A stretch of DNA of 64,000 nucleotides. Source: an uncultured virus (IMG/VR IMGVR_UViG_3300026549_000073) (Duplodnaviria; Heunggongvirae; Uroviricota; Caudoviricetes; Schitoviridae). Made by a program: the position numbers and the translations under genes. The DNA is taken from the IMG/VR virus record IMGVR_UViG_3300026549_000073. One strand, written 5' to 3'. The notes under the pieces are model-generated. The model worked only from the letters and a program-made list of their open reading frames with translations, had not been told where the DNA came from and ran no database searches. Of the stretch, positions 1 through 64,000 are shown one piece after another; position 1 is the first letter of the stretch, and each line of letters opens with the position of its first letter.

Positions 1-178
1 TATTACAATTATATTTAGTTACATAAGTTCTTAATAACTTAAGTAAAGCTCTACAACCATATGTATTAGATTTAAACACACAAAATGATGGGTCAGTTTG
101 CTTATCAGCTAAACCTTCCCATTTAGTACCTAATCTAATATTACCCGGATTATGATTTCTAATCCCTCTTGCTGTCAT
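1..178 (-). CDS. Partial (runs off the window) lysozyme-like protein of the RGIRNxNPGNIR family (PM2 P5-like), probable endolysin
   Basis: Manual translation MTARGIRNHNPGNIRLGTKWEG...FCVFKSNTYGCRALLKLLRTY; overlaps the 3' end of the holin-like gene; not in the ORF track. Confidence 0.65.
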   Translation of the reverse strand, partial: MTARGIRNHNPGNIRLGTKWEGLADKQTDPSFCVFKSNTYGCRALLKLLRTYVTKYNCN

Positions 179-464
179 TTTTTGGTTCCTCATCAAATAA
201 AGTGAAATTTATATAATGATTTATAAATCGTTTAAATACAAATAATGCTCTAGAGCCAGCATTACCAAGTAATGTAGCTACTACTAAGGTAGTATTATAA
301 GATACCTCAGCATCTTGAAATAACCTAGCGGTTAAATAACCTATAAATACTGCTACTAATAAATCTAATACAAGATAAACAAAGCTTATCTTATGTGAAT
401 ATTTATATAAGTTTATGTATCTTATAAGACACCCAGAACATGAGCAAAATATTATTTCTAACAT
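159..464 (-). CDS. Putative holin
   Basis: 101 aa, about three hydrophobic segments, charged C-terminal tail, directly upstream of the lysozyme-like gene. Confidence 0.6.
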   Translation of the reverse strand: MLEIIFCSCSGCLIRYINLYKYSHKISFVYLVLDLLVAVFIGYLTARLFQDAEVSYNTTLVVATLLGNAGSRALFVFKRFINHYINFTLFDEEPKNDSKRD

Positions 465-529
465 AAACTTTTCCTTTGTTTAGGAGTAAACTGAATGTCC
501 AATTTTAATTATATGGAGGTTTTACTTTA

Positions 530-2590
530 ATGAAAGTAATAAATAAATCTGGCTGTATTAGTGAATGGAATAATGAAAAAATTATTTCTGCTATCTTTAA
601 AGCAGCAAATCGTGTAGATGAACCAATCACACATACTCAAGCTAATACTGTAGCTAATGCTTGTAAAAAAGCTGCTACTAAGTATCTAAACAACGATTCA
701 ATTACTTCTGCTAAACTACATGAAGTAGTAATCAGTCAGCTTGTTCACCATGGATTTAAGTTAATTGCCAATGCCTATCAAGAATTTAGAGACTATAAAA
801 ATACCTATGCTAAGTCATGGGAACAGCTTAAGGATGATGCTGACCAGATTCTTTTTTTAGGTGATAGGGAGAACGCTAATTTTGATAGTTCTCTAATTTC
901 TACTAAAGGCTCATTAGTAAAAGGCGCTCTTACTAAAGAATTATATAAACAATTCTACTTATCTAAAACAGAAAAATTCCTTATTAAACGAGGAGATATT
1001 TATATCCACGATTTAAGGGATATGATTTTTGGTTCAGTAAACTGTTTTGATAGAAATACCAAATTTATTACATCTCAAGGTCTAAAATCATTTAATGATT
1101 TTAATGATGGAGATACAGTAACGGTTTTAACTGCTAAAGGAAACTGGAAACCAGCAACTGTACACTGTTATGGTAAACAACCATTAAACAAAGTTGGTAT
1201 TAAACGTAGTCGTGGTAAAGAAACTTATGTTTATGTTACAAAGAACCATAGATGGATATTAAATAATAATTCTGAAACAACAGACTTAAAAGTAGGCGAT
1301 ATTTTGTGTGATACCCCAAAAATTTCAACTTTTAATTGGGCTAATTTAAGTACTGAAAACAAAACATATTGGTGTTTAGGCTTTTTATTTGGTGATGGTA
1401 CTCAGTCTCATTCTACTGCTTGTAGTATTCGTTTATGTGGGGATAAATCTAAATATGCAAATAGATTTAAAGAGTGTGGTTTTACTGTAACAGTACCAAA
1501 TAATAAAGGTTGGAATGGCGATAGCTTAGTGTGGATGCATGATACTTCAAAATCAATTCCTCCTATTAAGCATATGACTGTTGAGAATATTAAATTATTT
1601 ATCAATGGTCTATTATGCGCTGATGGAGGTAAAGATTTAAGAAGCTCACAGCGTGACTTTAAATCTCTACAAGTATCAGGAGAATACTGTGATGATATTT
1701 ATAGTATGCTCCATACTGCAGGATATTATGTTAATTCGGTTGCAGATTTAACAGCACAAGAAACAAACTTTGCAATTCGTAGAAAGAATACAAAGCAATT
1801 TAAAATTTATGAAAATGCAACTGAACGAACTGCTTGGAGAGTTTCATCAATAGAACCAACAAATGTAACAACAGATGTTTGGTGCTTAAATGTTGAAGAT
1901 GACCATTCATTTATATTAGAGCATGGTATCCCAACAGGAAACTGTTGTCTGTTTGATATAGGTAATGTCTTAAAGGGTGGTTTTATAATGTCAGGGATAC
2001 ATTATACAGAACCAAAGACAGTATTATCAGCTTTACAGGTAATAGGTGATATTACTCTAGTAGCTACTGCTCAACAATTTGGTGGATTTACTCTTCCTGA
2101 ATTAGATAAGGTATTACTTCCTTATGTAATAAAGTCTTATAACCGTTATTTATCTGATTATGATAACAATACTGAAAAAGCTACTGCTGCTACTATCAGA
2201 GAACTAGAACAAGGTTTCCAAGCTTTAGAGTTAAAATTAAATACTGTACCTTCCAGCAGAGGTGACTTTGCATTTACTACTATTACCTTTGGTCAATGGA
2301 ACCAAGAAACAGAAACAAATAGATATTGGTTATCTATGATTGGTTCTACTTTACTTAAAGTAAGACAAAAAGGTTATGATGGTGTTCCTGTAGTATTTCC
2401 TAAGTTAGTCTATCTATATGATAAGAATTTAATTGATACAGACCCATACGCTGCAGAACTATTTAATGAAGCTGTTAAATGTAGTTCTAAGTGTATGTAC
2501 CCTGATTATTTAAGTCTTACAGGTAATATAAAACAGAATCAAGTAGGTATGGAGTACCACCTATATAACAAGATTATTAGTCCTATGGGT
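530..2590 (+). CDS. nrdD: Anaerobic (class III) ribonucleotide reductase, exon 1 (contains an intein)
   Basis: N-terminal ATP cone, ENANFDS, GDIYIHDL, N|CC split by the intein, QQFGGFT, VVFPKLV, MYPDYLS; ends at SPMG at the intron 5' splice site. Confidence 0.95.
1043..1942 (+). mobile_element. Intein (300 aa) with LAGLIDADG endonuclease, in NrdD
   Basis: Starts CFDRNTKF, block B VTKNHRW, LAGLIDADG-like LGFLFGDG and INGLLCADG, ends VWCLNVEDDHSFILEHGIPTGN followed by C; removal restores GSVN-CCLFD. Confidence 0.93.
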
Positions 2591-3344
2591 AAATAAACTA
2601 CTGCCCATATAAAACAACGTGAAACGGGGAAACTCCAGAACGGACAATCCCGTACCAAGTTTACGAACGCATAATTGCGTATAGGAATTTAAAATGTGGA
2701 AAGATATTAAAGATTGGGAAGATTTATACCAAATTTCAGATACAGGATTAGTTTTTTCTAAAAGAATGAGAAAACTTGTAGCTCAAACTTTAACAAATAA
2801 CTCTTACTATAAAGTAGATTTATTTAGTAGAGCTAAAGGAAAAATTAGAAGAAAATCAGCTTATGTTCACCGATTAGTTGCTGAGGCTTTTATACCTAAA
2901 GTACCGGGAAAAAACTACGTGGACCATATAGATAATAATAAATTAAATAATAAAGCTTCTAATTTACAATGGGTAACTAATTCTGAAAATGTATCTAAAG
3001 GGTATAAAGTAAATGGTCCTAAGAAATCTACTTTTAAATTCATAGTATTTGTAGAAGGCAATAAAACATTCAATACTCTTAAAGAAGCTTCTGACTACCT
3101 AGGATATAGCTATGAACACTGTAAAAGTGCTTTAAGATATTGGAAAGGTAAAGTTGCCCCAAATATTACTATTAAGAAGGTCTAACGACTATCCCTGATG
3201 AATGTAAGGGAGTACAGCCAAGTGGTTGGAAGTGCGTTGCTACTAATTTATTTATTAGTAGATGATATAGTCTGAACTCTATAGGAATATAGAGAAGTTC
3301 TTTAAAGAACTGGCATAGCCTAACGAACTATGTTGAACATATTG
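2591..3344 (+). mobile_element. Group I intron in nrdD encoding an HNH endonuclease
   Basis: Exon ends in U (ATGGGT), P1 pairing with GCCCAT, core elements AACGACTA and GATATAGTCT, terminal G at 3344; splicing restores the conserved SPMG-CR. Confidence 0.92.
2694..3185 (+). CDS. Intron-encoded NUMOD4-HNH homing endonuclease
   Basis: MWKDIKDWEDLYQISDTG, VHRLVAEAF, VDHIDNNKLNNKASNLQW; stop codon runs into the intron core. Confidence 0.92.
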   Translation: MWKDIKDWEDLYQISDTGLVFSKRMRKLVAQTLTNNSYYKVDLFSRAKGKIRRKSAYVHRLVAEAFIPKVPGKNYVDHIDNNKLNNKASNLQWVTNSENVSKGYKVNGPKKSTFKFIVFVEGNKTFNTLKEASDYLGYSYEHCKSALRYWKGKVAPNITIKKV

Positions 3345-4295
3345 TGTAGAGCCTACTTAAGCCATTGGACAGACCCAAAGACTAATAAAGCAGTTACAGT
3401 AGGTAGATGTAATATAGGTGCAGTATCTCTTAATATCCCATTAATTATTGCAGTAGCTAAAAAAGAATTTAGTACTAACTGGAAAGAATCATTCTGGAAT
3501 TTATTATCTGATAGATTACAGGTTATTAGAGAATTTCTATGTAAACGCTATGAAATTATTAGACATACTAAGGCAAGTACAAATCCTTTAGCTTTTACAC
3601 AAGGAGGATTCTACAACGGTTATAGACAACCTGATGAAGAAGTAGGTGACTTAGTAGATTATATGACTGCTTCTTTTGGTATTACTGCATTAAATGAAGC
3701 AACTGTGTTGTGGTGTGGTAAATCTTTATATGAAGATAAATCAATCTTTGCTAATAAAGTAATTGATTTTATCTTAGCTAAACTAGATAAATATAAAGAA
3801 CAGGACCACCATTTATATGCTTTATATGGTACTCCTGCAGAATCCCTATGTGGTACTCAAGCTACTCAATATAGAGAATATACAGGAGATAATCAATTTG
3901 GCTCTTTCTTTAGTAATAGCTTCCATTGTCATGTATCCGAAGATATTACTCCTATTGAAAAACAGGATACCGAAGCAGCAGCTTTCTATAAAGTAGCTGG
4001 AGGACATATTCAATATGTACGTTTAGATAATCCTGAAAACTTAGAGGCTACCAAAGCTATTATTGAAAGAGGCATGTCATTAGGTTTTTATCAAGGAGTA
4101 AACTTTGATTCTTGTCATTGCAATGATTGTGGTACTTCTTTTACTAATGGTGGTAAAACTTGCCCTAGTTGCGGCAGTCATAACATTACAACTATTAGTA
4201 GGGTTTGTGGTTATCTTGGCTATTCTAATATTAATGGTCATACTCGTATGAATGATGCAAAACTAGATGAGATTAAACAAAGGAAATCAATGTGA
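3345..4295 (+). CDS. nrdD: Anaerobic ribonucleotide reductase, exon 2
   Basis: CRAYL, GRCNIGAVSLN, YGTPAESL, CxxC...CxxC zinc site, RVCGYL glycyl-radical motif. Confidence 0.95.
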   Translation, partial: CRAYLSHWTDPKTNKAVTVGRCNIGAVSLNIPLIIAVAKKEFSTNWKESFWNLLSDRLQVIREFLCKRYEIIRHTKASTNPLAFTQGGFYNGYRQPDEEVGDLVDYMTASFGITALNEATVLWCGKSLYEDKSIFANKVIDFILAKLDKYKEQDHHLYALYGTPAESLCGTQATQYREYTGDNQFGSFFSNSFHCHVSEDITPIEKQDTEAAAFYKVAGGHIQYVRLDNPENLEATKAIIERGMSLGFYQGVNFDSCHCNDCGTSFTNGGKTCPSCGSHNITTISRVCGYLGYSNINGHTRMNDAKLDEIKQRKSM

Positions 4296-4738
4296 ACTAT
4301 CTAGGATTAAACAAGTATGATACTGCTAATGGACCCGGTATCAGAGTATCACTATTTGTCAGTGGATGTACTATCCACTGCCAAAATTGTTTTAATAAAG
4401 AATCTTGGGATTTTAATGCTGGTAAACCTTTTACAGATAAAATACAAGAAGATATTATTAAAACTCTACAAGAACCTTATATAAATGGTTTAAGTATTCT
4501 AGGTGGTGACCCACTAGAACCAAAGAACCAAGATACAGTATTATCATTAGTTAAAGCTGTTAGAGCTTCTAGTCCTAAATCTATATGGTTATGGACTGGT
4601 AGAATACACTGGCAGGTTAAAGATAATCCTATATTAAATTATATAGATGTTCTTATAGATGGTCCTTATATTCACTCTTTAAAACCAGTACAATATGCTG
4701 GTAGTTCAAACCAAAATATTATATTTCTGAGGAAATGA
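4292..4738 (+). CDS. nrdG: Anaerobic RNR activase (radical SAM)
   Basis: NGPGIRVSLFVSGCTIHCQNCFN (CxxxCxxC), LGGDPL, GSSNQ; follows nrdD. Confidence 0.95.
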   Translation: MNYLGLNKYDTANGPGIRVSLFVSGCTIHCQNCFNKESWDFNAGKPFTDKIQEDIIKTLQEPYINGLSILGGDPLEPKNQDTVLSLVKAVRASSPKSIWLWTGRIHWQVKDNPILNYIDVLIDGPYIHSLKPVQYAGSSNQNIIFLRK

Positions 4739-5160
4739 TGAATAAGAAAATTTTAAAATTTAAAGCTCTTCATATTGACGCTGTTATTCCTACTAAAGCT
4801 CATCCTACAGATGCAGGATATGACTTATATGCTGTAGAAGATAAATGGCTTACTATTAATAAACCTACTTTAATTAAGACAGGTATAGCTATGGAAATTC
4901 CTAAGGGCTGTGTAGGTGATATTCGCCCTCGTTCTGGATTAAGTGCTAAAGGTGTAACTGTAGCCTATGGTACTATTGATTCTGGATATAGAGGTGAAGT
5001 TAAAGTAAATATGAAGGCTTGGTGCCATAAGATTCATAAGGGAGATAGAATTGCTCAATTAGTAGTTCTACCTTTAGTATCATTTATTAATGAACAGTTT
5101 GATAATGAACTAAGCAAATCAGATAGAGGAACCAAGGGATTTGGTTCTACTGGTAAGTAA
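4735..5160 (+). CDS. dut: Trimeric dUTPase
   Basis: AGYDL, PRSG, GTIDSGYRGE, RIAQL and RGTKGFGSTG motifs. Confidence 0.95.
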   Translation: MMNKKILKFKALHIDAVIPTKAHPTDAGYDLYAVEDKWLTINKPTLIKTGIAMEIPKGCVGDIRPRSGLSAKGVTVAYGTIDSGYRGEVKVNMKAWCHKIHKGDRIAQLVVLPLVSFINEQFDNELSKSDRGTKGFGSTGK

Positions 5161-5190
5161 TAAATAAGCCCCTATATGGGGCTTTATTTT
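5161..5190. terminator. Bidirectional intrinsic terminator
   Basis: AAGCCCC-tatat-GGGGCTT between convergent genes with A/T tails. Confidence 0.75.
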
Positions 5191-5413
5191 ATGTAAATAT
5201 ATTCCACTCAGTATTTACTAAATCTTTTGTTGTGGGTGTCCATTCAGACACTTTATCATTATCATGTTTAAGTAATCTTGTAGTAACGGCATTGACTTTA
5301 TCCGAGGACCATTCCCAAGTAATATACTCCCCAGCTTCCCAATCTTTTGATTGTAGCTTAAATTGAGGATGTTCTCTGATAAACTCAATGGCATTACCAA
5401 ATGACATTTTCAT
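5189..5413 (-). CDS. DUF2829 / Tad2-like protein
   Basis: MSFGNAI...W..GEYI...WTPTTKDLVNTEW fits the DUF2829 pattern (M.F..A...W.P...D....DW); upstream AGGAG. Confidence 0.6.
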   Translation of the reverse strand: MKMSFGNAIEFIREHPQFKLQSKDWEAGEYITWEWSSDKVNAVTTRLLKHDNDKVSEWTPTTKDLVNTEWNIFT

Positions 5414-5599
5414 AACAATCTCCTAGTAAGTAAGAAAGTAAATAGGGTAGCAGTTTAGCTACCCTATTATATTACATTTTATGTTCTAGTTTTAATTCAT
5501 GAATTAGCTTCAATATCTATAAACATTTCTTTACAATATGTATCTCTTCATACTTCTTTACTAAGATTGGTTCTTTAAGAGATACTAAGCTTTCTGTTG

Positions 5600-5932
5600 T
5601 GGTAGATAACTTATGTTTAATTTGAGTGTCTAACTAATAAATAAAATTTCTTAAATATAAGTTATGTTTAATATACCTAAGGTTATCTACTTTAAACCAT
5701 AATATACTTTGAGAACCTTTCAAAGTATTTATTTTATGTTTAATAACAACTTATTTAGGTAAGTATTTGGTAAGATAACTAGGATTAGTTTTATGTAAAA
5801 CATTACATACATCTTTACCAACTACCTATATGGAGTTGTCTTCAGAAGGTATATGAAATCTTATAGTAAAGGTTTCATATGAAGGATATAAATTTAGCAG
5901 GAGTGTTTCTATCAAGCATATAAGCCTCCTAA
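5600..5932 (+). ncRNA. Candidate structured non-coding element (RNA or origin)
   Basis: Several nested inverted repeats in an intergenic gap; mismatches read as G-U pairs on the + strand. Confidence 0.35.
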
Positions 5933-5947
5933 TTATAAGGAAAGTAA

Positions 5948-6124
5948 ATGTATTATAATCAGAAATCTTATACTCATGATGAAGTAATTAAATTATTATC
6001 TATTTTAGAGCAAAACATCCAAGATTTAATTCAGGATAGAGCAAGTAATATAGAACTCTTAAATGAACTTCATGGTATGAAAGAAGAGTTTATTATAGCT
6101 ACACCATATAAAGAGGTATGTTAA
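5948..6124 (+). CDS. Hypothetical protein, 58 aa
   Basis: MYYNQKSYTHDEVIKLL...; AAGGA upstream; TAATG overlap with the next gene; below the ORF-track cutoff. Confidence 0.65.
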   Translation: MYYNQKSYTHDEVIKLLSILEQNIQDLIQDRASNIELLNELHGMKEEFIIATPYKEVC

Positions 6125-6324
6125 TGAACCAAGATAAAGCATTATGGTGCTTATTTCTTACTTGTATTACTATTATAATTATTTGTTTTTTAATTGGGTT
6201 TATTATAGCCATAGTAGAATACCATTCTAAAAATCAATGTTCATTTGAACATACTGAAGAATGTAAATGTGTAAACTTTAGACCTTATTTAAAACATGAG
6301 GCTTTTAACTATGACCTTAAGTAA
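6124..6324 (+). CDS. Small membrane protein
   Basis: One long hydrophobic segment; start reassigned to the ATG of the TAATG overlap. Confidence 0.6.
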   Translation: MNQDKALWCLFLTCITIIIICFLIGFIIAIVEYHSKNQCSFEHTEECKCVNFRPYLKHEAFNYDLK

Positions 6325-6505
6325 TTTAGTACAAGTATTAGATAAAGACCAATCTATTTATGTTTGGTTCTCAGATGATATTATTGGACGTGGTCCTACT
6401 AGTACTTTATTAAGACGTAAAGAGATTAATGCTATATTAGATTATAACGTAACTAATGTTTATGTTATTCATAATGAACTACACATATATACTGACTTTA
6501 AATAG
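6296..6505 (+). CDS. Hypothetical protein (start may be 6311)
   Basis: ORF within a tightly packed operon. Confidence 0.55.
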   Translation: MRLLTMTLSNLVQVLDKDQSIYVWFSDDIIGRGPTSTLLRRKEINAILDYNVTNVYVIHNELHIYTDFK

Positions 6506-6641
6506 TCAGGAACCCTCTAAATTTCATCATACAGAGACATTACTATCAAGCTAAGGTAATTTATCACCTTAGCCTTTAATTTTAATCTATGAGCGTTTTT
6601 AACATAGAATTAGACTACAAATAAATAAAACAACAAAACAG

Positions 6642-6758
6642 ATGAAACACTTATTTAATTTAGCTGTTGGTATTCTTTTAACAGGTTTTATTTTTGCAGC
6701 AGGTGTAGTAATTGGAATTAAAATAATAATGTTTCAATTAAAAAGAGAAGATAAATGA
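6642..6758 (+). CDS. Small membrane protein, 38 aa
   Basis: MKHLFNLAVGILLTGFIFAAGVVIGIKIIMF...; ATGA overlap with the next ORF. Confidence 0.5.
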   Translation: MKHLFNLAVGILLTGFIFAAGVVIGIKIIMFQLKREDK

Positions 6759-7570
6759 ACAGTAAGATTATTAGTGAATGGATTAATAATAAAGTTAAAG
6801 TAGCTGTGATATTAAATCATAAATACTTTAATGGTTTTAATAATACTGCTTATATTCATACAGCAGGAATAATTAAAGAATATGATGATATAGGGATACT
6901 CTATGAAAACAAAGAAAAAGATATTTTTTATATCCCATATACAAGTATTATTGAAATAGAACCTTTAAATATAAATAAAAAGAGATTAAAGATGAATTTT
7001 GATATTAAAGATGTTAAATCATGGGCTAATAGGCATGATGTTAGAACGCTATCAGTTACAGGCTTTTTTGGAAATTCTTTATCAGAAATTGATAACGAAA
7101 TTAGAAGATATAATAAAGGAGAAAAAAACCACTTACATGAGTTGTATCAGATAAGTGACAATGGCTGTTATTGTTTTGGATATGCAATGTATTTTGCAGA
7201 TACAGGTGCTTTTGGTGGAACTAATAATTTCGCTTTTTTCTTACCATTAGATAAAGTCAAAGTAGAAAAAAGATACAGACCTTTCAAAGATGCATATGAG
7301 TTTTATAAGTTTTTAGTAAATCCTTCTCTCGCAAGGAAAGACTTTAGCAACAAATTGCTGTTAAATTTACTTATCATATACAGGGAAATAAAGTCACCAC
7401 AATATACAACCATAGAGCTAATTACTAGAGTATTCTTAAACGAAACTGACAAGGCATGTAAAATTTTTATCAATAAAAGGGACTTTGAAGATTGGTTTGC
7501 TAATTATGAAATTATGAACAACAAAGGTAAATGGGTGCCTTTTGGAGTAGAAGTAAAAGAAAATGATTAA
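6755..7570 (+). CDS. Hypothetical protein, possibly two fused genes
   Basis: Beta-rich N-terminal part of about 79 aa, then an internal MNFDIKDVKSWANRHDV that resembles a second gene start. Confidence 0.7.
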   Translation: MNSKIISEWINNKVKVAVILNHKYFNGFNNTAYIHTAGIIKEYDDIGILYENKEKDIFYIPYTSIIEIEPLNINKKRLKMNFDIKDVKSWANRHDVRTLSVTGFFGNSLSEIDNEIRRYNKGEKNHLHELYQISDNGCYCFGYAMYFADTGAFGGTNNFAFFLPLDKVKVEKRYRPFKDAYEFYKFLVNPSLARKDFSNKLLLNLLIIYREIKSPQYTTIELITRVFLNETDKACKIFINKRDFEDWFANYEIMNNKGKWVPFGVEVKEND

Positions 7571-7594
7571 GATTAAAATAGCTTTAATATATGT

Positions 7595-7623
7595 TTAAAG
7601 AGACTCAATTTGAGTCTCTTTAA
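7595..7623. terminator. Bidirectional terminator-like hairpin
   Basis: TTAAAGAGACTCA-att-TGAGTCTCTTTAA perfect 13-bp stem between convergent units. Confidence 0.7.
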
Positions 7624-7691
7624 TTTAGTTCTAGATTAGATTTATCCGAAGAAAGGGTAAGATAGTCTATCTAAAGAATTTTAATAAATAC

Positions 7692-9158
7692 TTATCCTAC
7701 TGTTATTAAATAACCTGATACTTTAACACCATTACTAAAATTATGCTGTGCTGTTACTGTTTGTGCTGAAGTTAAATGCACCCTAGCATTAGCATTATTA
7801 TTAGCATTTACCGCTGCAGTATTAGCACTTGTTGCTGTGTTATAGGCATTAGTTGCTGCGGTATTAGCATCTGAAGCTGCCTTACTAGCACTAACAGCTG
7901 CATTATTAGCATTGGTTGCCGCAGTGTTAGCAGTTGCTGCTGCTTTACCTGCATCAACTGCTGTATTGTAAGCATTGTTAGCTGTATTTTGGGCAACTAC
8001 CGCTGCATTATTAGCATTATCTGCTATAGTCTTTACACCTATTGCTGCATTATAAGCATCAGTTGCTTTTTTAGCAGCATCAGCTGCTGTTGTATTTACA
8101 CTGGCTACAGAACTCTTAGTAGCATAGGTATCTATAATAATATTATTAGAACTATCTTTAGTTGCTTTATCAGCAATATTAGCTTTATCTGCCCTATCAG
8201 CTACAATAGCTGTATCTGCATTTACAGCATGATTAGCATTAGTACAACTTACAGCTGTATTAGCTGAACCAGCAGTAGTAGCAGAGTTAGCTTTGTTACA
8301 AGTATTAGCATAATTAACAGCTTGTTGTGCAATATTAGCTGTAGTAATAAGACCAAATGTAGTTTGGTCTACAGTAAGGTTTACATAGCCCTTAAAGGTA
8401 GTATCCCAATTAATACCAATTCTATCAGGATAATGACTCTTAAGTGCATAGGTATTAACTATGTTTCTATCTACACTATCATTAGTAGTTTTAGTAGATG
8501 AAGTAGCATTACCATTTAAAGAACCATAGAAGGTAATAACATTATCAGGAGTAATATCGGCAAGACGAGCAAAAACATTATTAGTTCCTATAGCACCAAT
8601 ACCTTTAGCTGTTTTAGTTGCATATAAATAAATTGAACCAACAGAAGGATTATCTGCAAGTAAATCTACTTCAGTTTCGTTGCCTTGAACTCTTAAAGAA
8701 CCAGTTAGTGTACCACCTACTAAAGGCAGATAACTACTTTTAATATTTTTAATATTAGTTTCAGTTACTAACTTAAAATCATCTATATCAATACCTTGAA
8801 TAGCATTAATCTTAGCGTACAAAGCATTAATCTGTAAATCATGATTATTAACTGTTTCTGTAAGAGTAGTTACTTTATTAGTTGAGGTAGTAGCCATTTC
8901 AGACACTATCTTTAACTGCTTATCATTTTCAGTGGTATAGGCAGCATAATCAGTTAATAACTTATCATAGTTAGGTAGCTTAGCTTTAATCTGATTGTAT
9001 TCTTGAAGATTTAAAGTTCTAGTTACTTTTCTAGTAACTAGTATTCTACCTTCTGAATCTACTGCATCTTTATTTGTTTCTGGGTCTCTAATAGGAATAT
9101 CTATCCAATAATCTGCTTCTATAGGAGCACCCGGATTAGTTACTTTATATTTAGCCAT
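7692..9158 (-). CDS. Tail fibre protein
   Basis: YLPLVGGTLTG, FYGSLNGNATS, Ala/Asn-rich heptad stretch; N- and C-termini paralogous to 9996..12314. Confidence 0.75.
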   Translation of the reverse strand: MAKYKVTNPGAPIEADYWIDIPIRDPETNKDAVDSEGRILVTRKVTRTLNLQEYNQIKAKLPNYDKLLTDYAAYTTENDKQLKIVSEMATTSTNKVTTLTETVNNHDLQINALYAKINAIQGIDIDDFKLVTETNIKNIKSSYLPLVGGTLTGSLRVQGNETEVDLLADNPSVGSIYLYATKTAKGIGAIGTNNVFARLADITPDNVITFYGSLNGNATSSTKTTNDSVDRNIVNTYALKSHYPDRIGINWDTTFKGYVNLTVDQTTFGLITTANIAQQAVNYANTCNKANSATTAGSANTAVSCTNANHAVNADTAIVADRADKANIADKATKDSSNNIIIDTYATKSSVASVNTTAADAAKKATDAYNAAIGVKTIADNANNAAVVAQNTANNAYNTAVDAGKAAATANTAATNANNAAVSASKAASDANTAATNAYNTATSANTAAVNANNNANARVHLTSAQTVTAQHNFSNGVKVSGYLITVG

Positions 9159-9185
9159 ATTATTATCCTATTATATTCTTATAAC

Positions 9186-9425
9186 TTAATCCTTAATTTC
9201 ATCATCATTATCATCTATCTGAATTAAATCAATATCTTCACCTGTGCTTTCAACCGCAATTCCCTGTTCTTTTTTTAAACAGTATTTATTGAGCTTTGCA
9301 CCTAATTTTGTATTAATTGCTATGATTACATTTCCGTAATCTTTATCATCTACAGATAAATCAATAAAGTGTAAATTCTCTTGTTTCTGCCCAAAGTAAG
9401 AGACTGATTTATATTTAATGTTCAT
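9186..9425 (-). CDS. Hypothetical protein in the tail fibre cluster
   Basis: 79-aa ORF with AGGTG upstream, co-oriented with its neighbours. Confidence 0.55.
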   Translation of the reverse strand: MNIKYKSVSYFGQKQENLHFIDLSVDDKDYGNVIIAINTKLGAKLNKYCLKKEQGIAVESTGEDIDLIQIDDNDDEIKD

Positions 9426-9435
9426 ATATAATCAC

Positions 9436-9996
9436 CTATACTGCAATGCCATCTGTATAATTACCTGCTTTTTTTCCTGTAATATTAATAAAAATATGTT
9501 TACTTATAGTACCGGTTTTAACAACGTTACCATTATTAAGTATGCTATAAGCAGCTACAAGAGGTTGATCTATATCCATGCCACTAGGACAACCATTAGA
9601 ATAAGAACCAGACCTAGTTAAATTTTTTTGATTCCAAATAACATTGGTTAATAAACATGAATATCCCGGTATATTTGTATAAGCTGTTTGTACTTGCTTA
9701 ACTGCTAAAATCCACAATGTATTACTACTTCCTCCCTGATACGTAAGGCTATAGGGGATATTTACATAAATAGTACCATTGAAAGCTGCTCTACTTCCAC
9801 AAGCCATACGATAACCATTAACCATTAAAGGTGATAATGTATAAATTTGGTCACCATGAGTAACTTCAGCAAACCTATCACCTTTAAAACATGGAATCCA
9901 TCCACCATCAACAGCTACACTAGGTGTAGTAATTTTTGATGATGTTTTAACCATTGAATAAATAGTACCATTATAATTTATTTTAATTGTTGCCAT
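9436..9996 (-). CDS. Putative tail fibre-associated or receptor-binding protein
   Basis: Beta-rich 186 aa; TAATG coupling to the fibre gene. Confidence 0.5.
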   Translation of the reverse strand: MATIKINYNGTIYSMVKTSSKITTPSVAVDGGWIPCFKGDRFAEVTHGDQIYTLSPLMVNGYRMACGSRAAFNGTIYVNIPYSLTYQGGSSNTLWILAVKQVQTAYTNIPGYSCLLTNVIWNQKNLTRSGSYSNGCPSGMDIDQPLVAAYSILNNGNVVKTGTISKHIFINITGKKAGNYTDGIAV

Positions 9997-12314
9997 TAGC
10001 CTACACTGACCTCATATCCATTAATAAAAAAGCTACCATTATTAGTTGAACGTGAAGCTGTACCAGCATTATCAGCATAACCAGCAGAATTAGCACGCTC
10101 AACACGAACAGGTCTATATCCACCATCAGGAGCTCTAACCCAAGTCCAAAAATAAGTGCCATCCCATTCTGACCTTACAAAGTGGTCATTATGTGAAGTA
10201 GCTCTAAGATTATAAGCATTGTTTGCTTCATCAGCTCCTTTAGCACGATTAACTGAGAAATTAGCAGGGTTGTAAACATACATATTTATACCATCTTCAC
10301 CACCCCATAACCATGTAGGTTGACCACCTTTACCATCCCAGTGAAAGTTAATATCACCACCACCTGCGTTACGAGGATAAGCTCTATTAGCTATATCTGC
10401 CGTTGTAGCATGGTCAGCATTATTAGCCATAGCTACTCTAACATTTCTAGTACCACCATCAGGTGCTAAAACATAACAATTAAATTGACCTATATCATTC
10501 CAACTTAATTGTAGAAAATGGTCAGTATGTGAATTAGTTCTGAGACGATATGCTCTAACTGCGTCATCAGCTCCATTAGCATAATTAACTCTTTGTGAAC
10601 CTATATTTGCGGTTGTAATCAAATAATTGAAAGTTCCATTACCTTCTTGCATAGTGCCTAATTGTCCACCGGATTCTGCCAAAACACAATGGGAATAACC
10701 ACTTCTATGAAAACATATAGACGGATAGGTGTTATCGTTGGTTCTTACTTGAATACATGAACCACCTTTTCCAGTTCCTATTGCAGACCAGCCGGGCGAT
10801 GCAAGACCATCAACTGCAAATAGTGCTGAATTTACTTTAGGAAAACTATCGTGGTGATAGCCATCAAGAGTATCAGCATTACCGGCACTATTAGCTGTAT
10901 CTGATGCTGTTGCATGAGAAGCTGTACCTGATAAATTACCTGAGAAAGTACCATATACTATACCGGGGAATGTAGAATTACCTGCTTCATTTAATAAAGT
11001 AACTGTCTTAGTAGTACCATTTTGACCTGCATTAATCATCTCATTATTAATATAATGAACTTCATATCGGTCTTCAAAAGTACTTGTACAAAATACACCA
11101 TTCCTACTTGCACCTCTAGTAAATGCTACATAAGCACCACCCGGAGCAGTAGAAGATACTAAAGCTGCACCAGTAGCTCCTTGTAAATAACTAGAGGTTA
11201 TTAATCCTGTTACTAATTGAGTAAGAGCAACATCACCAAAGGCATTAGCATTAATACCATTAATTGACCTAACAATATGTTTATTATCCCAAGTAAGAGC
11301 ACCAGCGGGTGTACCTATTAGCTGTTTACCATCTGAACCATCTTCTTTAGTACAAGCAACTAAATCGAAATGACCAAAAGCTCTATCAGCATTCTTACCA
11401 TAGAGCATTAAGCTTGCTCCACCATCATGAGTATTACCACCGTTGAATCTTAATACGCTATTATTAATGTCACGGAAATACTCTTGACCTGTAAAAGTGC
11501 CATTAGCAGACTTAAAATAAGTAGTATCAATCTGAGCACCATTCTTATCTTGAATAGCTTTAGTAGCTTGCAGTACATTATTAATACTTAAAGACTGAGA
11601 TGTACCATCACCTTTAGTAATATTAAGAGTAGCATTAGCACCTGTGATACTACGAATATAAGATGTAACATCTTGTCCTCTTTTATCAGCTGTAGCTTTA
11701 TCAGCTAAACCATAGAAGTACTTACCTTCTTCTGATGCTTTAAATACTTTACCCCATGTAGTAGTACAATCTAATACATCATTAGTAGTAGAAAATGAAG
11801 CATAAGATGAAGAACCCTTAGGAGTTAAAGTAAGTACTGCTGTGTTGGGTGTCTGAATAGATACATCACCATTTAATACACCACCTGTATTTAAATACGC
11901 AGATTTCTTAAGAGCATCTACATCAGCCTGTACTTCATCAATATCAATACCTTGTATATTATTAAGTTTAGACTGTATAGCACTAATACGAGTATCATGG
12001 TCACTTAAGTCTTTCTGGTTCTGTAAAACATTATCTTCTATATCTTTAATAGAAGTATTAATAGCATCTACTTGGTTTTTAGCATAAGTATCTATTCTAG
12101 CTATTTCACTTTTATTAACATTAATTTGAGGTAAAGCCCTTTTAATGTTATTAATACCATTCTTATTAATAGACCTAGTAACATAGCGTTTAGCTAGAAT
12201 ATTACCTTCACTATCTACTTGGTCTAACCCAGTCTCAGGGTCTTTAATAGGAATATCCTGATATAAGTCTTTTTCAATAGGACTATCAGCATTAGTAATT
12301 TTAAACTTAGACAT
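9996..12314 (-). CDS. Tail fibre protein
   Basis: ADTLDGYH, HWDGKGGQPTWLWGG, ATKAIQDKNGAQIDTTY fibre modules, internal repeats. Confidence 0.8.
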   Translation of the reverse strand: MSKFKITNADSPIEKDLYQDIPIKDPETGLDQVDSEGNILAKRYVTRSINKNGINNIKRALPQINVNKSEIARIDTYAKNQVDAINTSIKDIEDNVLQNQKDLSDHDTRISAIQSKLNNIQGIDIDEVQADVDALKKSAYLNTGGVLNGDVSIQTPNTAVLTLTPKGSSSYASFSTTNDVLDCTTTWGKVFKASEEGKYFYGLADKATADKRGQDVTSYIRSITGANATLNITKGDGTSQSLSINNVLQATKAIQDKNGAQIDTTYFKSANGTFTGQEYFRDINNSVLRFNGGNTHDGGASLMLYGKNADRAFGHFDLVACTKEDGSDGKQLIGTPAGALTWDNKHIVRSINGINANAFGDVALTQLVTGLITSSYLQGATGAALVSSTAPGGAYVAFTRGASRNGVFCTSTFEDRYEVHYINNEMINAGQNGTTKTVTLLNEAGNSTFPGIVYGTFSGNLSGTASHATASDTANSAGNADTLDGYHHDSFPKVNSALFAVDGLASPGWSAIGTGKGGSCIQVRTNDNTYPSICFHRSGYSHCVLAESGGQLGTMQEGNGTFNYLITTANIGSQRVNYANGADDAVRAYRLRTNSHTDHFLQLSWNDIGQFNCYVLAPDGGTRNVRVAMANNADHATTADIANRAYPRNAGGGDINFHWDGKGGQPTWLWGGEDGINMYVYNPANFSVNRAKGADEANNAYNLRATSHNDHFVRSEWDGTYFWTWVRAPDGGYRPVRVERANSAGYADNAGTASRSTNNGSFFINGYEVSVG

Positions 12315-13768
12315 TAATCAATCTCCAATGAGTCAGACATACCAGCAGGTACTAAATATAATTTATTTAAATCAGTAGCTTCATAAGAAGCTTCTAAAGT
12401 ATCTTTCATTTCAGTACGTAACATAACGCCTTTATTAATATAGTTACCCATGTTAGTAATATTATCTATATTGTTATTAATATTAATAATCTGAGGTAAT
12501 GAATTATAAATAGCTTTAACATTATCCATTGATAAACCTAAAGCATTTATAGAATCTATATTATCAGCATTTATTTTAATATTGGATAATGCAGGCTCTA
12601 TCTTTAATAAAGCATTAATATTAGCAGCTAGTGTTTGTATTTGAGTAACATTATCAGATACACTATTAACCTGTTCTATATTTTCAGCTGTAACAATAAC
12701 AGATTGTTTATAAGTATTAAGAGTATTAATTTTATCTAAGTCATCATAAACAGCTTCAATAACTTCTAGAGCTCCTGCTACAGAGTCTACATTCTTAATA
12801 CTATTACCAACCTTATCTACATTATCTTTATCATTGTAGATAGTTTCTAATAGTTCTATATGAGAATTAATCCAAGCTAAAGTATAGATTTGAGGTACTA
12901 CTGCTTTAATAGCTTCAATATTTTGACCACAAGCTTTAATTGAATCAACATAATCTTCAATTTTATGTATATCTTCTAATGATAAAGATACATCTATAAC
13001 ATCATAGATAGATGATGATACTCTTGCTATATTATTTAAGTCTTCATCAGATAAATCTAAAATAGATGTTCTAGTAGCATATCTATCAGATATTTCACCA
13101 TCAGTAGAACCAGCATCTAATACCCAACCTATTAATCTAGAGTTAGATACTACAGCTTCATCGACAGCTTTTAAAGAGAACCTATCATTAACTGTTTTAT
13201 CTAAAGAATATGCTACCCAACGTTTACCATTAAAAGCTAGGTTTACTATATTAAGTGCACCTACTGTATTATCTAATTTAGATATATCACCTAACCAATC
13301 TACTTGTGTAGGTTTAAAAGTATACTTGGTTCCTGCTTTAATATTAGTTAAATATAAAACTATATTAATAAATGCAGCTTTATCAAATGTATCTGCAATA
13401 GAGAATGTAATCTCTGGGGTATTAATATTAAGAAAGAACCTATGACTTTGAGATGGGTCTATTACATATGTAGTAGTACTTACATCTGCTTTAAGAGATG
13501 TTTCTGCAAAATGCTTAGCTCTAATAGTTAATGTACCTTCTTGTAAATCAGATACAAAAGGTACATCTTCTTTAGCTCCTAACTCAGTACCTTTCCATAC
13601 AGAAATTCTATTTTTATCATCAGGATTAATAGTCATCTGTCCGGATAAGCCTCTGAATCTAGGTATATCTGAGTTATAGGCTTTTCTTAGTTTATAATCA
13701 TATACACCAGTAGGCTCAATCTCATCACCAGCTAGAGCTACTGCTATATTTTTTGAATTATCTGCCAT
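12314..13768 (-). CDS. Tail-associated structural protein with helical repeats
   Basis: Repeated NIxxVxxVxx units; position in the late tail cluster. Confidence 0.6.
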   Translation of the reverse strand: MADNSKNIAVALAGDEIEPTGVYDYKLRKAYNSDIPRFRGLSGQMTINPDDKNRISVWKGTELGAKEDVPFVSDLQEGTLTIRAKHFAETSLKADVSTTTYVIDPSQSHRFFLNINTPEITFSIADTFDKAAFINIVLYLTNIKAGTKYTFKPTQVDWLGDISKLDNTVGALNIVNLAFNGKRWVAYSLDKTVNDRFSLKAVDEAVVSNSRLIGWVLDAGSTDGEISDRYATRTSILDLSDEDLNNIARVSSSIYDVIDVSLSLEDIHKIEDYVDSIKACGQNIEAIKAVVPQIYTLAWINSHIELLETIYNDKDNVDKVGNSIKNVDSVAGALEVIEAVYDDLDKINTLNTYKQSVIVTAENIEQVNSVSDNVTQIQTLAANINALLKIEPALSNIKINADNIDSINALGLSMDNVKAIYNSLPQIININNNIDNITNMGNYINKGVMLRTEMKDTLEASYEATDLNKLYLVPAGMSDSLEID

Positions 13769-15213
13769 TATTCATCATCCTCTAACTGCTTAATAAACTG
13801 TATCTTACCAGTTAATGTTTTAAGGTTAGTAGCTGTAATAGTAAGAGTAGAACCTTTAGCTACATAAAGTTGCATACAATCATCAAAGTAACCATTAGGT
13901 TTCTTAATCTTTAATGTAATTGTTACATCATTACAAGTTAAGTTTTCTTTAATTTCACTATCTGTATTTTCTTGGGATTCACCATAATAGTAATTAACAA
14001 ACCAACCATTAGAAGGGGCTTCCCATGTATCAGTATAGGTATCTATATCAGTCTTCTTAATAGAACCAAGTAATACATTTACTCTGTTGTCTTGGTTCGT
14101 TAATAAGGCATTAGAAGGTAGATTACTATTAAAGTTATCAATGAACTTAGTTGTCTGGTCTATGCGCTGATACATAGCTGTAATATCTTTTTCAGCTTTA
14201 GATATATTAGTATTAGTTGTAGATATTAAAGACTTAAGTTCAGGTGTATTCTTATTTACTTCCTTAATATCATCTAGATAAGTTACAGCTACAGTATAGG
14301 TACTTAAATTATCATAAACACTATTTAAAGTTACTAAAGAGTTAGCTACATTTTTAATACTTTCAGTATTTTGAGCCAGTTCAGATATATCATCTTTAAT
14401 AGTTACTAGTTCAGTAAATTTCTGAACTAAATCTACTTGTTTATCTACAATATCAGCAGCTGTCTTAATGTTAACTATATTATTAGATAAATTAGTAATT
14501 TCGTATCTAAACTCTAATATTTCTAAGTAAGTTTTAAGATTTAAATCAGCTTTTTCATAAATAGCTATATTACTATTAAGAGCATTAATAACATGTAAAT
14601 ATTCATGTACATGCTGTAGAACTTCTAGATTAGCTTGTATATCACTAAAGGTATTAACAGCTGTATTAACAGATTTAACTAAATCTAAGTTACCTTCTAG
14701 ATTAAGCACTTCTTTAATATTTAAGTACAATCTGTTATAAACATCATAATTAGTATTAAGTTCTTTAACTGCTTCTATGTTAGCAGCTGCTAAATTAATT
14801 TCATCTGTAATATAAGCCAATGCTTTTACTTGATTCAGATATATAGCTAATCTTTGTACATCTGCTATATTAGTAGCTACAATGTTAATATTGTCCCAAT
14901 TACGAGTAAGAGCTGAAGCAAAATTCTCACCTGTAAATGTTTCTTTAGTTGGTTCTTCACCTACTCTACCCATATCATGACCAATAAAAGTACCTAACTT
15001 ATTAGCATTAGATATAGTATTAAGAGTAGTATTTAAAGTTTTTAAAGACTTATCATAATCAGCTAAAGCAGTCCATGATTCTTTGTATGACTTTAATAAA
15101 TCTAACTGATTATATACTTCTTTAACAACTGTATAAGAGACACCCAGTGCTCTATCTACTTCAGCAGAAGCAGTAGGGTCTCCATAAGGTTGCTTGTAAT
15201 ACATTAGCACCAT
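13768..15213 (-). CDS. Tail or appendage protein
   Basis: N-terminal VDRALGVSYTVVKEVY resembles N4-like fibre anchors; NI..V repeats; C-terminal WEAPSNGW. Confidence 0.6.
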   Translation of the reverse strand: MVLMYYKQPYGDPTASAEVDRALGVSYTVVKEVYNQLDLLKSYKESWTALADYDKSLKTLNTTLNTISNANKLGTFIGHDMGRVGEEPTKETFTGENFASALTRNWDNINIVATNIADVQRLAIYLNQVKALAYITDEINLAAANIEAVKELNTNYDVYNRLYLNIKEVLNLEGNLDLVKSVNTAVNTFSDIQANLEVLQHVHEYLHVINALNSNIAIYEKADLNLKTYLEILEFRYEITNLSNNIVNIKTAADIVDKQVDLVQKFTELVTIKDDISELAQNTESIKNVANSLVTLNSVYDNLSTYTVAVTYLDDIKEVNKNTPELKSLISTTNTNISKAEKDITAMYQRIDQTTKFIDNFNSNLPSNALLTNQDNRVNVLLGSIKKTDIDTYTDTWEAPSNGWFVNYYYGESQENTDSEIKENLTCNDVTITLKIKKPNGYFDDCMQLYVAKGSTLTITATNLKTLTGKIQFIKQLEDDE

Positions 15214-15908
15214 CCTCTTTTATAAAACTTCTCTGTATTAGTTGAATACTGAGGATTAATGGAATCTGTTTCTATTAACTCTTCTACAAGGTTTTGATAT
15301 TCAGTTAAGAATACTTGAGCTTGCTGCATAGATGCAGGAGAACCAATAGAAGCAAAGATTAAATAATTTGTATAAGCTACTAAAGCTCCTACAAGTAAAT
15401 CAGGTAGATATACTTCAGTATCTTGTTCTGGGTTATATACAATCTTATCAGGAGCTGCCTGATAAGTTACATTAAGTACTTGAGTAGGAAACCTAGAGGA
15501 TACCTCTAAGATGTTGTACATAGGTGTATATACTGACATTAACTCTTCTGGGTCATTAATAGGAAGTTTATTTTCCTTATTGTCATATACATCTAATATC
15601 TTTATAACATCATCTTTAAATGTTTCTTCAAATCCTTTCCATAGATACTTATCATATGATGGTTCTTCCCAATTAGGTATGATATGCTCTTTTGTTAAAG
15701 GATAATTTACTCTACTCTCTTGTAAATGAACCCAAATTGAATCCACCTTTAAAGTAAATTTACTATATAGCTTTAATAGACTTTCATTTAGAAATGTAAT
15801 AATAGCTGGTAGTTTATCAGCACTAAATTGTTTAGTCTTACTATCTACATAGCAAGTGTTTAATACATTTCTATATAATACTAAAGTAAGGATTTCTGAT
15901 AACTTCAT
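15204..15908 (-). CDS. N4 gp67-like head-tail adaptor protein
   Basis: MKLSEIL, NESLLKLYSKF, NTEKFYKRGWC C-terminus; immediately downstream of terminase. Confidence 0.7.
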   Translation of the reverse strand: MKLSEILTLVLYRNVLNTCYVDSKTKQFSADKLPAIITFLNESLLKLYSKFTLKVDSIWVHLQESRVNYPLTKEHIIPNWEEPSYDKYLWKGFEETFKDDVIKILDVYDNKENKLPINDPEELMSVYTPMYNILEVSSRFPTQVLNVTYQAAPDKIVYNPEQDTEVYLPDLLVGALVAYTNYLIFASIGSPASMQQAQVFLTEYQNLVEELIETDSINPQYSTNTEKFYKRGWC

Positions 15909-17497
15909 ACTATATACGATTCCAGTCTATTAGTATCTTCCTCTGGTTCTGTCTCATCATAGATACCGCCATTATCTGGGTCTTTAGGTATAGGAGCTTC
16001 TGAAGGTCGCCAAATCTTCATATAAGCAAGCATAGATATAGTATCTAAGAAATCATCTTTTCCTTTTAACCCTTCTGATGTAGCAAGGTTTATTTCTTGT
16101 ATTCCTTCTTTTAAGATAGCATTGTCTTTATCTTCTTCAGGGAAATAAAACTTACCTGCTTTGAACCAAGGTACTACTAAGTTAAATCTTGATAATTTAT
16201 CTGCTACAGGACGTATACCGGGTGCATTATTGTTACCTGAGGTAGCAAATGAGAACCATATATTCCTTAGCATCATCTCTTTCTGTAACCATTGTATAAA
16301 AGCACCTTGTTGTCCAGTTACCTCTACACCTACCGCCTGTGGTTGGTATTTTTGGACTAATTGGAATAGCTTATCAATATTGTTATCCATAGTAGTTCTT
16401 TTACATTGACCATCAACCCAAAAGAAATCACCATTACTATTGACAGCCCATACGGATATTACAGAATAGTCAGCAGATTGTTTTGCTGATGTAGCAAAAT
16501 CTGTTGTGATATAAAAATTATAAAAGTTCTTATTTGAAAGTAAAACAGATTTTTTATACCATCTGATTTCATTATAAGCTATTAACTTAGAATCTTCAGA
16601 TGTAAGTCTTAACATAAGCTCTTGATAAAAGGAAGCTAGCTGTCCTGTAGATAGAGCTACATCATATTGACTTTTAATATAGTCATATGTAAATCTATCT
16701 GACCAAGCTCCTCTAAACTCTTCTCTAGTGCAAGGAAACTTCTCACATACAGGATAAACATTACTATCCCATGCACCTGATTGAATAGCCTCTACCAATG
16801 GGTCTTCATTATTAAAGGGAGTACCATTAAAAATTACCTTTCTTCTTGTTGGGTCTAAAGCATGGTTTACACCCTTATATATAGTATCTTTAATTAACTG
16901 TAGAACTACTTTAGATTTAGATGCTTCATCAGACATTAAATCATCAAGAATACATAATACAGGTCTTTTACCATATATCTTAGTACCACGAATACCAGTA
17001 GTAGCACCATATAACTTAACAGCTAACTGATGTCCTGCTTTATTAGTGAACTCTATATAAGTATCTGTAAATCTAGCTACAGGTAACTGTTCTTTTAAGA
17101 ACTCTGAGTTCTCATATCTAAACTCAATATTCTTTCTAGCAGATTTAACACCATTCTCAATAGAATCAGTTACATATATCATTCCACTTACTTCACCTAA
17201 GTAAGGTAGTTCATGGAATACTGCTAGATATAGTGTTAGATATTCCATAAATAGAGTAGTCTTAGCTGCACCACGGAAGATTAGATTAGCTACATACTGA
17301 CTAGGCGAAGCTAGCTTATCAAGCATCTTAAGGTGTACAGGAGGAGTCTTATTACTTTCTCCTTGTACACCATTAACTAACTTAATAAAGTTCATAAATC
17401 CTATAGAGAAGGTACTAGGAACATATGAACCAGTAGCTAAGTCTTGATAATCTACATTATCTAACCATGTATCTAATGATTGTTTCTTTAGTTCCAT
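15905..17497 (-). CDS. terL: Terminase large subunit (N4 gp68-like)
   Basis: FRGAAKTT Walker A, CILDDL Walker B, GTPF coupling motif, ITTDFA and KDDFLD nuclease residues. Confidence 0.92.
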   Translation of the reverse strand: MELKKQSLDTWLDNVDYQDLATGSYVPSTFSIGFMNFIKLVNGVQGESNKTPPVHLKMLDKLASPSQYVANLIFRGAAKTTLFMEYLTLYLAVFHELPYLGEVSGMIYVTDSIENGVKSARKNIEFRYENSEFLKEQLPVARFTDTYIEFTNKAGHQLAVKLYGATTGIRGTKIYGKRPVLCILDDLMSDEASKSKVVLQLIKDTIYKGVNHALDPTRRKVIFNGTPFNNEDPLVEAIQSGAWDSNVYPVCEKFPCTREEFRGAWSDRFTYDYIKSQYDVALSTGQLASFYQELMLRLTSEDSKLIAYNEIRWYKKSVLLSNKNFYNFYITTDFATSAKQSADYSVISVWAVNSNGDFFWVDGQCKRTTMDNNIDKLFQLVQKYQPQAVGVEVTGQQGAFIQWLQKEMMLRNIWFSFATSGNNNAPGIRPVADKLSRFNLVVPWFKAGKFYFPEEDKDNAILKEGIQEINLATSEGLKGKDDFLDTISMLAYMKIWRPSEAPIPKDPDNGGIYDETEPEEDTNRLESYIV

Positions 17498-18174
17498 TAA
17501 TCTACCTCAGCCTCTATAATCTTTTGTTCTGCTATCTGTTCAGTAGTAGCTTTACCTTGTTTAATTAGATTCTGTTGTACTTCAGCTAATTTAACTAAGG
17601 TTTCTCTTAAATCTTCAATACCTGTATTCTGGTTCATTTCTATATTAACTAAAGGACCTGCTTTCTCTGGTTTAGCTAAATGGGTAAGAATACTATCAGC
17701 TGCCATGAACCTTACTTTCTCATTTTTACTATTTAATAAAGCTGCTTGAGTATTAATAGCTTTCTGATAAATATCTTGGTTCAATACCCATGTAGGAACC
17801 AAGGTTTGCTCTAATATCTTATTGACTAGCTTACCTCTGTTGTAGGCTGTTACATAAGCAGCTATATCTTTCTGAGGTAGACCCTTACTTACCAATATCT
17901 GATATCTTTGAGGGAAGGTCTTTATATAAGAATCTATATTAGAATATCCCATTAGTTTATAACTAACATAAACTACAGCATTAAGATAATCTTCTGTCTT
18001 ATACTTACCATCCTGTAATACTCCAGTATAACCAATGAAGTTCTTTTTAATTTCATCTGTTAATATTGGGTCAGTACTAATAGTATTTATCTTATCTACT
18101 AGCTCTTGAGTAATAGCTCCTCTTAACCTACCCGGCATTACCTTCTTAACTATTTCTACTGTTAAATCACTCAT
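17497..18174 (-). CDS. N4 gp69-like protein (putative terminase small subunit)
   Basis: YLNAVVYVSYKLMG, TFPQRY, LVNKILEQTLVPTWVLNQD, AADSILTHL; coupled to terL. Confidence 0.75.
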   Translation of the reverse strand: MSDLTVEIVKKVMPGRLRGAITQELVDKINTISTDPILTDEIKKNFIGYTGVLQDGKYKTEDYLNAVVYVSYKLMGYSNIDSYIKTFPQRYQILVSKGLPQKDIAAYVTAYNRGKLVNKILEQTLVPTWVLNQDIYQKAINTQAALLNSKNEKVRFMAADSILTHLAKPEKAGPLVNIEMNQNTGIEDLRETLVKLAEVQQNLIKQGKATTEQIAEQKIIEAEVD

Positions 18175-18547
18175 TTAATACTCCTTTAAATAGTTAGCAT
18201 TGTTTTTATTATACTATATATATATAATAAGGGGTGGCGGGTGGGTATAGATTTCTAGTCTTTCTTTTGTTCTTACTTCTATCTCTTTCTTTGGTTCTTT
18301 CTTTCTCTTTCTTCTTTCTTATTGTCTTTCTATTCTTTATTACTTATTCCTTCATTGGTTCTTCATTAGTCATTTATTAATGTGTATAAAATATTATACG
18401 CATTTAGAAATTTTAAAAATTATTATTCGCAGTTAAGATTTTCAAAAAATTATTATGAGTGCAGTGTATTGGGGTAGGTGAAGGGGTTTTTGAAGGTATC
18501 CCCCCCCCATACACCTACACCTACACTTACACCTGACACTTTAATAC

Positions 18548-18560
18548 AAGGCTTCGCCTT
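18548..18560 (+). promoter_or_regulatory. vRNAP hairpin early promoter 1
   Basis: Template strand AAGGC-GAA-GCCTT; placing -11 at the loop centre gives +1 = G18565. Confidence 0.8.
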
Positions 18561-18603
18561 ATATGAGGTAATATTGCCTCTTCAGCTATACAAGGAGATT
18601 ATT

Positions 18604-18822
18604 ATGGCTGTTACAAAATCATTCTCAGCTTTAAGGTCATCAAGTACTAAAGTAATAACAGCAGTTGGCTATACTGCAGCTGCTGTTGAGCTAGTAGCTA
18701 GAGCTACCGTTGTAGGAGCAGCAAGGTTAAATGAGTATCTTTCGGAAGATATGGGTATTGAAGCCCAGAAATTAGTTGCACAAATTGATGCGGAGTTACA
18801 TCCATCATCAAATAATGAATAA
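18604..18822 (+). CDS. First early protein, 72 aa
   Basis: AAGGAG then ATG at 18604, downstream of the hairpin promoter; the ORF-track start at 18478 is unlikely. Confidence 0.75.
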   Translation: MAVTKSFSALRSSSTKVITAVGYTAAAVELVARATVVGAARLNEYLSEDMGIEAQKLVAQIDAELHPSSNNE

Positions 18823-18826
18823 TTCT

Positions 18827-18854
18827 AAAGGGACTTCGGTCCCTTTTTATTTTT
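18827..18854 (+). terminator. Intrinsic terminator
   Basis: AAAGGGAC-ttcg-GTCCCTTT followed by a T tract. Confidence 0.85.
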
Positions 18855-18947
18855 CTAAAACAAACACGAAACACTAACGAAACACTGTCTCAATAGTATA
18901 ATACCGAAGTACTACCGAAAGACTAACACGTCTGTAAGACGAATTAA

Positions 18948-18966
18948 TATAACCCTTCGGGTTATA
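18948..18966 (+). promoter_or_regulatory. vRNAP hairpin early promoter 2
   Basis: Template strand TATAACCC-GAA-GGGTTATA upstream of the ORF at 18995. Confidence 0.7.
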
Positions 18967-18994
18967 CAGGATTCATTAAAATAGGAGAATTAAA

Positions 18995-19150
18995 ATGAAA
19001 ACTATGGAAAAATCAATTCTTGAAGCAGGTGGTTTAACTGGACGTGTTTACAACACTAAAACTCACAATATAACGGAAAAAGAACATCAGTTCTTTCTTC
19101 AACTTCAAGAAAGTTGGAAAAAGCAAGAGAAAACAAAACTAAGTAATTAA
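18995..19150 (+). CDS. Early protein, 51 aa
   Basis: MKTMEKSILEAGGLTGRVYN...; TAGGAG SD; has its own promoter and terminator; not in the ORF track. Confidence 0.75.
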   Translation: MKTMEKSILEAGGLTGRVYNTKTHNITEKEHQFFLQLQESWKKQEKTKLSN

Positions 19151-19178
19151 AGGAGCCTTTGTGCTCCTTTTTTTATTT
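19149..19178 (+). terminator. Intrinsic terminator
   Basis: AAAGGAGC-ctttgt-GCTCCTTT followed by a T tract. Confidence 0.8.
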
Positions 19179-19238
19179 TAGTTTGTTGTTTGTTTTTTAC
19201 AACACTACACACTTTGCGGGCTTCGCCCGTTCTAATAT

Positions 19239-19251
19239 AAGGCTTCGCCTT
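19239..19251 (+). promoter_or_regulatory. vRNAP hairpin early promoter 3
   Basis: Identical AAGGCTTCGCCTT core to promoter 1; predicted +1 = G19256; a second GAA-loop hairpin lies at 19217-19229. Confidence 0.8.
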
Positions 19252-19334
19252 TTATGGGCTCTAAGAGGTTTAGAGTTCGTTTTGTGCCCAATTGTGGGTT
19301 TTGTTAATTCTTACTAATTACTAAGGAAATTATT

Positions 19335-19799
19335 ATGTTTAATTCAGCTATTGTTTCAAATACTTCATCATCATCAACTACTGCTACTCGTACAATTCCA
19401 GAATACTGGATGAACTCAGTTGTATGTCTATATGAGAGAGACGGTGATAATATCAACATTATTCAGACATTCTCAAATCCAGATTTAAATGGAGTACCTC
19501 TGGATTCACTGTTTAAGGTAACTGGTGAAATCACTGGTACTTCTCTAGTAAGCAGGGTTAGAAACCTGCTTAGACAGGACAATAAGGAGGTACTAGCTAT
19601 TCTAAAAGAATTAGAACCAGGTGAGAGTAAAACCACCCTTGAAGCTCCCATTGAGGATGAGGTTGCCGAAGCCTTCGGTATTCCTTTAGAGGAAGGACAG
19701 CACCTTGCATGGGGTAAATCCCTTTACAGAAGAAGCAAGAGTACACCTCTAGCAGAACAGCCAACAAATACTAAGGTATCTTTACATAGATACTTCTAA
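19335..19799 (+). CDS. N4 gp2-like ssDNA-binding RNAPII activator
   Basis: Ser/Thr-rich N-terminus, YWMN, GVPLD, LEPGE, RR and C-terminal F as recalled for N4 gp2; early position. Confidence 0.7.
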   Translation: MFNSAIVSNTSSSSTTATRTIPEYWMNSVVCLYERDGDNINIIQTFSNPDLNGVPLDSLFKVTGEITGTSLVSRVRNLLRQDNKEVLAILKELEPGESKTTLEAPIEDEVAEAFGIPLEEGQHLAWGKSLYRRSKSTPLAEQPTNTKVSLHRYF

Positions 19800-19806
19800 T
19801 CAAATT

Positions 19807-19836
19807 GGGAGGAGAAATCCTCCCTTTTATTTTTTG
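19807..19836 (+). terminator. Intrinsic terminator
   Basis: GGGAGGA-gaaa-TCCTCCC followed by a T tract. Confidence 0.85.
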
Positions 19837-19860
19837 ATTAGATAGTTCATAGGTACTTAT

Positions 19861-20211
19861 ATGAAAGATTTAGATACAGTATTACAAGAAATGGTTATTA
19901 ATTATGCTTTAGTAGCAGAAGACTCTACTGCTAAAGTTCAACAGTTATCTCAAAATAGAACCAAGGAACAAGAAGAAGCCTATCAGTGGGCTATGTATGA
20001 CCAAGATAGTGCTCATTATTTATCAGATATGGCATCTAGGTTCTATAGAATCTATATGTCTGTTAAAGGGCGTGAAGACCCAATTAAAGAAATATATAAA
20101 CGAATTGATTGGGGAGATGAAGAGTATCATGAAATTACTTTATATCTATTACCATTCTTAAAAGAATACTACAACACTGATGAACAAGGAGTATATGACC
20201 ATATATTATGA
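19861..20211 (+). CDS. Hypothetical early protein
   Basis: ORF in an overlapping operon. Confidence 0.7.
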   Translation: MKDLDTVLQEMVINYALVAEDSTAKVQQLSQNRTKEQEEAYQWAMYDQDSAHYLSDMASRFYRIYMSVKGREDPIKEIYKRIDWGDEEYHEITLYLLPFLKEYYNTDEQGVYDHIL

Positions 20212-20432
20212 TTATTGATATTTATTTAAAAGATAGAGATGAAATCATACAAATAGAAAGTAGTCTCTATAAGATTAAAGTACCTAGAGATATAAATCTA
20301 TTAGAGTACTTTATTGAAAAAGAATTAAAAGTAGTAGGTTTAACATGGTGTGCTACCTCTACACAATTAGATAAATTATTACAAAAGGTAGAACACTATA
20401 AAGCTTTAGGATATATTCCAATGGAGGAATAA
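20208..20432 (+). CDS. Hypothetical protein
   Basis: ATGA and TAATG coupling to neighbours. Confidence 0.7.
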   Translation: MIIDIYLKDRDEIIQIESSLYKIKVPRDINLLEYFIEKELKVVGLTWCATSTQLDKLLQKVEHYKALGYIPMEE

Positions 20433-20695
20433 TGTTAACAACGTTAAATGATGGTAAAGGTAATGATATTATCTATTTTATTTTAGATAAACCAAGTCAA
20501 ATCATATTAGATTATGTAGGATTTACTGAAACTTATAATGTTGAGTTTACAGAAGCTCAATATGAATATTTAAAAGCACTTCCTGAAGAAAGACTACAAA
20601 GAAAAATATTATCTTTATTGTGTTTAGGAAAGCTTAAAACAACTTTAGTTAAAAAAGAAACTATTAGCTGGCTATATAATTTAGAAGGTGAATAA
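20432..20695 (+). CDS. Hypothetical protein
   Basis: GGAGG SD, coupled start. Confidence 0.7.
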   Translation: MLTTLNDGKGNDIIYFILDKPSQIILDYVGFTETYNVEFTEAQYEYLKALPEERLQRKILSLLCLGKLKTTLVKKETISWLYNLEGE

Positions 20696-20899
20696 ATGAT
20701 ACTATTATCTGCTCTTACAGCTATTCATAATGATTCAATGGGACTGATTATTAACGAATATGGTAAGGAAAGAATATCTACTACAGTAAGTAAATTAACC
20801 TTTGAAGAGGTTAAAGAATACCTCGGTAGTGAAGTAGAAAGTATTCAATTTGATAGTACACGTAACACTATCATTATTAATCTTGATGGAGATTATTAA
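20696..20899 (+). CDS. Hypothetical protein
   Basis: AAGGTG SD, abutting neighbours. Confidence 0.65.
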   Translation: MILLSALTAIHNDSMGLIINEYGKERISTTVSKLTFEEVKEYLGSEVESIQFDSTRNTIIINLDGDY

Positions 20900-20989
20900 A
20901 TGAAGATAGATACACAGGAAAATATTGGTTTAGCAGTCATTGCGATTGCTACTATTATCGTACTTACCATGGAGTGGTGGTATGTATGA
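20900..20989 (+). CDS. Small membrane peptide, 29 aa
   Basis: MKIDTQENIGLAVIAIATIIVLTMEWWYV; GGAG SD; fills the gap between genes. Confidence 0.55.
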   Translation: MKIDTQENIGLAVIAIATIIVLTMEWWYV

Positions 20990-21293
20990 AGCTTGCTTTA
21001 TAACATGGTGGGGTCGTAAAGATAGGACCTCACTAACATTTATAGATAAGATAAAGATTAGGTTACATAAATCTAATCTTTATTTTTGTATTTATAGGAC
21101 ATATAAAACAGGTAAAACAAAGTATTGCATTACAGAGTATGAGCGTGAAAACCTATTAGGTTATGCTCCTGCTCTTATAAAATTTACTGAGGATAGTTCT
21201 TATCCTTATAAAGTTAAATTTTATGGAAAAACATATGCAGTACATAAATCAGGGAGATGTCAGGAATTATGGAACGATTACCCGCATATGTAA
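20982..21293 (+). CDS. Hypothetical protein
   Basis: Start reassigned to MYEACF behind GGAGTGG. Confidence 0.6.
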   Translation: MYEACFITWWGRKDRTSLTFIDKIKIRLHKSNLYFCIYRTYKTGKTKYCITEYERENLLGYAPALIKFTEDSSYPYKVKFYGKTYAVHKSGRCQELWNDYPHM

Positions 21294-21550
21294 CTATAGA
21301 AAATAATAAATACATATCCTGTATTGTCATAACTAACAGTTATTTAAACATACAGATGCCTGAGAAATTAGGTACACATATAGTAGTACCTAAAAATGGT
21401 TATGTATTTATAAAAAATAACTTACCTAAATTTGTTTATGTTAATGGTTGGCTTTATGACTGTAAAAATAAATTAAAACCATTAAATGTAGGTACTAATT
21501 GTAGTACTAAACAAATAATTAAATTATGGGAGGCTATGAAATGCTTATAA
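21257..21550 (+). CDS. Hypothetical protein, distant member of the tandem family
   Basis: Shares VxG(W/Y)LY and a similar C-terminal helix with the next ORFs. Confidence 0.6.
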   Translation: MSGIMERLPAYVTIENNKYISCIVITNSYLNIQMPEKLGTHIVVPKNGYVFIKNNLPKFVYVNGWLYDCKNKLKPLNVGTNCSTKQIIKLWEAMKCL

Positions 21551-21882
21551 ATTGTAAAGTAAAACCTTGTAAACAAGGAGTACTTTATATTGCTATATTA
21601 TCTTCAAATACAGGTGTATATACTGTATGTCATTTAAGTTATGAACCAGTTAACTTTTCAGGATACGCTTTAGTAGATGATAAAACATTTGAGGAATCAG
21701 CAGATGTAGTAGATGGTTACTTATATTCTAGTAAAGGAATATTGGTTCCTAAAGCTGTGTTATATAAAGATTATGATAAATGGCAAATTTATATACCACA
21801 TACAGGATTAAATACTACTTTTTCTAATGAACCAACTGAGAAAAATGTTAGAGTATTTTTGGAGGGATTACAATGTCTATAA
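21526..21882 (+). CDS. Tandem paralogue A
   Basis: CKV...YIAILSSNTGVYTVC...VDGYLYS...NEPTEKNVRVFLEGL. Confidence 0.7.
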   Translation: MGGYEMLINCKVKPCKQGVLYIAILSSNTGVYTVCHLSYEPVNFSGYALVDDKTFEESADVVDGYLYSSKGILVPKAVLYKDYDKWQIYIPHTGLNTTFSNEPTEKNVRVFLEGLQCL

Positions 21883-22238
21883 TATTTAAACCTCAAAAAC
21901 TTATACAGTGTAAAGTACGAGAATGGGGAGGTAAAGTTATATATATAGGTATCCTATCTATTCAAACAGGACTATATACAGTATGCCAAGTAAGCAATAA
22001 AAATGATGTATTCACAGGATATCAATTAGTACCTGCAGATACTTTTACATATACTACAGATACTGTAGAAGGATATTTATATTCTAAAGTTAGTGCTCCA
22101 TTAGTTCCTAGTGCTATCTTATTTAAAAATCCTACATGGAGAATATATATTCCACATTTAAGACTTAGTTCTGATTTTCCTAATGAACCAACAGAAAAGA
22201 ATGTTGAAGCGTTTCTGGAGGGATTAAATGCTTGTTAA
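21873..22238 (+). CDS. Tandem paralogue B
   Basis: CKV...YIGILSIQTGLYTVC...VEGYLYS...NEPTEKNVEAFLEGL. Confidence 0.7.
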   Translation: MSIIFKPQKLIQCKVREWGGKVIYIGILSIQTGLYTVCQVSNKNDVFTGYQLVPADTFTYTTDTVEGYLYSKVSAPLVPSAILFKNPTWRIYIPHLRLSSDFPNEPTEKNVEAFLEGLNAC

Positions 22239-22602
22239 AGCATATATTGTAGAATATAACTATATAGTACAAAGCATAGGAATACCTAGCTTAGATAATC
22301 AATTTGTTACTTATATAGCTATAGATGGTTTACCTACGCTTAGAATATTTAGAATGGGTGAATATCTTAAAATGTATACAAATAAGGAAGGCTTAGTATA
22401 TTTTAATGATGATGAATCTATGTCTGAATTTCCTGTAGAAGCAGTTATATATAGTAAACCAACTCTTACCTGTGATTCTAGTCGTAGTAATAGAAAATAT
22501 ATTTATCTTCCTAAATATAAATGTAGTTCTACATTATTTAATGTTAAGGAACCAACAGAAGAATTAGTTAAAAAATATATAGAAGGTTATAAATGTTTAT
22601 AA
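22228..22602 (+). CDS. Tandem paralogue C (divergent)
   Basis: VEAVIYS, IYLP, KEPTEELVKKYIEG C-terminus. Confidence 0.65.
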   Translation: MLVKAYIVEYNYIVQSIGIPSLDNQFVTYIAIDGLPTLRIFRMGEYLKMYTNKEGLVYFNDDESMSEFPVEAVIYSKPTLTCDSSRSNRKYIYLPKYKCSSTLFNVKEPTEELVKKYIEGYKCL

Positions 22603-23348
22603 ACCAAGAAATAAGTATAGAACAGTTATCTAATAAGTATCAGCTATTACCTAGATTATTTGAACTAGGTAAAGCAATAGTGCAAGATGCTGATACTGAA
22701 TTAAATAAAGAACACCTAGCTAAATTGCTAGGTTTTTTATTGTTATATAAGCAATGCTCTCCTTCTGTTTTAGCAGGTTTAATGTATAACACTATACCTG
22801 ATGAACAAGGCTTAGCAGACTTCTTAACAAAAGCTACTGTTGAAGACTTTATAGACTTCAATGGTAATAAATTTGTTACTAAGTTCTTAGTCAGTGATGA
22901 AGAACAGAAGAAGTTAGATATGTATTGTTATCCTTTACCTATGTTAATTGAACCAAAGGAGATAAAGAATAATAAACAAGATGGATATTACCTACAATTA
23001 AATACAGGTATTATCTTAAAGAATAACAGAACCAATGATGATGTAAACTTAGATTACATCAATAAAGAAAATAAGATTAAATTAGAATTAAATAATTATG
23101 CTGTATTAAATAACCACAATGAATGGTCATGTGATATGGCTAATCAAATGAATAAACAAATGTTTGATAGATTTAATCTAGCTCAGCAAGAGATATTAAC
23201 TTGCTATAAAGATAGAACATTCTATCTAACATGGAAATATGATAAGAGAGGTAGAAGCTACTCACAAGGCTATCATATTAATATTCAATCTAATGATTAT
23301 GGTAAGAGTTTAATTAACTTTAGCCATAAAGAAATCATTGAAAACTAA
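22593..23348 (+). CDS. RNA polymerase II subunit 1 (N4 gp15-like)
   Basis: YPLPMLIEP, FYLTWKYDKRGRSYSQGYHIN (DxRGR motif of T7-type RNAPs). Confidence 0.9.
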   Translation: MFINQEISIEQLSNKYQLLPRLFELGKAIVQDADTELNKEHLAKLLGFLLLYKQCSPSVLAGLMYNTIPDEQGLADFLTKATVEDFIDFNGNKFVTKFLVSDEEQKKLDMYCYPLPMLIEPKEIKNNKQDGYYLQLNTGIILKNNRTNDDVNLDYINKENKIKLELNNYAVLNNHNEWSCDMANQMNKQMFDRFNLAQQEILTCYKDRTFYLTWKYDKRGRSYSQGYHINIQSNDYGKSLINFSHKEIIEN

Positions 23349-23447
23349 AACCTATCTAATAAAAATCAGAGTTTCAACTACGAAATTCTGATTTTACTTA
23401 AAATGCCAATAGTGGCGATAACTGCACTAAAGACTATAGGAGTTTAT

Positions 23448-24632
23448 ATGCAAAAATTTACTGGATTAGAATACCTTCTGATTGATGTTGCTAACAACTT
23501 TGGATTAGATAAAGAGCCATGGGATAAACGTATCCAATGGGTTAAAGATAATGATAAGGACTTAGAAAGCTTTAAGAATAAAGCTGATAGTCCTAGTATG
23601 TATGCTGCCTCTGTAGATGCTTTAAGAGCAGTACAGAGAGGTGAACCAATAGGATATGGTATATCCTTAGATGCTACTGCATCAGGTACTCAGTGGTTAG
23701 CTATTCTTACAGGAGATAAAAAAGCAGCAGAGTTATGTAATGTTATTAACATTGGTTCAAGAGCTGATAGCTATACCATTGTATTTAATCATATGAAGGA
23801 GAAATGTGGTAACTTAGGTTTAATTACTAGAGACCAAGTTAAAAAGGCTATTATGGTGTCACTTTATGGGTCAAAGGCTAAACCTAAAGAACTATTCCCT
23901 ACAGCTATTGAACAGTTTGAAGAAACCATGTCAGAAATGATGCCTGAAGTATGGAACCTTAATAAGTTCTTATCAGGTCCTGCATGGAATCCTACAACAG
24001 ATGAATATACATGGGTATTACCTGATAATTTCCATGTACATATCAAGGTAAAAGACTTAGTAGAACATACTATAAACTTTAATGGCATTGATTATAAATT
24101 CTATACAAAGGTACAGAAACCTACTGATACAGGTAGGTCTCTAGGAGCTAACTTAATTCATTCCTTAGATGGAATGATAGTAAGAGAAATGGTTACTAGA
24201 TGTAACTTTGGTTCTGAAGTACAAAGAGTTAAAAATATTCTTAATAACTCTCTAATGTGCAGAGGAACAGAAGAAGATAATCAAATGGTTAATACTCTAT
24301 GGAATCTATATAAAGAAACAGGATTCTTATCTGCAAGAATCTTAAAGTATTTATATTCAGATAACATAGAATTAATTGATAAAGAACCAATAAAGAAATT
24401 AGTAGATAGCTTACCTGCTAAGTCTTTTGAAATATTGCCTATCCATGATTGTTTTAGAATCTTACCTAATTATGGTAATGATTTAAGACAGCAATATATT
24501 AACTTAATGTATGAAGTAAGTAAGTCTAATTTACTTAATTACTTACTTAAACAAATAGGTATTGAGGCTACATGGGTTAAGCCTTATGACCTAAGTGAAG
24601 CTATTTTAAATAGTGAGTATGCTTTAAGTTAG
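23448..24632 (+). CDS. RNA polymerase II subunit 2 (N4 gp16-like)
   Basis: LDATASG motif A, RDQVKKAIMVSLYGS motif B, IHDCF motif C; start MQKFTG behind AGGAG. Confidence 0.92.
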   Translation: MQKFTGLEYLLIDVANNFGLDKEPWDKRIQWVKDNDKDLESFKNKADSPSMYAASVDALRAVQRGEPIGYGISLDATASGTQWLAILTGDKKAAELCNVINIGSRADSYTIVFNHMKEKCGNLGLITRDQVKKAIMVSLYGSKAKPKELFPTAIEQFEETMSEMMPEVWNLNKFLSGPAWNPTTDEYTWVLPDNFHVHIKVKDLVEHTINFNGIDYKFYTKVQKPTDTGRSLGANLIHSLDGMIVREMVTRCNFGSEVQRVKNILNNSLMCRGTEEDNQMVNTLWNLYKETGFLSARILKYLYSDNIELIDKEPIKKLVDSLPAKSFEILPIHDCFRILPNYGNDLRQQYINLMYEVSKSNLLNYLLKQIGIEATWVKPYDLSEAILNSEYALS

Positions 24633-24672
24633 TGTTATTTTTTGTTGTGGGCTTTGCCCTAAAGAGAATTTT

Positions 24673-24912
24673 ATGTTTAATTTAGATAAAGATAATAAAA
24701 AGAAATTCAGAGAATCTATTAAATATCTAAAACGCCATGCAACCTTTCAGTGTTGTTATGGTGGTTATGAGATATATGTAAAAGATAACATTAGTATTGT
24801 ATTAAACAATACTGAAGTTATAGAAAATACATATCCAATAGACACTGATATTCATTTTATTATTAAAGATACTTTAAATAGGATATTCAAATGGATGAAT
24901 ACAACTTACTAA
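24673..24912 (+). CDS. Hypothetical protein
   Basis: 79-aa ORF. Confidence 0.55.
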   Translation: MFNLDKDNKKKFRESIKYLKRHATFQCCYGGYEIYVKDNISIVLNNTEVIENTYPIDTDIHFIIKDTLNRIFKWMNTTY

Positions 24913-25004
24913 TAGATGAAGATAACTTATCTGATTATATTGATGAACCAGATGAAGAATATGATGATATTCAATTTAAAGAATTAGATTTTAATGAAGA
25001 TTAA
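24891..25004 (+). CDS. Highly acidic 37-aa microprotein
   Basis: MDEYNLLIDEDNLSDYIDEPDEEYDDIQFKELDFNED; TAGGA upstream; terminator follows. Confidence 0.55.
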   Translation: MDEYNLLIDEDNLSDYIDEPDEEYDDIQFKELDFNED

Positions 25005-25039
25005 GATATAATTATAGTCACTTAAGTCCTAATTGATTG

Positions 25040-25078
25040 ACCCTCCTGAGCGAAAGCTTAGGAGGGTTATTTTTTTTT
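25040..25078 (+). terminator. Intrinsic terminator
   Basis: ACCCTCCTGAGC-gaaa-GCTTAGGAGGGT followed by a T tract. Confidence 0.85.
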
Positions 25079-25091
25079 AAAGAGTAACATT

Positions 25092-26153
25092 ATGAGTTTA
25101 GATATTACAGTAACACCAACACAAGCTAAAGAAATGATTAAGAGAGTTTTATCTAAGGGATTAGTTCCTTTAGTAGAGTCTCAACCGGGTATTGGTAAAT
25201 CTCAGATAGTTAAGCAAATTGCTCAAGAATATAACTGTGAGTTAATTGATGTAAGACTATCTACCTGTGATGTAACAGATTTAACAGGATTACCTAAGCT
25301 TACAGATACTGAAGCTAAGTTTGTACCTTTTAATTGTTTCCCTATTGAAACTACTCAAGTACCAAAGGGTAAGAATGGATTTATTCTATTCTTAGATGAG
25401 TTTAAATCTGCTCCTAGAAGTGTATTAGCAGCAGCCTACAAGCTAGTACTAGATAGAGAAGTAGGTTTATATAAACTACACCCTAAGTGTGCTATTGTCT
25501 GTGCTTCTAATAGAAGTGAAGATAACGCTATTGTTAATGAAATGGGTACTGCATTAACCTCTCGTTTAATTCATATTAACATGAGACCTGATATTGATTC
25601 TTGGTTCAATGAGATTGGTTATCCTCAGCAATATGACCCAAGACTATTAGCTTTCTTATCTTTTAATAGAGATAAGTTCTGTACCTTTGACCCAGAGGCA
25701 GAAGGTTCAGAAACATATGCTTGTCCTAGAACATATGAGTTTGCTAATAAGATTATTAAGGGTAAAGAGCATTTAGATGAATTAGATACTCAAATCTTAA
25801 ATGGTACTATTAGTTCACAGGTTACTGCTGATTTAGTATCTTTTATTAAAGTATTTAATAAGTTACCTAAAGTATCTTCTATTGCTGAGAATCCTCAAGA
25901 AGCTAAGTTATTTGATGGTTCAGAAAATAACTTAAAGTATGCTATTACAGCAGCACTTATTAGTCAGACTACCAAGAAGAATCTTAAAGCATTTATTACT
26001 TATTTAGATAGATATGATAGTTCTCCTTTAATGAACTTATATCTAAAAGCAATTAATGCTAGAGATAAATCATTAATAACTTTACCTGAGTTTACTAAAG
26101 CATTGATGAAATTAGGAGCTAATATTATTGATGCTCAAGGAGATAATTTCTAA
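25092..26153 (+). CDS. MoxR-like AAA+ ATPase (N4 gp24-like)
   Basis: SQPGIGKS Walker A, LFLDE Walker B, ASN, PRTYE. Confidence 0.85.
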   Translation: MSLDITVTPTQAKEMIKRVLSKGLVPLVESQPGIGKSQIVKQIAQEYNCELIDVRLSTCDVTDLTGLPKLTDTEAKFVPFNCFPIETTQVPKGKNGFILFLDEFKSAPRSVLAAAYKLVLDREVGLYKLHPKCAIVCASNRSEDNAIVNEMGTALTSRLIHINMRPDIDSWFNEIGYPQQYDPRLLAFLSFNRDKFCTFDPEAEGSETYACPRTYEFANKIIKGKEHLDELDTQILNGTISSQVTADLVSFIKVFNKLPKVSSIAENPQEAKLFDGSENNLKYAITAALISQTTKKNLKAFITYLDRYDSSPLMNLYLKAINARDKSLITLPEFTKALMKLGANIIDAQGDNF

Positions 26154-27283
26154 TGGAAGATAAAGACCTAAAGAAAAGACTAGATAATCTAGCTATTAAA
26201 ATCATAAGAGAACCTAATCTAGCTTTCATTGGGTCTTTCTTATTTAATTTAGAGATTGAGCTAGATAAGTCTGTTTCTACTGCTTGTACTAATGGTGTAT
26301 ATCTAAAAGTAAATCCTGAGTTCTTTTATAATGTTTTATCTAAAGAACAAAGGTTTTTTACTATTATCCATGAGTTATGGCATATCGCTAAACTCCATTC
26401 TTTAAGAATGGAGGATAGAGACCCAATGCTATGGAATATGGCATGTGATTTCCACATAAATTGGCTCATACAGAGCCAATGTAACCGTAGATGGACAGTT
26501 ATACCAGACATGCCTAAAGGGTGCCTCTATGACGAGAATTACGCCAATATGAGTGAAGAAGAAATCTATGATGAACTCTTATCTCATAGTAAAGAAGTAC
26601 CTGCTGATTATGAGAGTGATTTAGTTAAATCTTCTAAGGAAGAACAAACTGAAGCTCTCCATAAAGTAGGTAGCACCCTACAAATGGCTAAGAACCAAGG
26701 AATAGAATTAGCAGAGGGTTATAGCACATTCTTTACAGAATTTGTTAAGCCTAAGTTAAATTGGAGACGTATTCTAAGAAAATTCTGCACAGAACAGTTA
26801 GATAAAGCAGATTATACTTGGAGAAGACCAAATAGAAGGTATCCTACAGTATATATGCCTAGTTTAGATTATTCTGATACAGGTACTTTAACACATCTAA
26901 TGTATTTTCTAGATGTCTCTGGTTCTATATCTGATGATGATATTAAGTTATTTAATTCAGAAATTAAGGCTATTAAGGAAAACTTAAATCCAGATAAACT
27001 AACTCTTGTGCAGTTTGATACAAAAATATGTCGTACAGATGTATTTACAAAGGATATGCCTTTTAGTAATATAGAAGTCGTTGCAGGAGGGGGTACTTCT
27101 TACGAGGATGTAAGAGACTTGATACTGAAAGAGAAACCTACAGCAGCTATTATATTTACTGACTTATGTTGTTCTCCTATGCAGGAAGTCAGAAGAATAC
27201 CTGTTATGTGGGTAACTAGATACACAGATAGACAGTATCGAGAAAACCCCCTATTCGGAAAGATATTAGAAATTAAGGATTAA
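26153..27283 (+). CDS. Metallopeptidase-like plus vWA protein (N4 gp25-like)
   Basis: HELWH, WNMACD, WRRPNRR, DVSGS (MIDAS), GGGT, FTD. Confidence 0.85.
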   Translation: MEDKDLKKRLDNLAIKIIREPNLAFIGSFLFNLEIELDKSVSTACTNGVYLKVNPEFFYNVLSKEQRFFTIIHELWHIAKLHSLRMEDRDPMLWNMACDFHINWLIQSQCNRRWTVIPDMPKGCLYDENYANMSEEEIYDELLSHSKEVPADYESDLVKSSKEEQTEALHKVGSTLQMAKNQGIELAEGYSTFFTEFVKPKLNWRRILRKFCTEQLDKADYTWRRPNRRYPTVYMPSLDYSDTGTLTHLMYFLDVSGSISDDDIKLFNSEIKAIKENLNPDKLTLVQFDTKICRTDVFTKDMPFSNIEVVAGGGTSYEDVRDLILKEKPTAAIIFTDLCCSPMQEVRRIPVMWVTRYTDRQYRENPLFGKILEIKD

Positions 27284-27286
27284 CAT

Positions 27287-27469
27287 ATGGAAAACTTAAA
27301 TGAAATCTTAGTAAAGATTGATGATTTATCAGCTTCTTTAAAGGAAGAGTTAAATACTGTTAAATCAGGTACTCGTAATAAGGCAGCAGCTCGTAGAGCA
27401 CGTAAGCTTACCTTAGAGTTATCTCAGGTATTTAAGGACTTCCGTAAGATTTCTGTAAAAGAAGTTTAA
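27287..27469 (+). CDS. Histone H1-like (Hc1 family) small basic protein
   Basis: NKAAARRARKLTLELSQVFKDFRKISV fits the NKAAxxRARK...K.FRK.S pattern. Confidence 0.7.
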   Translation: MENLNEILVKIDDLSASLKEELNTVKSGTRNKAAARRARKLTLELSQVFKDFRKISVKEV

Positions 27470-27533
27470 CTGATTTTTTCATAATCTATGTTCAAGCCCT
27501 ATAATTTTATAGGGCTTTTTTAATGGAGTAAGT

Positions 27534-28208
27534 ATGAATTACGATAATGTAAATAATCCTAAGCACTATGCAATGGCTAATAAACACTTAGTATTAGAAC
27601 CTATTGATATTTGTGAAAAGTATTCATTCTGTCAGGGTAATGCTATTAAGTATCTATTAAGATATGAGAATAAGAATGGCGTAGAAGACCTTAAAAAAGC
27701 TTTATGGTATCTAAATAGAATCATTAATGAGAATTTAAAAATTTGGTATCCAGAAGGTGGCTTAGATAAAGCTTTAATTAAGCAGTATGAGAAGTCTCAT
27801 CCAATCGCCTATATGGTTATGGATGGTGTTATTCGTGGTGCTAAAGATGCTGTTGAAGCAGCTATTGCTAAAGCAGCAGAACCATTAGATAAAGCAGTAA
27901 AGACTGAATTAAATAAAAAGAAGACTATGCCTGAAGGCTGGTATAGTTTAATTGAATTATTTAATATCTTTTCTAAGGTATTAAAAAAAGGAAACACTCA
28001 AATTACTTATTGTGTATATCTTAAAGCTCTAAAAGAGTATGAGAACCAACCTTTAGAAGATGATGTATTAGCTTCTTATTTAAAGTTTATGCTAGAGACA
28101 GTTAAGGACTACTTAAAGACTCATCTAGAATCTTTAGATGATGTAGAGTACTTAAAGATTATTTATACCTTAGATGTAGAAGACATCATTAAATCAATTA
28201 AGGAATAA
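27534..28208 (+). CDS. DUF3310 (T7 gp1.7-like) protein with C-terminal extension
   Basis: DNVNNPKHY, GNAIKYLLRYENKNGVEDLKKALWYL. Confidence 0.8.
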   Translation: MNYDNVNNPKHYAMANKHLVLEPIDICEKYSFCQGNAIKYLLRYENKNGVEDLKKALWYLNRIINENLKIWYPEGGLDKALIKQYEKSHPIAYMVMDGVIRGAKDAVEAAIAKAAEPLDKAVKTELNKKKTMPEGWYSLIELFNIFSKVLKKGNTQITYCVYLKALKEYENQPLEDDVLASYLKFMLETVKDYLKTHLESLDDVEYLKIIYTLDVEDIIKSIKE

Positions 28209-28209
28209 T

Positions 28210-29106
28210 ATGGATATTCGTAATATTGTTAATGACTTACTTAAAGGTAAAGATATTGGTAACCTAGCTAACCAATATTTAGCAGAAACTGATAAGTTAA
28301 ATATTATTCATACCCCACAGGTAACTATCATTAAAGATTCTATCTTTAGAGGTAAGAGATTAACTACATTTCAGTTAAGATTTTGGAGAGCTATCTTACC
28401 AGAGATTACTAGACATAGATGCTTTAGCTTCTGTGTAAGAAGCTCTAGAGCCAATCCTGTAAAGAATATCCTTGAACAGGTTAAAACTAATCCATGGGGA
28501 CCTGAATCCTTTGGTTCTAATCAGTCAGGTATGGTTGCAGGAGAAGAGCTTACAGGTGATAACTTAACTCATGCTATTCTTGCATGGAAACTAGCAGCAT
28601 TGGGTGCTGCTACACAAGCAGAAACCTTAATGAATCTAGGAGTACATAAACAGGTAACTAATAGATTATTAGAACCTTTTACTTATTCTGATATGGTATT
28701 AGCAGGTACTGACTTTTCTAACTTCTTTATGTTAAGAGAAGCAGGAGATGCTCAACCTGAGATTCAGACATTAGCTAAAGCTATGCACAAAGCTTTAGAT
28801 GAGTCTACTCCTACTAAGTTAGAAGAAGGTCAGTGGCACTTACCTTATATCTCTGAGGAAGAATTAAATAATAAAGCATATTCTATTGATGATTTATGTA
28901 AGGCATCTTGTGCTCGATGTGCAAGAGTAAGTCATAAGTTATTTGATGGTACTACTTCTATTACTAAGGATATTGAATTATTCAATAGACTTAAAAATGC
29001 AGGTCACTGGTCACCATTAGAGTTTGTAGCTGTAGCATGTAATGCAAAAGACTATAAACTTTCTAATTATAAAGGGTATAATCAATATCGTAGATTCTAC
29101 AATTAA
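28210..29106 (+). CDS. thyX: Flavin-dependent thymidylate synthase
   Basis: EITRHRCFSFCVRSSRA, HKQVTNRLLEPF, AQPEI, ARCARVS, HWSPLE. Confidence 0.88.
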   Translation: MDIRNIVNDLLKGKDIGNLANQYLAETDKLNIIHTPQVTIIKDSIFRGKRLTTFQLRFWRAILPEITRHRCFSFCVRSSRANPVKNILEQVKTNPWGPESFGSNQSGMVAGEELTGDNLTHAILAWKLAALGAATQAETLMNLGVHKQVTNRLLEPFTYSDMVLAGTDFSNFFMLREAGDAQPEIQTLAKAMHKALDESTPTKLEEGQWHLPYISEEELNNKAYSIDDLCKASCARCARVSHKLFDGTTSITKDIELFNRLKNAGHWSPLEFVAVACNAKDYKLSNYKGYNQYRRFYN

Positions 29107-29186
29107 TCTACTTTGATGTTACTCATAGTTTGCCCTCCTAGTGAGGGCTTTTTTGTTTGTTTTGGTTTTATTAAAAAGGAGCAATT

Positions 29187-29450
29187 ATGCTAAATGTAAT
29201 TAAGTGGTTTAGTACTAAGACTGAACCAAACAAAGAAAGTAAAGATAAAGTAGGTATTAGAAAGTTTCTATCTAATCCTAACAAACCAATTAACATTACT
29301 CTAGAAAGTAAAAATGAGGTTTGTTCTATTGGTTCACATGAGAAGAGACTTATCTTAAAAGCTATTTTAGATATTTATAAGATTAAGGCAGAATTAAAAC
29401 CTCCTAAGGTTAAAAAAACTAAGATTAAGGATATTGAAAATGCTAAATAA
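29187..29450 (+). CDS. Hypothetical basic protein
   Basis: AAGGAG SD. Confidence 0.6.
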   Translation: MLNVIKWFSTKTEPNKESKDKVGIRKFLSNPNKPINITLESKNEVCSIGSHEKRLILKAILDIYKIKAELKPPKVKKTKIKDIENAK

Positions 29451-30714
29451 AGACCAACAGGCAGTAGCTAATGATTTTTATAGTTTTTTACTATCAGATG
29501 AAAAAGAGTTTTTAATTGATGCTAGTGCAGGATATGGTAAATCATACCTTATTAAGTATTTAGCTACTGATGGTATTAATACCTATAATAAAGGAGCTTC
29601 TGCTATTGGTTCTAAAACATTTGAGGTAGCTCTTACAGCTACTACAAATAAAGCAGCAGAAGCTCTAGAGGTAGCTACAAATTTACCTACTAAAACTATC
29701 CATAATCTATTAGGTTTAATTGTTAAACCTAATTTTAGTACTGGAGAAGAAGAGTTAAAGGCATCAGGTAAAACTCAAATAATTAAAAGAACAGTTATCT
29801 TTATTGATGAATGTTCAATGGTTGATAATCAGTTATTTGATTTTATCCATAAATTAACTCATGAATGTAAATTAGTTTATGTAGGAGATAAGTATCAACT
29901 TACTCCTGTAAAAAGTGGCTTATCTCCTGTCTATAAAAATAACTTAGTAGAACATACTCTTACTATTCCTATGAGAAATGCTAATCATAAGGAATTAGTA
30001 GATTTATGTACTCAATTAAAGAAAACTGTAGAAACAGGAGTATTTAACCCTATTAAGCTGGTTCCGGGTATCATAGATTTATATGATAAAGACCAGATGG
30101 CTAAAGCTTATCAAAAAGAGTTTGTAGTTAATAATGGACAAGACGCTAGAAGTCTTACTTATACAAATAAAATGTCTGTTATATACAACAACTATATTAA
30201 ATCTATTAGAGGACAGACTGAGGTATTTAATGATGGTGACTTTTGTATTAGTAATTCTGTGTGTTGTCTTGGTAATAAAACACTACATGCGGAAGATGAA
30301 ATCTGTATTAAAAAAGTTATTAAAAGACATGTTCAGCGACAATTAGCTGAAGGTTTTCAACCTGTAGAACTATCCTTATGTGAAATAGAGTGGCATGGTC
30401 AGTTAATTGAGACTGCTATTCCTGAGAGTTATCACCAAGTTAAAAACCTTCTTAAAGCTTTAGCTAAAGCTAAAAAATGGTATCAATACTTTGCTATTAA
30501 AGAAGGTTTCTTAGATTTACGTCCTAGAGATAGTTGTACTATTCATAAAGCTCAAGGAAGTACCTTAGACACTGTATTTATAGATGCTAAGGATTTAAGC
30601 ACCTGTACAGTATCAAGTACCACTGCAAGATTATTATATGTTGCAGTCTCTAGAGCTAAATCTCATGTAATATTTTATGGAGATTTAAAAAGTAAATATG
30701 GAAAATTCATATGA
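29434..30714 (+). CDS. Dda/RecD-like SF1 DNA helicase
   Basis: ASAGYGKS, TATTNKAA, IDECSM, VGDKYQL, TIHKAQGST, YVAVSRA. Confidence 0.92.
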   Translation: MKMLNKDQQAVANDFYSFLLSDEKEFLIDASAGYGKSYLIKYLATDGINTYNKGASAIGSKTFEVALTATTNKAAEALEVATNLPTKTIHNLLGLIVKPNFSTGEEELKASGKTQIIKRTVIFIDECSMVDNQLFDFIHKLTHECKLVYVGDKYQLTPVKSGLSPVYKNNLVEHTLTIPMRNANHKELVDLCTQLKKTVETGVFNPIKLVPGIIDLYDKDQMAKAYQKEFVVNNGQDARSLTYTNKMSVIYNNYIKSIRGQTEVFNDGDFCISNSVCCLGNKTLHAEDEICIKKVIKRHVQRQLAEGFQPVELSLCEIEWHGQLIETAIPESYHQVKNLLKALAKAKKWYQYFAIKEGFLDLRPRDSCTIHKAQGSTLDTVFIDAKDLSTCTVSSTTARLLYVAVSRAKSHVIFYGDLKSKYGKFI

Positions 30715-31246
30715 AATACCATTTGCAGTATTAAGCCGTATATCTTATAAGTTATATAGCTTAAGTGCCCAAATAGCTGATGCTAGTGTATTTAATGCTC
30801 TAGATAAAAATCTAAAAAGTTTAAATGAACTATGTCTTAAGATAGGCTCTAATACCATTTTTTATAAAGGAAATATTTATGCAGGTAGTGTACCTTCATT
30901 AGATTGTAATAATCTTATTTTAGAACCAAAAGATGAAGATACTCTAGAAGAGATTATTAGTATAAATAAAGGCATAGAGAAGGATAAAGACTTTTTCTTT
31001 AGAGTATTAGCTAGCTATTGTGACGATATACATATATCTGAATGTATTACTGAATGTGTTAAGAGAATACCTAGAAAGTGTAGTGATATTGATATATTAC
31101 GTAACATATTCCCTGAATATTGCTATACAGTATTGCATGATTATTTTCTACAAGAACATAATTATCGCTGTATAGAACCAGTAATAAAATTACCTAAAGA
31201 GTTTAAAGATAAATTCATGTACTATGTAGGAATAAGTTTATTATGA
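30698..31246 (+). CDS. Hypothetical protein (position of N4 gp38)
   Basis: Follows the helicase, overlapping starts and stops. Confidence 0.6.
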   Translation: MENSYEIPFAVLSRISYKLYSLSAQIADASVFNALDKNLKSLNELCLKIGSNTIFYKGNIYAGSVPSLDCNNLILEPKDEDTLEEIISINKGIEKDKDFFFRVLASYCDDIHISECITECVKRIPRKCSDIDILRNIFPEYCYTVLHDYFLQEHNYRCIEPVIKLPKEFKDKFMYYVGISLL

Positions 31247-32145
31247 AATATTGTAGATGCAGTATCTATGATGAAGATGTCATTAAAAAGAACATTACAT
31301 TTCCATGCTATACACAGCTTAAATGTGATGGTTCCTATAGAGAAGCTGTAGTATCAAACGGTACAGTTAAATTCTATAGTAGAGCAGGTAAGGAATACTC
31401 TAATCCTGTATTAGAGAAAGAGTTACTTGAACTAGGTGATGGCATCTATATGGGTGAATGGACCATAGGTCCTGCAGATAATCCTAAAGAGAATAGATTT
31501 AAAGGTAATGGTGAATTAAATAGTAAGAATCCTCCTTATGAAGACATTTACTTTACTGTATGGGATTATATTGATAACCCTAAATTTGTTCAAGCTAGAT
31601 ATAAAGCTAGATGGGAAGCTCTTAAAACCTTGGTTCATTGTGAAGAGCCAAAGCATATTAAATTAGTTCCTACTTATTACTGTAAAGGTCTTGCTGCTTG
31701 TAAACAAGTAGCTCATATGTTTATGGCTAAAGGCTTAGAAGGAGCTATTATTAAAGACTTTAATTATATGTTCTTTAATGGTACTTCTAAATTACAGTAT
31801 AAAGTAAAACTATGTTTAGATGCTGATATGCGCATTACTGGTTTTACAGAAGGAACAGGTAAAAGAAAACAATACATAGGTGCTATTGAATTTGCTAACG
31901 ATGAAAAGACTATCATAGGTCAATGTTCAGGTTTTACTGACAATCAGATGATAGAGTTTTCTAAGGAACCAAGTAAATATATAGGTAAGGTAATTACAGT
32001 AGAATTTAATGATATAATTAAATCTCCTGATAAGCCTACATTTACTTTAAATCATCCTAGATTTGTATCTATTAGGGATGATAAAACAGACACAGATACT
32101 TTAGAAAGAGTCTTTGCTATTAAGCATATGACTCTATACAAGTAA
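31243..32145 (+). CDS. ATP-dependent DNA ligase
   Basis: QLKCDG (KxDG), YSRAG, MGE, VWD, EGAIIK, KVK, HPRF..IRDDK. Confidence 0.88.
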   Translation: MKYCRCSIYDEDVIKKNITFPCYTQLKCDGSYREAVVSNGTVKFYSRAGKEYSNPVLEKELLELGDGIYMGEWTIGPADNPKENRFKGNGELNSKNPPYEDIYFTVWDYIDNPKFVQARYKARWEALKTLVHCEEPKHIKLVPTYYCKGLAACKQVAHMFMAKGLEGAIIKDFNYMFFNGTSKLQYKVKLCLDADMRITGFTEGTGKRKQYIGAIEFANDEKTIIGQCSGFTDNQMIEFSKEPSKYIGKVITVEFNDIIKSPDKPTFTLNHPRFVSIRDDKTDTDTLERVFAIKHMTLYK

Positions 32146-32222
32146 GGACCATTAGCTTAGTTGGTTAAAGCAATCGGCTCATAACCGATGAATCGTAGGT
32201 TCGAGCCCTACATGGTTCACCA
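32146..32222 (+). tRNA. tRNA with CAT anticodon, probably tRNA-Ile2 (alternatively elongator Met)
   Basis: GGACCAT/ATGGTTC acceptor stem, ATCGG-CTCATAA-CCGAT anticodon arm, GGTTCGAG T-loop, encoded CCA. Confidence 0.9.
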
Positions 32223-32228
32223 TCTTTT

Positions 32229-32303
32229 ATGGGTATCGTATAAAGGTTATTACACTTGGCTTTGACCCAAGTAATATAGGTTCAATTCCTATTACCCATG
32301 CCA
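32229..32303 (+). tRNA. tRNA-Gln(TTG)
   Basis: ATGGGTA/TACCCAT acceptor, CTTGG-CTTTGAC-CCAAG, GGTTCAATTCC, G discriminator, CCA. Confidence 0.85.
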
Positions 32304-32314
32304 TAGGTATTATT

Positions 32315-33001
32315 ATGAATATATTTAAAGAATTTCATTATAGAGAAGTAACTGAGACTTTAAGAGAAATCTTAGACGGACCTTATAAAGGATATACTTT
32401 ATCTCATAAAGGTGCCTTATATAATAAAAACAAGGTGATTGTACCCCTTAACTCAACTAGGAGTCATCCTACCAGACATTTTACACAAGAAGGCTATACT
32501 ATTACTTTATGGCGTTTAATGTGCTATATCTGGTTAGATGATTTAACTGACTTTGAAGCAGATACCACAGAACAAGAGTATATCTATAATTATCAATTAA
32601 CTAAAAAGTTTTGGACTAAATATGCTTATTTAATCCCTAATGTATATAGAAATACTGAATCTTTTTATATTCCTTTACCTAGACTTATGGGATTTAACCT
32701 TAAGACAGGTAAAATAACAAGAATGAAAAGTAAAAATAGGTCAGTATTTAATTTAGGAGATTTAAGCCTTCCTACTATTGTTGCTGACTTTAAAGCTTTA
32801 ATTAATAATAAAAGTATTGAAGAGCATAAGGATAATATAGTTAAGATTGAAAATGTAGTAGAATTAGCTACTAGATATAAAAATCTATCTGCAGAAAATA
32901 AAGATTTATTAGAACAGATAGCTTATTTAACTACTAAACAAAATAATTTAACCCAAGAATTAACTGAAATTAAAGAAAAGCTGGCTTCAATACTTAAATG
33001 A
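32315..33001 (+). CDS. Hypothetical protein with C-terminal coiled coil
   Basis: 228-aa ORF with a heptad-rich C-terminus. Confidence 0.65.
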   Translation: MNIFKEFHYREVTETLREILDGPYKGYTLSHKGALYNKNKVIVPLNSTRSHPTRHFTQEGYTITLWRLMCYIWLDDLTDFEADTTEQEYIYNYQLTKKFWTKYAYLIPNVYRNTESFYIPLPRLMGFNLKTGKITRMKSKNRSVFNLGDLSLPTIVADFKALINNKSIEEHKDNIVKIENVVELATRYKNLSAENKDLLEQIAYLTTKQNNLTQELTEIKEKLASILK

Positions 33002-33486
33002 TAAAACAACTTACCTCTACTGAAATTAAACCTATCAAAGAACAGATACTGCACAGACAGGGTAATAAGTGTGCTATATGTGGTAAAACTATTACCTTAG
33101 AAGAAGCAGTATTAGACCATCAACATAAGAACAAAAAATCCGATGCCAATATCATTAATGGTAATGGTTTGGTTCGTGGAGTTCTTTGTAGAGAATGTAA
33201 TTTAGTAGAGGGTAAGATATGGAATAATCTTAAAAGATTTAAACAGTTTACTACTACAGAAGAAAGACTAATATGGCTTATCCAATTATCCCAATATTAT
33301 AAATACCCTAAGTATCCTTATATACATCCTACAGAAAAACTAAAGGAACCAATAGTTTCAAAGAGACAGTTTAATAAACTATGTAAACTATCAGGTAAAC
33401 AATTAGTTTATCCTAAATCTAAGAAACTAACTAAACCTTTAGAAAAACTATTTAATAAATACAATATAAACCCTTATAATAGTTAA
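32998..33486 (+). CDS. Endonuclease VII-like nuclease
   Basis: QGNKCAICG, VLDHQH, VRGVLCRECN, YIHP. Confidence 0.85.
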   Translation: MIKQLTSTEIKPIKEQILHRQGNKCAICGKTITLEEAVLDHQHKNKKSDANIINGNGLVRGVLCRECNLVEGKIWNNLKRFKQFTTTEERLIWLIQLSQYYKYPKYPYIHPTEKLKEPIVSKRQFNKLCKLSGKQLVYPKSKKLTKPLEKLFNKYNINPYNS

Positions 33487-33504
33487 AAACTATGAGAGGT
33501 GTAT

Positions 33505-33669
33505 ATGTTTTGTAGGTGTTATATATGTATGAGTACAGGAGATGTGTATAGAGTAGATAATTCTACAAAACCATATAGACTGTATAAATACTGCTTAGAT
33601 TTGCATGAGTGGGTAAGATTAAAAGGTCTTCCTGCTAAACAAATTCTGCAACAACTTAATATATTTTAA
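33505..33669 (+). CDS. Hypothetical protein, 54 aa
   Basis: GAGGT SD, MFCRCYICMSTGDVYR..., terminator at 33672-33697. Confidence 0.5.
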   Translation: MFCRCYICMSTGDVYRVDNSTKPYRLYKYCLDLHEWVRLKGLPAKQILQQLNIF

Positions 33670-33709
33670 ATAAAACCCTCCATTGTGAGGGTTTTTTATT
33701 GGAGTATAT

Positions 33710-34294
33710 ATGTACTGCCTAGAGAAGAAATTAAAAAGATATAACTATAAAGACCAAATAGATGCTTGGATAAATAATCATTATTTTCGTGTTAGTTCTC
33801 TTAAAGAATTTGCAGAGAATAGTATCTTCTGGTTTAAAGACAGTAATGCCTTTAATAATGGACTTATTCATTTTAATGGATATGAAGCTTGGTATTTAAT
33901 GGCAGATTCAAATCAAGGATTAGATTTTTTAAACTTTGTTAAAAAATATTTTAGGTCACCTCAAGAAGACCATGACTTTTATTTTAAAAGAACAGAAACT
34001 CTTATAAATTTTTTATGCACTAAAGCACATGATAATGTAAGATTTTCTGCAGGTATTTATTTGTACACTAATGCTACTATATTTAACACTATTTGCAATT
34101 TACAGAACCAAGCAACTAAGCTATATCAGTATTTTATTAATAGGGCTACTAGTAATGATTTAAGATGGTTAATGTATGCTTTATTTTTATATGAAACTTA
34201 CTTTAGATTAAATAAAGGAGAGAAAAAAATATATAATGAAAACCCCTTAAACTTTTATAAATATGCTGAAGGAAAGTTATCAATATTACAATGA
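33710..34294 (+). CDS. Hypothetical protein
   Basis: GGAG SD; ATGA overlap with the DNA polymerase gene. Confidence 0.65.
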   Translation: MYCLEKKLKRYNYKDQIDAWINNHYFRVSSLKEFAENSIFWFKDSNAFNNGLIHFNGYEAWYLMADSNQGLDFLNFVKKYFRSPQEDHDFYFKRTETLINFLCTKAHDNVRFSAGIYLYTNATIFNTICNLQNQATKLYQYFINRATSNDLRWLMYALFLYETYFRLNKGEKKIYNENPLNFYKYAEGKLSILQ

Positions 34295-35877
34295 ACATTC
34301 TATTAGTATTAAACTCTAAAATAACCTCTACAGAAATAAACACTTATTACTCTTTTCCTAATCATACAGTAACAGTTCTTAAAACACCTCCTTTAAATGG
34401 TAAGAAAAAGCTTAGTAGCACTGCTATTAAGCAACATTTTAGTTCTGTAGTCTATCCTTATATAGAATCTAAAAATATTAACTATTTAGGAATATGTGAT
34501 GCTGAGTATTTTAAAGTTATACATAAGACTACTAAGCCTGATACTTGTATCGGCTATGTATTTGATAGGATTAACTATAAGTATTTTTATCTACCTTCCT
34601 GTAAGAGCATTTTTTATCATCCAGAAGAAACTAAAGATAAGATTGCTAGAAGCATAGCAGCTGTTATCAATGATATAAATAATTGCTATACAGAACCGGG
34701 AACCAACATTATTAAATATGAAGAGTATCCAGATACTCCTATTAAGATTAAAAACAGTTTAAATAAGCTATTATCTTATCCTGCTCTTACATGTGATATT
34801 GAAACTTATTCATTAAGACATACAGAAGCAGGTCTTGGTTCTATTTGTTTTTGTTGGAATGAACATGAAGGCATAGCCTTTAAAATAGATACTAATCAAT
34901 TAACTAAGAACCAAGATGTAAGATTAGTATTAAAGGAGTTCTTTGATAATTATAAAGGTACTTTAATATTTCATAATATAGCTTTTGATGTAACTGTTTT
35001 AATCTATCAGCTATACATGAAAGATGTATTAGATACTGAAGGATTATTAAAAGGATTAGATACTTTATTAAAGAATTGGGAAGATACTAAGTTAATTACT
35101 TATTTATGTACCAATTCTTGTTCTGGTAACAACCTATCACTTAAGTATCAAGCACAAGAGTTTGCAGGTAACTGGGCTCAAGAAGAGATTGATAATATTG
35201 AAAAAATCTCTAAAGAACAGTTATTAAGATATAACTTAATAGATGGTTTATCTACTTGGTTCGTTTATAACAAATATAAAGATAAACTAATACAAGATAA
35301 ACAAGATAAGCTATATAACACTATCTTTAAAGGTACTACTAAGGACATCATACAAATGCAATTAACTGGTATTCCTTTAAATATGGATAAAGTATTAGAG
35401 GCTGAGAAAGTATTAACTGCTGATAAACAGAAAGCAGTTAATGTTTTATTACAAAACCAATACATTAAGTTATATACCAAACAACTTAAAGATGCTTGGG
35501 CAGATGAGTATAACAGTACTCATGTAAAGAAACAGGTAACAGCAGATGATAGTCCTATAGAGTTTAACCCTAATTCAGGTAAACAAATTAAAGAACTATT
35601 ATATGAAGTTATTAAGTTACCTGTTATTAATCTAACAGAAAGTAAACAACCTTCTACTGATGGCGATACTCTTAAAGCTTTAATTAATCATACTGAGAAC
35701 CAAGCAGTTAAAGATATATTACAAGCTTTAATAGATTATTCAGCAGCTGAGAAGATACTTACTGCCTTCATTCCTGCATTTAAAAAAGCATATAAAGCTA
35801 AAGACGGTAGGTCTTATTTATATGGTTCTTTTAATTTAGGAGGTACTGTATCAGGTAGATTAAGCAGTAGTAAACCT
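34291..35877 (+). CDS. Family A DNA polymerase, N-terminal gene, exon 1
   Basis: CDIETY, HNIAFD and YNLID exonuclease motifs; FNPNSGKQ; GTVSGRLSSSKP. Confidence 0.93.
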
Positions 35878-36142
35878 TAACAATAGGGCTTTAATATAGA
35901 AATATATTATCGAAACTACCTTAAACATGGAAAATCCTATAAAGGATAACCAAGTGCTAAATATTAAGATATTCTTAATTAAAAGCTAAACGACTAGGCA
36001 TATGCCGTACACTTAAGTAAGTGGAAATGGGTAGTATCTTACCAAGTAAAGTTGAAGATATTGATATAGTCTGCTCTTACAGGTAACTGTAAGCTGTGTT
36101 AACTCACGGGGATAGATTAACGACCTATTCTGAACACCAAGG
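35878..36142 (+). mobile_element. ORF-less group I intron 1 in DNA polymerase (265 nt)
   Basis: P1 AAACCU/AGGGCUUU, AACGACTA and GATATAGTCT core, terminal G; splicing gives SSKP-NMQQIP. Confidence 0.9.
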
Positions 36143-36248
36143 AATATGCAGCAGATACCTGCTACAGGTTCTAAGTATGCTAAACTAATTAAAGGATGTT
36201 TCCAAGCTCCTAAAGGTTGGTTATGGGTTGGTCTAGACTATGCTAGCT
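36143..36248 (+). CDS. DNA polymerase exon 2 (106 nt; start of motif A)
   Basis: NMQQIPATGSKYAKLIKGCFQAPKGWLWVGLDYAS; absent from the ORF track. Confidence 0.9.
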
Positions 36249-36501
36249 TAAATAATAGGCGAGCTAAATAGAAATATTTAGTGTTAAATTCATTGAAAAC
36301 GGTAAAACTCTAGAACAGACAATACCGTGCTAAGACTTGTATATACAAGTAAAGTGTAACGACTATTCCGAAGGGAAGTACACTCAAGTGAGTGGAAGTG
36401 GTGAACATCCAAAAGGATGAAGAGATAGTCTGCTCTGTATAGGGATATACAGCTGGATTAATTATCCGAGATAGGATTAACGACCCTATCTGAACATTTG
36501 G
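36249..36501 (+). mobile_element. ORF-less group I intron 2 in DNA polymerase (253 nt)
   Basis: P1 GCUAGCU/GGCGAGC with U-G at the splice site, AACGACTA and GAGATAGTCT core, terminal G; splicing gives DYAS-LEDHISAL. Confidence 0.88.
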
Positions 36502-36767
36502 TAGAAGACCATATCTCAGCATTAGTTACCAAAGACCCTAACAAGCTAAAGGTATATACCGATGAATATGATGGTCACTGTCTAAGAGCTTATTCTTACT
36601 GGACTTCTCTAATGCCTGATATTACAGCTAAATTAGATGAAATACATAAAAAAGGTAAGGTATATAAAGTAACTTATGACGATGGTTCTATTGAATATCT
36701 AAATGAAAACAATCCTAAATTAATTAAATTAAAGGAGAGCTCAAATGAAGGTAACTCAAGTAATTAA
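36502..36767 (+). CDS. DNA polymerase exon 3 (end of the N-terminal polypeptide; spliced product 652 aa)
   Basis: LEDHISALVTKDPNKLKVY..YDGHCLRAYSYW..MPDI, then a tail and stop. Confidence 0.85.
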
Positions 36768-37191
36768 AGAAGCTATTACAACTCGTGTTATGGCTAAATG
36801 TGAAGAGGCTAATAAAGACTATAGGTTAGCTTTAGATGAAGAAGAAAAGAGATTAAATAATGAGAGCAAACAGTGTCATGATGCCTTAAGAGAAGAATAT
36901 CATAAGGCTTTTATAGCTATGCTAAAGAAATTAGACGATAAGAAGATTGCTTATAATTATATTACCTATTCAGGCAATAAAATCATGGATAAAGAAGGTC
37001 TATGGGAAAAGAATATACCTTCTATTTGCATTTGCTTTAATTTAACTTCTGATTATGCTGAAGATTTAAGGTATAAAATTCAAGAGAACCAAGATAAAGC
37101 AAAGAAATTTATCAATGATATTATTCTAGAATTAGAGTTAGGAGCTACTAAGCCTACTCTAGAGTCTTTATTAAATAACATTACATTCTAA
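36745..37191 (+). CDS. Hypothetical protein nested between the polymerase halves
   Basis: AAGGAG SD, 148 aa, helical, no polymerase motifs. Confidence 0.75.
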   Translation: MKVTQVIKEAITTRVMAKCEEANKDYRLALDEEEKRLNNESKQCHDALREEYHKAFIAMLKKLDDKKIAYNYITYSGNKIMDKEGLWEKNIPSICICFNLTSDYAEDLRYKIQENQDKAKKFINDIILELELGATKPTLESLLNNITF

Positions 37192-37271
37192 TGAAAATAG
37201 AAGAAATATCTAAAACCAAGGCAGAAGTTGAGGTTATTAATAGTATTAAGCAATCTCATAACAATAACTAG
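37191..37271 (+). pseudogene. Orphan 26-codon start of the polymerase C-terminal gene
   Basis: MKIEEISKTKAEVEVINSIKQSH aligns with EIKEIDKTTAEVEIINSIKDTH at 38171-38236; TAATG coupling. Confidence 0.7.
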
Positions 37272-37326
37272 ATTTTATTAACAAAAGTAGGTATACTTTG
37301 TCTAATAATTAGTTAAGGAGAGTATT

Positions 37327-38151
37327 ATGGCAAAACCTACTAAATATTCTGAAAAAGATTTGTTAATTAAATTACAAGAAGTTATTCAAGGAAAATCCTT
37401 TACTTTAGTTGCTAAAGAATTAAATTATGGTGTGTCTTTTACATCCACTAAATTAAAAAATTTAGCAACTAAATATAATTTACTAGATAAATTAAATACA
37501 AGCTTACAAAAACAAAAATTAAATCGTATTAATAAAACAACTTTCTCTAATGAATCAAGTAATTATATTAAAAGTATTCAAAATATTCCTTGTGTTTGGA
37601 AAGCCTGGAATGGGTATGAAATATCTTCTTCTGGTTTAGTAAAAAGAAAAGGTAATTATTTAAAATATTCTTTTAAGCATTCTAAATTTACTACATATGC
37701 TAGAGTAACTATTTATTTAAATGGTAAAAGAAAATATTATTCAGTGCACCGTCTAATTTTAGAAGTTTTTAATCCTTGTTCTAATATGGAAAATCTTCAA
37801 GCAGATCATATTGATAGAAATGGATTAAATAATAATATTAATAATTTAAGATGGTGTACTGGTTCGGAAAATATTAAATATTCTTTTATTAATAATACTA
37901 CTGTAAAGAAAGGCATATGTAGTACAGGAGGACAAGTAACTGGAAATATATTAAGAAATAAAGCAATTTTAAAATACTCTAATTTATTATTAGATAGATT
38001 TATTTCTTATAATAAAAATGGAACTATAACATATAAATGTAAAAAATGTTTAGCAACTTATACTGAATCTAATACTTCAAGAGCTTTTAGATTTGGTAAT
38101 GATGGAATTTGTACTAATTGTAGGAAAATTTATGTCACTAAAGGAGAATAA
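37327..38151 (+). CDS. Free-standing HNH homing endonuclease with C-terminal CxxC...CxxC
   Basis: YEISSSG, SVHRLILEVF, DHIDRNGLNNNINNLRW, CKKC...CTNC; AAGGAG SD; no intron core seen around it. Confidence 0.88.
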   Translation: MAKPTKYSEKDLLIKLQEVIQGKSFTLVAKELNYGVSFTSTKLKNLATKYNLLDKLNTSLQKQKLNRINKTTFSNESSNYIKSIQNIPCVWKAWNGYEISSSGLVKRKGNYLKYSFKHSKFTTYARVTIYLNGKRKYYSVHRLILEVFNPCSNMENLQADHIDRNGLNNNINNLRWCTGSENIKYSFINNTTVKKGICSTGGQVTGNILRNKAILKYSNLLLDRFISYNKNGTITYKCKKCLATYTESNTSRAFRFGNDGICTNCRKIYVTKGE

Positions 38152-38155
38152 CCTT

Positions 38156-38890
38156 TTGGCATCTGTCATAGAGATTAAAGAAATAGATAAAACTACAGCA
38201 GAAGTAGAAATTATCAATAGCATTAAAGATACTCATAAAGCTCTAAGACAGAAGTCAAAAGGTCCGTAACTAACCTTTGCTTTAACTTATGCTGGTACTT
38301 GGATGACTTTAGTTAAAAACTTTGGTTTTACTGAAGAAGAAGCTAAGCATATTGAGAACCAATACCATACCTTATACAGCCACTCTGATAAGGTAATTGC
38401 TAACAGACTAGAGATAGCTGCTAAGCAAGGCTATGAAGAAGTAGCTTTTGGTCTAAGAGTTAGATGCCCTAAAATGCATCAATCTCTTATGGGTATTAAA
38501 GCTACTCCTAAAGAAGCAGAGGCAGAGAAACGTACTGCAGGTAATGCTATAGGTCAATCCTTTGGTTTATTAACTAATAGAGCAGGTATTGAATTTAATA
38601 CCTTGGTTCGTAATAGTAAATACAGATATTCTGTTAAACCTATTATTATGATTCATGATGCTCTATATTATTTAATTCGTGATAATATAGATACTGTTTT
38701 ATGGGTTAATAAGCATTTATCTGAAGCAGTTAAATGGCAAGAAGAACCTCAAATTCAACATGATAAAGTACATTTATCAGGAGAGTTATCTATATTCTAC
38801 CCTGACTGGGCACATGAGTTATCTCTCCCTAATGATTTAGATAAAGATACTTTATGTAATTTAGTTAAAACTTTTAAGGATAGTTTATAA
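38156..38890 (+). CDS. Family A DNA polymerase C-terminal gene (TTG start, in-frame TAA at 38267-38269)
   Basis: AAGGAG + TTG; INSIK..LRQKSKGP*LTFALTYAG (motif B), RTAGNAIGQS, MIHDALY (motif C); the ORF track shows only 38303 onward. Confidence 0.85.
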
Positions 38891-39222
38891 TGGCAGATAC
38901 TAATTTATATTATTTAGGCGTATTTAATATCTCATTCCATAAGAAAGATGAAGAGAAGATTCATACTCATGTACTTAACAATGTATTCATTGGTAAGCAG
39001 ACTTTAAATGAGCCTACTTTAGTAGCAGCTAGAGCACAGATGGCTAAGAAGTTCCTACAGGTATTTGAAGGAGCTGAGATTTTAGATATTGCTATCATGA
39101 ATATTGTTCCTTTGGGTCTTATGACTCCTGATGAGTGGAGTCCTAAGGAGTTCCGAGAGAAGATGGAAGAAGCTTCTAAGAAAGAAGAAGAAGATTCTAA
39201 AAAGGAAGAACCAAAAGAGTAA
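38890..39222 (+). CDS. Conserved N4-like hypothetical protein (gp40 position)
   Basis: DIAIMNIVPLGLMTPDEW C-terminal motif; TAATG coupling to the polymerase. Confidence 0.65.
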   Translation: MADTNLYYLGVFNISFHKKDEEKIHTHVLNNVFIGKQTLNEPTLVAARAQMAKKFLQVFEGAEILDIAIMNIVPLGLMTPDEWSPKEFREKMEEASKKEEEDSKKEEPKE

Positions 39223-39264
39223 TAATAAGACCCTGCTAAGGCAGGGTTTTTTAATGGTGTAATT

Positions 39265-40227
39265 ATGCAAATAAAGCAAAAGAAACTTAAAAATGAAGAT
39301 GGTATTAGTTTCCCTTTCTCTGTTTGGTTAGCTAATGATAGCTATGACTATATTACAGAAGATAACTATATATCAGCTACTCAATTATTAAAGCCTACCA
39401 GACAAGTTATTTTAAGTATGCGCTCAGACGCTGATATAGACATCAGAGACCGCCTTGCAGTATCAACTGGTACTGCTATCCATGACTCAGTAGAAAAGGC
39501 TTGGATGGAGCATTATGACGCTAATATGAGGGCTTTAGGATATAGTGAAGACTTTATCTCTAAAATTAAAATTAACCCTGAGAAATTAGAGTTAGGAGAC
39601 ATTCCTATCTATATAGAGCAAAGAGCTGTTAAAGAACTAGATGGTTTTAAGATTGGCGGTAAGTTTGACTTTGTTTTAAATGGTAATTTACATGACATTA
39701 AAACATCTTCTACTTATACCTATATAGAAGACTCTAAAAGAGAAGATTATATACTACAAGGAAGTATATATAGATACCTGAACCAAGATATTATTACTGG
39801 TTCAGAAATTACTATTGATTATTTCTTTACTGATTGGAGTAAAATAAATGCTCTATCAAATAATCAATACCCACAGTCTAGATGTTTATCTAAGAGTTAT
39901 CCTTTACTTTCTGTTTTGGATACTGAGCAGTATCTAAGAACCAAGTTACAAGAAATAAAAGATAATTTAGATAAACCAGAGGATGAGATTATTCCTTGTC
40001 CAGATAAAGATTTATGGTTATCTCCTACAGTTTATAAATACTATAGTGATTCTACTAAAACTAATGGTAGAGCTACTAAGAACTTTACTTCTTTAGAAGA
40101 AGCTAATGCTTATGCTACAAGTAAAGGTAAGGGTATTATTAAAACTGTACTAGGTACACCTAAACGCTGTATGTATTGCCCTGCTTATAGTATATGTTCA
40201 CAACGTAGAAGGTATTACAATGATTGA
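39265..40227 (+). CDS. PD-(D/E)xK / Cas4-like nuclease (N4 gp42-like)
   Basis: ISATQLLKP, GTAIHD, EQR, GGKFD...DIK, QGSIY, RCMYC...IC. Confidence 0.8.
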   Translation: MQIKQKKLKNEDGISFPFSVWLANDSYDYITEDNYISATQLLKPTRQVILSMRSDADIDIRDRLAVSTGTAIHDSVEKAWMEHYDANMRALGYSEDFISKIKINPEKLELGDIPIYIEQRAVKELDGFKIGGKFDFVLNGNLHDIKTSSTYTYIEDSKREDYILQGSIYRYLNQDIITGSEITIDYFFTDWSKINALSNNQYPQSRCLSKSYPLLSVLDTEQYLRTKLQEIKDNLDKPEDEIIPCPDKDLWLSPTVYKYYSDSTKTNGRATKNFTSLEEANAYATSKGKGIIKTVLGTPKRCMYCPAYSICSQRRRYYND

Positions 40228-42394
40228 CCTAACTAAAGTAAGCCATCATCCATGTATTGAAGAACTTACAAATTTATTATGTGTTAAAACTTTAAATCAA
40301 GATAAAAACTTTTATAGACCTTTAATTGCTTACTTCTTAGCTGTAATGGCTAGTTCTCAAAGAGCCTATGTTCATACAAAAGATAGAGGTAATATCCCTA
40401 TTAATTTATATGTTATTAACTTGGCTCCATCAGGATATGGTAAAGGATTATCAACAGGCATGTTAGAAGATATTACTAAAGAATTTAGAAACTTCTTCAT
40501 GAATGTTACATTCCCTACTTTATTAGACCAAAATTTAAAAAATTTATCAGCTCAAAGAGCTTCATTATCTCATACAGACCAACAGTCTGAATATGAAGAA
40601 TTATTAAAGCAATCAGAGAGAGCAGGTAGACCTATATTTGTATTTGATAGTGGTACTACTCCTGCAGTTAAGCAGTACAGAAATAAACTGTTATTAGCTA
40701 AATGTGGTGCTCTTAATTTCCAGTGTGATGAAATTGGTTCTAACTTAATGGCTAATACAGACCTTATGAACTCTTTCTTAGAGTTATTTGATAAAGGTCT
40801 TATTAAGAATAAGTTAGTTAAAAATACACAGGATAATGTAAGAGATATTGACCTAGGAGGTAATACTCCAGCTAACTGTTTATTATTTGGTACTCAAGAT
40901 AAAATCTTTGATGGTTCAGCTACAGAAGATTTATTCTATTCTTTTCTAGAAATTGGTTATGCAAGAAGATGTTTATTTGGTATTGGTAAGACTATGAAAG
41001 CTAAGTCTTACTATACTATGTCAGCTGCAGAAATGTATAACCAGTTAATTCAACCTAATAATGATGCTACTGCTAATAAATGGAGCAGCACCTTTTTAAA
41101 GTTAGCTAATCCAGCTTACTATAATAGAAGAATTGAATTACCTGATGATGTAGCTATTCAGTTATTAGAGTACAGAAAAGAGTGTGATATTGAAGCAGAT
41201 AAGTTACCTGAATTTGCAGGAACCAAGAAAGCTGAATTATCACACAGACATTTTAAAGCTCTTAAATTAGCAGGAGCTTTAGCTTTTATTGATAATGCTC
41301 CTACTATTACTATGACTTGTTTACTACAAGCTATTAAGCTTGTAGAAGAATCTGGTAAGTCATTCCAAACTATCCTTAATAGAGATAAGCCTTATATGAA
41401 ATTAGCTAAGTATCTGATGGGATGTGATACTCCACAGACTCATGCTGATTTACTAGAGGCATTACCATTCTATAAAGCTAGCTCTAAGAATGACATGATG
41501 GCATTGGCTCAGGCTTATGCTTATAGTCAACATGGTCTTATTAAAAAGACCTATATGGATGGTATTGAGTTCTTTAAGGGTGAATCCTTAAAAGCTACTG
41601 ATTTAGATAAGATGATTTTATCTTATAGTAACGATGTAGCTTATGGATATAAGAACGTACAAGTACCTTTTAAATCTTTATATAAGATGACCCATGCTAA
41701 TACTTTAATGCACTGGATTAACCATCATGTTAAAGATGGACACAGATGTGATATGTGTTCATATAATAAATTCAATATGATTGTTATTGATTGTGATGGT
41801 GAAATCAATCTTAAGTTAGCTATGGATTTAATGAAAGAATATACTTTCTTTGTTCATACCACTAAATCTAATGTAGAACCAGATAACAATAGATTTAGAA
41901 TGGTTATTCCTATTGCTTATGAGTTAGAGTTAGATAAGGAAGACTATAAAGAATTTATGAATAATATTCTTAATTGGCTTCCTTTCCACTCTGATGAAGG
42001 AACCAATAGTAGAGTAAAGAAATGGGAAAGTTGTTCTAAAGGTTCTTGTTTTGGGCAAAATATTAATTTTACCTATAACGAGGGAGTACTGTTAGACCCA
42101 TTACCATTTATTCCTCATACTATGAGAAATGAAAGGTATCAGAAAGAGAACAAGAAAGCTATTGAAAACTTAGATAACTTAGCACGTTGGTTCGCTATTA
42201 GAATTTCTATTGGTAATAGAAATAATAATATGATTAAGTATGCATTGGCTCTTAAGGATTCTGGATTACCTTATCCAGAAGTAGAAGCTAGAGTACTAGG
42301 TTTAAATAAGCAATTAACTTCTCCACTATCAACTGAAGAATTATCTAATACAGTATTAAAATCAGTAGCACAAGGATACGTAAAGAATGAGTGA
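40220..42394 (+). CDS. DNA primase (N4 Dns/gp43-like)
   Basis: APSGYGKG, FDSGTTPAVKQ, DEIGSNL, DCDG, TTKS, RFR, GNRNN PriCT-like C-terminus. Confidence 0.85.
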   Translation: MIDLTKVSHHPCIEELTNLLCVKTLNQDKNFYRPLIAYFLAVMASSQRAYVHTKDRGNIPINLYVINLAPSGYGKGLSTGMLEDITKEFRNFFMNVTFPTLLDQNLKNLSAQRASLSHTDQQSEYEELLKQSERAGRPIFVFDSGTTPAVKQYRNKLLLAKCGALNFQCDEIGSNLMANTDLMNSFLELFDKGLIKNKLVKNTQDNVRDIDLGGNTPANCLLFGTQDKIFDGSATEDLFYSFLEIGYARRCLFGIGKTMKAKSYYTMSAAEMYNQLIQPNNDATANKWSSTFLKLANPAYYNRRIELPDDVAIQLLEYRKECDIEADKLPEFAGTKKAELSHRHFKALKLAGALAFIDNAPTITMTCLLQAIKLVEESGKSFQTILNRDKPYMKLAKYLMGCDTPQTHADLLEALPFYKASSKNDMMALAQAYAYSQHGLIKKTYMDGIEFFKGESLKATDLDKMILSYSNDVAYGYKNVQVPFKSLYKMTHANTLMHWINHHVKDGHRCDMCSYNKFNMIVIDCDGEINLKLAMDLMKEYTFFVHTTKSNVEPDNNRFRMVIPIAYELELDKEDYKEFMNNILNWLPFHSDEGTNSRVKKWESCSKGSCFGQNINFTYNEGVLLDPLPFIPHTMRNERYQKENKKAIENLDNLARWFAIRISIGNRNNNMIKYALALKDSGLPYPEVEARVLGLNKQLTSPLSTEELSNTVLKSVAQGYVKNE

Positions 42395-43115
42395 TACAAA
42401 TGACCAACTTATTCTTATATGTGGTTATTCTGGCTCAGGTAAGTCTTACTCGCTAAAGAATATTAGGAACCAAGATAAATGGTTATACCTAAATACTGAG
42501 GCAGGTAAGAAATTACCTTTTAAGAACCAGTTTAAAAATATAAGAATTGTAGACCCTAAAGAAGTATTAAGTTATTTTGATGCAGCTATTGCAGCTGGAG
42601 ATAAATCAGAAGGAATTATTATTGATTCCATAGATTTTCTTATGAATATGTTTGAAGCTAAATATATTAAAACAGCTGCTGATACCAGAAAGGCATGGGG
42701 TAATTATCAAACATTTTTTGAACAGATTTTCCAAGATAAAATTATTAGATATGGTAAACCTGTTATAATTATTGCCCATGTAGCTGATTCATATGATGAG
42801 AAGACATTAGATACTAAGACTTCTATTCCTGTTAAGGGAGCTTTAAAGAATATTAGTATTGAAGCTTATTGTTCATTCTTAATCTATGCAGAGAAAATGA
42901 CTCTTAAAGATTTAGAAAATTATAAAAATGACTTACTTCATATTACAGCTAAAGATGAAGCTACAGGTCTTAAATACTGCTTCCAGACTCAATTAACTAA
43001 AACTACTTTAAATAAGAAGATTAGAGGACCAGATGATTTATTTACATTAGATGAAACTTATATTGATAATGATGCACAATTAGTTCTAGATAAATTAACG
43101 GAGTATTACAAATAA
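42387..43115 (+). CDS. Sak4-like AAA recombination protein (N4 gp44-like)
   Basis: GYSGSGKS, NTEAGKKLPF, IIIDS, IIAH, IDND. Confidence 0.8.
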   Translation: MSDTNDQLILICGYSGSGKSYSLKNIRNQDKWLYLNTEAGKKLPFKNQFKNIRIVDPKEVLSYFDAAIAAGDKSEGIIIDSIDFLMNMFEAKYIKTAADTRKAWGNYQTFFEQIFQDKIIRYGKPVIIIAHVADSYDEKTLDTKTSIPVKGALKNISIEAYCSFLIYAEKMTLKDLENYKNDLLHITAKDEATGLKYCFQTQLTKTTLNKKIRGPDDLFTLDETYIDNDAQLVLDKLTEYYK

Positions 43116-43117
43116 TT

Positions 43118-43840
43118 ATGGGCGCATTTGATAATTTAACCAATGATGGTTTAGAAAGACAGGGTGATTCTTTAGGCTCAGGTCGTCAGGTATTTCCTTC
43201 TGACATCTATGACATGAAGATTAAGTATGCTTATGCAGGTAAGTCTTCAGGTGGAGCCATGTCAGTAACTGTAGTAGGTAACTTATTAACAGCTAATAAT
43301 GCTGAGTATTCAGAGACCTTCTACATTACTAATAAACAGGGTCAAAACTTCTTTGAGAAGAATGGTAAGAAAATCCCTCTACCGGGATTTACAGTAATTG
43401 ATGATATGTGCTGTTTTGGTGATAAAAAGCACCTATCTCAGCAGTCTACTGAAGATAAGATTATCGAGAAGTATGATGCTGAAGCTAAGGGTATGGTTCA
43501 GGTATCTGTACCAGTAATTACTGGCTTAACAAATAAGACAGTAACTGTAGCTATCAGACAGATTAAGGAATACAAGCGTAAGAAGTTTGATGATGGTTAT
43601 AAGACTATTGCTGATACTATCGAAATCAATCAGATTGATAAGGTCTTTGATAATACTACCCATAAGACTGCTAATGAGATGATTGATAAGAAAGAGACAG
43701 CAGAGTTCTATGATACTTGGCTCGAAGCTAATAAAGGTATTATTAAGGATAAGACTAAAGGTAAGCTACCTGAGGTTACTGAGACATCAGACTCATCATC
43801 TTCAGCTCCAAGTACTCCTGCAGTAGACCCATTTGCATAA
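43118..43840 (+). CDS. ssb: Single-stranded DNA-binding protein (N4 gp45-like)
   Basis: AYAGKSSGGA, LPGF, NQIDKVF, flexible tail ending DPFA; syntenic position. Confidence 0.8.
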   Translation: MGAFDNLTNDGLERQGDSLGSGRQVFPSDIYDMKIKYAYAGKSSGGAMSVTVVGNLLTANNAEYSETFYITNKQGQNFFEKNGKKIPLPGFTVIDDMCCFGDKKHLSQQSTEDKIIEKYDAEAKGMVQVSVPVITGLTNKTVTVAIRQIKEYKRKKFDDGYKTIADTIEINQIDKVFDNTTHKTANEMIDKKETAEFYDTWLEANKGIIKDKTKGKLPEVTETSDSSSSAPSTPAVDPFA

Positions 43841-44013
43841 CATATTTAAATCCCCATATCTCAATGGGGATTTTTAACTCAAATCCCCATTGAATACCTA
43901 ATAGGAATATTCAATGTCAATAGCACATATATTCTTAGCAGCAGTCCCCATACTTCAAGGTATAGCTACAGCTATAGATATATATAATTCAATTAATTTT
44001 CAGGAAAATAAAA

Positions 44014-44337
44014 ATGCAGATTATTTTAAACGAGAAAGACATCAAAACAGCTATCCTTCAGTTTCTAGGAAACAACCAGTTGACCTTAACAAATACTCCG
44101 GTTGTAGAATTATCAATGAAAGGAAGAGGTGGAGCAGATGGAATGGTAGCAACCATTAATCTAGATGGTTCATCTGAGAAGGCAGAGCCTGTTGCTAATA
44201 AAGAACCAGAAGTGGTATTAAAATCTGAGGAACCAGAAGAGAAAGAAGCAGATGCTTTATTTGGTTCAGAAGAGGAAGAGAAGAAGCCTGAAGACCCAGA
44301 TACTAAGGGTGACTTCCCTTTTAGTAGCTTTTCATAA
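44014..44337 (+). CDS. Conserved N4-like protein with acidic tail
   Basis: MQIILNEKDIKTAI, GRGGADG..ATI. Confidence 0.65.
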   Translation: MQIILNEKDIKTAILQFLGNNQLTLTNTPVVELSMKGRGGADGMVATINLDGSSEKAEPVANKEPEVVLKSEEPEEKEADALFGSEEEEKKPEDPDTKGDFPFSSFS

Positions 44338-44618
44338 TGACTAAAGAAGAATGGCTGTTTAAACAGCTAGAAGGCTTAAGGTATCAAGTTGAACTAGATA
44401 AACAGGAAGCCTCAGATGAATATGAAGATTTTCATGATATGCACTCAAAACGTTCAGCTAAAGCCTTAGGATATGTACTAAGAAGAATAGATAATATTAT
44501 CTATAGATACCAAAGAAAGAGGGGCAATAGCCCCTCTATTTATTTATTTATAAAGCTTTATATAACTCTACTGCTGGATTCTTATTCCAGAAGGCAAAGA
44601 AGAAGTTTAATGGCATAA
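44337..44618 (+). CDS. Hypothetical protein
   Basis: TAATG coupling; 3' end crosses a terminator hairpin and overlaps the vRNAP end. Confidence 0.5.
   Translation: MTKEEWLFKQLEGLRYQVELDKQEASDEYEDFHDMHSKRSAKALGYVLRRIDNIIYRYQRKRGNSPSIYLFIKLYITLLLDSYSRRQRRSLMA
44518..44545. terminator. Bidirectional terminator at the middle/late junction
   Basis: AGAGGGGC-aata-GCCCCTCT between convergent units. Confidence 0.75.
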
Positions 44619-47600
44619 AAGTACCACCTAAACCTCCTGAAGCTGCCTTAGAGAAGAAGTTATCTGATAATACAGTACCTTTATCCAATGCCCATTGTGG
44701 AGTAATAAGCTCACCGAATATCCAAGAAGCTGGGTTATGTAAGAAGATATCCATAGCTATCTTAGAAATACGTAACTTATAGTTATAGAACCAAATAATA
44801 CCCATATTCTCTAGATACTCTCTAGTTCTACCTGCCATCATATCGTAGTTTACAAACTCTTCCATTGCCATACGTTGAGCATTTTCTAGCTTAACACCAT
44901 CACCTAATAACCTATCAAAGTAAATAGACTTAGCAATAAAATCACCATATATAGTAGCTTTTTCCATAAGCTTATATAATCCAGTGTCTTTAGATACTGA
45001 TAACCATTTACCTGCTTTTACTATTGGTTCAGGAATCTTAGCTACTTCCTCATTAATCTTATCAGCCCATTTACCAGTAAAGATACTATCATTGTATTCA
45101 TCACCAACATCAGCTAATGAAGATAGCTCACCTGCTTTAATCATAGGATAAATAGACATAGTTTTAATACGCTGTAGATTATTCTCTAATCTGTTTTCTA
45201 ACTTCTGTTTTTCCTGTCTTGATTTAGCGGTAATAAGCTTAGACTTTAATTGAATATTTTGTCTTTCAATACGTCTATATTCCTCTAATTCCATTGTTTT
45301 GGTTCTAATACCTTTAGCTATTTCAGGATAAGGTATTCCTCTCATTCTTAACTGAATAATATTACTTACAATATTATTAAATGGGATAACACAAGAACGT
45401 ACTACAATATAGTTTCTAGCTGTAGAGGTAGTATATTGAATAGCTCTTTCAGCATGTCCTAGTATTTTATAAGCATTTCTACCTAATAAAATATCTGCTA
45501 GCTTAGCAGCTGTATTTAGTGCTTTAGCAGGCATACGAGAGTTACCTGTATAAATATCTGTAATAGAAGCAGAACGATAGCCTATAAATAAATCTAGCAT
45601 ATCTTTACGAACTAATGCTTTACCACCAAAATTCTTAGCTATAGCTGATTTAATAGCAGGGTCTACTCTATCCCAAGCATCTTTTACTACCCTATCTTTT
45701 TTAGCTTCTTCATTAATATCTACATAGAATTTAGAAGTATTTGAACCATAGAACTTTGCATCTTCATCATATATCTTCTTAGTTAAAGCTACTGCTTCAA
45801 CATTAAATGATTTAGAAGCTGATTCAATAAACTCATTAGCAGACCATTTACCTAAAGCATCTAAACCAGACCAATCATATACACTATCTGGTAATGGTGT
45901 AGGTCTATCATAATAATAGACTTTACCAGTACTACTAAATGTAGGTATTGGTTCATAACTAGATACATTAAATGGGTCATATGAATATTGGTCTCTAGTT
46001 AATGGTTTAATGATAGTAGAGGTACTTAATCCTATTTCATTGGTTCCATATATCTTAGTAGCTTCATTTTGAATAATACCTTTATGGAAATTTACATCAG
46101 GTAAAGAAGTTCTCATTATATAAACTTCACCTGCATTACCTGTCTTAGGTAACTTTTGTACTAAATCCCATCCTCTATGCTGAGCTTCTTTAACTGCTTC
46201 CATAGAATAAACAGCTTTATAGTTTACTTGGTTCTTAAACTGTAATGGTATATATCCCTTATAGTAATTAAACTTATTAGATAGCTTATTTAATTCAGCT
46301 TGCTTAATACTATTATGAATATCAGCTAAAGCATCCATACCTGTTTTATTGTTTTCAATAAAGGTTGCTAACTTATCTCTTTCACTATCTTTTAATAGTT
46401 GTATAGCATAGCAAGAAACTAGCTTATCTATCTGAGGAACCTTATCCTCTGCATAATTAAGGTCATCTATTAAATTATTCTTAGAAGCAGCAATAGCATG
46501 AGCATTTCTTAGTAATAATCCTTTAGATTTACCTGTTACCATGTAGTTAGCTAATTGTTTAGCTTTACTAATCTGGTATCCAGTTAAACCCTGTTCATAC
46601 TGAGTTATTTCACTTGATGGGTCTCTAATAATATTAGCTAATTCATATATATTAGAACCATCTAATAAAGTAGTTAAATCTAACTTAAGATAGTGTTTAG
46701 CTAGCATAGCTTCATCTTCTTTAGTTATGTTTTTAAACTTCTTTCTTAATAAATCAGGGATACCTTTACTACGTTGTAAAGACTCTCTATCTAGAGTAGC
46801 TGTTACTTTCTTTAATAAAGAATAAACAGGGAAATTATGGAAATTCATTCCAGTAAAGTCTCTGATTATTTCCTGTATAGGTTTTAAATAAGATTTAGAT
46901 GGTAATAGAGAAGCATAGTCTTGAGTTAATTTAGAAACTAAACCATGTTCATAAGCTTGTTTACCTGCATCAGTTTTTGCTAATACAGCTAAACTTTGTA
47001 AAGCTTTACCTGCTTTTATAGGTGAGTTTAATTTAGTTTCTACAGCATCAACAGCTTTACCAACTAAACCCATAGATTTAATTTCAGCTGTAACAGCTAA
47101 ATGATTTAACTTACTTTCTGCAAAAGATTCTTTATTAAATAAGTTATTAATATTATTAAGAACTGCTTGAGAAGCTATACCTTTAGCTAAAGAAGCTTCA
47201 ATAACATCAGCTATGTTATCCTTATCTAGAACCAAGGAATTATAAGCATCATTAACAGTATTAATTAAGAAGTCATCTATCGCATAGTTTGTATTTACTT
47301 TATTAATCTTGGTTTGCTTCATTGTCTTTAATAGACTGTTTATTTCTGGGTCTTTTATTCCCATATAAATAAAGTTAGTTAAACCTGATGTAAATGATTT
47401 ATGGTTTTCATTTATATCTAGGATATTACCTGTTAATAATGCTTGTTTTTCAGGGGAAATATTATTTAACTCTTTTGAGTTTAAAAACTCAGAATAAAGC
47501 TTATTTAACTTTAAGCTTACATTGCTAGGTAAATAGTTACCTTTAATAATAGTATCCAATGAAGTAATAAATGGTAAATCAGCTACTGCATCTAAACCAG

Positions 47601-50600
47601 AAGTAGCATAGTCAGTAGCTACATCTCCTAAATTAGATTCTGAATAAGAATAAGCAGTAACTAAATTCATAAATTTAGGGTCTTGCTTCTTTTGCTCTAT
47701 AAAAGCGTTTAATCTATCTAAAGTAATGCTTTCTTTAGGCATTACAGCAAAAGAAGGTTTAGAGTCTGCAACTAAAGAAGATTCTTGATTATATTCTTTA
47801 TTCATTACTGTTTGAGTAAAGAATACCATAGCAGCATTTCTATAAGTAGGATATGTTTCTTTACCAAATATATCTGTAAGTTGCTTATCTGATGATAATC
47901 CAAAGAACTTTAAAAATGCTTCTTTTAAATTATTTAAAGCATACATAAAAGCTTTATATATAGTTGAGTTTGCTTTTAGAGTTTTCTTAGCAGCTTTATT
48001 TAAGTTATCATCTGCAGAAGCTATACATTGAGCAAAAGCTTCTTTTACTAACATTGGTAAATCATGTGTATAACTACTAAATTCACCATAATCACCTTTA
48101 ATAGCTACATATTCTTTAATATAACCTTTTAAAGTTTTTAATAAATTAGCAAATTCTGGTTCTGTTTTAGTTAGCTCATTTATTATATTTGGTTCTTTAT
48201 TTTTACCTTTACCTATTACACTACTCTTATTAAGTAACCAATCCTGTAATTCAAGTTTATCTTGATACCTTAGATTATTTAATTTATCTCTTAAAATACC
48301 ATCAGCAATAGCATGGGTAAGCTCATGAGTAGAATACTTAACATTATAAGGATTTAGTATAAATAAATGATTACCTGTAGCAGTAGGTAATACTAAAGTT
48401 ACAGCATTATTAGTAAAGTCACATGTAGGTGCTTTAGGGTGATTCTGCTGGTATATTCTATAAGCAGAATAAGCTAAATCAGGATTAGTAATAATAGCAA
48501 CATCAGTAGTAGTACCTAGACGTCTACACATCTTCTTGAGCCAACCTTTAATATGATTTGCAGCATCTCCTAAGTCTATGCTTTGCCATAGAGGAGACTC
48601 TGTAGTATGTAAGTTAGTTTGACGTGCAAACTCATTAGCTAAATCCTGTTGAACACTGTTAGTGTCTAATACAGTTTTATCATCTTTTACTATCTTATAT
48701 CTATCATAATTAAACTTCTCTTCTAATAAGTTATTCTTACTTAAATAATTAATAATATTTTGTTTGTTTAATTCTGTTTTATCATTTAAATATCTTGATA
48801 CTAATCTAATATATTCAGGTATTAAAGAAGTATCATTAAAATCTCTAATTTGTTTAACTACTTCTGTATTACCTTCTTTTACCTTAATCCATGCTTTCTT
48901 AGCATAACCACCATTAGGTGAGAAAGCATACTGACAGCAAGCATAAGGTAAATAGTGAGATTTAAGTACTTGGTTCAAGTTTTTAATTGCTTCTGCTTTA
49001 GAAGATAAAGCTGATTGTAAGAAGAATAAGTTATCCTTATCAGTCATGCTAATAGGTACATTATCCTCACCATTTAAATCTTCCCATTCTGACCTATTGT
49101 TTATATCTACAAATGAACTATCGTTAATTAATAAATCATTTTCAGAAATATGACTAATAACATTATTTAAAGCTTCTGAGATAATCTCTACAGGGCTATT
49201 ATTTAAAGCTTGTTCAGCAGCTATTTTATTTAATTCAGAACCAACTAGTACATGATTATCTGGGTCCATGTTTAAACCATCAAATACATCATTATAGCTA
49301 ATTCCTAAAGGTTTTAAGACTTCTACAATAAATCTATTCATGGTTTCACCATCACCAATAGAAATAGTAGAAGTAGGAGCTACTGCTACACCCGGATTAT
49401 CAAAGCTCTTTACTGGGTCAGCATAGTGAGTAGAAGCACTCTTAGAGGTATTGATTACATAGTCAGTATCACTATGTACATTAGTATTTATGCTTTGTTT
49501 ATAGTTAAATACTTTGGTTCCTGATTTATTGTAAACAATAGCATTAGACTGTTTAATTACATCTTGTAGTATTTGTTTATAAGCTTTACGAGGTAATAAA
49601 TCTCTAGCTCTTGCTGTTAAATCAACTAAAGTAGCATCTAAATCAGGTACATTAATACTTTCAACATCTTTATATTTAATAGGGTCAGGTACAGTAACAC
49701 CTTGTTTAGTTAATACTTCAGAAATAGCATCAGCTAATTTTTTAGCTAACATAGATTTGAAAACTGAACAAATATAATTAGATGCTAAAGACATCTTACC
49801 TGTACTATCTTGTACAGAGTCACCTAAATTAGTATCAATTACTGATTTTAACTGAACAACTAAACCGGCTTTTAGAGCATCAATAAATGGATAGTTAGTT
49901 ACTGTTTTTGTTTTACCGGTAGCTTTATCTGTAAAGGTATATGTTTGAGTAAATAAGTCATCAAATACATTTATATTATTAACATTTTTAATTTCATATC
50001 CATTGCTATTTTTATACTTAAAGTTAAAACGTTTAGGTTTAAAAGTACTTGGTACTAATTCACCATCTTTTTTTCTGTAGCCTACTTTAAGAGCTGATAA
50101 TGTTTTAACAGCATTATATAAAGCACAGTCTTGTATATAATTCTCTCTATCAGATTCTTCAACAAATTCAAGTGAACTTGCTTTAGTACCATACTTAGCA
50201 TAATCGAACCAAGATATTGGTTCTTTTCTATTTTTAATAGGATAACCTTGTAACTTTTGTTCCATAACAGCAGCTAATAATCTAGATAACTCTACAGCTA
50301 TAGAACGCTCTTGAGCTTGATAATTAGCTTTAGTTACAGGCTTTTTAGCAAAACTACGTGAAGCTTCATATAAACTGTTTTTAAGAGGTACTCCAATATA
50401 AGGTAATAGAGCTTTTAAGGCTGTAGCCAACTGTTCAGGTAAAGTAGAATGAGCATCCTCATCTGATAAATAAAGATTGTCAATAATACCTTCTTTTGAT
50501 AGTAAACCATTATTACCATTTAAACTTTTACTATAGTCATTAGCAACTTTAGTATAAGTATCTTCAACCTTACCATCTGCTTGGATTAATTTATCATTAA

Positions 50601-53600
50601 TCTTTTGTACTGCATCTTTATAGAAAGAGCTTGATGATATACCTATAAAGAATCCTACACGAGCTAGATTATCTATTTCTATTAATGCTGTGTTGATATC
50701 AAAACTATCTTGCATTATAAATGCTAAAGAACCATCCATAATCTTAGAGAAGAAGATACCATTAGTAATACCATCAGCTTCACCATATAAAGAAGATGTA
50801 ATATTTGGATTTATCTTAAATCTAAAATAATCTGTATAAGCATGGATACCTAAAGATGTATGAGCATCTTCACCATATAATTCATCTAGAGCATTATTTA
50901 CTTCAGTAAATAACTCATTTAATCTTAAAGCTTCTTTATCTGTTAAACCATCTTTAGTTAATAACTTCTCATTTAATTGAGCATACTCTTTAAAGATAGG
51001 ATTAGAATCAAATAATTTATCTAATTGTTGTAATTTAGTTAATACTTGAGAATCATTAAAGTTTTGTACTTTAACACCTAAACCTTGTAAAACCATACGG
51101 AACCAAAGATTACGTCTAGTTGTTTCTGTAGGTACTTTATAACTAATAGGAGATAAAGATTCACGTACTTCTTTATTATTTCTAGGAGACATATAATCAC
51201 TAGAGTTCATACGTGATACAGAGGTCATTTCATGATTATAATAAAGACCTTTATCCTTACTATCTAATTGTTGGTTCCTAGTCTTAATATAAGCAACACC
51301 TCTTAATAATGCTTCTTTTTTAGATTTAATAGAATCAGTTACATGCTTATTAGAATAATCTGCTTTATCAATAGCTAATAAACAAGCATTTATATATGTT
51401 TGAGGATTAAGGATAGAAACTAACTTACCAAATGTAGTAACAGTATGCTTTTGTATTCTATCTGCTTTAATAGCTTTCTGCTGTAAAGAAGTTAAAGGTG
51501 CTTCTGTATGATGGTTTAAGTGACCACTTAAAGGAGCATCATCTATTTGAGAAGCTTCTTCATCTGTTAGAACCACTGAATCAAAAATATCTGAACCATT
51601 CTTTAATAATGCTTTATTAATATCATTAACAGTATCTAAATACATCTTAGTGTTATGTGGCATATTAAAGAAACGAGACTTAGTTTCAGTATTAGTATTA
51701 TCTATTATATCTACATTTATGTATCCTGCCTGTACTACATAATTACCTTGATTACCTGTAAAGGTATTTAATTTAAACTCATCTAAAGTAGCAGGTCTAG
51801 CTTGCTTAGATGATGCTGGATTTGTAACAGAAGAGGATACTAAAGAAGCAGCTAAAGAGTTAGATGCACCATAAGCAAAAGATTCAGGAACATTATTATT
51901 ATATAAAGCAGGAATAAAGGCTTTAATAGCTGAAGACATTGCTTGGTTTAAATTATTAGATGTAATGAAATTATGTTCATAATTTTTATCATCATCTAAT
52001 ATAACAGCTAAATCTTCATCATCAGCATTAACTCTAAGGTCTGCAAAATTATCATTTCCTTCTTTATATAAAGAACGTAAAGAACTATAAGTTCTTGTAC
52101 CTGCAGATAGCATTGCATATACATATGCTAATTGAAGAGCTGATTCAATAGACTTACCATTAATATCTTTAGCCCATTCTACTGTATGTAATGAAGTTAA
52201 TCTGAAATAAGGAGCCAATGGACTCTTTAAGAAATCATAAGCAGTACCTGAATCCTGCATTAAGTCATTAGCTTTAGCTAATAATGAATCAGTAATTTTA
52301 ACTGCTTGGTTCTTAATTTTATCTAATACATGATTAGTATCCTGTTTTACAGGTTTAATACTATTCATATTAGTATCTACAGTTTGTAGTATAGTAACTC
52401 TACCTTTTAACTGTGTATTAATCTTAGATACTAATTCTTCTTCAGATAAATCTGAATTATTTAATAAATTATCTAATTCATCTGTTAATTGTATAGAGTC
52501 TAATTCTTTAGGTTTACCTTCAGAATCTACAAAAACCTTTAATTGCTCTTCTTTAGCTTTTTTAACCTCTTCAGATAATTCTGGAATAGAAGTTTGACCA
52601 GCAGAACTTTCATCATCTTCTTGAGATTGTTCTACTATTTCATTGTTATATTGAAGCTCTAATGGAGCAAAACGATTAATAAGCTCTAGCATATAATCAG
52701 GAATAGGTAAACCTTGCTGATACATATCTAAAGCATGTTTAACTGCTTTATCTTTTAAATCTTTTATAGATTCAATTTTAGTAGTGGTTCTATCCATCTT
52801 ACTAAAATAAACATTTAATAATGGAACCAATATTGATTCAAACTCTTCTGTAGGGAAAGCAGTATTAGCAGGGTAGTTACGTTCAGCAACACTTAATGCT
52901 CTTAGTATTCTAGCTACTTTAGTTAAAGGTAATTTAGCAAAGTCCTCTTTTGTTTGATTCCTATATGTATTTATTAGATTATTTAAAGTATCTATAGGAG
53001 AAACAAAAGTTTCAGCAGGACTTACATTATTAATATTATTAGCAGGTACTTCTTGAGGTTGTTGATTCTGCTGTACTTGTTGTACCGGTTTAGATTCAAC
53101 TGGTTTATTAACAGGCTTATCAACAGGTTTTTGTTCTTGCTGTACTCTATTTTGAGTATTAGTAGAATAATACCTATTTATAAATTCTGAATGACTTAGA
53201 GAATTATTAAATTCATTAGCTACATCTTGTGCTGTTTGCTGTGCTGATACTATTTCAGCTAATTTATTATAAAAATCATCACCTGCTAAATGGAATAATT
53301 CAGGATGATTATATAAATTAACAACATGAGTTAATGCTTTAGGATTATTTTGATTCTGATACTGTACAGCATTTATAGTTTGTGCTATAGGTCCATTTAT
53401 ACCTTTAGAGCTATTAGGAACCATAGCAATAACTAAATTCATTGGTTCATCTTTAAAACCTGTACCTAATACTGAATACCTATCATTAGCTTTTTGCTTA
53501 AACTCTTCTTTAGATGCTTTTCGATTTTTAGGTAATAAATAAGTAGGGTTCATTATTCTAGAAGATTTAGAGGTTTTATCTCTAAACTTTGCTGTAGATG

Positions 53601-56600
53601 CAGCTCCTATTGCTGCATTTTTTGCTATACCTGAAACTGTAGTGGTATGTAAGGTTCCTCCTGCAAGACTCAAATCAGAACCAATGTGCATCATTTCTTG
53701 TCCTAATGAAGCACCTAGTTGATTATTAACTTTACCTGTAATGTTATCTAGGTTTTGATATCCTATTACAGAATAATTAAAGTTTGGACCTTTAACACCT
53801 AAAGAATTACGAAGTTTTTGCTTTGCTTCTGTAGAAGAGTTCCAATTAGATACATTAGAAGGAGACAATAAAGAGCGCATTAATGAAGCAGCAGTTTGAC
53901 CTACTAATATATTTTGTTGTTTAGCATCTGCTTCGCTCATCTTAGCAACATTAGTTGAAATGTCTCTAGGAACCAATAACACTTTTGACAGTGTTTTCTT
54001 AGGGTTTATTTGAAATAAATCAGATAATTTAAAAATAATCTGTTTTTCAGTTATAGCATTACCTAAAGCTTCATAATTAGCTTCTGTTGGGTCTGCTAAA
54101 GCAGACATTAAATGTGTCATTACTTTATAAGCTTGTAAACCTGTTTTAAAACCTGTAGAGTTTTTAGAAGTCCATTCAGTATGAGGATTTAAAACAATTT
54201 CTCTATTATTTAGATATACTTTAACAGGTTTAAAAGCAGTAACAGGATGCTTATAGGTTGTTGCTCCTGTTCTAGCTCTAGTAGGAGTTACTTGGGTATT
54301 TTCTTGTATAGCCTGTTTATTTTCAGCAGACATACCTGATACAACTTTTGAATTATTAACATACTGCTGTTGTGGTTTATTATTAGTAACAGTAGTGGTA
54401 TTAGTAGGTTGCTGTGATTGTTGAACTACAGACTGTTCAGCTGAACCAGTAGTTTGTAAAGGTTTTACTGAATCCTCAGGTAGCATATATTTAACAGCAC
54501 CTGATAAAATATTATAAGATGACTTCATTAAGTCATTTTCAGCTTTTAATTTAGCTAAAAATCCATATGAATGACCATCAAAATAGTTAGATGATTTCTT
54601 ACCATTAATAAATACAGGTTGTTGTACTTTAGTTTGTTCATATGCTTTAGAAGCTTCTTCCATGCCTAATACTTTAGCATCTTGTGAATTAATATAATGA
54701 TGTAAATCAGCTAAATGCTTTTGTAGAGAAGCTGCTTTATCAGCATCTTCAGCATTAGAAGACATAATCTGCATAGCTTTAACAAAGTAACCTTTTAAAG
54801 ATAACTGTTCATTACCAAACATATCTTTACCATCATTAAGCATCTTACTTAATAATGTTTTTTGCTCTGTATTAGAAGCTTGTGCATAGTCCTTATAGTA
54901 AGATTTATTAGTATTAACCCAATGTTCAATATTATTTACTTGGTTCTGTAATACAGCATTAAATTGTCTATAAGCTTGTAACTTATCATTAATAGCCTGT
55001 ACTCTAGGGTCATGTGCAAATGAAGGGGTATCATCTAAATCTGTTACTACTTTCTGTAAGGTATTTATTTCATTGGTTATATCTTCATTATTCTTAAGTT
55101 TATTTTGAATATTTGAATCAATAACTAAATCTACTAAAGCATAAGATTTTAAAAGATTTTGCTTATCTTCTTCAGAATTGTTTTCATTATTGATATCTTT
55201 TAATAATCTATTTCTATATTCAGGGGAATTATCAATTAACTCTCTAGCTTTTTTATTAAAAGAATACTGTAATAATGCTTTTTCATTAGAAGATAGATTA
55301 GATTTAACAATCTTATCATTAAGATTATTAGTAATACCTCCTAAGCTACCTATAATCTCTGTTAGCTTATCATAGGCAGCATCTTTAGCTTCTTTTGTAC
55401 TATCCTTACTATTTAAAATATCTGCTTCTTTTTTAGCAGCATCATGCATTATATGAATTTGCTGATGAACACTCTTAACATTAGGATTTGTAAGTTGTTC
55501 TTTAAATTCAGGACTAAAAGATACATCTGGATTATTAATAAAGGTCTTATCTAATTCAGCATCTCTTTGAATAATATTCTGTACTTCAGGCTTTAATTTA
55601 TCAAAAGCTTTAGTATCCTTCTTAATATCTCCTGTTGGTTCTATAACCTGTTTAATTGCTTTTTCAGAACCATGCTCTTTAATAGCATTAGAAGCTAATA
55701 TACCTGCTGTAGCACCTGCTGCTGTACCTAATTTAGCAGTTCCTAAAGCTGCTTTAGTAGCAAGAGCACCTGTCTTAGTAGCAGCCATACCTGCAGGAAT
55801 ACCAAAGGCATTTTCAGCAATAGACTCACCTAAACCTTCTGTTAAATCTTTATCATTATCTATACGCTTCTCAGATATATTACCACCAACAGTTTCACCA
55901 ATACCTTGACCGATTTCTTCAGCAGTCTCTTTAAAGGTATCAGCAGCCATACGTGTAGGCTTAGTTCTAAGTAATCCTTGAATACCTTTACCTTCTAACT
56001 TAGCAGTACCCATAATCTTAGATATAGCAGCTTCCCAAGCACCTACACCTAAACGAGTAGTACGTTCTATAGAATCACGAATATCAGCTATAGCTTTAGC
56101 ACTAGCATCTTCAGGAGATAAACCCTTATTTAAGTATTCTTGTTTTTTAGCTTTATACTCTTTAGAGTTTTGTAGGTCAGCTTCACTTAGATTTTCTAAG
56201 TGCATATTTTTAACAGAATCAGCACCTGCATCAGCACCATAGGCAAAATTAATACCTACACCACCTACTTCTTCACCTACTTTATTAGCTTTAGCCTCTA
56301 TCTGTTTATTAAGCTTAGCTTCTATTTCAGGTATATTTTGTTTAAATCTATCAAAATCAGATTCTGTTTTAGTTAATTTACCTTCTGCTTCATTTGCTTT
56401 GGTTACTGCTTCTGCATACTGTTTTTGAGCTGTATTATACTTAGCTTCTTGTACAGGTTTTTGGCTAGCTGTAGTAGTAATATTATAATTTGTATCAGCC
56501 AGTACTTTATTGTTAGTATCTTTATAATTAACTAATCTATCAAAGTTATTATTAAGTGTTTTAGCCTCTGTATCTAATACTTCTTTAGAAGGTATAGATA

Positions 56601-57507
56601 AAGCTTCATTATCTACTTGGTTCTCTATATAACCCTGTCTAGCTTTATTTAAGTCTTGTGCTTGCATAACAGCTTGTTGCTGTTCTGCTAGAGCTGCTTG
56701 GTCAGCTAGGATACCTTCTTTTTGAGCACTTAGTTTAGCTACATCTGCATCTATCTTTTGTATAGTAGCAGTAGCTTCATCCATGCTAATTTTACCTGCT
56801 TGAGCAGCAGCTTGAGCTTCTGCTCTAACTTGTGATAATTCAGCTATAGTTTTTTCATAAGCGGCTGCTTTACCTGCAATAGTTTTAGCTGCATTAGCAG
56901 CCATAATACCTTTAGCACCTAAAGAGGCAGCTTTACCTAATAAACCACCACCTATAAATGAACCAACTAAAGAACCAGCAGATTCAGCTGTAACCATACC
57001 TAAATCATTACTGTTAAAGAAATTAACAGCATCTCTACCAATTTTAGCCAATGAAGCCTCAGTTTGAGACTTACCATTAGCTAAATCATTTTGATACTGA
57101 GCTTGGCTCTTAGCTTGTAACCATGCTCCTGTATTAGCTTTTAATTCTTGTCTATGCTGACTATCAGAAGAAGTTAAACTTCTTAATCCTCGTGCTACAT
57201 TACCTAGAGTAGCATCAGCTGCTCGTTCACCAGCTTCACCTCCTAATGCTCCTAATGAACCAACAGCATCAGCAGCAGCTGCTATACCATTAAGTGCATA
57301 ATCCTGTACATGGTTATCCATACCAATATAACGTTGCATGTTTTGTGCTTGTTGTACAGCATCAATAGCTTGCTGAGTATTTGAATTAGCATTAGCTATT
57401 TGTGCTCTAGCTAAATCACTAATTAAAGGTCCTTGTACAGGAGTAGGGGTTATAGAATTAGAAGGGTTATTAGAAAGGGAATTTACTAAATTATCAAAAG
57501 AAGCCAT
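44548..57507 (-). CDS. Virion-encapsidated RNA polymerase (N4 gp50-like), about 4319 aa
   Basis: EADGITNG (motif A), RSFAKKPVTKANY (motif B), VFDG (motif C), NKEVRE, YGDFIAK, EEFVNY; start MASFDN behind GAGGA. Confidence 0.92.
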   Translation of the reverse strand: MASFDNLVNSLSNNPSNSITPTPVQGPLISDLARAQIANANSNTQQAIDAVQQAQNMQRYIGMDNHVQDYALNGIAAAADAVGSLGALGGEAGERAADATLGNVARGLRSLTSSDSQHRQELKANTGAWLQAKSQAQYQNDLANGKSQTEASLAKIGRDAVNFFNSNDLGMVTAESAGSLVGSFIGGGLLGKAASLGAKGIMAANAAKTIAGKAAAYEKTIAELSQVRAEAQAAAQAGKISMDEATATIQKIDADVAKLSAQKEGILADQAALAEQQQAVMQAQDLNKARQGYIENQVDNEALSIPSKEVLDTEAKTLNNNFDRLVNYKDTNNKVLADTNYNITTTASQKPVQEAKYNTAQKQYAEAVTKANEAEGKLTKTESDFDRFKQNIPEIEAKLNKQIEAKANKVGEEVGGVGINFAYGADAGADSVKNMHLENLSEADLQNSKEYKAKKQEYLNKGLSPEDASAKAIADIRDSIERTTRLGVGAWEAAISKIMGTAKLEGKGIQGLLRTKPTRMAADTFKETAEEIGQGIGETVGGNISEKRIDNDKDLTEGLGESIAENAFGIPAGMAATKTGALATKAALGTAKLGTAAGATAGILASNAIKEHGSEKAIKQVIEPTGDIKKDTKAFDKLKPEVQNIIQRDAELDKTFINNPDVSFSPEFKEQLTNPNVKSVHQQIHIMHDAAKKEADILNSKDSTKEAKDAAYDKLTEIIGSLGGITNNLNDKIVKSNLSSNEKALLQYSFNKKARELIDNSPEYRNRLLKDINNENNSEEDKQNLLKSYALVDLVIDSNIQNKLKNNEDITNEINTLQKVVTDLDDTPSFAHDPRVQAINDKLQAYRQFNAVLQNQVNNIEHWVNTNKSYYKDYAQASNTEQKTLLSKMLNDGKDMFGNEQLSLKGYFVKAMQIMSSNAEDADKAASLQKHLADLHHYINSQDAKVLGMEEASKAYEQTKVQQPVFINGKKSSNYFDGHSYGFLAKLKAENDLMKSSYNILSGAVKYMLPEDSVKPLQTTGSAEQSVVQQSQQPTNTTTVTNNKPQQQYVNNSKVVSGMSAENKQAIQENTQVTPTRARTGATTYKHPVTAFKPVKVYLNNREIVLNPHTEWTSKNSTGFKTGLQAYKVMTHLMSALADPTEANYEALGNAITEKQIIFKLSDLFQINPKKTLSKVLLVPRDISTNVAKMSEADAKQQNILVGQTAASLMRSLLSPSNVSNWNSSTEAKQKLRNSLGVKGPNFNYSVIGYQNLDNITGKVNNQLGASLGQEMMHIGSDLSLAGGTLHTTTVSGIAKNAAIGAASTAKFRDKTSKSSRIMNPTYLLPKNRKASKEEFKQKANDRYSVLGTGFKDEPMNLVIAMVPNSSKGINGPIAQTINAVQYQNQNNPKALTHVVNLYNHPELFHLAGDDFYNKLAEIVSAQQTAQDVANEFNNSLSHSEFINRYYSTNTQNRVQQEQKPVDKPVNKPVESKPVQQVQQNQQPQEVPANNINNVSPAETFVSPIDTLNNLINTYRNQTKEDFAKLPLTKVARILRALSVAERNYPANTAFPTEEFESILVPLLNVYFSKMDRTTTKIESIKDLKDKAVKHALDMYQQGLPIPDYMLELINRFAPLELQYNNEIVEQSQEDDESSAGQTSIPELSEEVKKAKEEQLKVFVDSEGKPKELDSIQLTDELDNLLNNSDLSEEELVSKINTQLKGRVTILQTVDTNMNSIKPVKQDTNHVLDKIKNQAVKITDSLLAKANDLMQDSGTAYDFLKSPLAPYFRLTSLHTVEWAKDINGKSIESALQLAYVYAMLSAGTRTYSSLRSLYKEGNDNFADLRVNADDEDLAVILDDDKNYEHNFITSNNLNQAMSSAIKAFIPALYNNNVPESFAYGASNSLAASLVSSSVTNPASSKQARPATLDEFKLNTFTGNQGNYVVQAGYINVDIIDNTNTETKSRFFNMPHNTKMYLDTVNDINKALLKNGSDIFDSVVLTDEEASQIDDAPLSGHLNHHTEAPLTSLQQKAIKADRIQKHTVTTFGKLVSILNPQTYINACLLAIDKADYSNKHVTDSIKSKKEALLRGVAYIKTRNQQLDSKDKGLYYNHEMTSVSRMNSSDYMSPRNNKEVRESLSPISYKVPTETTRRNLWFRMVLQGLGVKVQNFNDSQVLTKLQQLDKLFDSNPIFKEYAQLNEKLLTKDGLTDKEALRLNELFTEVNNALDELYGEDAHTSLGIHAYTDYFRFKINPNITSSLYGEADGITNGIFFSKIMDGSLAFIMQDSFDINTALIEIDNLARVGFFIGISSSSFYKDAVQKINDKLIQADGKVEDTYTKVANDYSKSLNGNNGLLSKEGIIDNLYLSDEDAHSTLPEQLATALKALLPYIGVPLKNSLYEASRSFAKKPVTKANYQAQERSIAVELSRLLAAVMEQKLQGYPIKNRKEPISWFDYAKYGTKASSLEFVEESDRENYIQDCALYNAVKTLSALKVGYRKKDGELVPSTFKPKRFNFKYKNSNGYEIKNVNNINVFDDLFTQTYTFTDKATGKTKTVTNYPFIDALKAGLVVQLKSVIDTNLGDSVQDSTGKMSLASNYICSVFKSMLAKKLADAISEVLTKQGVTVPDPIKYKDVESINVPDLDATLVDLTARARDLLPRKAYKQILQDVIKQSNAIVYNKSGTKVFNYKQSINTNVHSDTDYVINTSKSASTHYADPVKSFDNPGVAVAPTSTISIGDGETMNRFIVEVLKPLGISYNDVFDGLNMDPDNHVLVGSELNKIAAEQALNNSPVEIISEALNNVISHISENDLLINDSSFVDINNRSEWEDLNGEDNVPISMTDKDNLFFLQSALSSKAEAIKNLNQVLKSHYLPYACCQYAFSPNGGYAKKAWIKVKEGNTEVVKQIRDFNDTSLIPEYIRLVSRYLNDKTELNKQNIINYLSKNNLLEEKFNYDRYKIVKDDKTVLDTNSVQQDLANEFARQTNLHTTESPLWQSIDLGDAANHIKGWLKKMCRRLGTTTDVAIITNPDLAYSAYRIYQQNHPKAPTCDFTNNAVTLVLPTATGNHLFILNPYNVKYSTHELTHAIADGILRDKLNNLRYQDKLELQDWLLNKSSVIGKGKNKEPNIINELTKTEPEFANLLKTLKGYIKEYVAIKGDYGEFSSYTHDLPMLVKEAFAQCIASADDNLNKAAKKTLKANSTIYKAFMYALNNLKEAFLKFFGLSSDKQLTDIFGKETYPTYRNAAMVFFTQTVMNKEYNQESSLVADSKPSFAVMPKESITLDRLNAFIEQKKQDPKFMNLVTAYSYSESNLGDVATDYATSGLDAVADLPFITSLDTIIKGNYLPSNVSLKLNKLYSEFLNSKELNNISPEKQALLTGNILDINENHKSFTSGLTNFIYMGIKDPEINSLLKTMKQTKINKVNTNYAIDDFLINTVNDAYNSLVLDKDNIADVIEASLAKGIASQAVLNNINNLFNKESFAESKLNHLAVTAEIKSMGLVGKAVDAVETKLNSPIKAGKALQSLAVLAKTDAGKQAYEHGLVSKLTQDYASLLPSKSYLKPIQEIIRDFTGMNFHNFPVYSLLKKVTATLDRESLQRSKGIPDLLRKKFKNITKEDEAMLAKHYLKLDLTTLLDGSNIYELANIIRDPSSEITQYEQGLTGYQISKAKQLANYMVTGKSKGLLLRNAHAIAASKNNLIDDLNYAEDKVPQIDKLVSCYAIQLLKDSERDKLATFIENNKTGMDALADIHNSIKQAELNKLSNKFNYYKGYIPLQFKNQVNYKAVYSMEAVKEAQHRGWDLVQKLPKTGNAGEVYIMRTSLPDVNFHKGIIQNEATKIYGTNEIGLSTSTIIKPLTRDQYSYDPFNVSSYEPIPTFSSTGKVYYYDRPTPLPDSVYDWSGLDALGKWSANEFIESASKSFNVEAVALTKKIYDEDAKFYGSNTSKFYVDINEEAKKDRVVKDAWDRVDPAIKSAIAKNFGGKALVRKDMLDLFIGYRSASITDIYTGNSRMPAKALNTAAKLADILLGRNAYKILGHAERAIQYTTSTARNYIVVRSCVIPFNNIVSNIIQLRMRGIPYPEIAKGIRTKTMELEEYRRIERQNIQLKSKLITAKSRQEKQKLENRLENNLQRIKTMSIYPMIKAGELSSLADVGDEYNDSIFTGKWADKINEEVAKIPEPIVKAGKWLSVSKDTGLYKLMEKATIYGDFIAKSIYFDRLLGDGVKLENAQRMAMEEFVNYDMMAGRTREYLENMGIIWFYNYKLRISKIAMDIFLHNPASWIFGELITPQWALDKGTVLSDNFFSKAASGGLGGTFMPLNFFFAFWNKNPAVELYKAL

Positions 57508-57576
57508 AGTATCCTCATAATAAAAATGGTAGTACATACTACTGCATATACTACCATTGTTTTATTAAGAGTAAAA

Positions 57577-59598
57577 TTAATTACTTGTAGATTGAGGAGA
57601 AGATATTAAAGGAACTTCTTTAGAATAAGTCCATTGTAGCTGTTGTTGCAGCTTTTGAACCTCTGTTTTATTATTAGCTGCCTTAGCATTAAATATTTTA
57701 CGTAATAATTCATTACGTTTACGCATAGTACCTAAAGTACTTAATCTAGTTAGTATACCCGGAGCTTTAGCTTCCGTATCCATTGCAACTTTTACAGCAT
57801 CTGTAAAATCAGAATCCCACCAATCTGGTGTAAAAGTCTTACTCTTAAACTTACCACCATCTATTAACATTTGAATAGCTATACGAGCTGCAGCATCAGT
57901 AGCACCTAATTCTTTAGCTTTGTTAAGAGCAGCTGTGTACTTTTCTCTAAATTTAGGTATATTATCATTATAACCTAATTGTTTAGCTAACTGTTCTTCT
58001 GACTGACCATAATCTTTAGCAGAGGCATTTAAAGCAGATTTTAAAGGGTCAAAGTTATCTTTAGCATTACCTACCTTAGCTAATACACTATCATAGTTTT
58101 TAACTATAGCATCTATTTGATTTTGATATACAGTATCAGCAGCATCAACTTGAGCACGTATAAAAGTACTATCTGCTGGAGTTAAAGCAGTAGGGTCTAT
58201 ATTAAATGCTACTTTTTTTGCTAAATTATTATTATTCTGTAAGAATGTACTATCATTAACCCTTTGATTATATTGGTCTTTAGCAGCATTAATACCACCC
58301 ATAAAATCATTAACAACATTTTGTTCAGCTTCTGTTTTAGCTGTACTTTCAATACCAGAACCAGAATCAGTAAATTTAATAAATTTAAGTAAGCTTCCTT
58401 TATCAACTGGTTCTGGTTCACCGGTTATGCTTCGTTTTATCATGCCAAATAAACCAGCAGCACCTGCTGTTGTATCTGAAGATTTAACAGTAGTACGAAT
58501 AGTATCATTTAATGATTGATTTAAAAAATCATTAAAATCTTGAGCAGTAGCTTTAGGATTTTTAGATAAATTAGCAAGCTTAGCTTCACCTTCTTTAGTT
58601 AAAACAGCTCCACTCTGTTTAAGGGCTTGTCTAATAGTCTGTGCTCTAGCAGCACTAAGAACAGCTCCTCCTTTTGCCATACCACGAGCAAGAGAAAGGT
58701 CTTCTGAACCATTATCTGTAAAATTAGTAGCATTATCTAAGGATTTATTTTCAGTATTAACAGATATATCTGCATATGGTTCTAAGTTTTTACCTTTATC
58801 ATAAATATTACCCTGTGTAATATAAGGCAAATATTCAGGAGCAAGTTTAGCAACATAAAGACTAGGATTTTTAATACCTTTAGCAGCAGCTATTTTATTT
58901 AAAGTATCTTTAAATATAGCACCATAAGTAGAAGACCTAGGGTCTTCACCACTATCTGCCATAGCGGCTCTAGTTTCAGCTATTAAATCAGACCCTGTTA
59001 AAGCTTCTTGTGCTAACTTCATTCTCTGAGCTCTTTCAGCCATACCTTGACGAGTATTAGCCATATTCAATCTAGTATTATCTTCATCTAATAAAGTCTT
59101 ATTTAAGTCAGGAGCTTTAAAATACTTTAAAGCTATATCAGATAGTACAGCATTAGCATTATCTAAAGATTGGTTATAACCTTGTTTATCCCTCTTTAGA
59201 TACATAGTATTAACTAAGTTAGACTGTTTTGCTGCTTCATTCTGACCTTGCCAATCCTTAGCTGCTCTATCTTCTTGTGCTTTCTGAGTATTAGAGTATG
59301 TATCATATCTAGAATTTTGAAACATGTTACTTAAAGTATCAGCAGTAACAAAAGGATTAGCAACAGCTGCTGCACTAGCTCTAGCTTCATCAGGTGTAGC
59401 ACCATTAGCTAAAGCCTTCTGATAAGCCTGTAATAAGGCTGCATTAGCACTATTTTGTTGATTGGTTCTAATAGTATCTATAGCAGTATTAAGCATATTT
59501 GATGCTCTAGCTTGATTCTGTATAGCTGTATCCCATAAATTAGAACCATCACCTATATTAGAATGTATAGGTGACCACATAGGTAAAAATCCCGCCAT
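57577..59598 (-). CDS. Internal virion / ejection protein (N4 gp51 position)
   Basis: Ala/Asn/Gln-rich and helical; directly upstream of vRNAP. Confidence 0.65.
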   Translation of the reverse strand: MAGFLPMWSPIHSNIGDGSNLWDTAIQNQARASNMLNTAIDTIRTNQQNSANAALLQAYQKALANGATPDEARASAAAVANPFVTADTLSNMFQNSRYDTYSNTQKAQEDRAAKDWQGQNEAAKQSNLVNTMYLKRDKQGYNQSLDNANAVLSDIALKYFKAPDLNKTLLDEDNTRLNMANTRQGMAERAQRMKLAQEALTGSDLIAETRAAMADSGEDPRSSTYGAIFKDTLNKIAAAKGIKNPSLYVAKLAPEYLPYITQGNIYDKGKNLEPYADISVNTENKSLDNATNFTDNGSEDLSLARGMAKGGAVLSAARAQTIRQALKQSGAVLTKEGEAKLANLSKNPKATAQDFNDFLNQSLNDTIRTTVKSSDTTAGAAGLFGMIKRSITGEPEPVDKGSLLKFIKFTDSGSGIESTAKTEAEQNVVNDFMGGINAAKDQYNQRVNDSTFLQNNNNLAKKVAFNIDPTALTPADSTFIRAQVDAADTVYQNQIDAIVKNYDSVLAKVGNAKDNFDPLKSALNASAKDYGQSEEQLAKQLGYNDNIPKFREKYTAALNKAKELGATDAAARIAIQMLIDGGKFKSKTFTPDWWDSDFTDAVKVAMDTEAKAPGILTRLSTLGTMRKRNELLRKIFNAKAANNKTEVQKLQQQLQWTYSKEVPLISSPQSTSN

Positions 59599-59606
59599 AT
59601 TACCTC

Positions 59607-60140
59607 CTAGCCTGTAACACGTCTATCAGCAATCTTATTGTCATAAGCATGACTATTGCCTGTATTCTGTACAGCAGCTGTCTCATACTTTTGAGCCAAG
59701 TCATTATTATATGTCTTAGCAGCAGCATTAAAGTTCTTAGCATCTTGTGCCATATTATAATAGAACTGATTTTTAGCTTGATTTAATGCTTGCTTAGCTA
59801 ATTTATTCTGGTTCCAAGCACCAAATAATGAACCAATACCCTGTACTAAATCTAGACCTGTTTTAAAGGTTCCTGTATTTAAACCTAAGCCATCAGTAGT
59901 ATTACTAATACCACCCCAGTTCTGACTATTCCAGTTACCAGCTATAGGAGCAGCGTTAGGTTTACCAAAGCCATTATTAATAGCTTCATTATATGAAGTA
60001 CCTCCTGTAAAAGGTCCTGTCATATAATTATTTATATCTGTAGTGGCAGGAGCAGTACCAAATAGACTGCCTCCTATCCAATTACTTAAATCAGATATAC
60101 CACTAACTAAAGAATTATCTGTTAAACTGTTATAAAACAT
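59607..60140 (-). CDS. N4 gp52-like small virion protein
   Basis: Gly-rich N-terminus, GIGSLFGAWNQNKLAKQ, NFNAAAKTYN. Confidence 0.7.
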   Translation of the reverse strand: MFYNSLTDNSLVSGISDLSNWIGGSLFGTAPATTDINNYMTGPFTGGTSYNEAINNGFGKPNAAPIAGNWNSQNWGGISNTTDGLGLNTGTFKTGLDLVQGIGSLFGAWNQNKLAKQALNQAKNQFYYNMAQDAKNFNAAAKTYNNDLAQKYETAAVQNTGNSHAYDNKIADRRVTG

Positions 60141-60147
60141 AAATCAC

Positions 60148-62946
60148 CTATGAATTAGTTGTTGCTAAATCTACTAATAAATCCGTATCTATATATTTAT
60201 CTAAGTTAAGAAGTTCTGAGGTAAGGATTTCAGTAGAGTCGTCTGTATAACTTAGTAAGGTATTATTCCATTTAGAACCATTAACAATACCATCGTAGAT
60301 TGGGTTAGTTTGTCTTGAGGTGATAGTCTGTACTAAGTTTTTAATATCAATGTTAGAAGTTTGTCCATATAAATCTTGATACATGGAACTTAAATCTTTC
60401 ATTTTCTTATTATAATAATCATGATTTATTTCTGCCATAGAATTAAAAGCATTGGTTTCAGCAGTTAAGGCTTTATTTTGCTGATTAAAATAATCAGCTA
60501 ATTGATTCATAGCAGTAGAAGCTATTTCTGCTCCTGCTTGCCATGCTTCCATACCATTAAAGAAACCACAGTAGTAACAAACTACTACAGTAATAACTAT
60601 TTGGAATACTTGTCCAATAAAGGTATTACCAAATACAGCTTTAGCTATAGCTTTAACTACCATAGCAATTACTACTGCTACTACTAATTTTAAGGCAGCT
60701 GTAACAACCATACCTACTACACCACCACCAACAAAGGCAGCAACTGCAGGGAAAACTGAGTTAGCATATGGACCTGAAGCAGAACCAAAGGAACAGATAG
60801 TAACAACAATAAAGATAATAATAACTACAATCCATACAACAATAGCAATCCACTTTTTCCAACCTTTATAATGAGGTTGTTCAAAGTGATATGATTCAGA
60901 TATTAAAAAAGTTCCTCTAGTGATTAAATCATTTAAGTCACTCATAGGAAAGTTCTGCATCATTGTTAAATCAAATGGAATAATAAAACCTGAATCATCA
61001 TCTGCTATTTCTGCTTTATATTCTATAGATACATTATTAACAGTCTGAAAGTTTAATACTACACCTTGATAAACATTCTGATGACCATAGTAAACAGAAC
61101 CAGCATTATCATAGATATAACCACCAGCAGCCATAGTTTGAATAACCATAGGGTCATAGTAATGTTGGTATTCTATAATCTTATCAGCTCCATGAGAGGT
61201 ATCTGTTTCTTTAATTACTTTAGGATGTTGCATAGCATAATTAAAACTATTAGCTGTATTAGCTAAAGTAGCTTCAATAGTAGACCATGTATTACCCATA
61301 CCATAATGACCTACTGGGTTATATAAAGCTAAACCTAATACAAGTATTTCTTGGTATGTCTCATTAGTATCTTGGTATCTAAATGCTACTCCGGGGCATG
61401 TAGCTGAATATTTATGAGGAGGTGTATCTTCATCTTCAGGTATAGATTCATCTTCTAAAATAGAAGGTGCATCTTCTATACCTGAAGGTACTACAAAGTA
61501 TTGTCCTTTCTTGGCTCCAGCTTGAGCTACACCTTTTTTAGATAGGGATACCATACCTACCCATACTATACCTCTAGCAGTAGTACCATTATTGGTATAC
61601 CAAGAGATATAACCATTTAATTGAAATAGTTTATTACTCTTAAATGTAGAACCAAATGGAGCATACCAAGTAGGCTCTCCTTTAGCTGTATACCATTGAT
61701 TTACTATATCTTCTGAGGTTAATCCTCTAGCTGTTAAAAAGTGTTGGTAGATATTCTTAAATAAGATATATAAGTACTTTTTACCTGCTTGGGTCTTTGT
61801 ATTTAGATTAACACCAAACATCATATAAGCATTAGCCATTTCAATTTGATTTGGTGTATCAGATACATTCTTATATAACTCAGGATATAAAGGTTTACCA
61901 AATAAACGTTTTACATACTGACAACATTTAGTATATGTATTAGAGTTCTTATCTATATAATACAAGCCTTGTTTAAATGGAATCCAAGGAACAGGTATCA
62001 TATTAAATGTAAGCTGTGATTTAGCCCATACAGCTACAATATTATCTAAATCTTCATTAGAACCATTAAGAGGATAACTAATATTTCTGTAGGTAATATT
62101 GTCCTCATCATCTGCTACTGAATAGTTAATATTAAGTACAGTAATAGAGGCAGGACTATTAACTTGAATCTGTTTATAACCATCTGGTGTTTTAACTCCT
62201 GCTCCTAAATTATAAGCATAGTTAAATACACCTAAAGGTTCTGCATCAGTATCTGGAACTTGTTCACCATCCTCATTTTCTTTAGTAGGATAAGTAGTAA
62301 GAGTATATAAAGCTATCTTGTCATATACATAGTATTCTAATTTATACTTATCTTCTCCATTACTTTCTCCTGTTTTCTCGTTATATTTATATTTAGGGTT
62401 ATCTAATAAATAAATAAACCTACCTTGAGATATTACTTGTTTAGTAGTATTCAAGGTAAGTTTTTCTTTATTACTAAAAGTAACTGTTATTACACCGGTA
62501 TTTTCATCAAAATGCTGAGTGTAAGTATTACTAGAATACAGCTCATGATATGCTCCAAATAAGTAACCATCTAAAGCTACTTGTAAGGAATTAGTGGTTA
62601 CTTGATAATTATGTATAACTGCTTTAGGTGAACCAGTAAGGTTATTTAAGTAAGACTGTATAGCCTTACCTATATCTAATTTAGAACCAGCATAAGCATT
62701 ACTGGTATCAGCAGAGAAACCAATAGCATTTGCATAGCCTGAATTTACTGCCCACCTAACACCTGTTTTTAATCTAAAAGACATGCCTTGAAATAAGGCT
62801 TGTTGGAAATATTTACTAAAATAGGTCTCATTACTTAAAGCTACCCAATTAGTAGCCATAGTACCTGTCCACGAAGTATATTGATGTGTGGACATATCAA
62901 TACCTGTTACTGCTGTAGCAAAAGCAAAAACATCGTAATGAGCCAT
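60148..62946 (-). CDS. N4 gp53-like virion protein with C-terminal transmembrane segments
   Basis: MMFGVNLN, YLY..F, SGFIIP, hydrophobic region after KGWKKW. Confidence 0.7.
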   Translation of the reverse strand: MAHYDVFAFATAVTGIDMSTHQYTSWTGTMATNWVALSNETYFSKYFQQALFQGMSFRLKTGVRWAVNSGYANAIGFSADTSNAYAGSKLDIGKAIQSYLNNLTGSPKAVIHNYQVTTNSLQVALDGYLFGAYHELYSSNTYTQHFDENTGVITVTFSNKEKLTLNTTKQVISQGRFIYLLDNPKYKYNEKTGESNGEDKYKLEYYVYDKIALYTLTTYPTKENEDGEQVPDTDAEPLGVFNYAYNLGAGVKTPDGYKQIQVNSPASITVLNINYSVADDEDNITYRNISYPLNGSNEDLDNIVAVWAKSQLTFNMIPVPWIPFKQGLYYIDKNSNTYTKCCQYVKRLFGKPLYPELYKNVSDTPNQIEMANAYMMFGVNLNTKTQAGKKYLYILFKNIYQHFLTARGLTSEDIVNQWYTAKGEPTWYAPFGSTFKSNKLFQLNGYISWYTNNGTTARGIVWVGMVSLSKKGVAQAGAKKGQYFVVPSGIEDAPSILEDESIPEDEDTPPHKYSATCPGVAFRYQDTNETYQEILVLGLALYNPVGHYGMGNTWSTIEATLANTANSFNYAMQHPKVIKETDTSHGADKIIEYQHYYDPMVIQTMAAGGYIYDNAGSVYYGHQNVYQGVVLNFQTVNNVSIEYKAEIADDDSGFIIPFDLTMMQNFPMSDLNDLITRGTFLISESYHFEQPHYKGWKKWIAIVVWIVVIIIFIVVTICSFGSASGPYANSVFPAVAAFVGGGVVGMVVTAALKLVVAVVIAMVVKAIAKAVFGNTFIGQVFQIVITVVVCYYCGFFNGMEAWQAGAEIASTAMNQLADYFNQQNKALTAETNAFNSMAEINHDYYNKKMKDLSSMYQDLYGQTSNIDIKNLVQTITSRQTNPIYDGIVNGSKWNNTLLSYTDDSTEILTSELLNLDKYIDTDLLVDLATTNS

Positions 62947-62958
62947 AGTAACTATCTC

Positions 62959-64000
62959 CTATCCGGGTACAGAACCATTTAGATTATTTTGATGATTACC
63001 TGTAGTAGGTAAGCCAGCATTAGCATATACTTGGTCTACTACATTATTTAGAGCAGCATTTTGCATAGAAGGAGGAGCTTCTACAGCATCATTCATACCC
63101 TTAGAAGTAATCCAAGCATTAGATGCAATATTAGCAGCATCAATACCTGCCTTTTGTTTAAAGGCAATAATCTGCTGAGATGCCACATCTTTTTGTTTAC
63201 CTATTTGTCCTTTAACAGGTTGATTATCAGAACGTACATCTAGAGTTTGTGCTCTAGCGGTCTCAAATTGCTCTCCTAAGAGTTTAATTTGAGCAGACAT
63301 AACTTCTATTTGTTTTTCTGAATGTTTTACAGAAGCACCAATAGAACCAGCAATAATAGTTCCATCTGTTCTAGTTCCTAGAGTCTGTCCTCTAGTAGCT
63401 TCCATTTGTTCCATAACTTGTGCAGTTTGTGCTTGAATATGTTTAGTCTGTTCAGGTATTTGATTAGTCTGCGCAGTTAATTGTGCTGTCTGAGCTTGAA
63501 TATGCTTAGTTTGCTCAGGTATCTGAGCAGTCTGGGTAGCTAACTGGGTAGTCTGAGCTTGGATATATTTAGTTTGTTCTGGTACTTGAGCGGTTTGAGC
63601 AACTATTTGTGCTGTTTGAGCTTCTATACGTTCTCTCTCTTTTAAGAGGTTATCATATTGAGCTGTTAAATTAATATATTGCTCATGTAAATTAGCTAAT
63701 GCTAATTTCTTATTAGCATATTCAGTTTGTGCTGTATAAGCTTGTATTTGAGCCAAAACTAAAGATACTTTAGCTTTAATAGTCTCTATAGCAGCATTGA
63801 TAGCAGTTAATTGTGAAGTAGTAGTAGTAATAAAAACTTGGTCTTTTTTTAATACAAAATCTACTGCTTGTTGTAGAGCCATCTGCATAGCTGCTAAGTA
63901 AGCATTACTATAATCAGCACCTACTATGCGTCCTTGACTAAATTCTTTCTCAAGATGTTTAGATATAGCAGACATAAAAACATCAAAAGCACCTGCACCA
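62959..64000 (-). CDS. N4 gp54-like virion protein, 5' partial
   Basis: Frame is open to the window edge (GAGAFDVFMSAISKHL), GRIVGADY, GQIGKQK. Confidence 0.7.
   Translation of the reverse strand, partial: GAGAFDVFMSAISKHLEKEFSQGRIVGADYSNAYLAAMQMALQQAVDFVLKKDQVFITTTTSQLTAINAAIETIKAKVSLVLAQIQAYTAQTEYANKKLALANLHEQYINLTAQYDNLLKERERIEAQTAQIVAQTAQVPEQTKYIQAQTTQLATQTAQIPEQTKHIQAQTAQLTAQTNQIPEQTKHIQAQTAQVMEQMEATRGQTLGTRTDGTIIAGSIGASVKHSEKQIEVMSAQIKLLGEQFETARAQTLDVRSDNQPVKGQIGKQKDVASQQIIAFKQKAGIDAANIASNAWITSKGMNDAVEAPPSMQNAALNNVVDQVYANAGLPTTGNHQNNLNGSVPG
63415..63625 (-). repeat. About three in-frame 63-nt (21-aa) tandem repeats
   Basis: Units of Q(I/V)PEQTK(H/Y)IQAQT(A/T)QLxxQT. Confidence 0.85.

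Follow-up and report, generated by a model that had tools for sequence, protein, structure and literature searches.

The polymerase gene of an N4-like (Schitoviridae) phage sampled in cattle-gut metagenomes is interrupted within motif B by six nucleotides that open with a stop codon. From the 64,000-nt stretch analyzed here (the window; all features described below lie on its plus strand) and its relatives, we consider it probable that these nucleotides confer endonuclease immunity and that ribosomes pass over them in a short stop-hop, which would make the locus a miniature analog of the T4 gene 60/MobA cassette. The insert appears to be nuclease-borne and about twenty lineages have the same build, so that ribosomes most likely hop over it. 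A preliminary description of the sequence had named a stop-hop, with gene 60 for comparison, among several readings. The split gene, the HNH gene upstream, the position of the insert at the end of a cassette and 20 other variants now favor that reading, while the bypass itself is something we infer. On balance, and a shade less firmly, we also favor the view that N4-like phages hold a family of natural 5-6-nt stop-hops. These would be immunity inserts created or spread by HNH endonucleases and free of a stem-loop, at which an exit hairpin pulls on the stalled ribosome and the P-site tRNA re-pairs by cognate or wobble contacts.

A stop-led insert in motif B

The coding gap (38,267-38,272) consists of TAA (38,267-38,269) and CTA (38,270-38,272), the latter being the proposed landing triplet. 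The frame given in the preliminary description, LRQKSKGP-TAA-L-TFALTYAG, is confirmed on the sequence. With the 6 nt taken out it reads RxxSKxPTFALTY, as in phage N4 gp39 and other relatives, and ATG 38,303 is indeed the next in-frame ATG after the insert. As in gene 60, the gap begins with a stop directly after the putative take-off codon, here CCG (Pro, 38,264-38,266), the last sense codon ahead of TAA.

An assembly error, raised earlier as a real alternative, is ruled out because independent metagenome and DNA contigs carry the same 6 nt. Two IMG/VR contigs from two other metagenomes (L004 and L005) match the window at 100% and 99.98%, insert included. Contigs from two further studies span the site as well: a 593-nt DNA contig (X5, 37,976-38,568) with 0 mismatches and 0 gaps, and a 70-kb contig of a diverged strain (X6, 37,247-38,600) with 21 mismatches and 0 gaps. 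The recoding of TAA as a sense codon was considered and rejected; TAA ends 28 of the 42 long ORFs of the window and is thus an ordinary stop.

The split polymerase gene and its HNH cassette

In the clade of the window, the family A DNA polymerase is encoded by two genes, polN and polC. The N-part starts with exon 1 (34,291-35,877), an ORF that covers the exonuclease and thumb to GRLSSSKP and shares 47-49% identity with N4-like DNA polymerases. Intron 1 (35,878-36,142, 265 nt), exon 2 with motif A to GLDYASL (36,143-36,248), intron 2 (36,249-36,501, 253 nt) and exon 3 with the C-terminal tail of the N-part (36,502-36,767, stop 36,765-36,767) follow; both introns are ORF-free, and all three exons were located by tblastn with N4 gp39. 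A cargo gene between the two polymerase genes (ORF148, 36,745-37,191) has 82-84% nucleotide identity in relatives; it gave zero Pfam matches and belongs to no known family. Beyond the insert, polC ORF2 (38,273-38,890) runs from TFALTYAG to the end of the gene and encodes the remainder of motif B and motif C. It shares 53-58% identity with N4-like polymerases and 98-99% amino acid identity with its relatives. The N4 gp39 search recovered four collinear pieces with 49-59% identity that cover motifs A, B and C, placing the protein in the gp39-like family A, and Pfam DNA_pol_A is precomputed on polC homologs. Megablast with the gene returned zero matches among GenBank phages.

The 6 nt close a 1011-nt HNH cassette (37,262-38,272) that substitutes for 28 nt of the native gene, and the right border of the cassette coincides exactly with the end of the insert. 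Five close relatives (L006-L010) have neither the cassette nor the 6 nt and read SKGCTFALTY; their alignment runs to 37,261 and resumes from 38,178 or 38,273. A remnant of the native polC start (37,193-37,271) reads MKIEEISKTKAEVEVINSIKQSH and then continues into a foreign tail and TAG, at a point where intact polC goes on in relatives such as P0003. The remnant repeats 38,178-38,238 at 77%, and the X6 strain is without 55 nt of it.

The cassette encodes a 274-aa protein (37,327-38,151) with an HNH_3 domain (Pfam, E = 7e-9; 35.6 bits against a curated cut-off of 24.8) and predicted homing endonuclease activity. Its nearest HNH is that of the L036 cassette, with 40% identity. The first part of polC (ORF1, 38,132-38,266, start to take-off) begins at ATG 38,132, which makes the take-off codon 45, or at TTG 38,156, which makes it codon 37. 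The sister cassettes L036, L188 and L192 have an ATG homologous to ATG 38,132, and the donor-type protein P0025 begins MASVIEIK. Cassette mobility is indicated by L020 and L032, in which the cassette is 86-92% identical whereas the flanking polymerase is only 50-65% and 64-76% identical. Together with presence and absence relative to L006-L010 and the adjacency of the HNH gene, this marks a mobile cassette of the gene 60 type. The insert appears to have entered the start of polC with the HNH cassette, which also seems to have carried the 5' end of a donor phage's polC. Searches of IMG/VR for the donor allele and the HNH returned the window's own lineage only, and the HNH had zero matches in metagenome contigs. 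The pairing of MobA with the 50-nt insert of T4 gene 60 suggests a function: the 6 nt would break the endonuclease target where the gene is most conserved, and a carrier genome may thereby remain uncut by its own enzyme.

Mini-inserts recur in related phages

Profile surveys detected mini-inserts in 8 of 80 IMG/VR loci, plus L020, and in 5 of 78 evaluable metagenome loci, with L181 set aside as a lone extra T in a T-run that is probably an error and L123 as an ambiguous short contig. All eight variants from these unbiased surveys lead with a stop in frame. With those added by pattern scans, there are 21 variants of 5-6 nt at four motif B sites (P|T, T|F, L|T and T|Y). The comparison of related polymerases proposed in the preliminary description thus yielded 21 mini-insert variants, as well as an intron in motif B of Acinetobacter phage nACB1. 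All four P|T and both L|T inserts are 6 nt long and in frame, and the other 15 variants are 5 nt long. Sixteen of the 21 have an HNH-family ORF immediately 5' of them. The other five have no adjacent HNH_3 and, conversely, four lineages carry the HNH upstream without an insert.

The identity of the stop (TAA, TAG or TGA) differs inside each site family, yet a stop is always kept, and at the T|F site a plain duplication would yield TTA, which is no stop. The T|Y inserts resemble 5-nt tandem duplications of ACNTA, from which TAA and the matched codon arise automatically. Part of the apparent design may therefore reflect the birth of the insert and not selection for hopping. Because variants of one cassette family descend from a common ancestor, they cannot be counted as independent cases. 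In the inspected part of the 469 records that match polC, no cultured N4-like phage carried a mini-insert. Phage nACB1 was rejected as a candidate since it carries a full intron, as was SP5M, in which the HNH is present but the motif is intact. P0065 and the L085 cassette have no close GenBank phage.

Stop read-through, in which a near-cognate tRNA would read TAA and the polymerase would still work well enough with x-Leu between the motif B Lys and Phe, seems unlikely to us. It would be compatible with the in-frame length of the window insert and of the P|T and L|T inserts in general. A Pro codon before a stop is a slow termination context, and the phage encodes a tRNA-Gln(UUG) that is near-cognate to UAA; a suppressor tRNA, however, was not detected. 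The intact loci of the surveys (72/81 and 71/78) all space R, K, F and Y of motif B identically, which argues against two added residues. If these were tolerated, a sense insert would serve better, but the stop is kept in every variant. Nor can read-through rescue the 15 five-nt variants, which share the architecture of HNH, hairpin and leading stop.

The polymerase is under selection after the insert

The coding sequence downstream of the inserts is under purifying selection. L020 and L032, both with a 5-nt frameshifting insert, differ downstream at dS = 1.35 and dN = 0.20 (omega = 0.15), and the eight codons from the insert to the next ATG differ mostly synonymously. Over this same distance (dS = 1.35) the insert was retained in L020, L032 and L113. 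Downstream omega is 0.10 for L036/L038 and 0.08 for L079/L062. The comparison of the window with L027 gives dN/dS = 0.027 for polC ORF2, a value that largely reflects history before the cassette arrived.

These data bear on the possibility that the polymerase is dead. A selfish cassette would then have spread despite killing the gene, and the phage would use the polymerase of a co-infecting relative or belong to a transient defective lineage. Homing endonucleases are able to spread at a cost, intact relatives occur in similar samples, and several loci come from a single metagenome (3300045988). Against this, the window has a single polA (tblastn with N4 gp39 found no second one), the insert is present in 98-100% complete genomes and in contigs at depth 39-58, and the same design arose at four sites. 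The defective genome that the preliminary description had also considered is quite improbable because of the purifying selection and the long-term retention in sister lineages.

Introns in the locus are unlikely to explain expression across the insert

Intron 1 is missing in L006-L009 with an exact 35,877|36,143 junction, and a contig of RNA library X4, the sole independent RNA library with spliced contigs, joins 35,877 to 36,143; the X4 contigs have no cover at 38,222-38,415. Intron 2 is missing in L006, L008, L009 and the X6 contig, which joins 36,248 to 36,502. It is longer in L007 and L010, and the extra stretch of L010 (read as L031) contains an HNH ORF. An Rfam scan of 33,000-41,000 found no intron family, intron 1 included, and returned two sub-threshold matches only (terminator-like hairpin near 39,085-39,255).

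It is very unlikely that the 6 nt leave the mRNA as a micro-intron, or that the two group I-like introns of the same transcript remove them in trans, even though the gene already has two spliced introns, these start with TAACAA and TAAATA much like the insert, and motif B of the cultured relative nACB1 is interrupted by an HNH-bearing intron. By convention, a group I intron is preceded by U at its 5' splice site and closes with G. The inserts share no splice signature: the base before them is G or C, and their last base is A, T or G. The window insert is 6 nt long, preceded by G, ends in A and is negative in Rfam, unlike a group I intron or its scar. A ribozyme core cannot fit in six nucleotides, and in L020 no intron could surround the HNH ORF, since this ORF overlaps both the polN end and the polC start. 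Furthermore, splicing would need neither the conserved stop nor matched codons, and the RNA-library contigs of X1, among them one of 26 kb, are identical to the DNA, possibly as DNA carry-over or the source. The scar of a lost intron, suggested earlier, is possible as the origin of the insert but does not explain how the gene is expressed.

It is hardly credible that translation stops at TAA and restarts at ATG 38,303 to give a three-piece polymerase that functions without TFALTYAGTW: the ORF from 38,303 to 38,890 is intact and gene calling does yield truncated products of this kind (e.g., P0097, P0110 and P0119), but the Phe and Tyr of helix O would be lost, no Shine-Dalgarno-like purine run is visible just 5' of 38,303, and the codons between insert and ATG evolve as coding sequence.

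Landing codons and a predicted 5' hairpin

After a hop of +5 or +6 the P-site triplet can pair with the take-off tRNA in 20 of the 21 variants. Ten landings are synonymous or identical, ten pair via G.U wobble and one is a mismatch; in L036 (CCG to ACA) one position is unable to pair. The preliminary description had cautioned that CCG and CTA do not match. The window pair is indeed non-cognate and can pair only with a middle U.G wobble on the Pro anticodon, but the objection is softened by the occurrence of CUN after CCN in three of the four P|T variants.

The same description had placed the insert in the 9-nt loop of a small AAAGGT/ACCTTT hairpin. The pairing exists but is at chance level (z = -0.09; 81/200 shuffles fold as well). 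In a 161-nt fold AAAGGU pairs instead with ACCUUU at 38,151-38,156, and the small hairpin was rejected. The 6-nt gap is also too short for a take-off stem-loop of the gene 60 type. What is predicted is a long 5' hairpin (38,151-38,263, inverted repeat I1) whose 3' arm ends at -1 to the take-off codon (MFE -34 kcal/mol, z = -2.8, 0/200 shuffles equal). Like gene 60, the window thus has a predicted mRNA structure 5' of the take-off, which may act by refolding at the ribosome exit. Releasing its last 12 nt gains -15.0 kcal/mol, a value that 0 of 114 controls reach at this site. In 11/11 loci the helix stops short of the take-off codon by 0 nt (nine loci) or 2 nt (two loci). Across loci the gain is -7.8 to -19.7 kcal/mol versus about -3 (sd 2-3) in the 114 controls (Mann-Whitney p = 2e-8 for loci and 1e-6 for eight variants), although strong hairpins also occur in some controls, with up to 10/114 at one site reaching -7.8 kcal/mol. 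The same helix is built from different sequences in the window and L036, and in the T|F family 3/11 pairs are compensatory.

We therefore picture the stop-hop as follows. After translation of 37-45 polC codons, the ribosome would stall with TAA in the A site while peptidyl-tRNA-Pro sits on CCG. The 17-bp base of the long hairpin, its 3' arm still inside the ribosome, would re-form at the mRNA exit and favor forward movement. The tRNA could then re-pair 6 nt further on at CUA (C:G, U.G and A:U with a UGG anticodon), and decoding would resume at ACC to give SKGP-TFALTY with zero extra residues. The product of a 6-nt hop would contain the peptide GPTFALTYAGTWMTLVK, whereas a two-residue insertion would read GP-x-L-TFALTY.

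Comparison with known bypass systems

To our knowledge, bench-proven programmed translational bypass comprises essentially one phage gene (T4 gene 60 and its homologs) and yeast mitochondria. Bypass inserts in Magnusiomyces mitochondria are reportedly about 27-55 nt long.

The gene 60 bypass lies within a MobA homing-endonuclease cassette (Bonocora et al. 2011 as cited in PMC5009743 and PMC7026636), with a stop after the take-off codon and upstream mRNA that refolds at the exit (PMC7026636; bioRxiv 10.1101/2022.08.31.505936, Manning and Atkins). Set beside these accounts, the polymerase locus is similar in several ways. An essential gene is split by an endonuclease gene in both; a stop-led non-coding insert stands at codon 46 there and at 37 or 45 here; the insert moves together with the endonuclease and outlives its loss in some lineages; and an mRNA structure lies 5' of the take-off. 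By the same accounts the gap is 50 nt in gene 60 versus 5-6 nt here, with no room for a take-off stem-loop or internal Shine-Dalgarno. The target is a topoisomerase there and a family A DNA polymerase here, and the nuclease is MobA there and an HNH_3/NUMOD4 protein here.

The geometry of the 6-nt inserts, a sense codon, a stop and a similar codon, is identical to that of synthetic E. coli stop-hops as described in PMC5009743 (ref. 54 therein), in which matched codons flank the stop and 9 nt serve for one amino acid. L144 (CUU UAG CUU) and L212 (CUU UAG CUA) fit this scheme exactly. Those were engineered constructs, however, and the window pair CCG/CUA is unmatched. According to that 2016 review, a natural in-frame stop-hop was not known then (PMC5009743). 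Essential genes of Magnusiomyces mitochondria are likewise interrupted by numerous short non-coding inserts whose take-off and landing codons match (Lang et al. 2014 as cited in PMC7026636). As summarized there, these inserts are longer, mitochondrial and have the take-off hairpin inside the gap, and the PMC7026636 account mentions no link to endonucleases.

Phage nACB1 (OQ032511.1) has the same target motif, and its HNH shares 50-57% identity with those of the T|Y cassettes. In both cases the interruption of the motif presumably protects against self-cleavage. A group I intron of roughly 0.85 kb is removed by RNA splicing in nACB1, whereas a free-standing nuclease gene and 5-6 nt are found here.

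If the inserts are hopped, bypass would need no more than a stop, a near-matched triplet and a hairpin on the exit side, and homing endonucleases would have driven recoding repeatedly, not once. The 21 natural variants would be ready-made mutants for testing the model, and a natural short-range bypass system would be known for the first time, in N4-like phages, with dozens of variants open to study. Insert-bearing polymerase genes come out of gene calling truncated or split and leave 190-207-aa "DNA polymerase" products in public databases, which affects annotation pipelines and phage polA phylogenies.

A stop codon interrupts motif B of the viral DNA polymerase

The gene for the C-terminal part of the family A DNA polymerase (polC) carries a 6-nt insert, TAACTA, within motif B. 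As the preliminary description had claimed, the polymerase frame reads R Q K S K G P (38249-38266), a TAA stop directly after the Pro codon (38267-38269), CTA (38270-38272) and, from 38273, T F A L T Y A G. The counterpart motif is RQDSKAPTFALTY in gp39 of phage N4 and RSASKAPTFALTY in an Alteromonas N4-like phage. Both lack the 6 nt, and motif B of the window is therefore broken between Lys and Phe. TAA is the usual stop of this genome, ending 28 of the 42 ORFs of at least 120 aa. The only tRNA genes in the window are those for tRNA-Met and tRNA-Gln(UUG), and a search of the window for a second family A polymerase found none. The tRNA genes, Met(CAT) and Gln(TTG), lie at 32146-32303, directly 5' of the replication module.

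An assembly error, allowed for at the outset, is excluded by independent contigs that carry the insert. Two IMG/VR contigs from other metagenomes (L004 and L005/G001) match the window at 100% and 99.98%. A 593-nt DNA contig from another study (X5) spans 37976-38568 with 0 mismatches and 0 gaps, and a 70,027-nt contig of a diverged strain (X6) spans 37247-38600 with 21 mismatches and 0 gaps. No form without the 6 nt was found among the sequencing runs examined, all as contigs, which lose rare variants.

The polymerase is split and its first gene carries introns

Similarity of the N-terminal polymerase gene (polN) to N4-like polymerases (47-49% identity) and an open 4329-codon ORF on the minus strand indicate that the window belongs to an N4-like phage. 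polN comprises exon 1 (34291-35877), a 265-nt intron without an ORF (35878-36142), exon 2 (36143-36248), a second ORF-free intron of 253 nt (36249-36501) and exon 3, which begins at 36502 and stops at 36765-36767. Both introns vary in presence among close relatives, with exact junctions in those that lack them, a contig from an RNA library (X4) joins 35877 to 36143 with intron 1 spliced, and intron 2 is missing from X6. The introns share start motifs (TAACAATAGG / TAAATAATAGG) and similar 3' halves, and both resemble the 3' part of an HNH intron in Acinetobacter phage nACB1; an Rfam search with them matched no family at E <= 1. Intron 2 is longer by ~590 nt in the viral loci L007 and L010/L031, where the extra stretch of L031 holds an HNH_3 ORF (L031:238-792) whose NUMOD domain is I-HmuI-like, and intron 1 of X6 has 537 extra letters at window 35965-35977. 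The introns are therefore carriers of homing endonucleases in some strains.

polN is followed by ORF148 (36745-37191), which overlaps its end, matches no Pfam family and is kept in relatives at 82-84% nt identity. The slot of ORF148 is filled by different small genes in other split loci. Next come what is left of a polC start (23 codons, 37193-37261) and an HNH homing endonuclease gene (37327-38151; Pfam HNH_3, E = 7e-9). Free-standing polC genes encode hundreds of the proteins in databases (about 238-250 aa), and a polymerase in two genes is thus normal for the clade. Further downstream, after a gene at 38890-39222, sub-threshold Rfam matches (Phe leader, RsmY) at 39085-39255 fall on a GC-rich hairpin and T-run that look like an intrinsic terminator.

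The insert forms the end of an endonuclease cassette

Five close relatives (L006-L010; polC 79-99% aa identity) read ...SIKQSHKDLRQRSKGCTFALTYAGTW, without the 6 nt. Their alignment to the window breaks off after 37261 and resumes at 38178, and their single polC start matches the window twice (37201-37261 and 38178-38238). The window therefore holds a 1011-nt insertion (37262-38272) that displaced 28 nt of native sequence. It contains the HNH gene and a foreign polC 5' end of the type of database protein P0025 (start MASVIEIKAIDKTTAEVEIINSIKDTHK..., motif B uninterrupted), and its last 6 nt are TAACTA. From 38273 onward, identity to the relatives is again 92-95%. The stretch 37193-37271 is the truncated native polC start left by the cassette. 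X6, which also differs from the window in intron content, has already lost 55 nt of this stretch, as expected for a dead remnant. Mobility of the cassette is indicated by the loci L020 and L032, which are 86-92% identical from the polN tail through HNH and insert, compared with 50-65% in polN and 64-76% beyond.

Motif B inserts recur and are linked to HNH endonucleases

Comparison with related polymerases, suggested in the preliminary description, revealed 5-6-nt motif B inserts in other lineages. A profile survey of polC loci in IMG/VR found them in 8 of 80 loci plus L020, with an intact motif in 72/81. Among 80 loci on metagenome contigs, 78 could be evaluated (insert 5, intact 71, extra T 1, unclassed 1). 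All 8 variants from these two surveys start with an in-frame stop. Four further pattern scans, in which the first triplet and nothing else was forced (to TRR), raised the total to 21 variants at four sites, named after the motif B residues that they separate. P|T holds 6-nt inserts in the window (CCG[TAACTA]ACC), L036 (CCG[TGAACA]ACA), L188/L190 (CCT[TAGCTT]ACA) and L192 (CCT[TAGCTT]ACG), and L|T in L144 (CTT[TAGCTT]ACC) and L212 (CTT[TAGCTA]ACC). The 5-nt inserts comprise eight variants at T|F, e.g. ACC[TGACT]TTC, ACT[TAACT]TTT and ACG[TAGTG]TTC, and seven at T|Y, e.g. ACG[TAGCG]TAT, ACG[TAACG]TAC and ACT[TAACT]TAT. Database proteins starting MYVTYAGTW, MEHYVTYGGTW or MKNFGF are gene calls cut short by such inserts. 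The extra T belongs to L181 (Ga0228698_1013273), where it shifts the frame in the motif B TTT (ACG TTTT GCT); a homopolymer error in this 2.4-kb contig is the most likely cause.

In many loci, an HNH_3 ORF, usually with NUMOD4, ends directly 5' of polC. It was recognized by Pfam in the window, L032, L036, L079, L085, L094, L020, L190 and L192, by six-frame search in L193, L198, L199, L206, L207 and, weakly, L211, and by homology of the upstream ORF in L113, L178, L127 and L144. Such a neighbor accompanies 16 of the 21 variants and is absent next to the other five (L195, L202, L204/L205/L208, L209, L212). No HNH_3 was found in the 98% complete genome of L195 or the complete 74,313-nt genome of L212, and the sole HNH of L202 lies 9 kb from the insert; in these three the gene is not split just 5'. 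Four lineages have an HNH before polC yet an intact motif B (L041; L070-L073/L080; L104; cultured coliphage SP5M). The link is therefore strong, not absolute. This agrees with MobA elements, whose bypass insert can persist after nuclease loss according to section 12 of Manning and Atkins (bioRxiv 10.1101/2022.08.31.505936). L079 and L178 share the insert (TGACT) and polC start; their HNH genes differ (36% identity), and the L079 gene has ~49% identity to the SP5M type. It seems that the nuclease was exchanged and the insert retained.

The first triplet is a stop and most landing triplets can pair with the take-off tRNA

The first triplet varies per site yet is always a stop: TAA, TAG and TGA were all seen at P|T, T|F and T|Y, and substitutions (TAA to TAG or TGA) always keep a stop. 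We compared, by hand and with standard wobble rules, the take-off codon with the P-site triplet reached by a hop of exact insert length. The landing triplet is identical or synonymous in 10/21 variants, differs in five by a first-position G in place of A (G.U with U36) and in four by a middle U in place of C (U.G with G35), the last including the window (CCG to CUA) and two CCU to CUU. One variant requires two wobbles (ACG to GUG) and one is a true mismatch (L036, CCG to ACA). At T|Y the inserts repeat ACNTA in tandem almost perfectly, and such a duplication by itself creates TAA and a Thr codon that matches. The way in which the inserts arose, e.g. by filling in a staggered cut, may therefore account for some of the pattern. 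A simple duplication at T|F would yield TTA, which is no stop; all eight variants there have one.

A long hairpin ends at the take-off codon

The small hairpin first proposed (AAAGGU/ACCUUU, insert in its 9-nt loop) folds no better than expected by chance (z = -0.09; 81/200 shuffles fold equally well). When 161 nt are folded, AAAGGU finds its partner in ACCUUU at 38151-38156, and these pairs form the bottom of a long hairpin (38151-38263; -34 kcal/mol, z = -2.8, 0/200 shuffles as good), whose last pair, 38151:38263, lies one base 5' of CCG. In 11/11 insert loci examined, a helix reaches to within 0 nt (9 loci) or 2 nt (L036, L085) of the take-off codon.

The ribosome covers 12 nt 5' of the take-off codon, and we computed the energy gained when these are freed to pair upstream, mimicking ribosome exit. 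The 11 insert loci gain -7.8 to -19.7 kcal/mol; the mean for 114 distinct intact loci, taken at the same codons, is -2.9 to -3.3 (sd 2.1-2.9) (Mann-Whitney, p = 2e-8 by loci, 1e-6 by eight variants). At P|T, 0/114 controls reach the window (-15.0) or L036 (-19.7); the controls are not clean, with 3, 5, 10 and 8 of 114 reaching -7.8 at the four sites. Variants found later gain -8.5 to -21.3, except L212 (-5.3). The window, L036, L188 and L192 form the same long helix from different sequences. Among the three distinct sequences of the T|F family, both partners change in 3/11 pairs, and 91% of helix cells are paired, compared with 33-67% when the register is slid. Of the control hairpins at the T|F codon, the strongest (-16.2 kcal/mol) is that of L040 (IMGVR_UViG_3300028797_001397), a split polymerase without insert; this could be a lineage that lost the insert or a chance structure.

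The interrupted genes are under purifying selection

Nei-Gojobori estimates downstream of the insert suggest that the interrupted genes are kept functional. L020 and L032, both with a frameshifting 5-nt insert, give dS 1.35, dN 0.20 and omega 0.15. Pairs with and without insert give omega 0.10 (L036 vs L038), 0.08 (L079 vs L062) and 0.03 (window lineage vs L027), the last reflecting mostly history predating cassette arrival.

The coding gap is thus real, recurrent and endonuclease-linked. We consider it fairly probable that it is decoded by a short ribosomal hop, the likeliest of the readings initially offered. Read-through of the stop is compatible with the in-frame 6-nt inserts only, would add two residues to helix O and leaves the retention of a stop unexplained. 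Excision of the insert from the mRNA, also raised initially, would not require a stop, and no splice signature accompanies the insert. With a restart at ATG 38303 the protein would be deprived of the motif B Phe and Tyr, and the eight codons from insert to next ATG in L020/L032 differ mainly by synonymous changes, which favors translation from the landing point. A dead polymerase gene is contradicted by purifying selection and long retention.

In the proposed hop, ribosomes stalled at Pro-stop or Thr-stop would slide 5-6 nt, helped by the upstream helix refolding at the mRNA exit; the P-site tRNA would re-pair and decoding would resume. Refolding of upstream mRNA at the exit is described for gene 60 in the review PMC7026636, and exit-side pairing is named as a driver in the title of bioRxiv 10.1101/2024.12.09.627546. 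By analogy with the MobA cassette, in which the insert is reported to protect the carrier from its own endonuclease, the insert would shield its carrier here.

Comparison with known bypass systems

The closest known system is the T4 gene 39/mobA/gene 60 cassette. In both, a nuclease separates the two halves of an essential gene, a non-coding insert led by a stop follows soon after the second start, and insert and nuclease are mobile together. Take-off is at polC codon 37-47 in split cassettes (169 in L212) and reportedly at codon 46 in gene 60; this position may be dictated simply by where a split in the fingers domain is tolerated. Unlike gene 60, the window has another gap length and target gene, and no take-off stem-loop. 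The 5' stem-loop is not conserved across gene 60 homologues according to section 19 of Manning and Atkins, and its leading role here would therefore be a difference rather than a common trait.

The 6-nt inserts have the same geometry as synthetic stop-hops. For natural in-frame stop hopping, a 2016 review states that 'no occurrences are known' (PMC5009743), and section 12 of the 2022 preprint (bioRxiv 10.1101/2022.08.31.505936) calls the bypass cassette unique. Full-text searches of literature outside subscription journals found no account of such inserts in N4-like or other phage polymerases. In the cultured Acinetobacter phage nACB1, motif B instead contains a complete intron bearing an HNH gene, another answer to the same problem.
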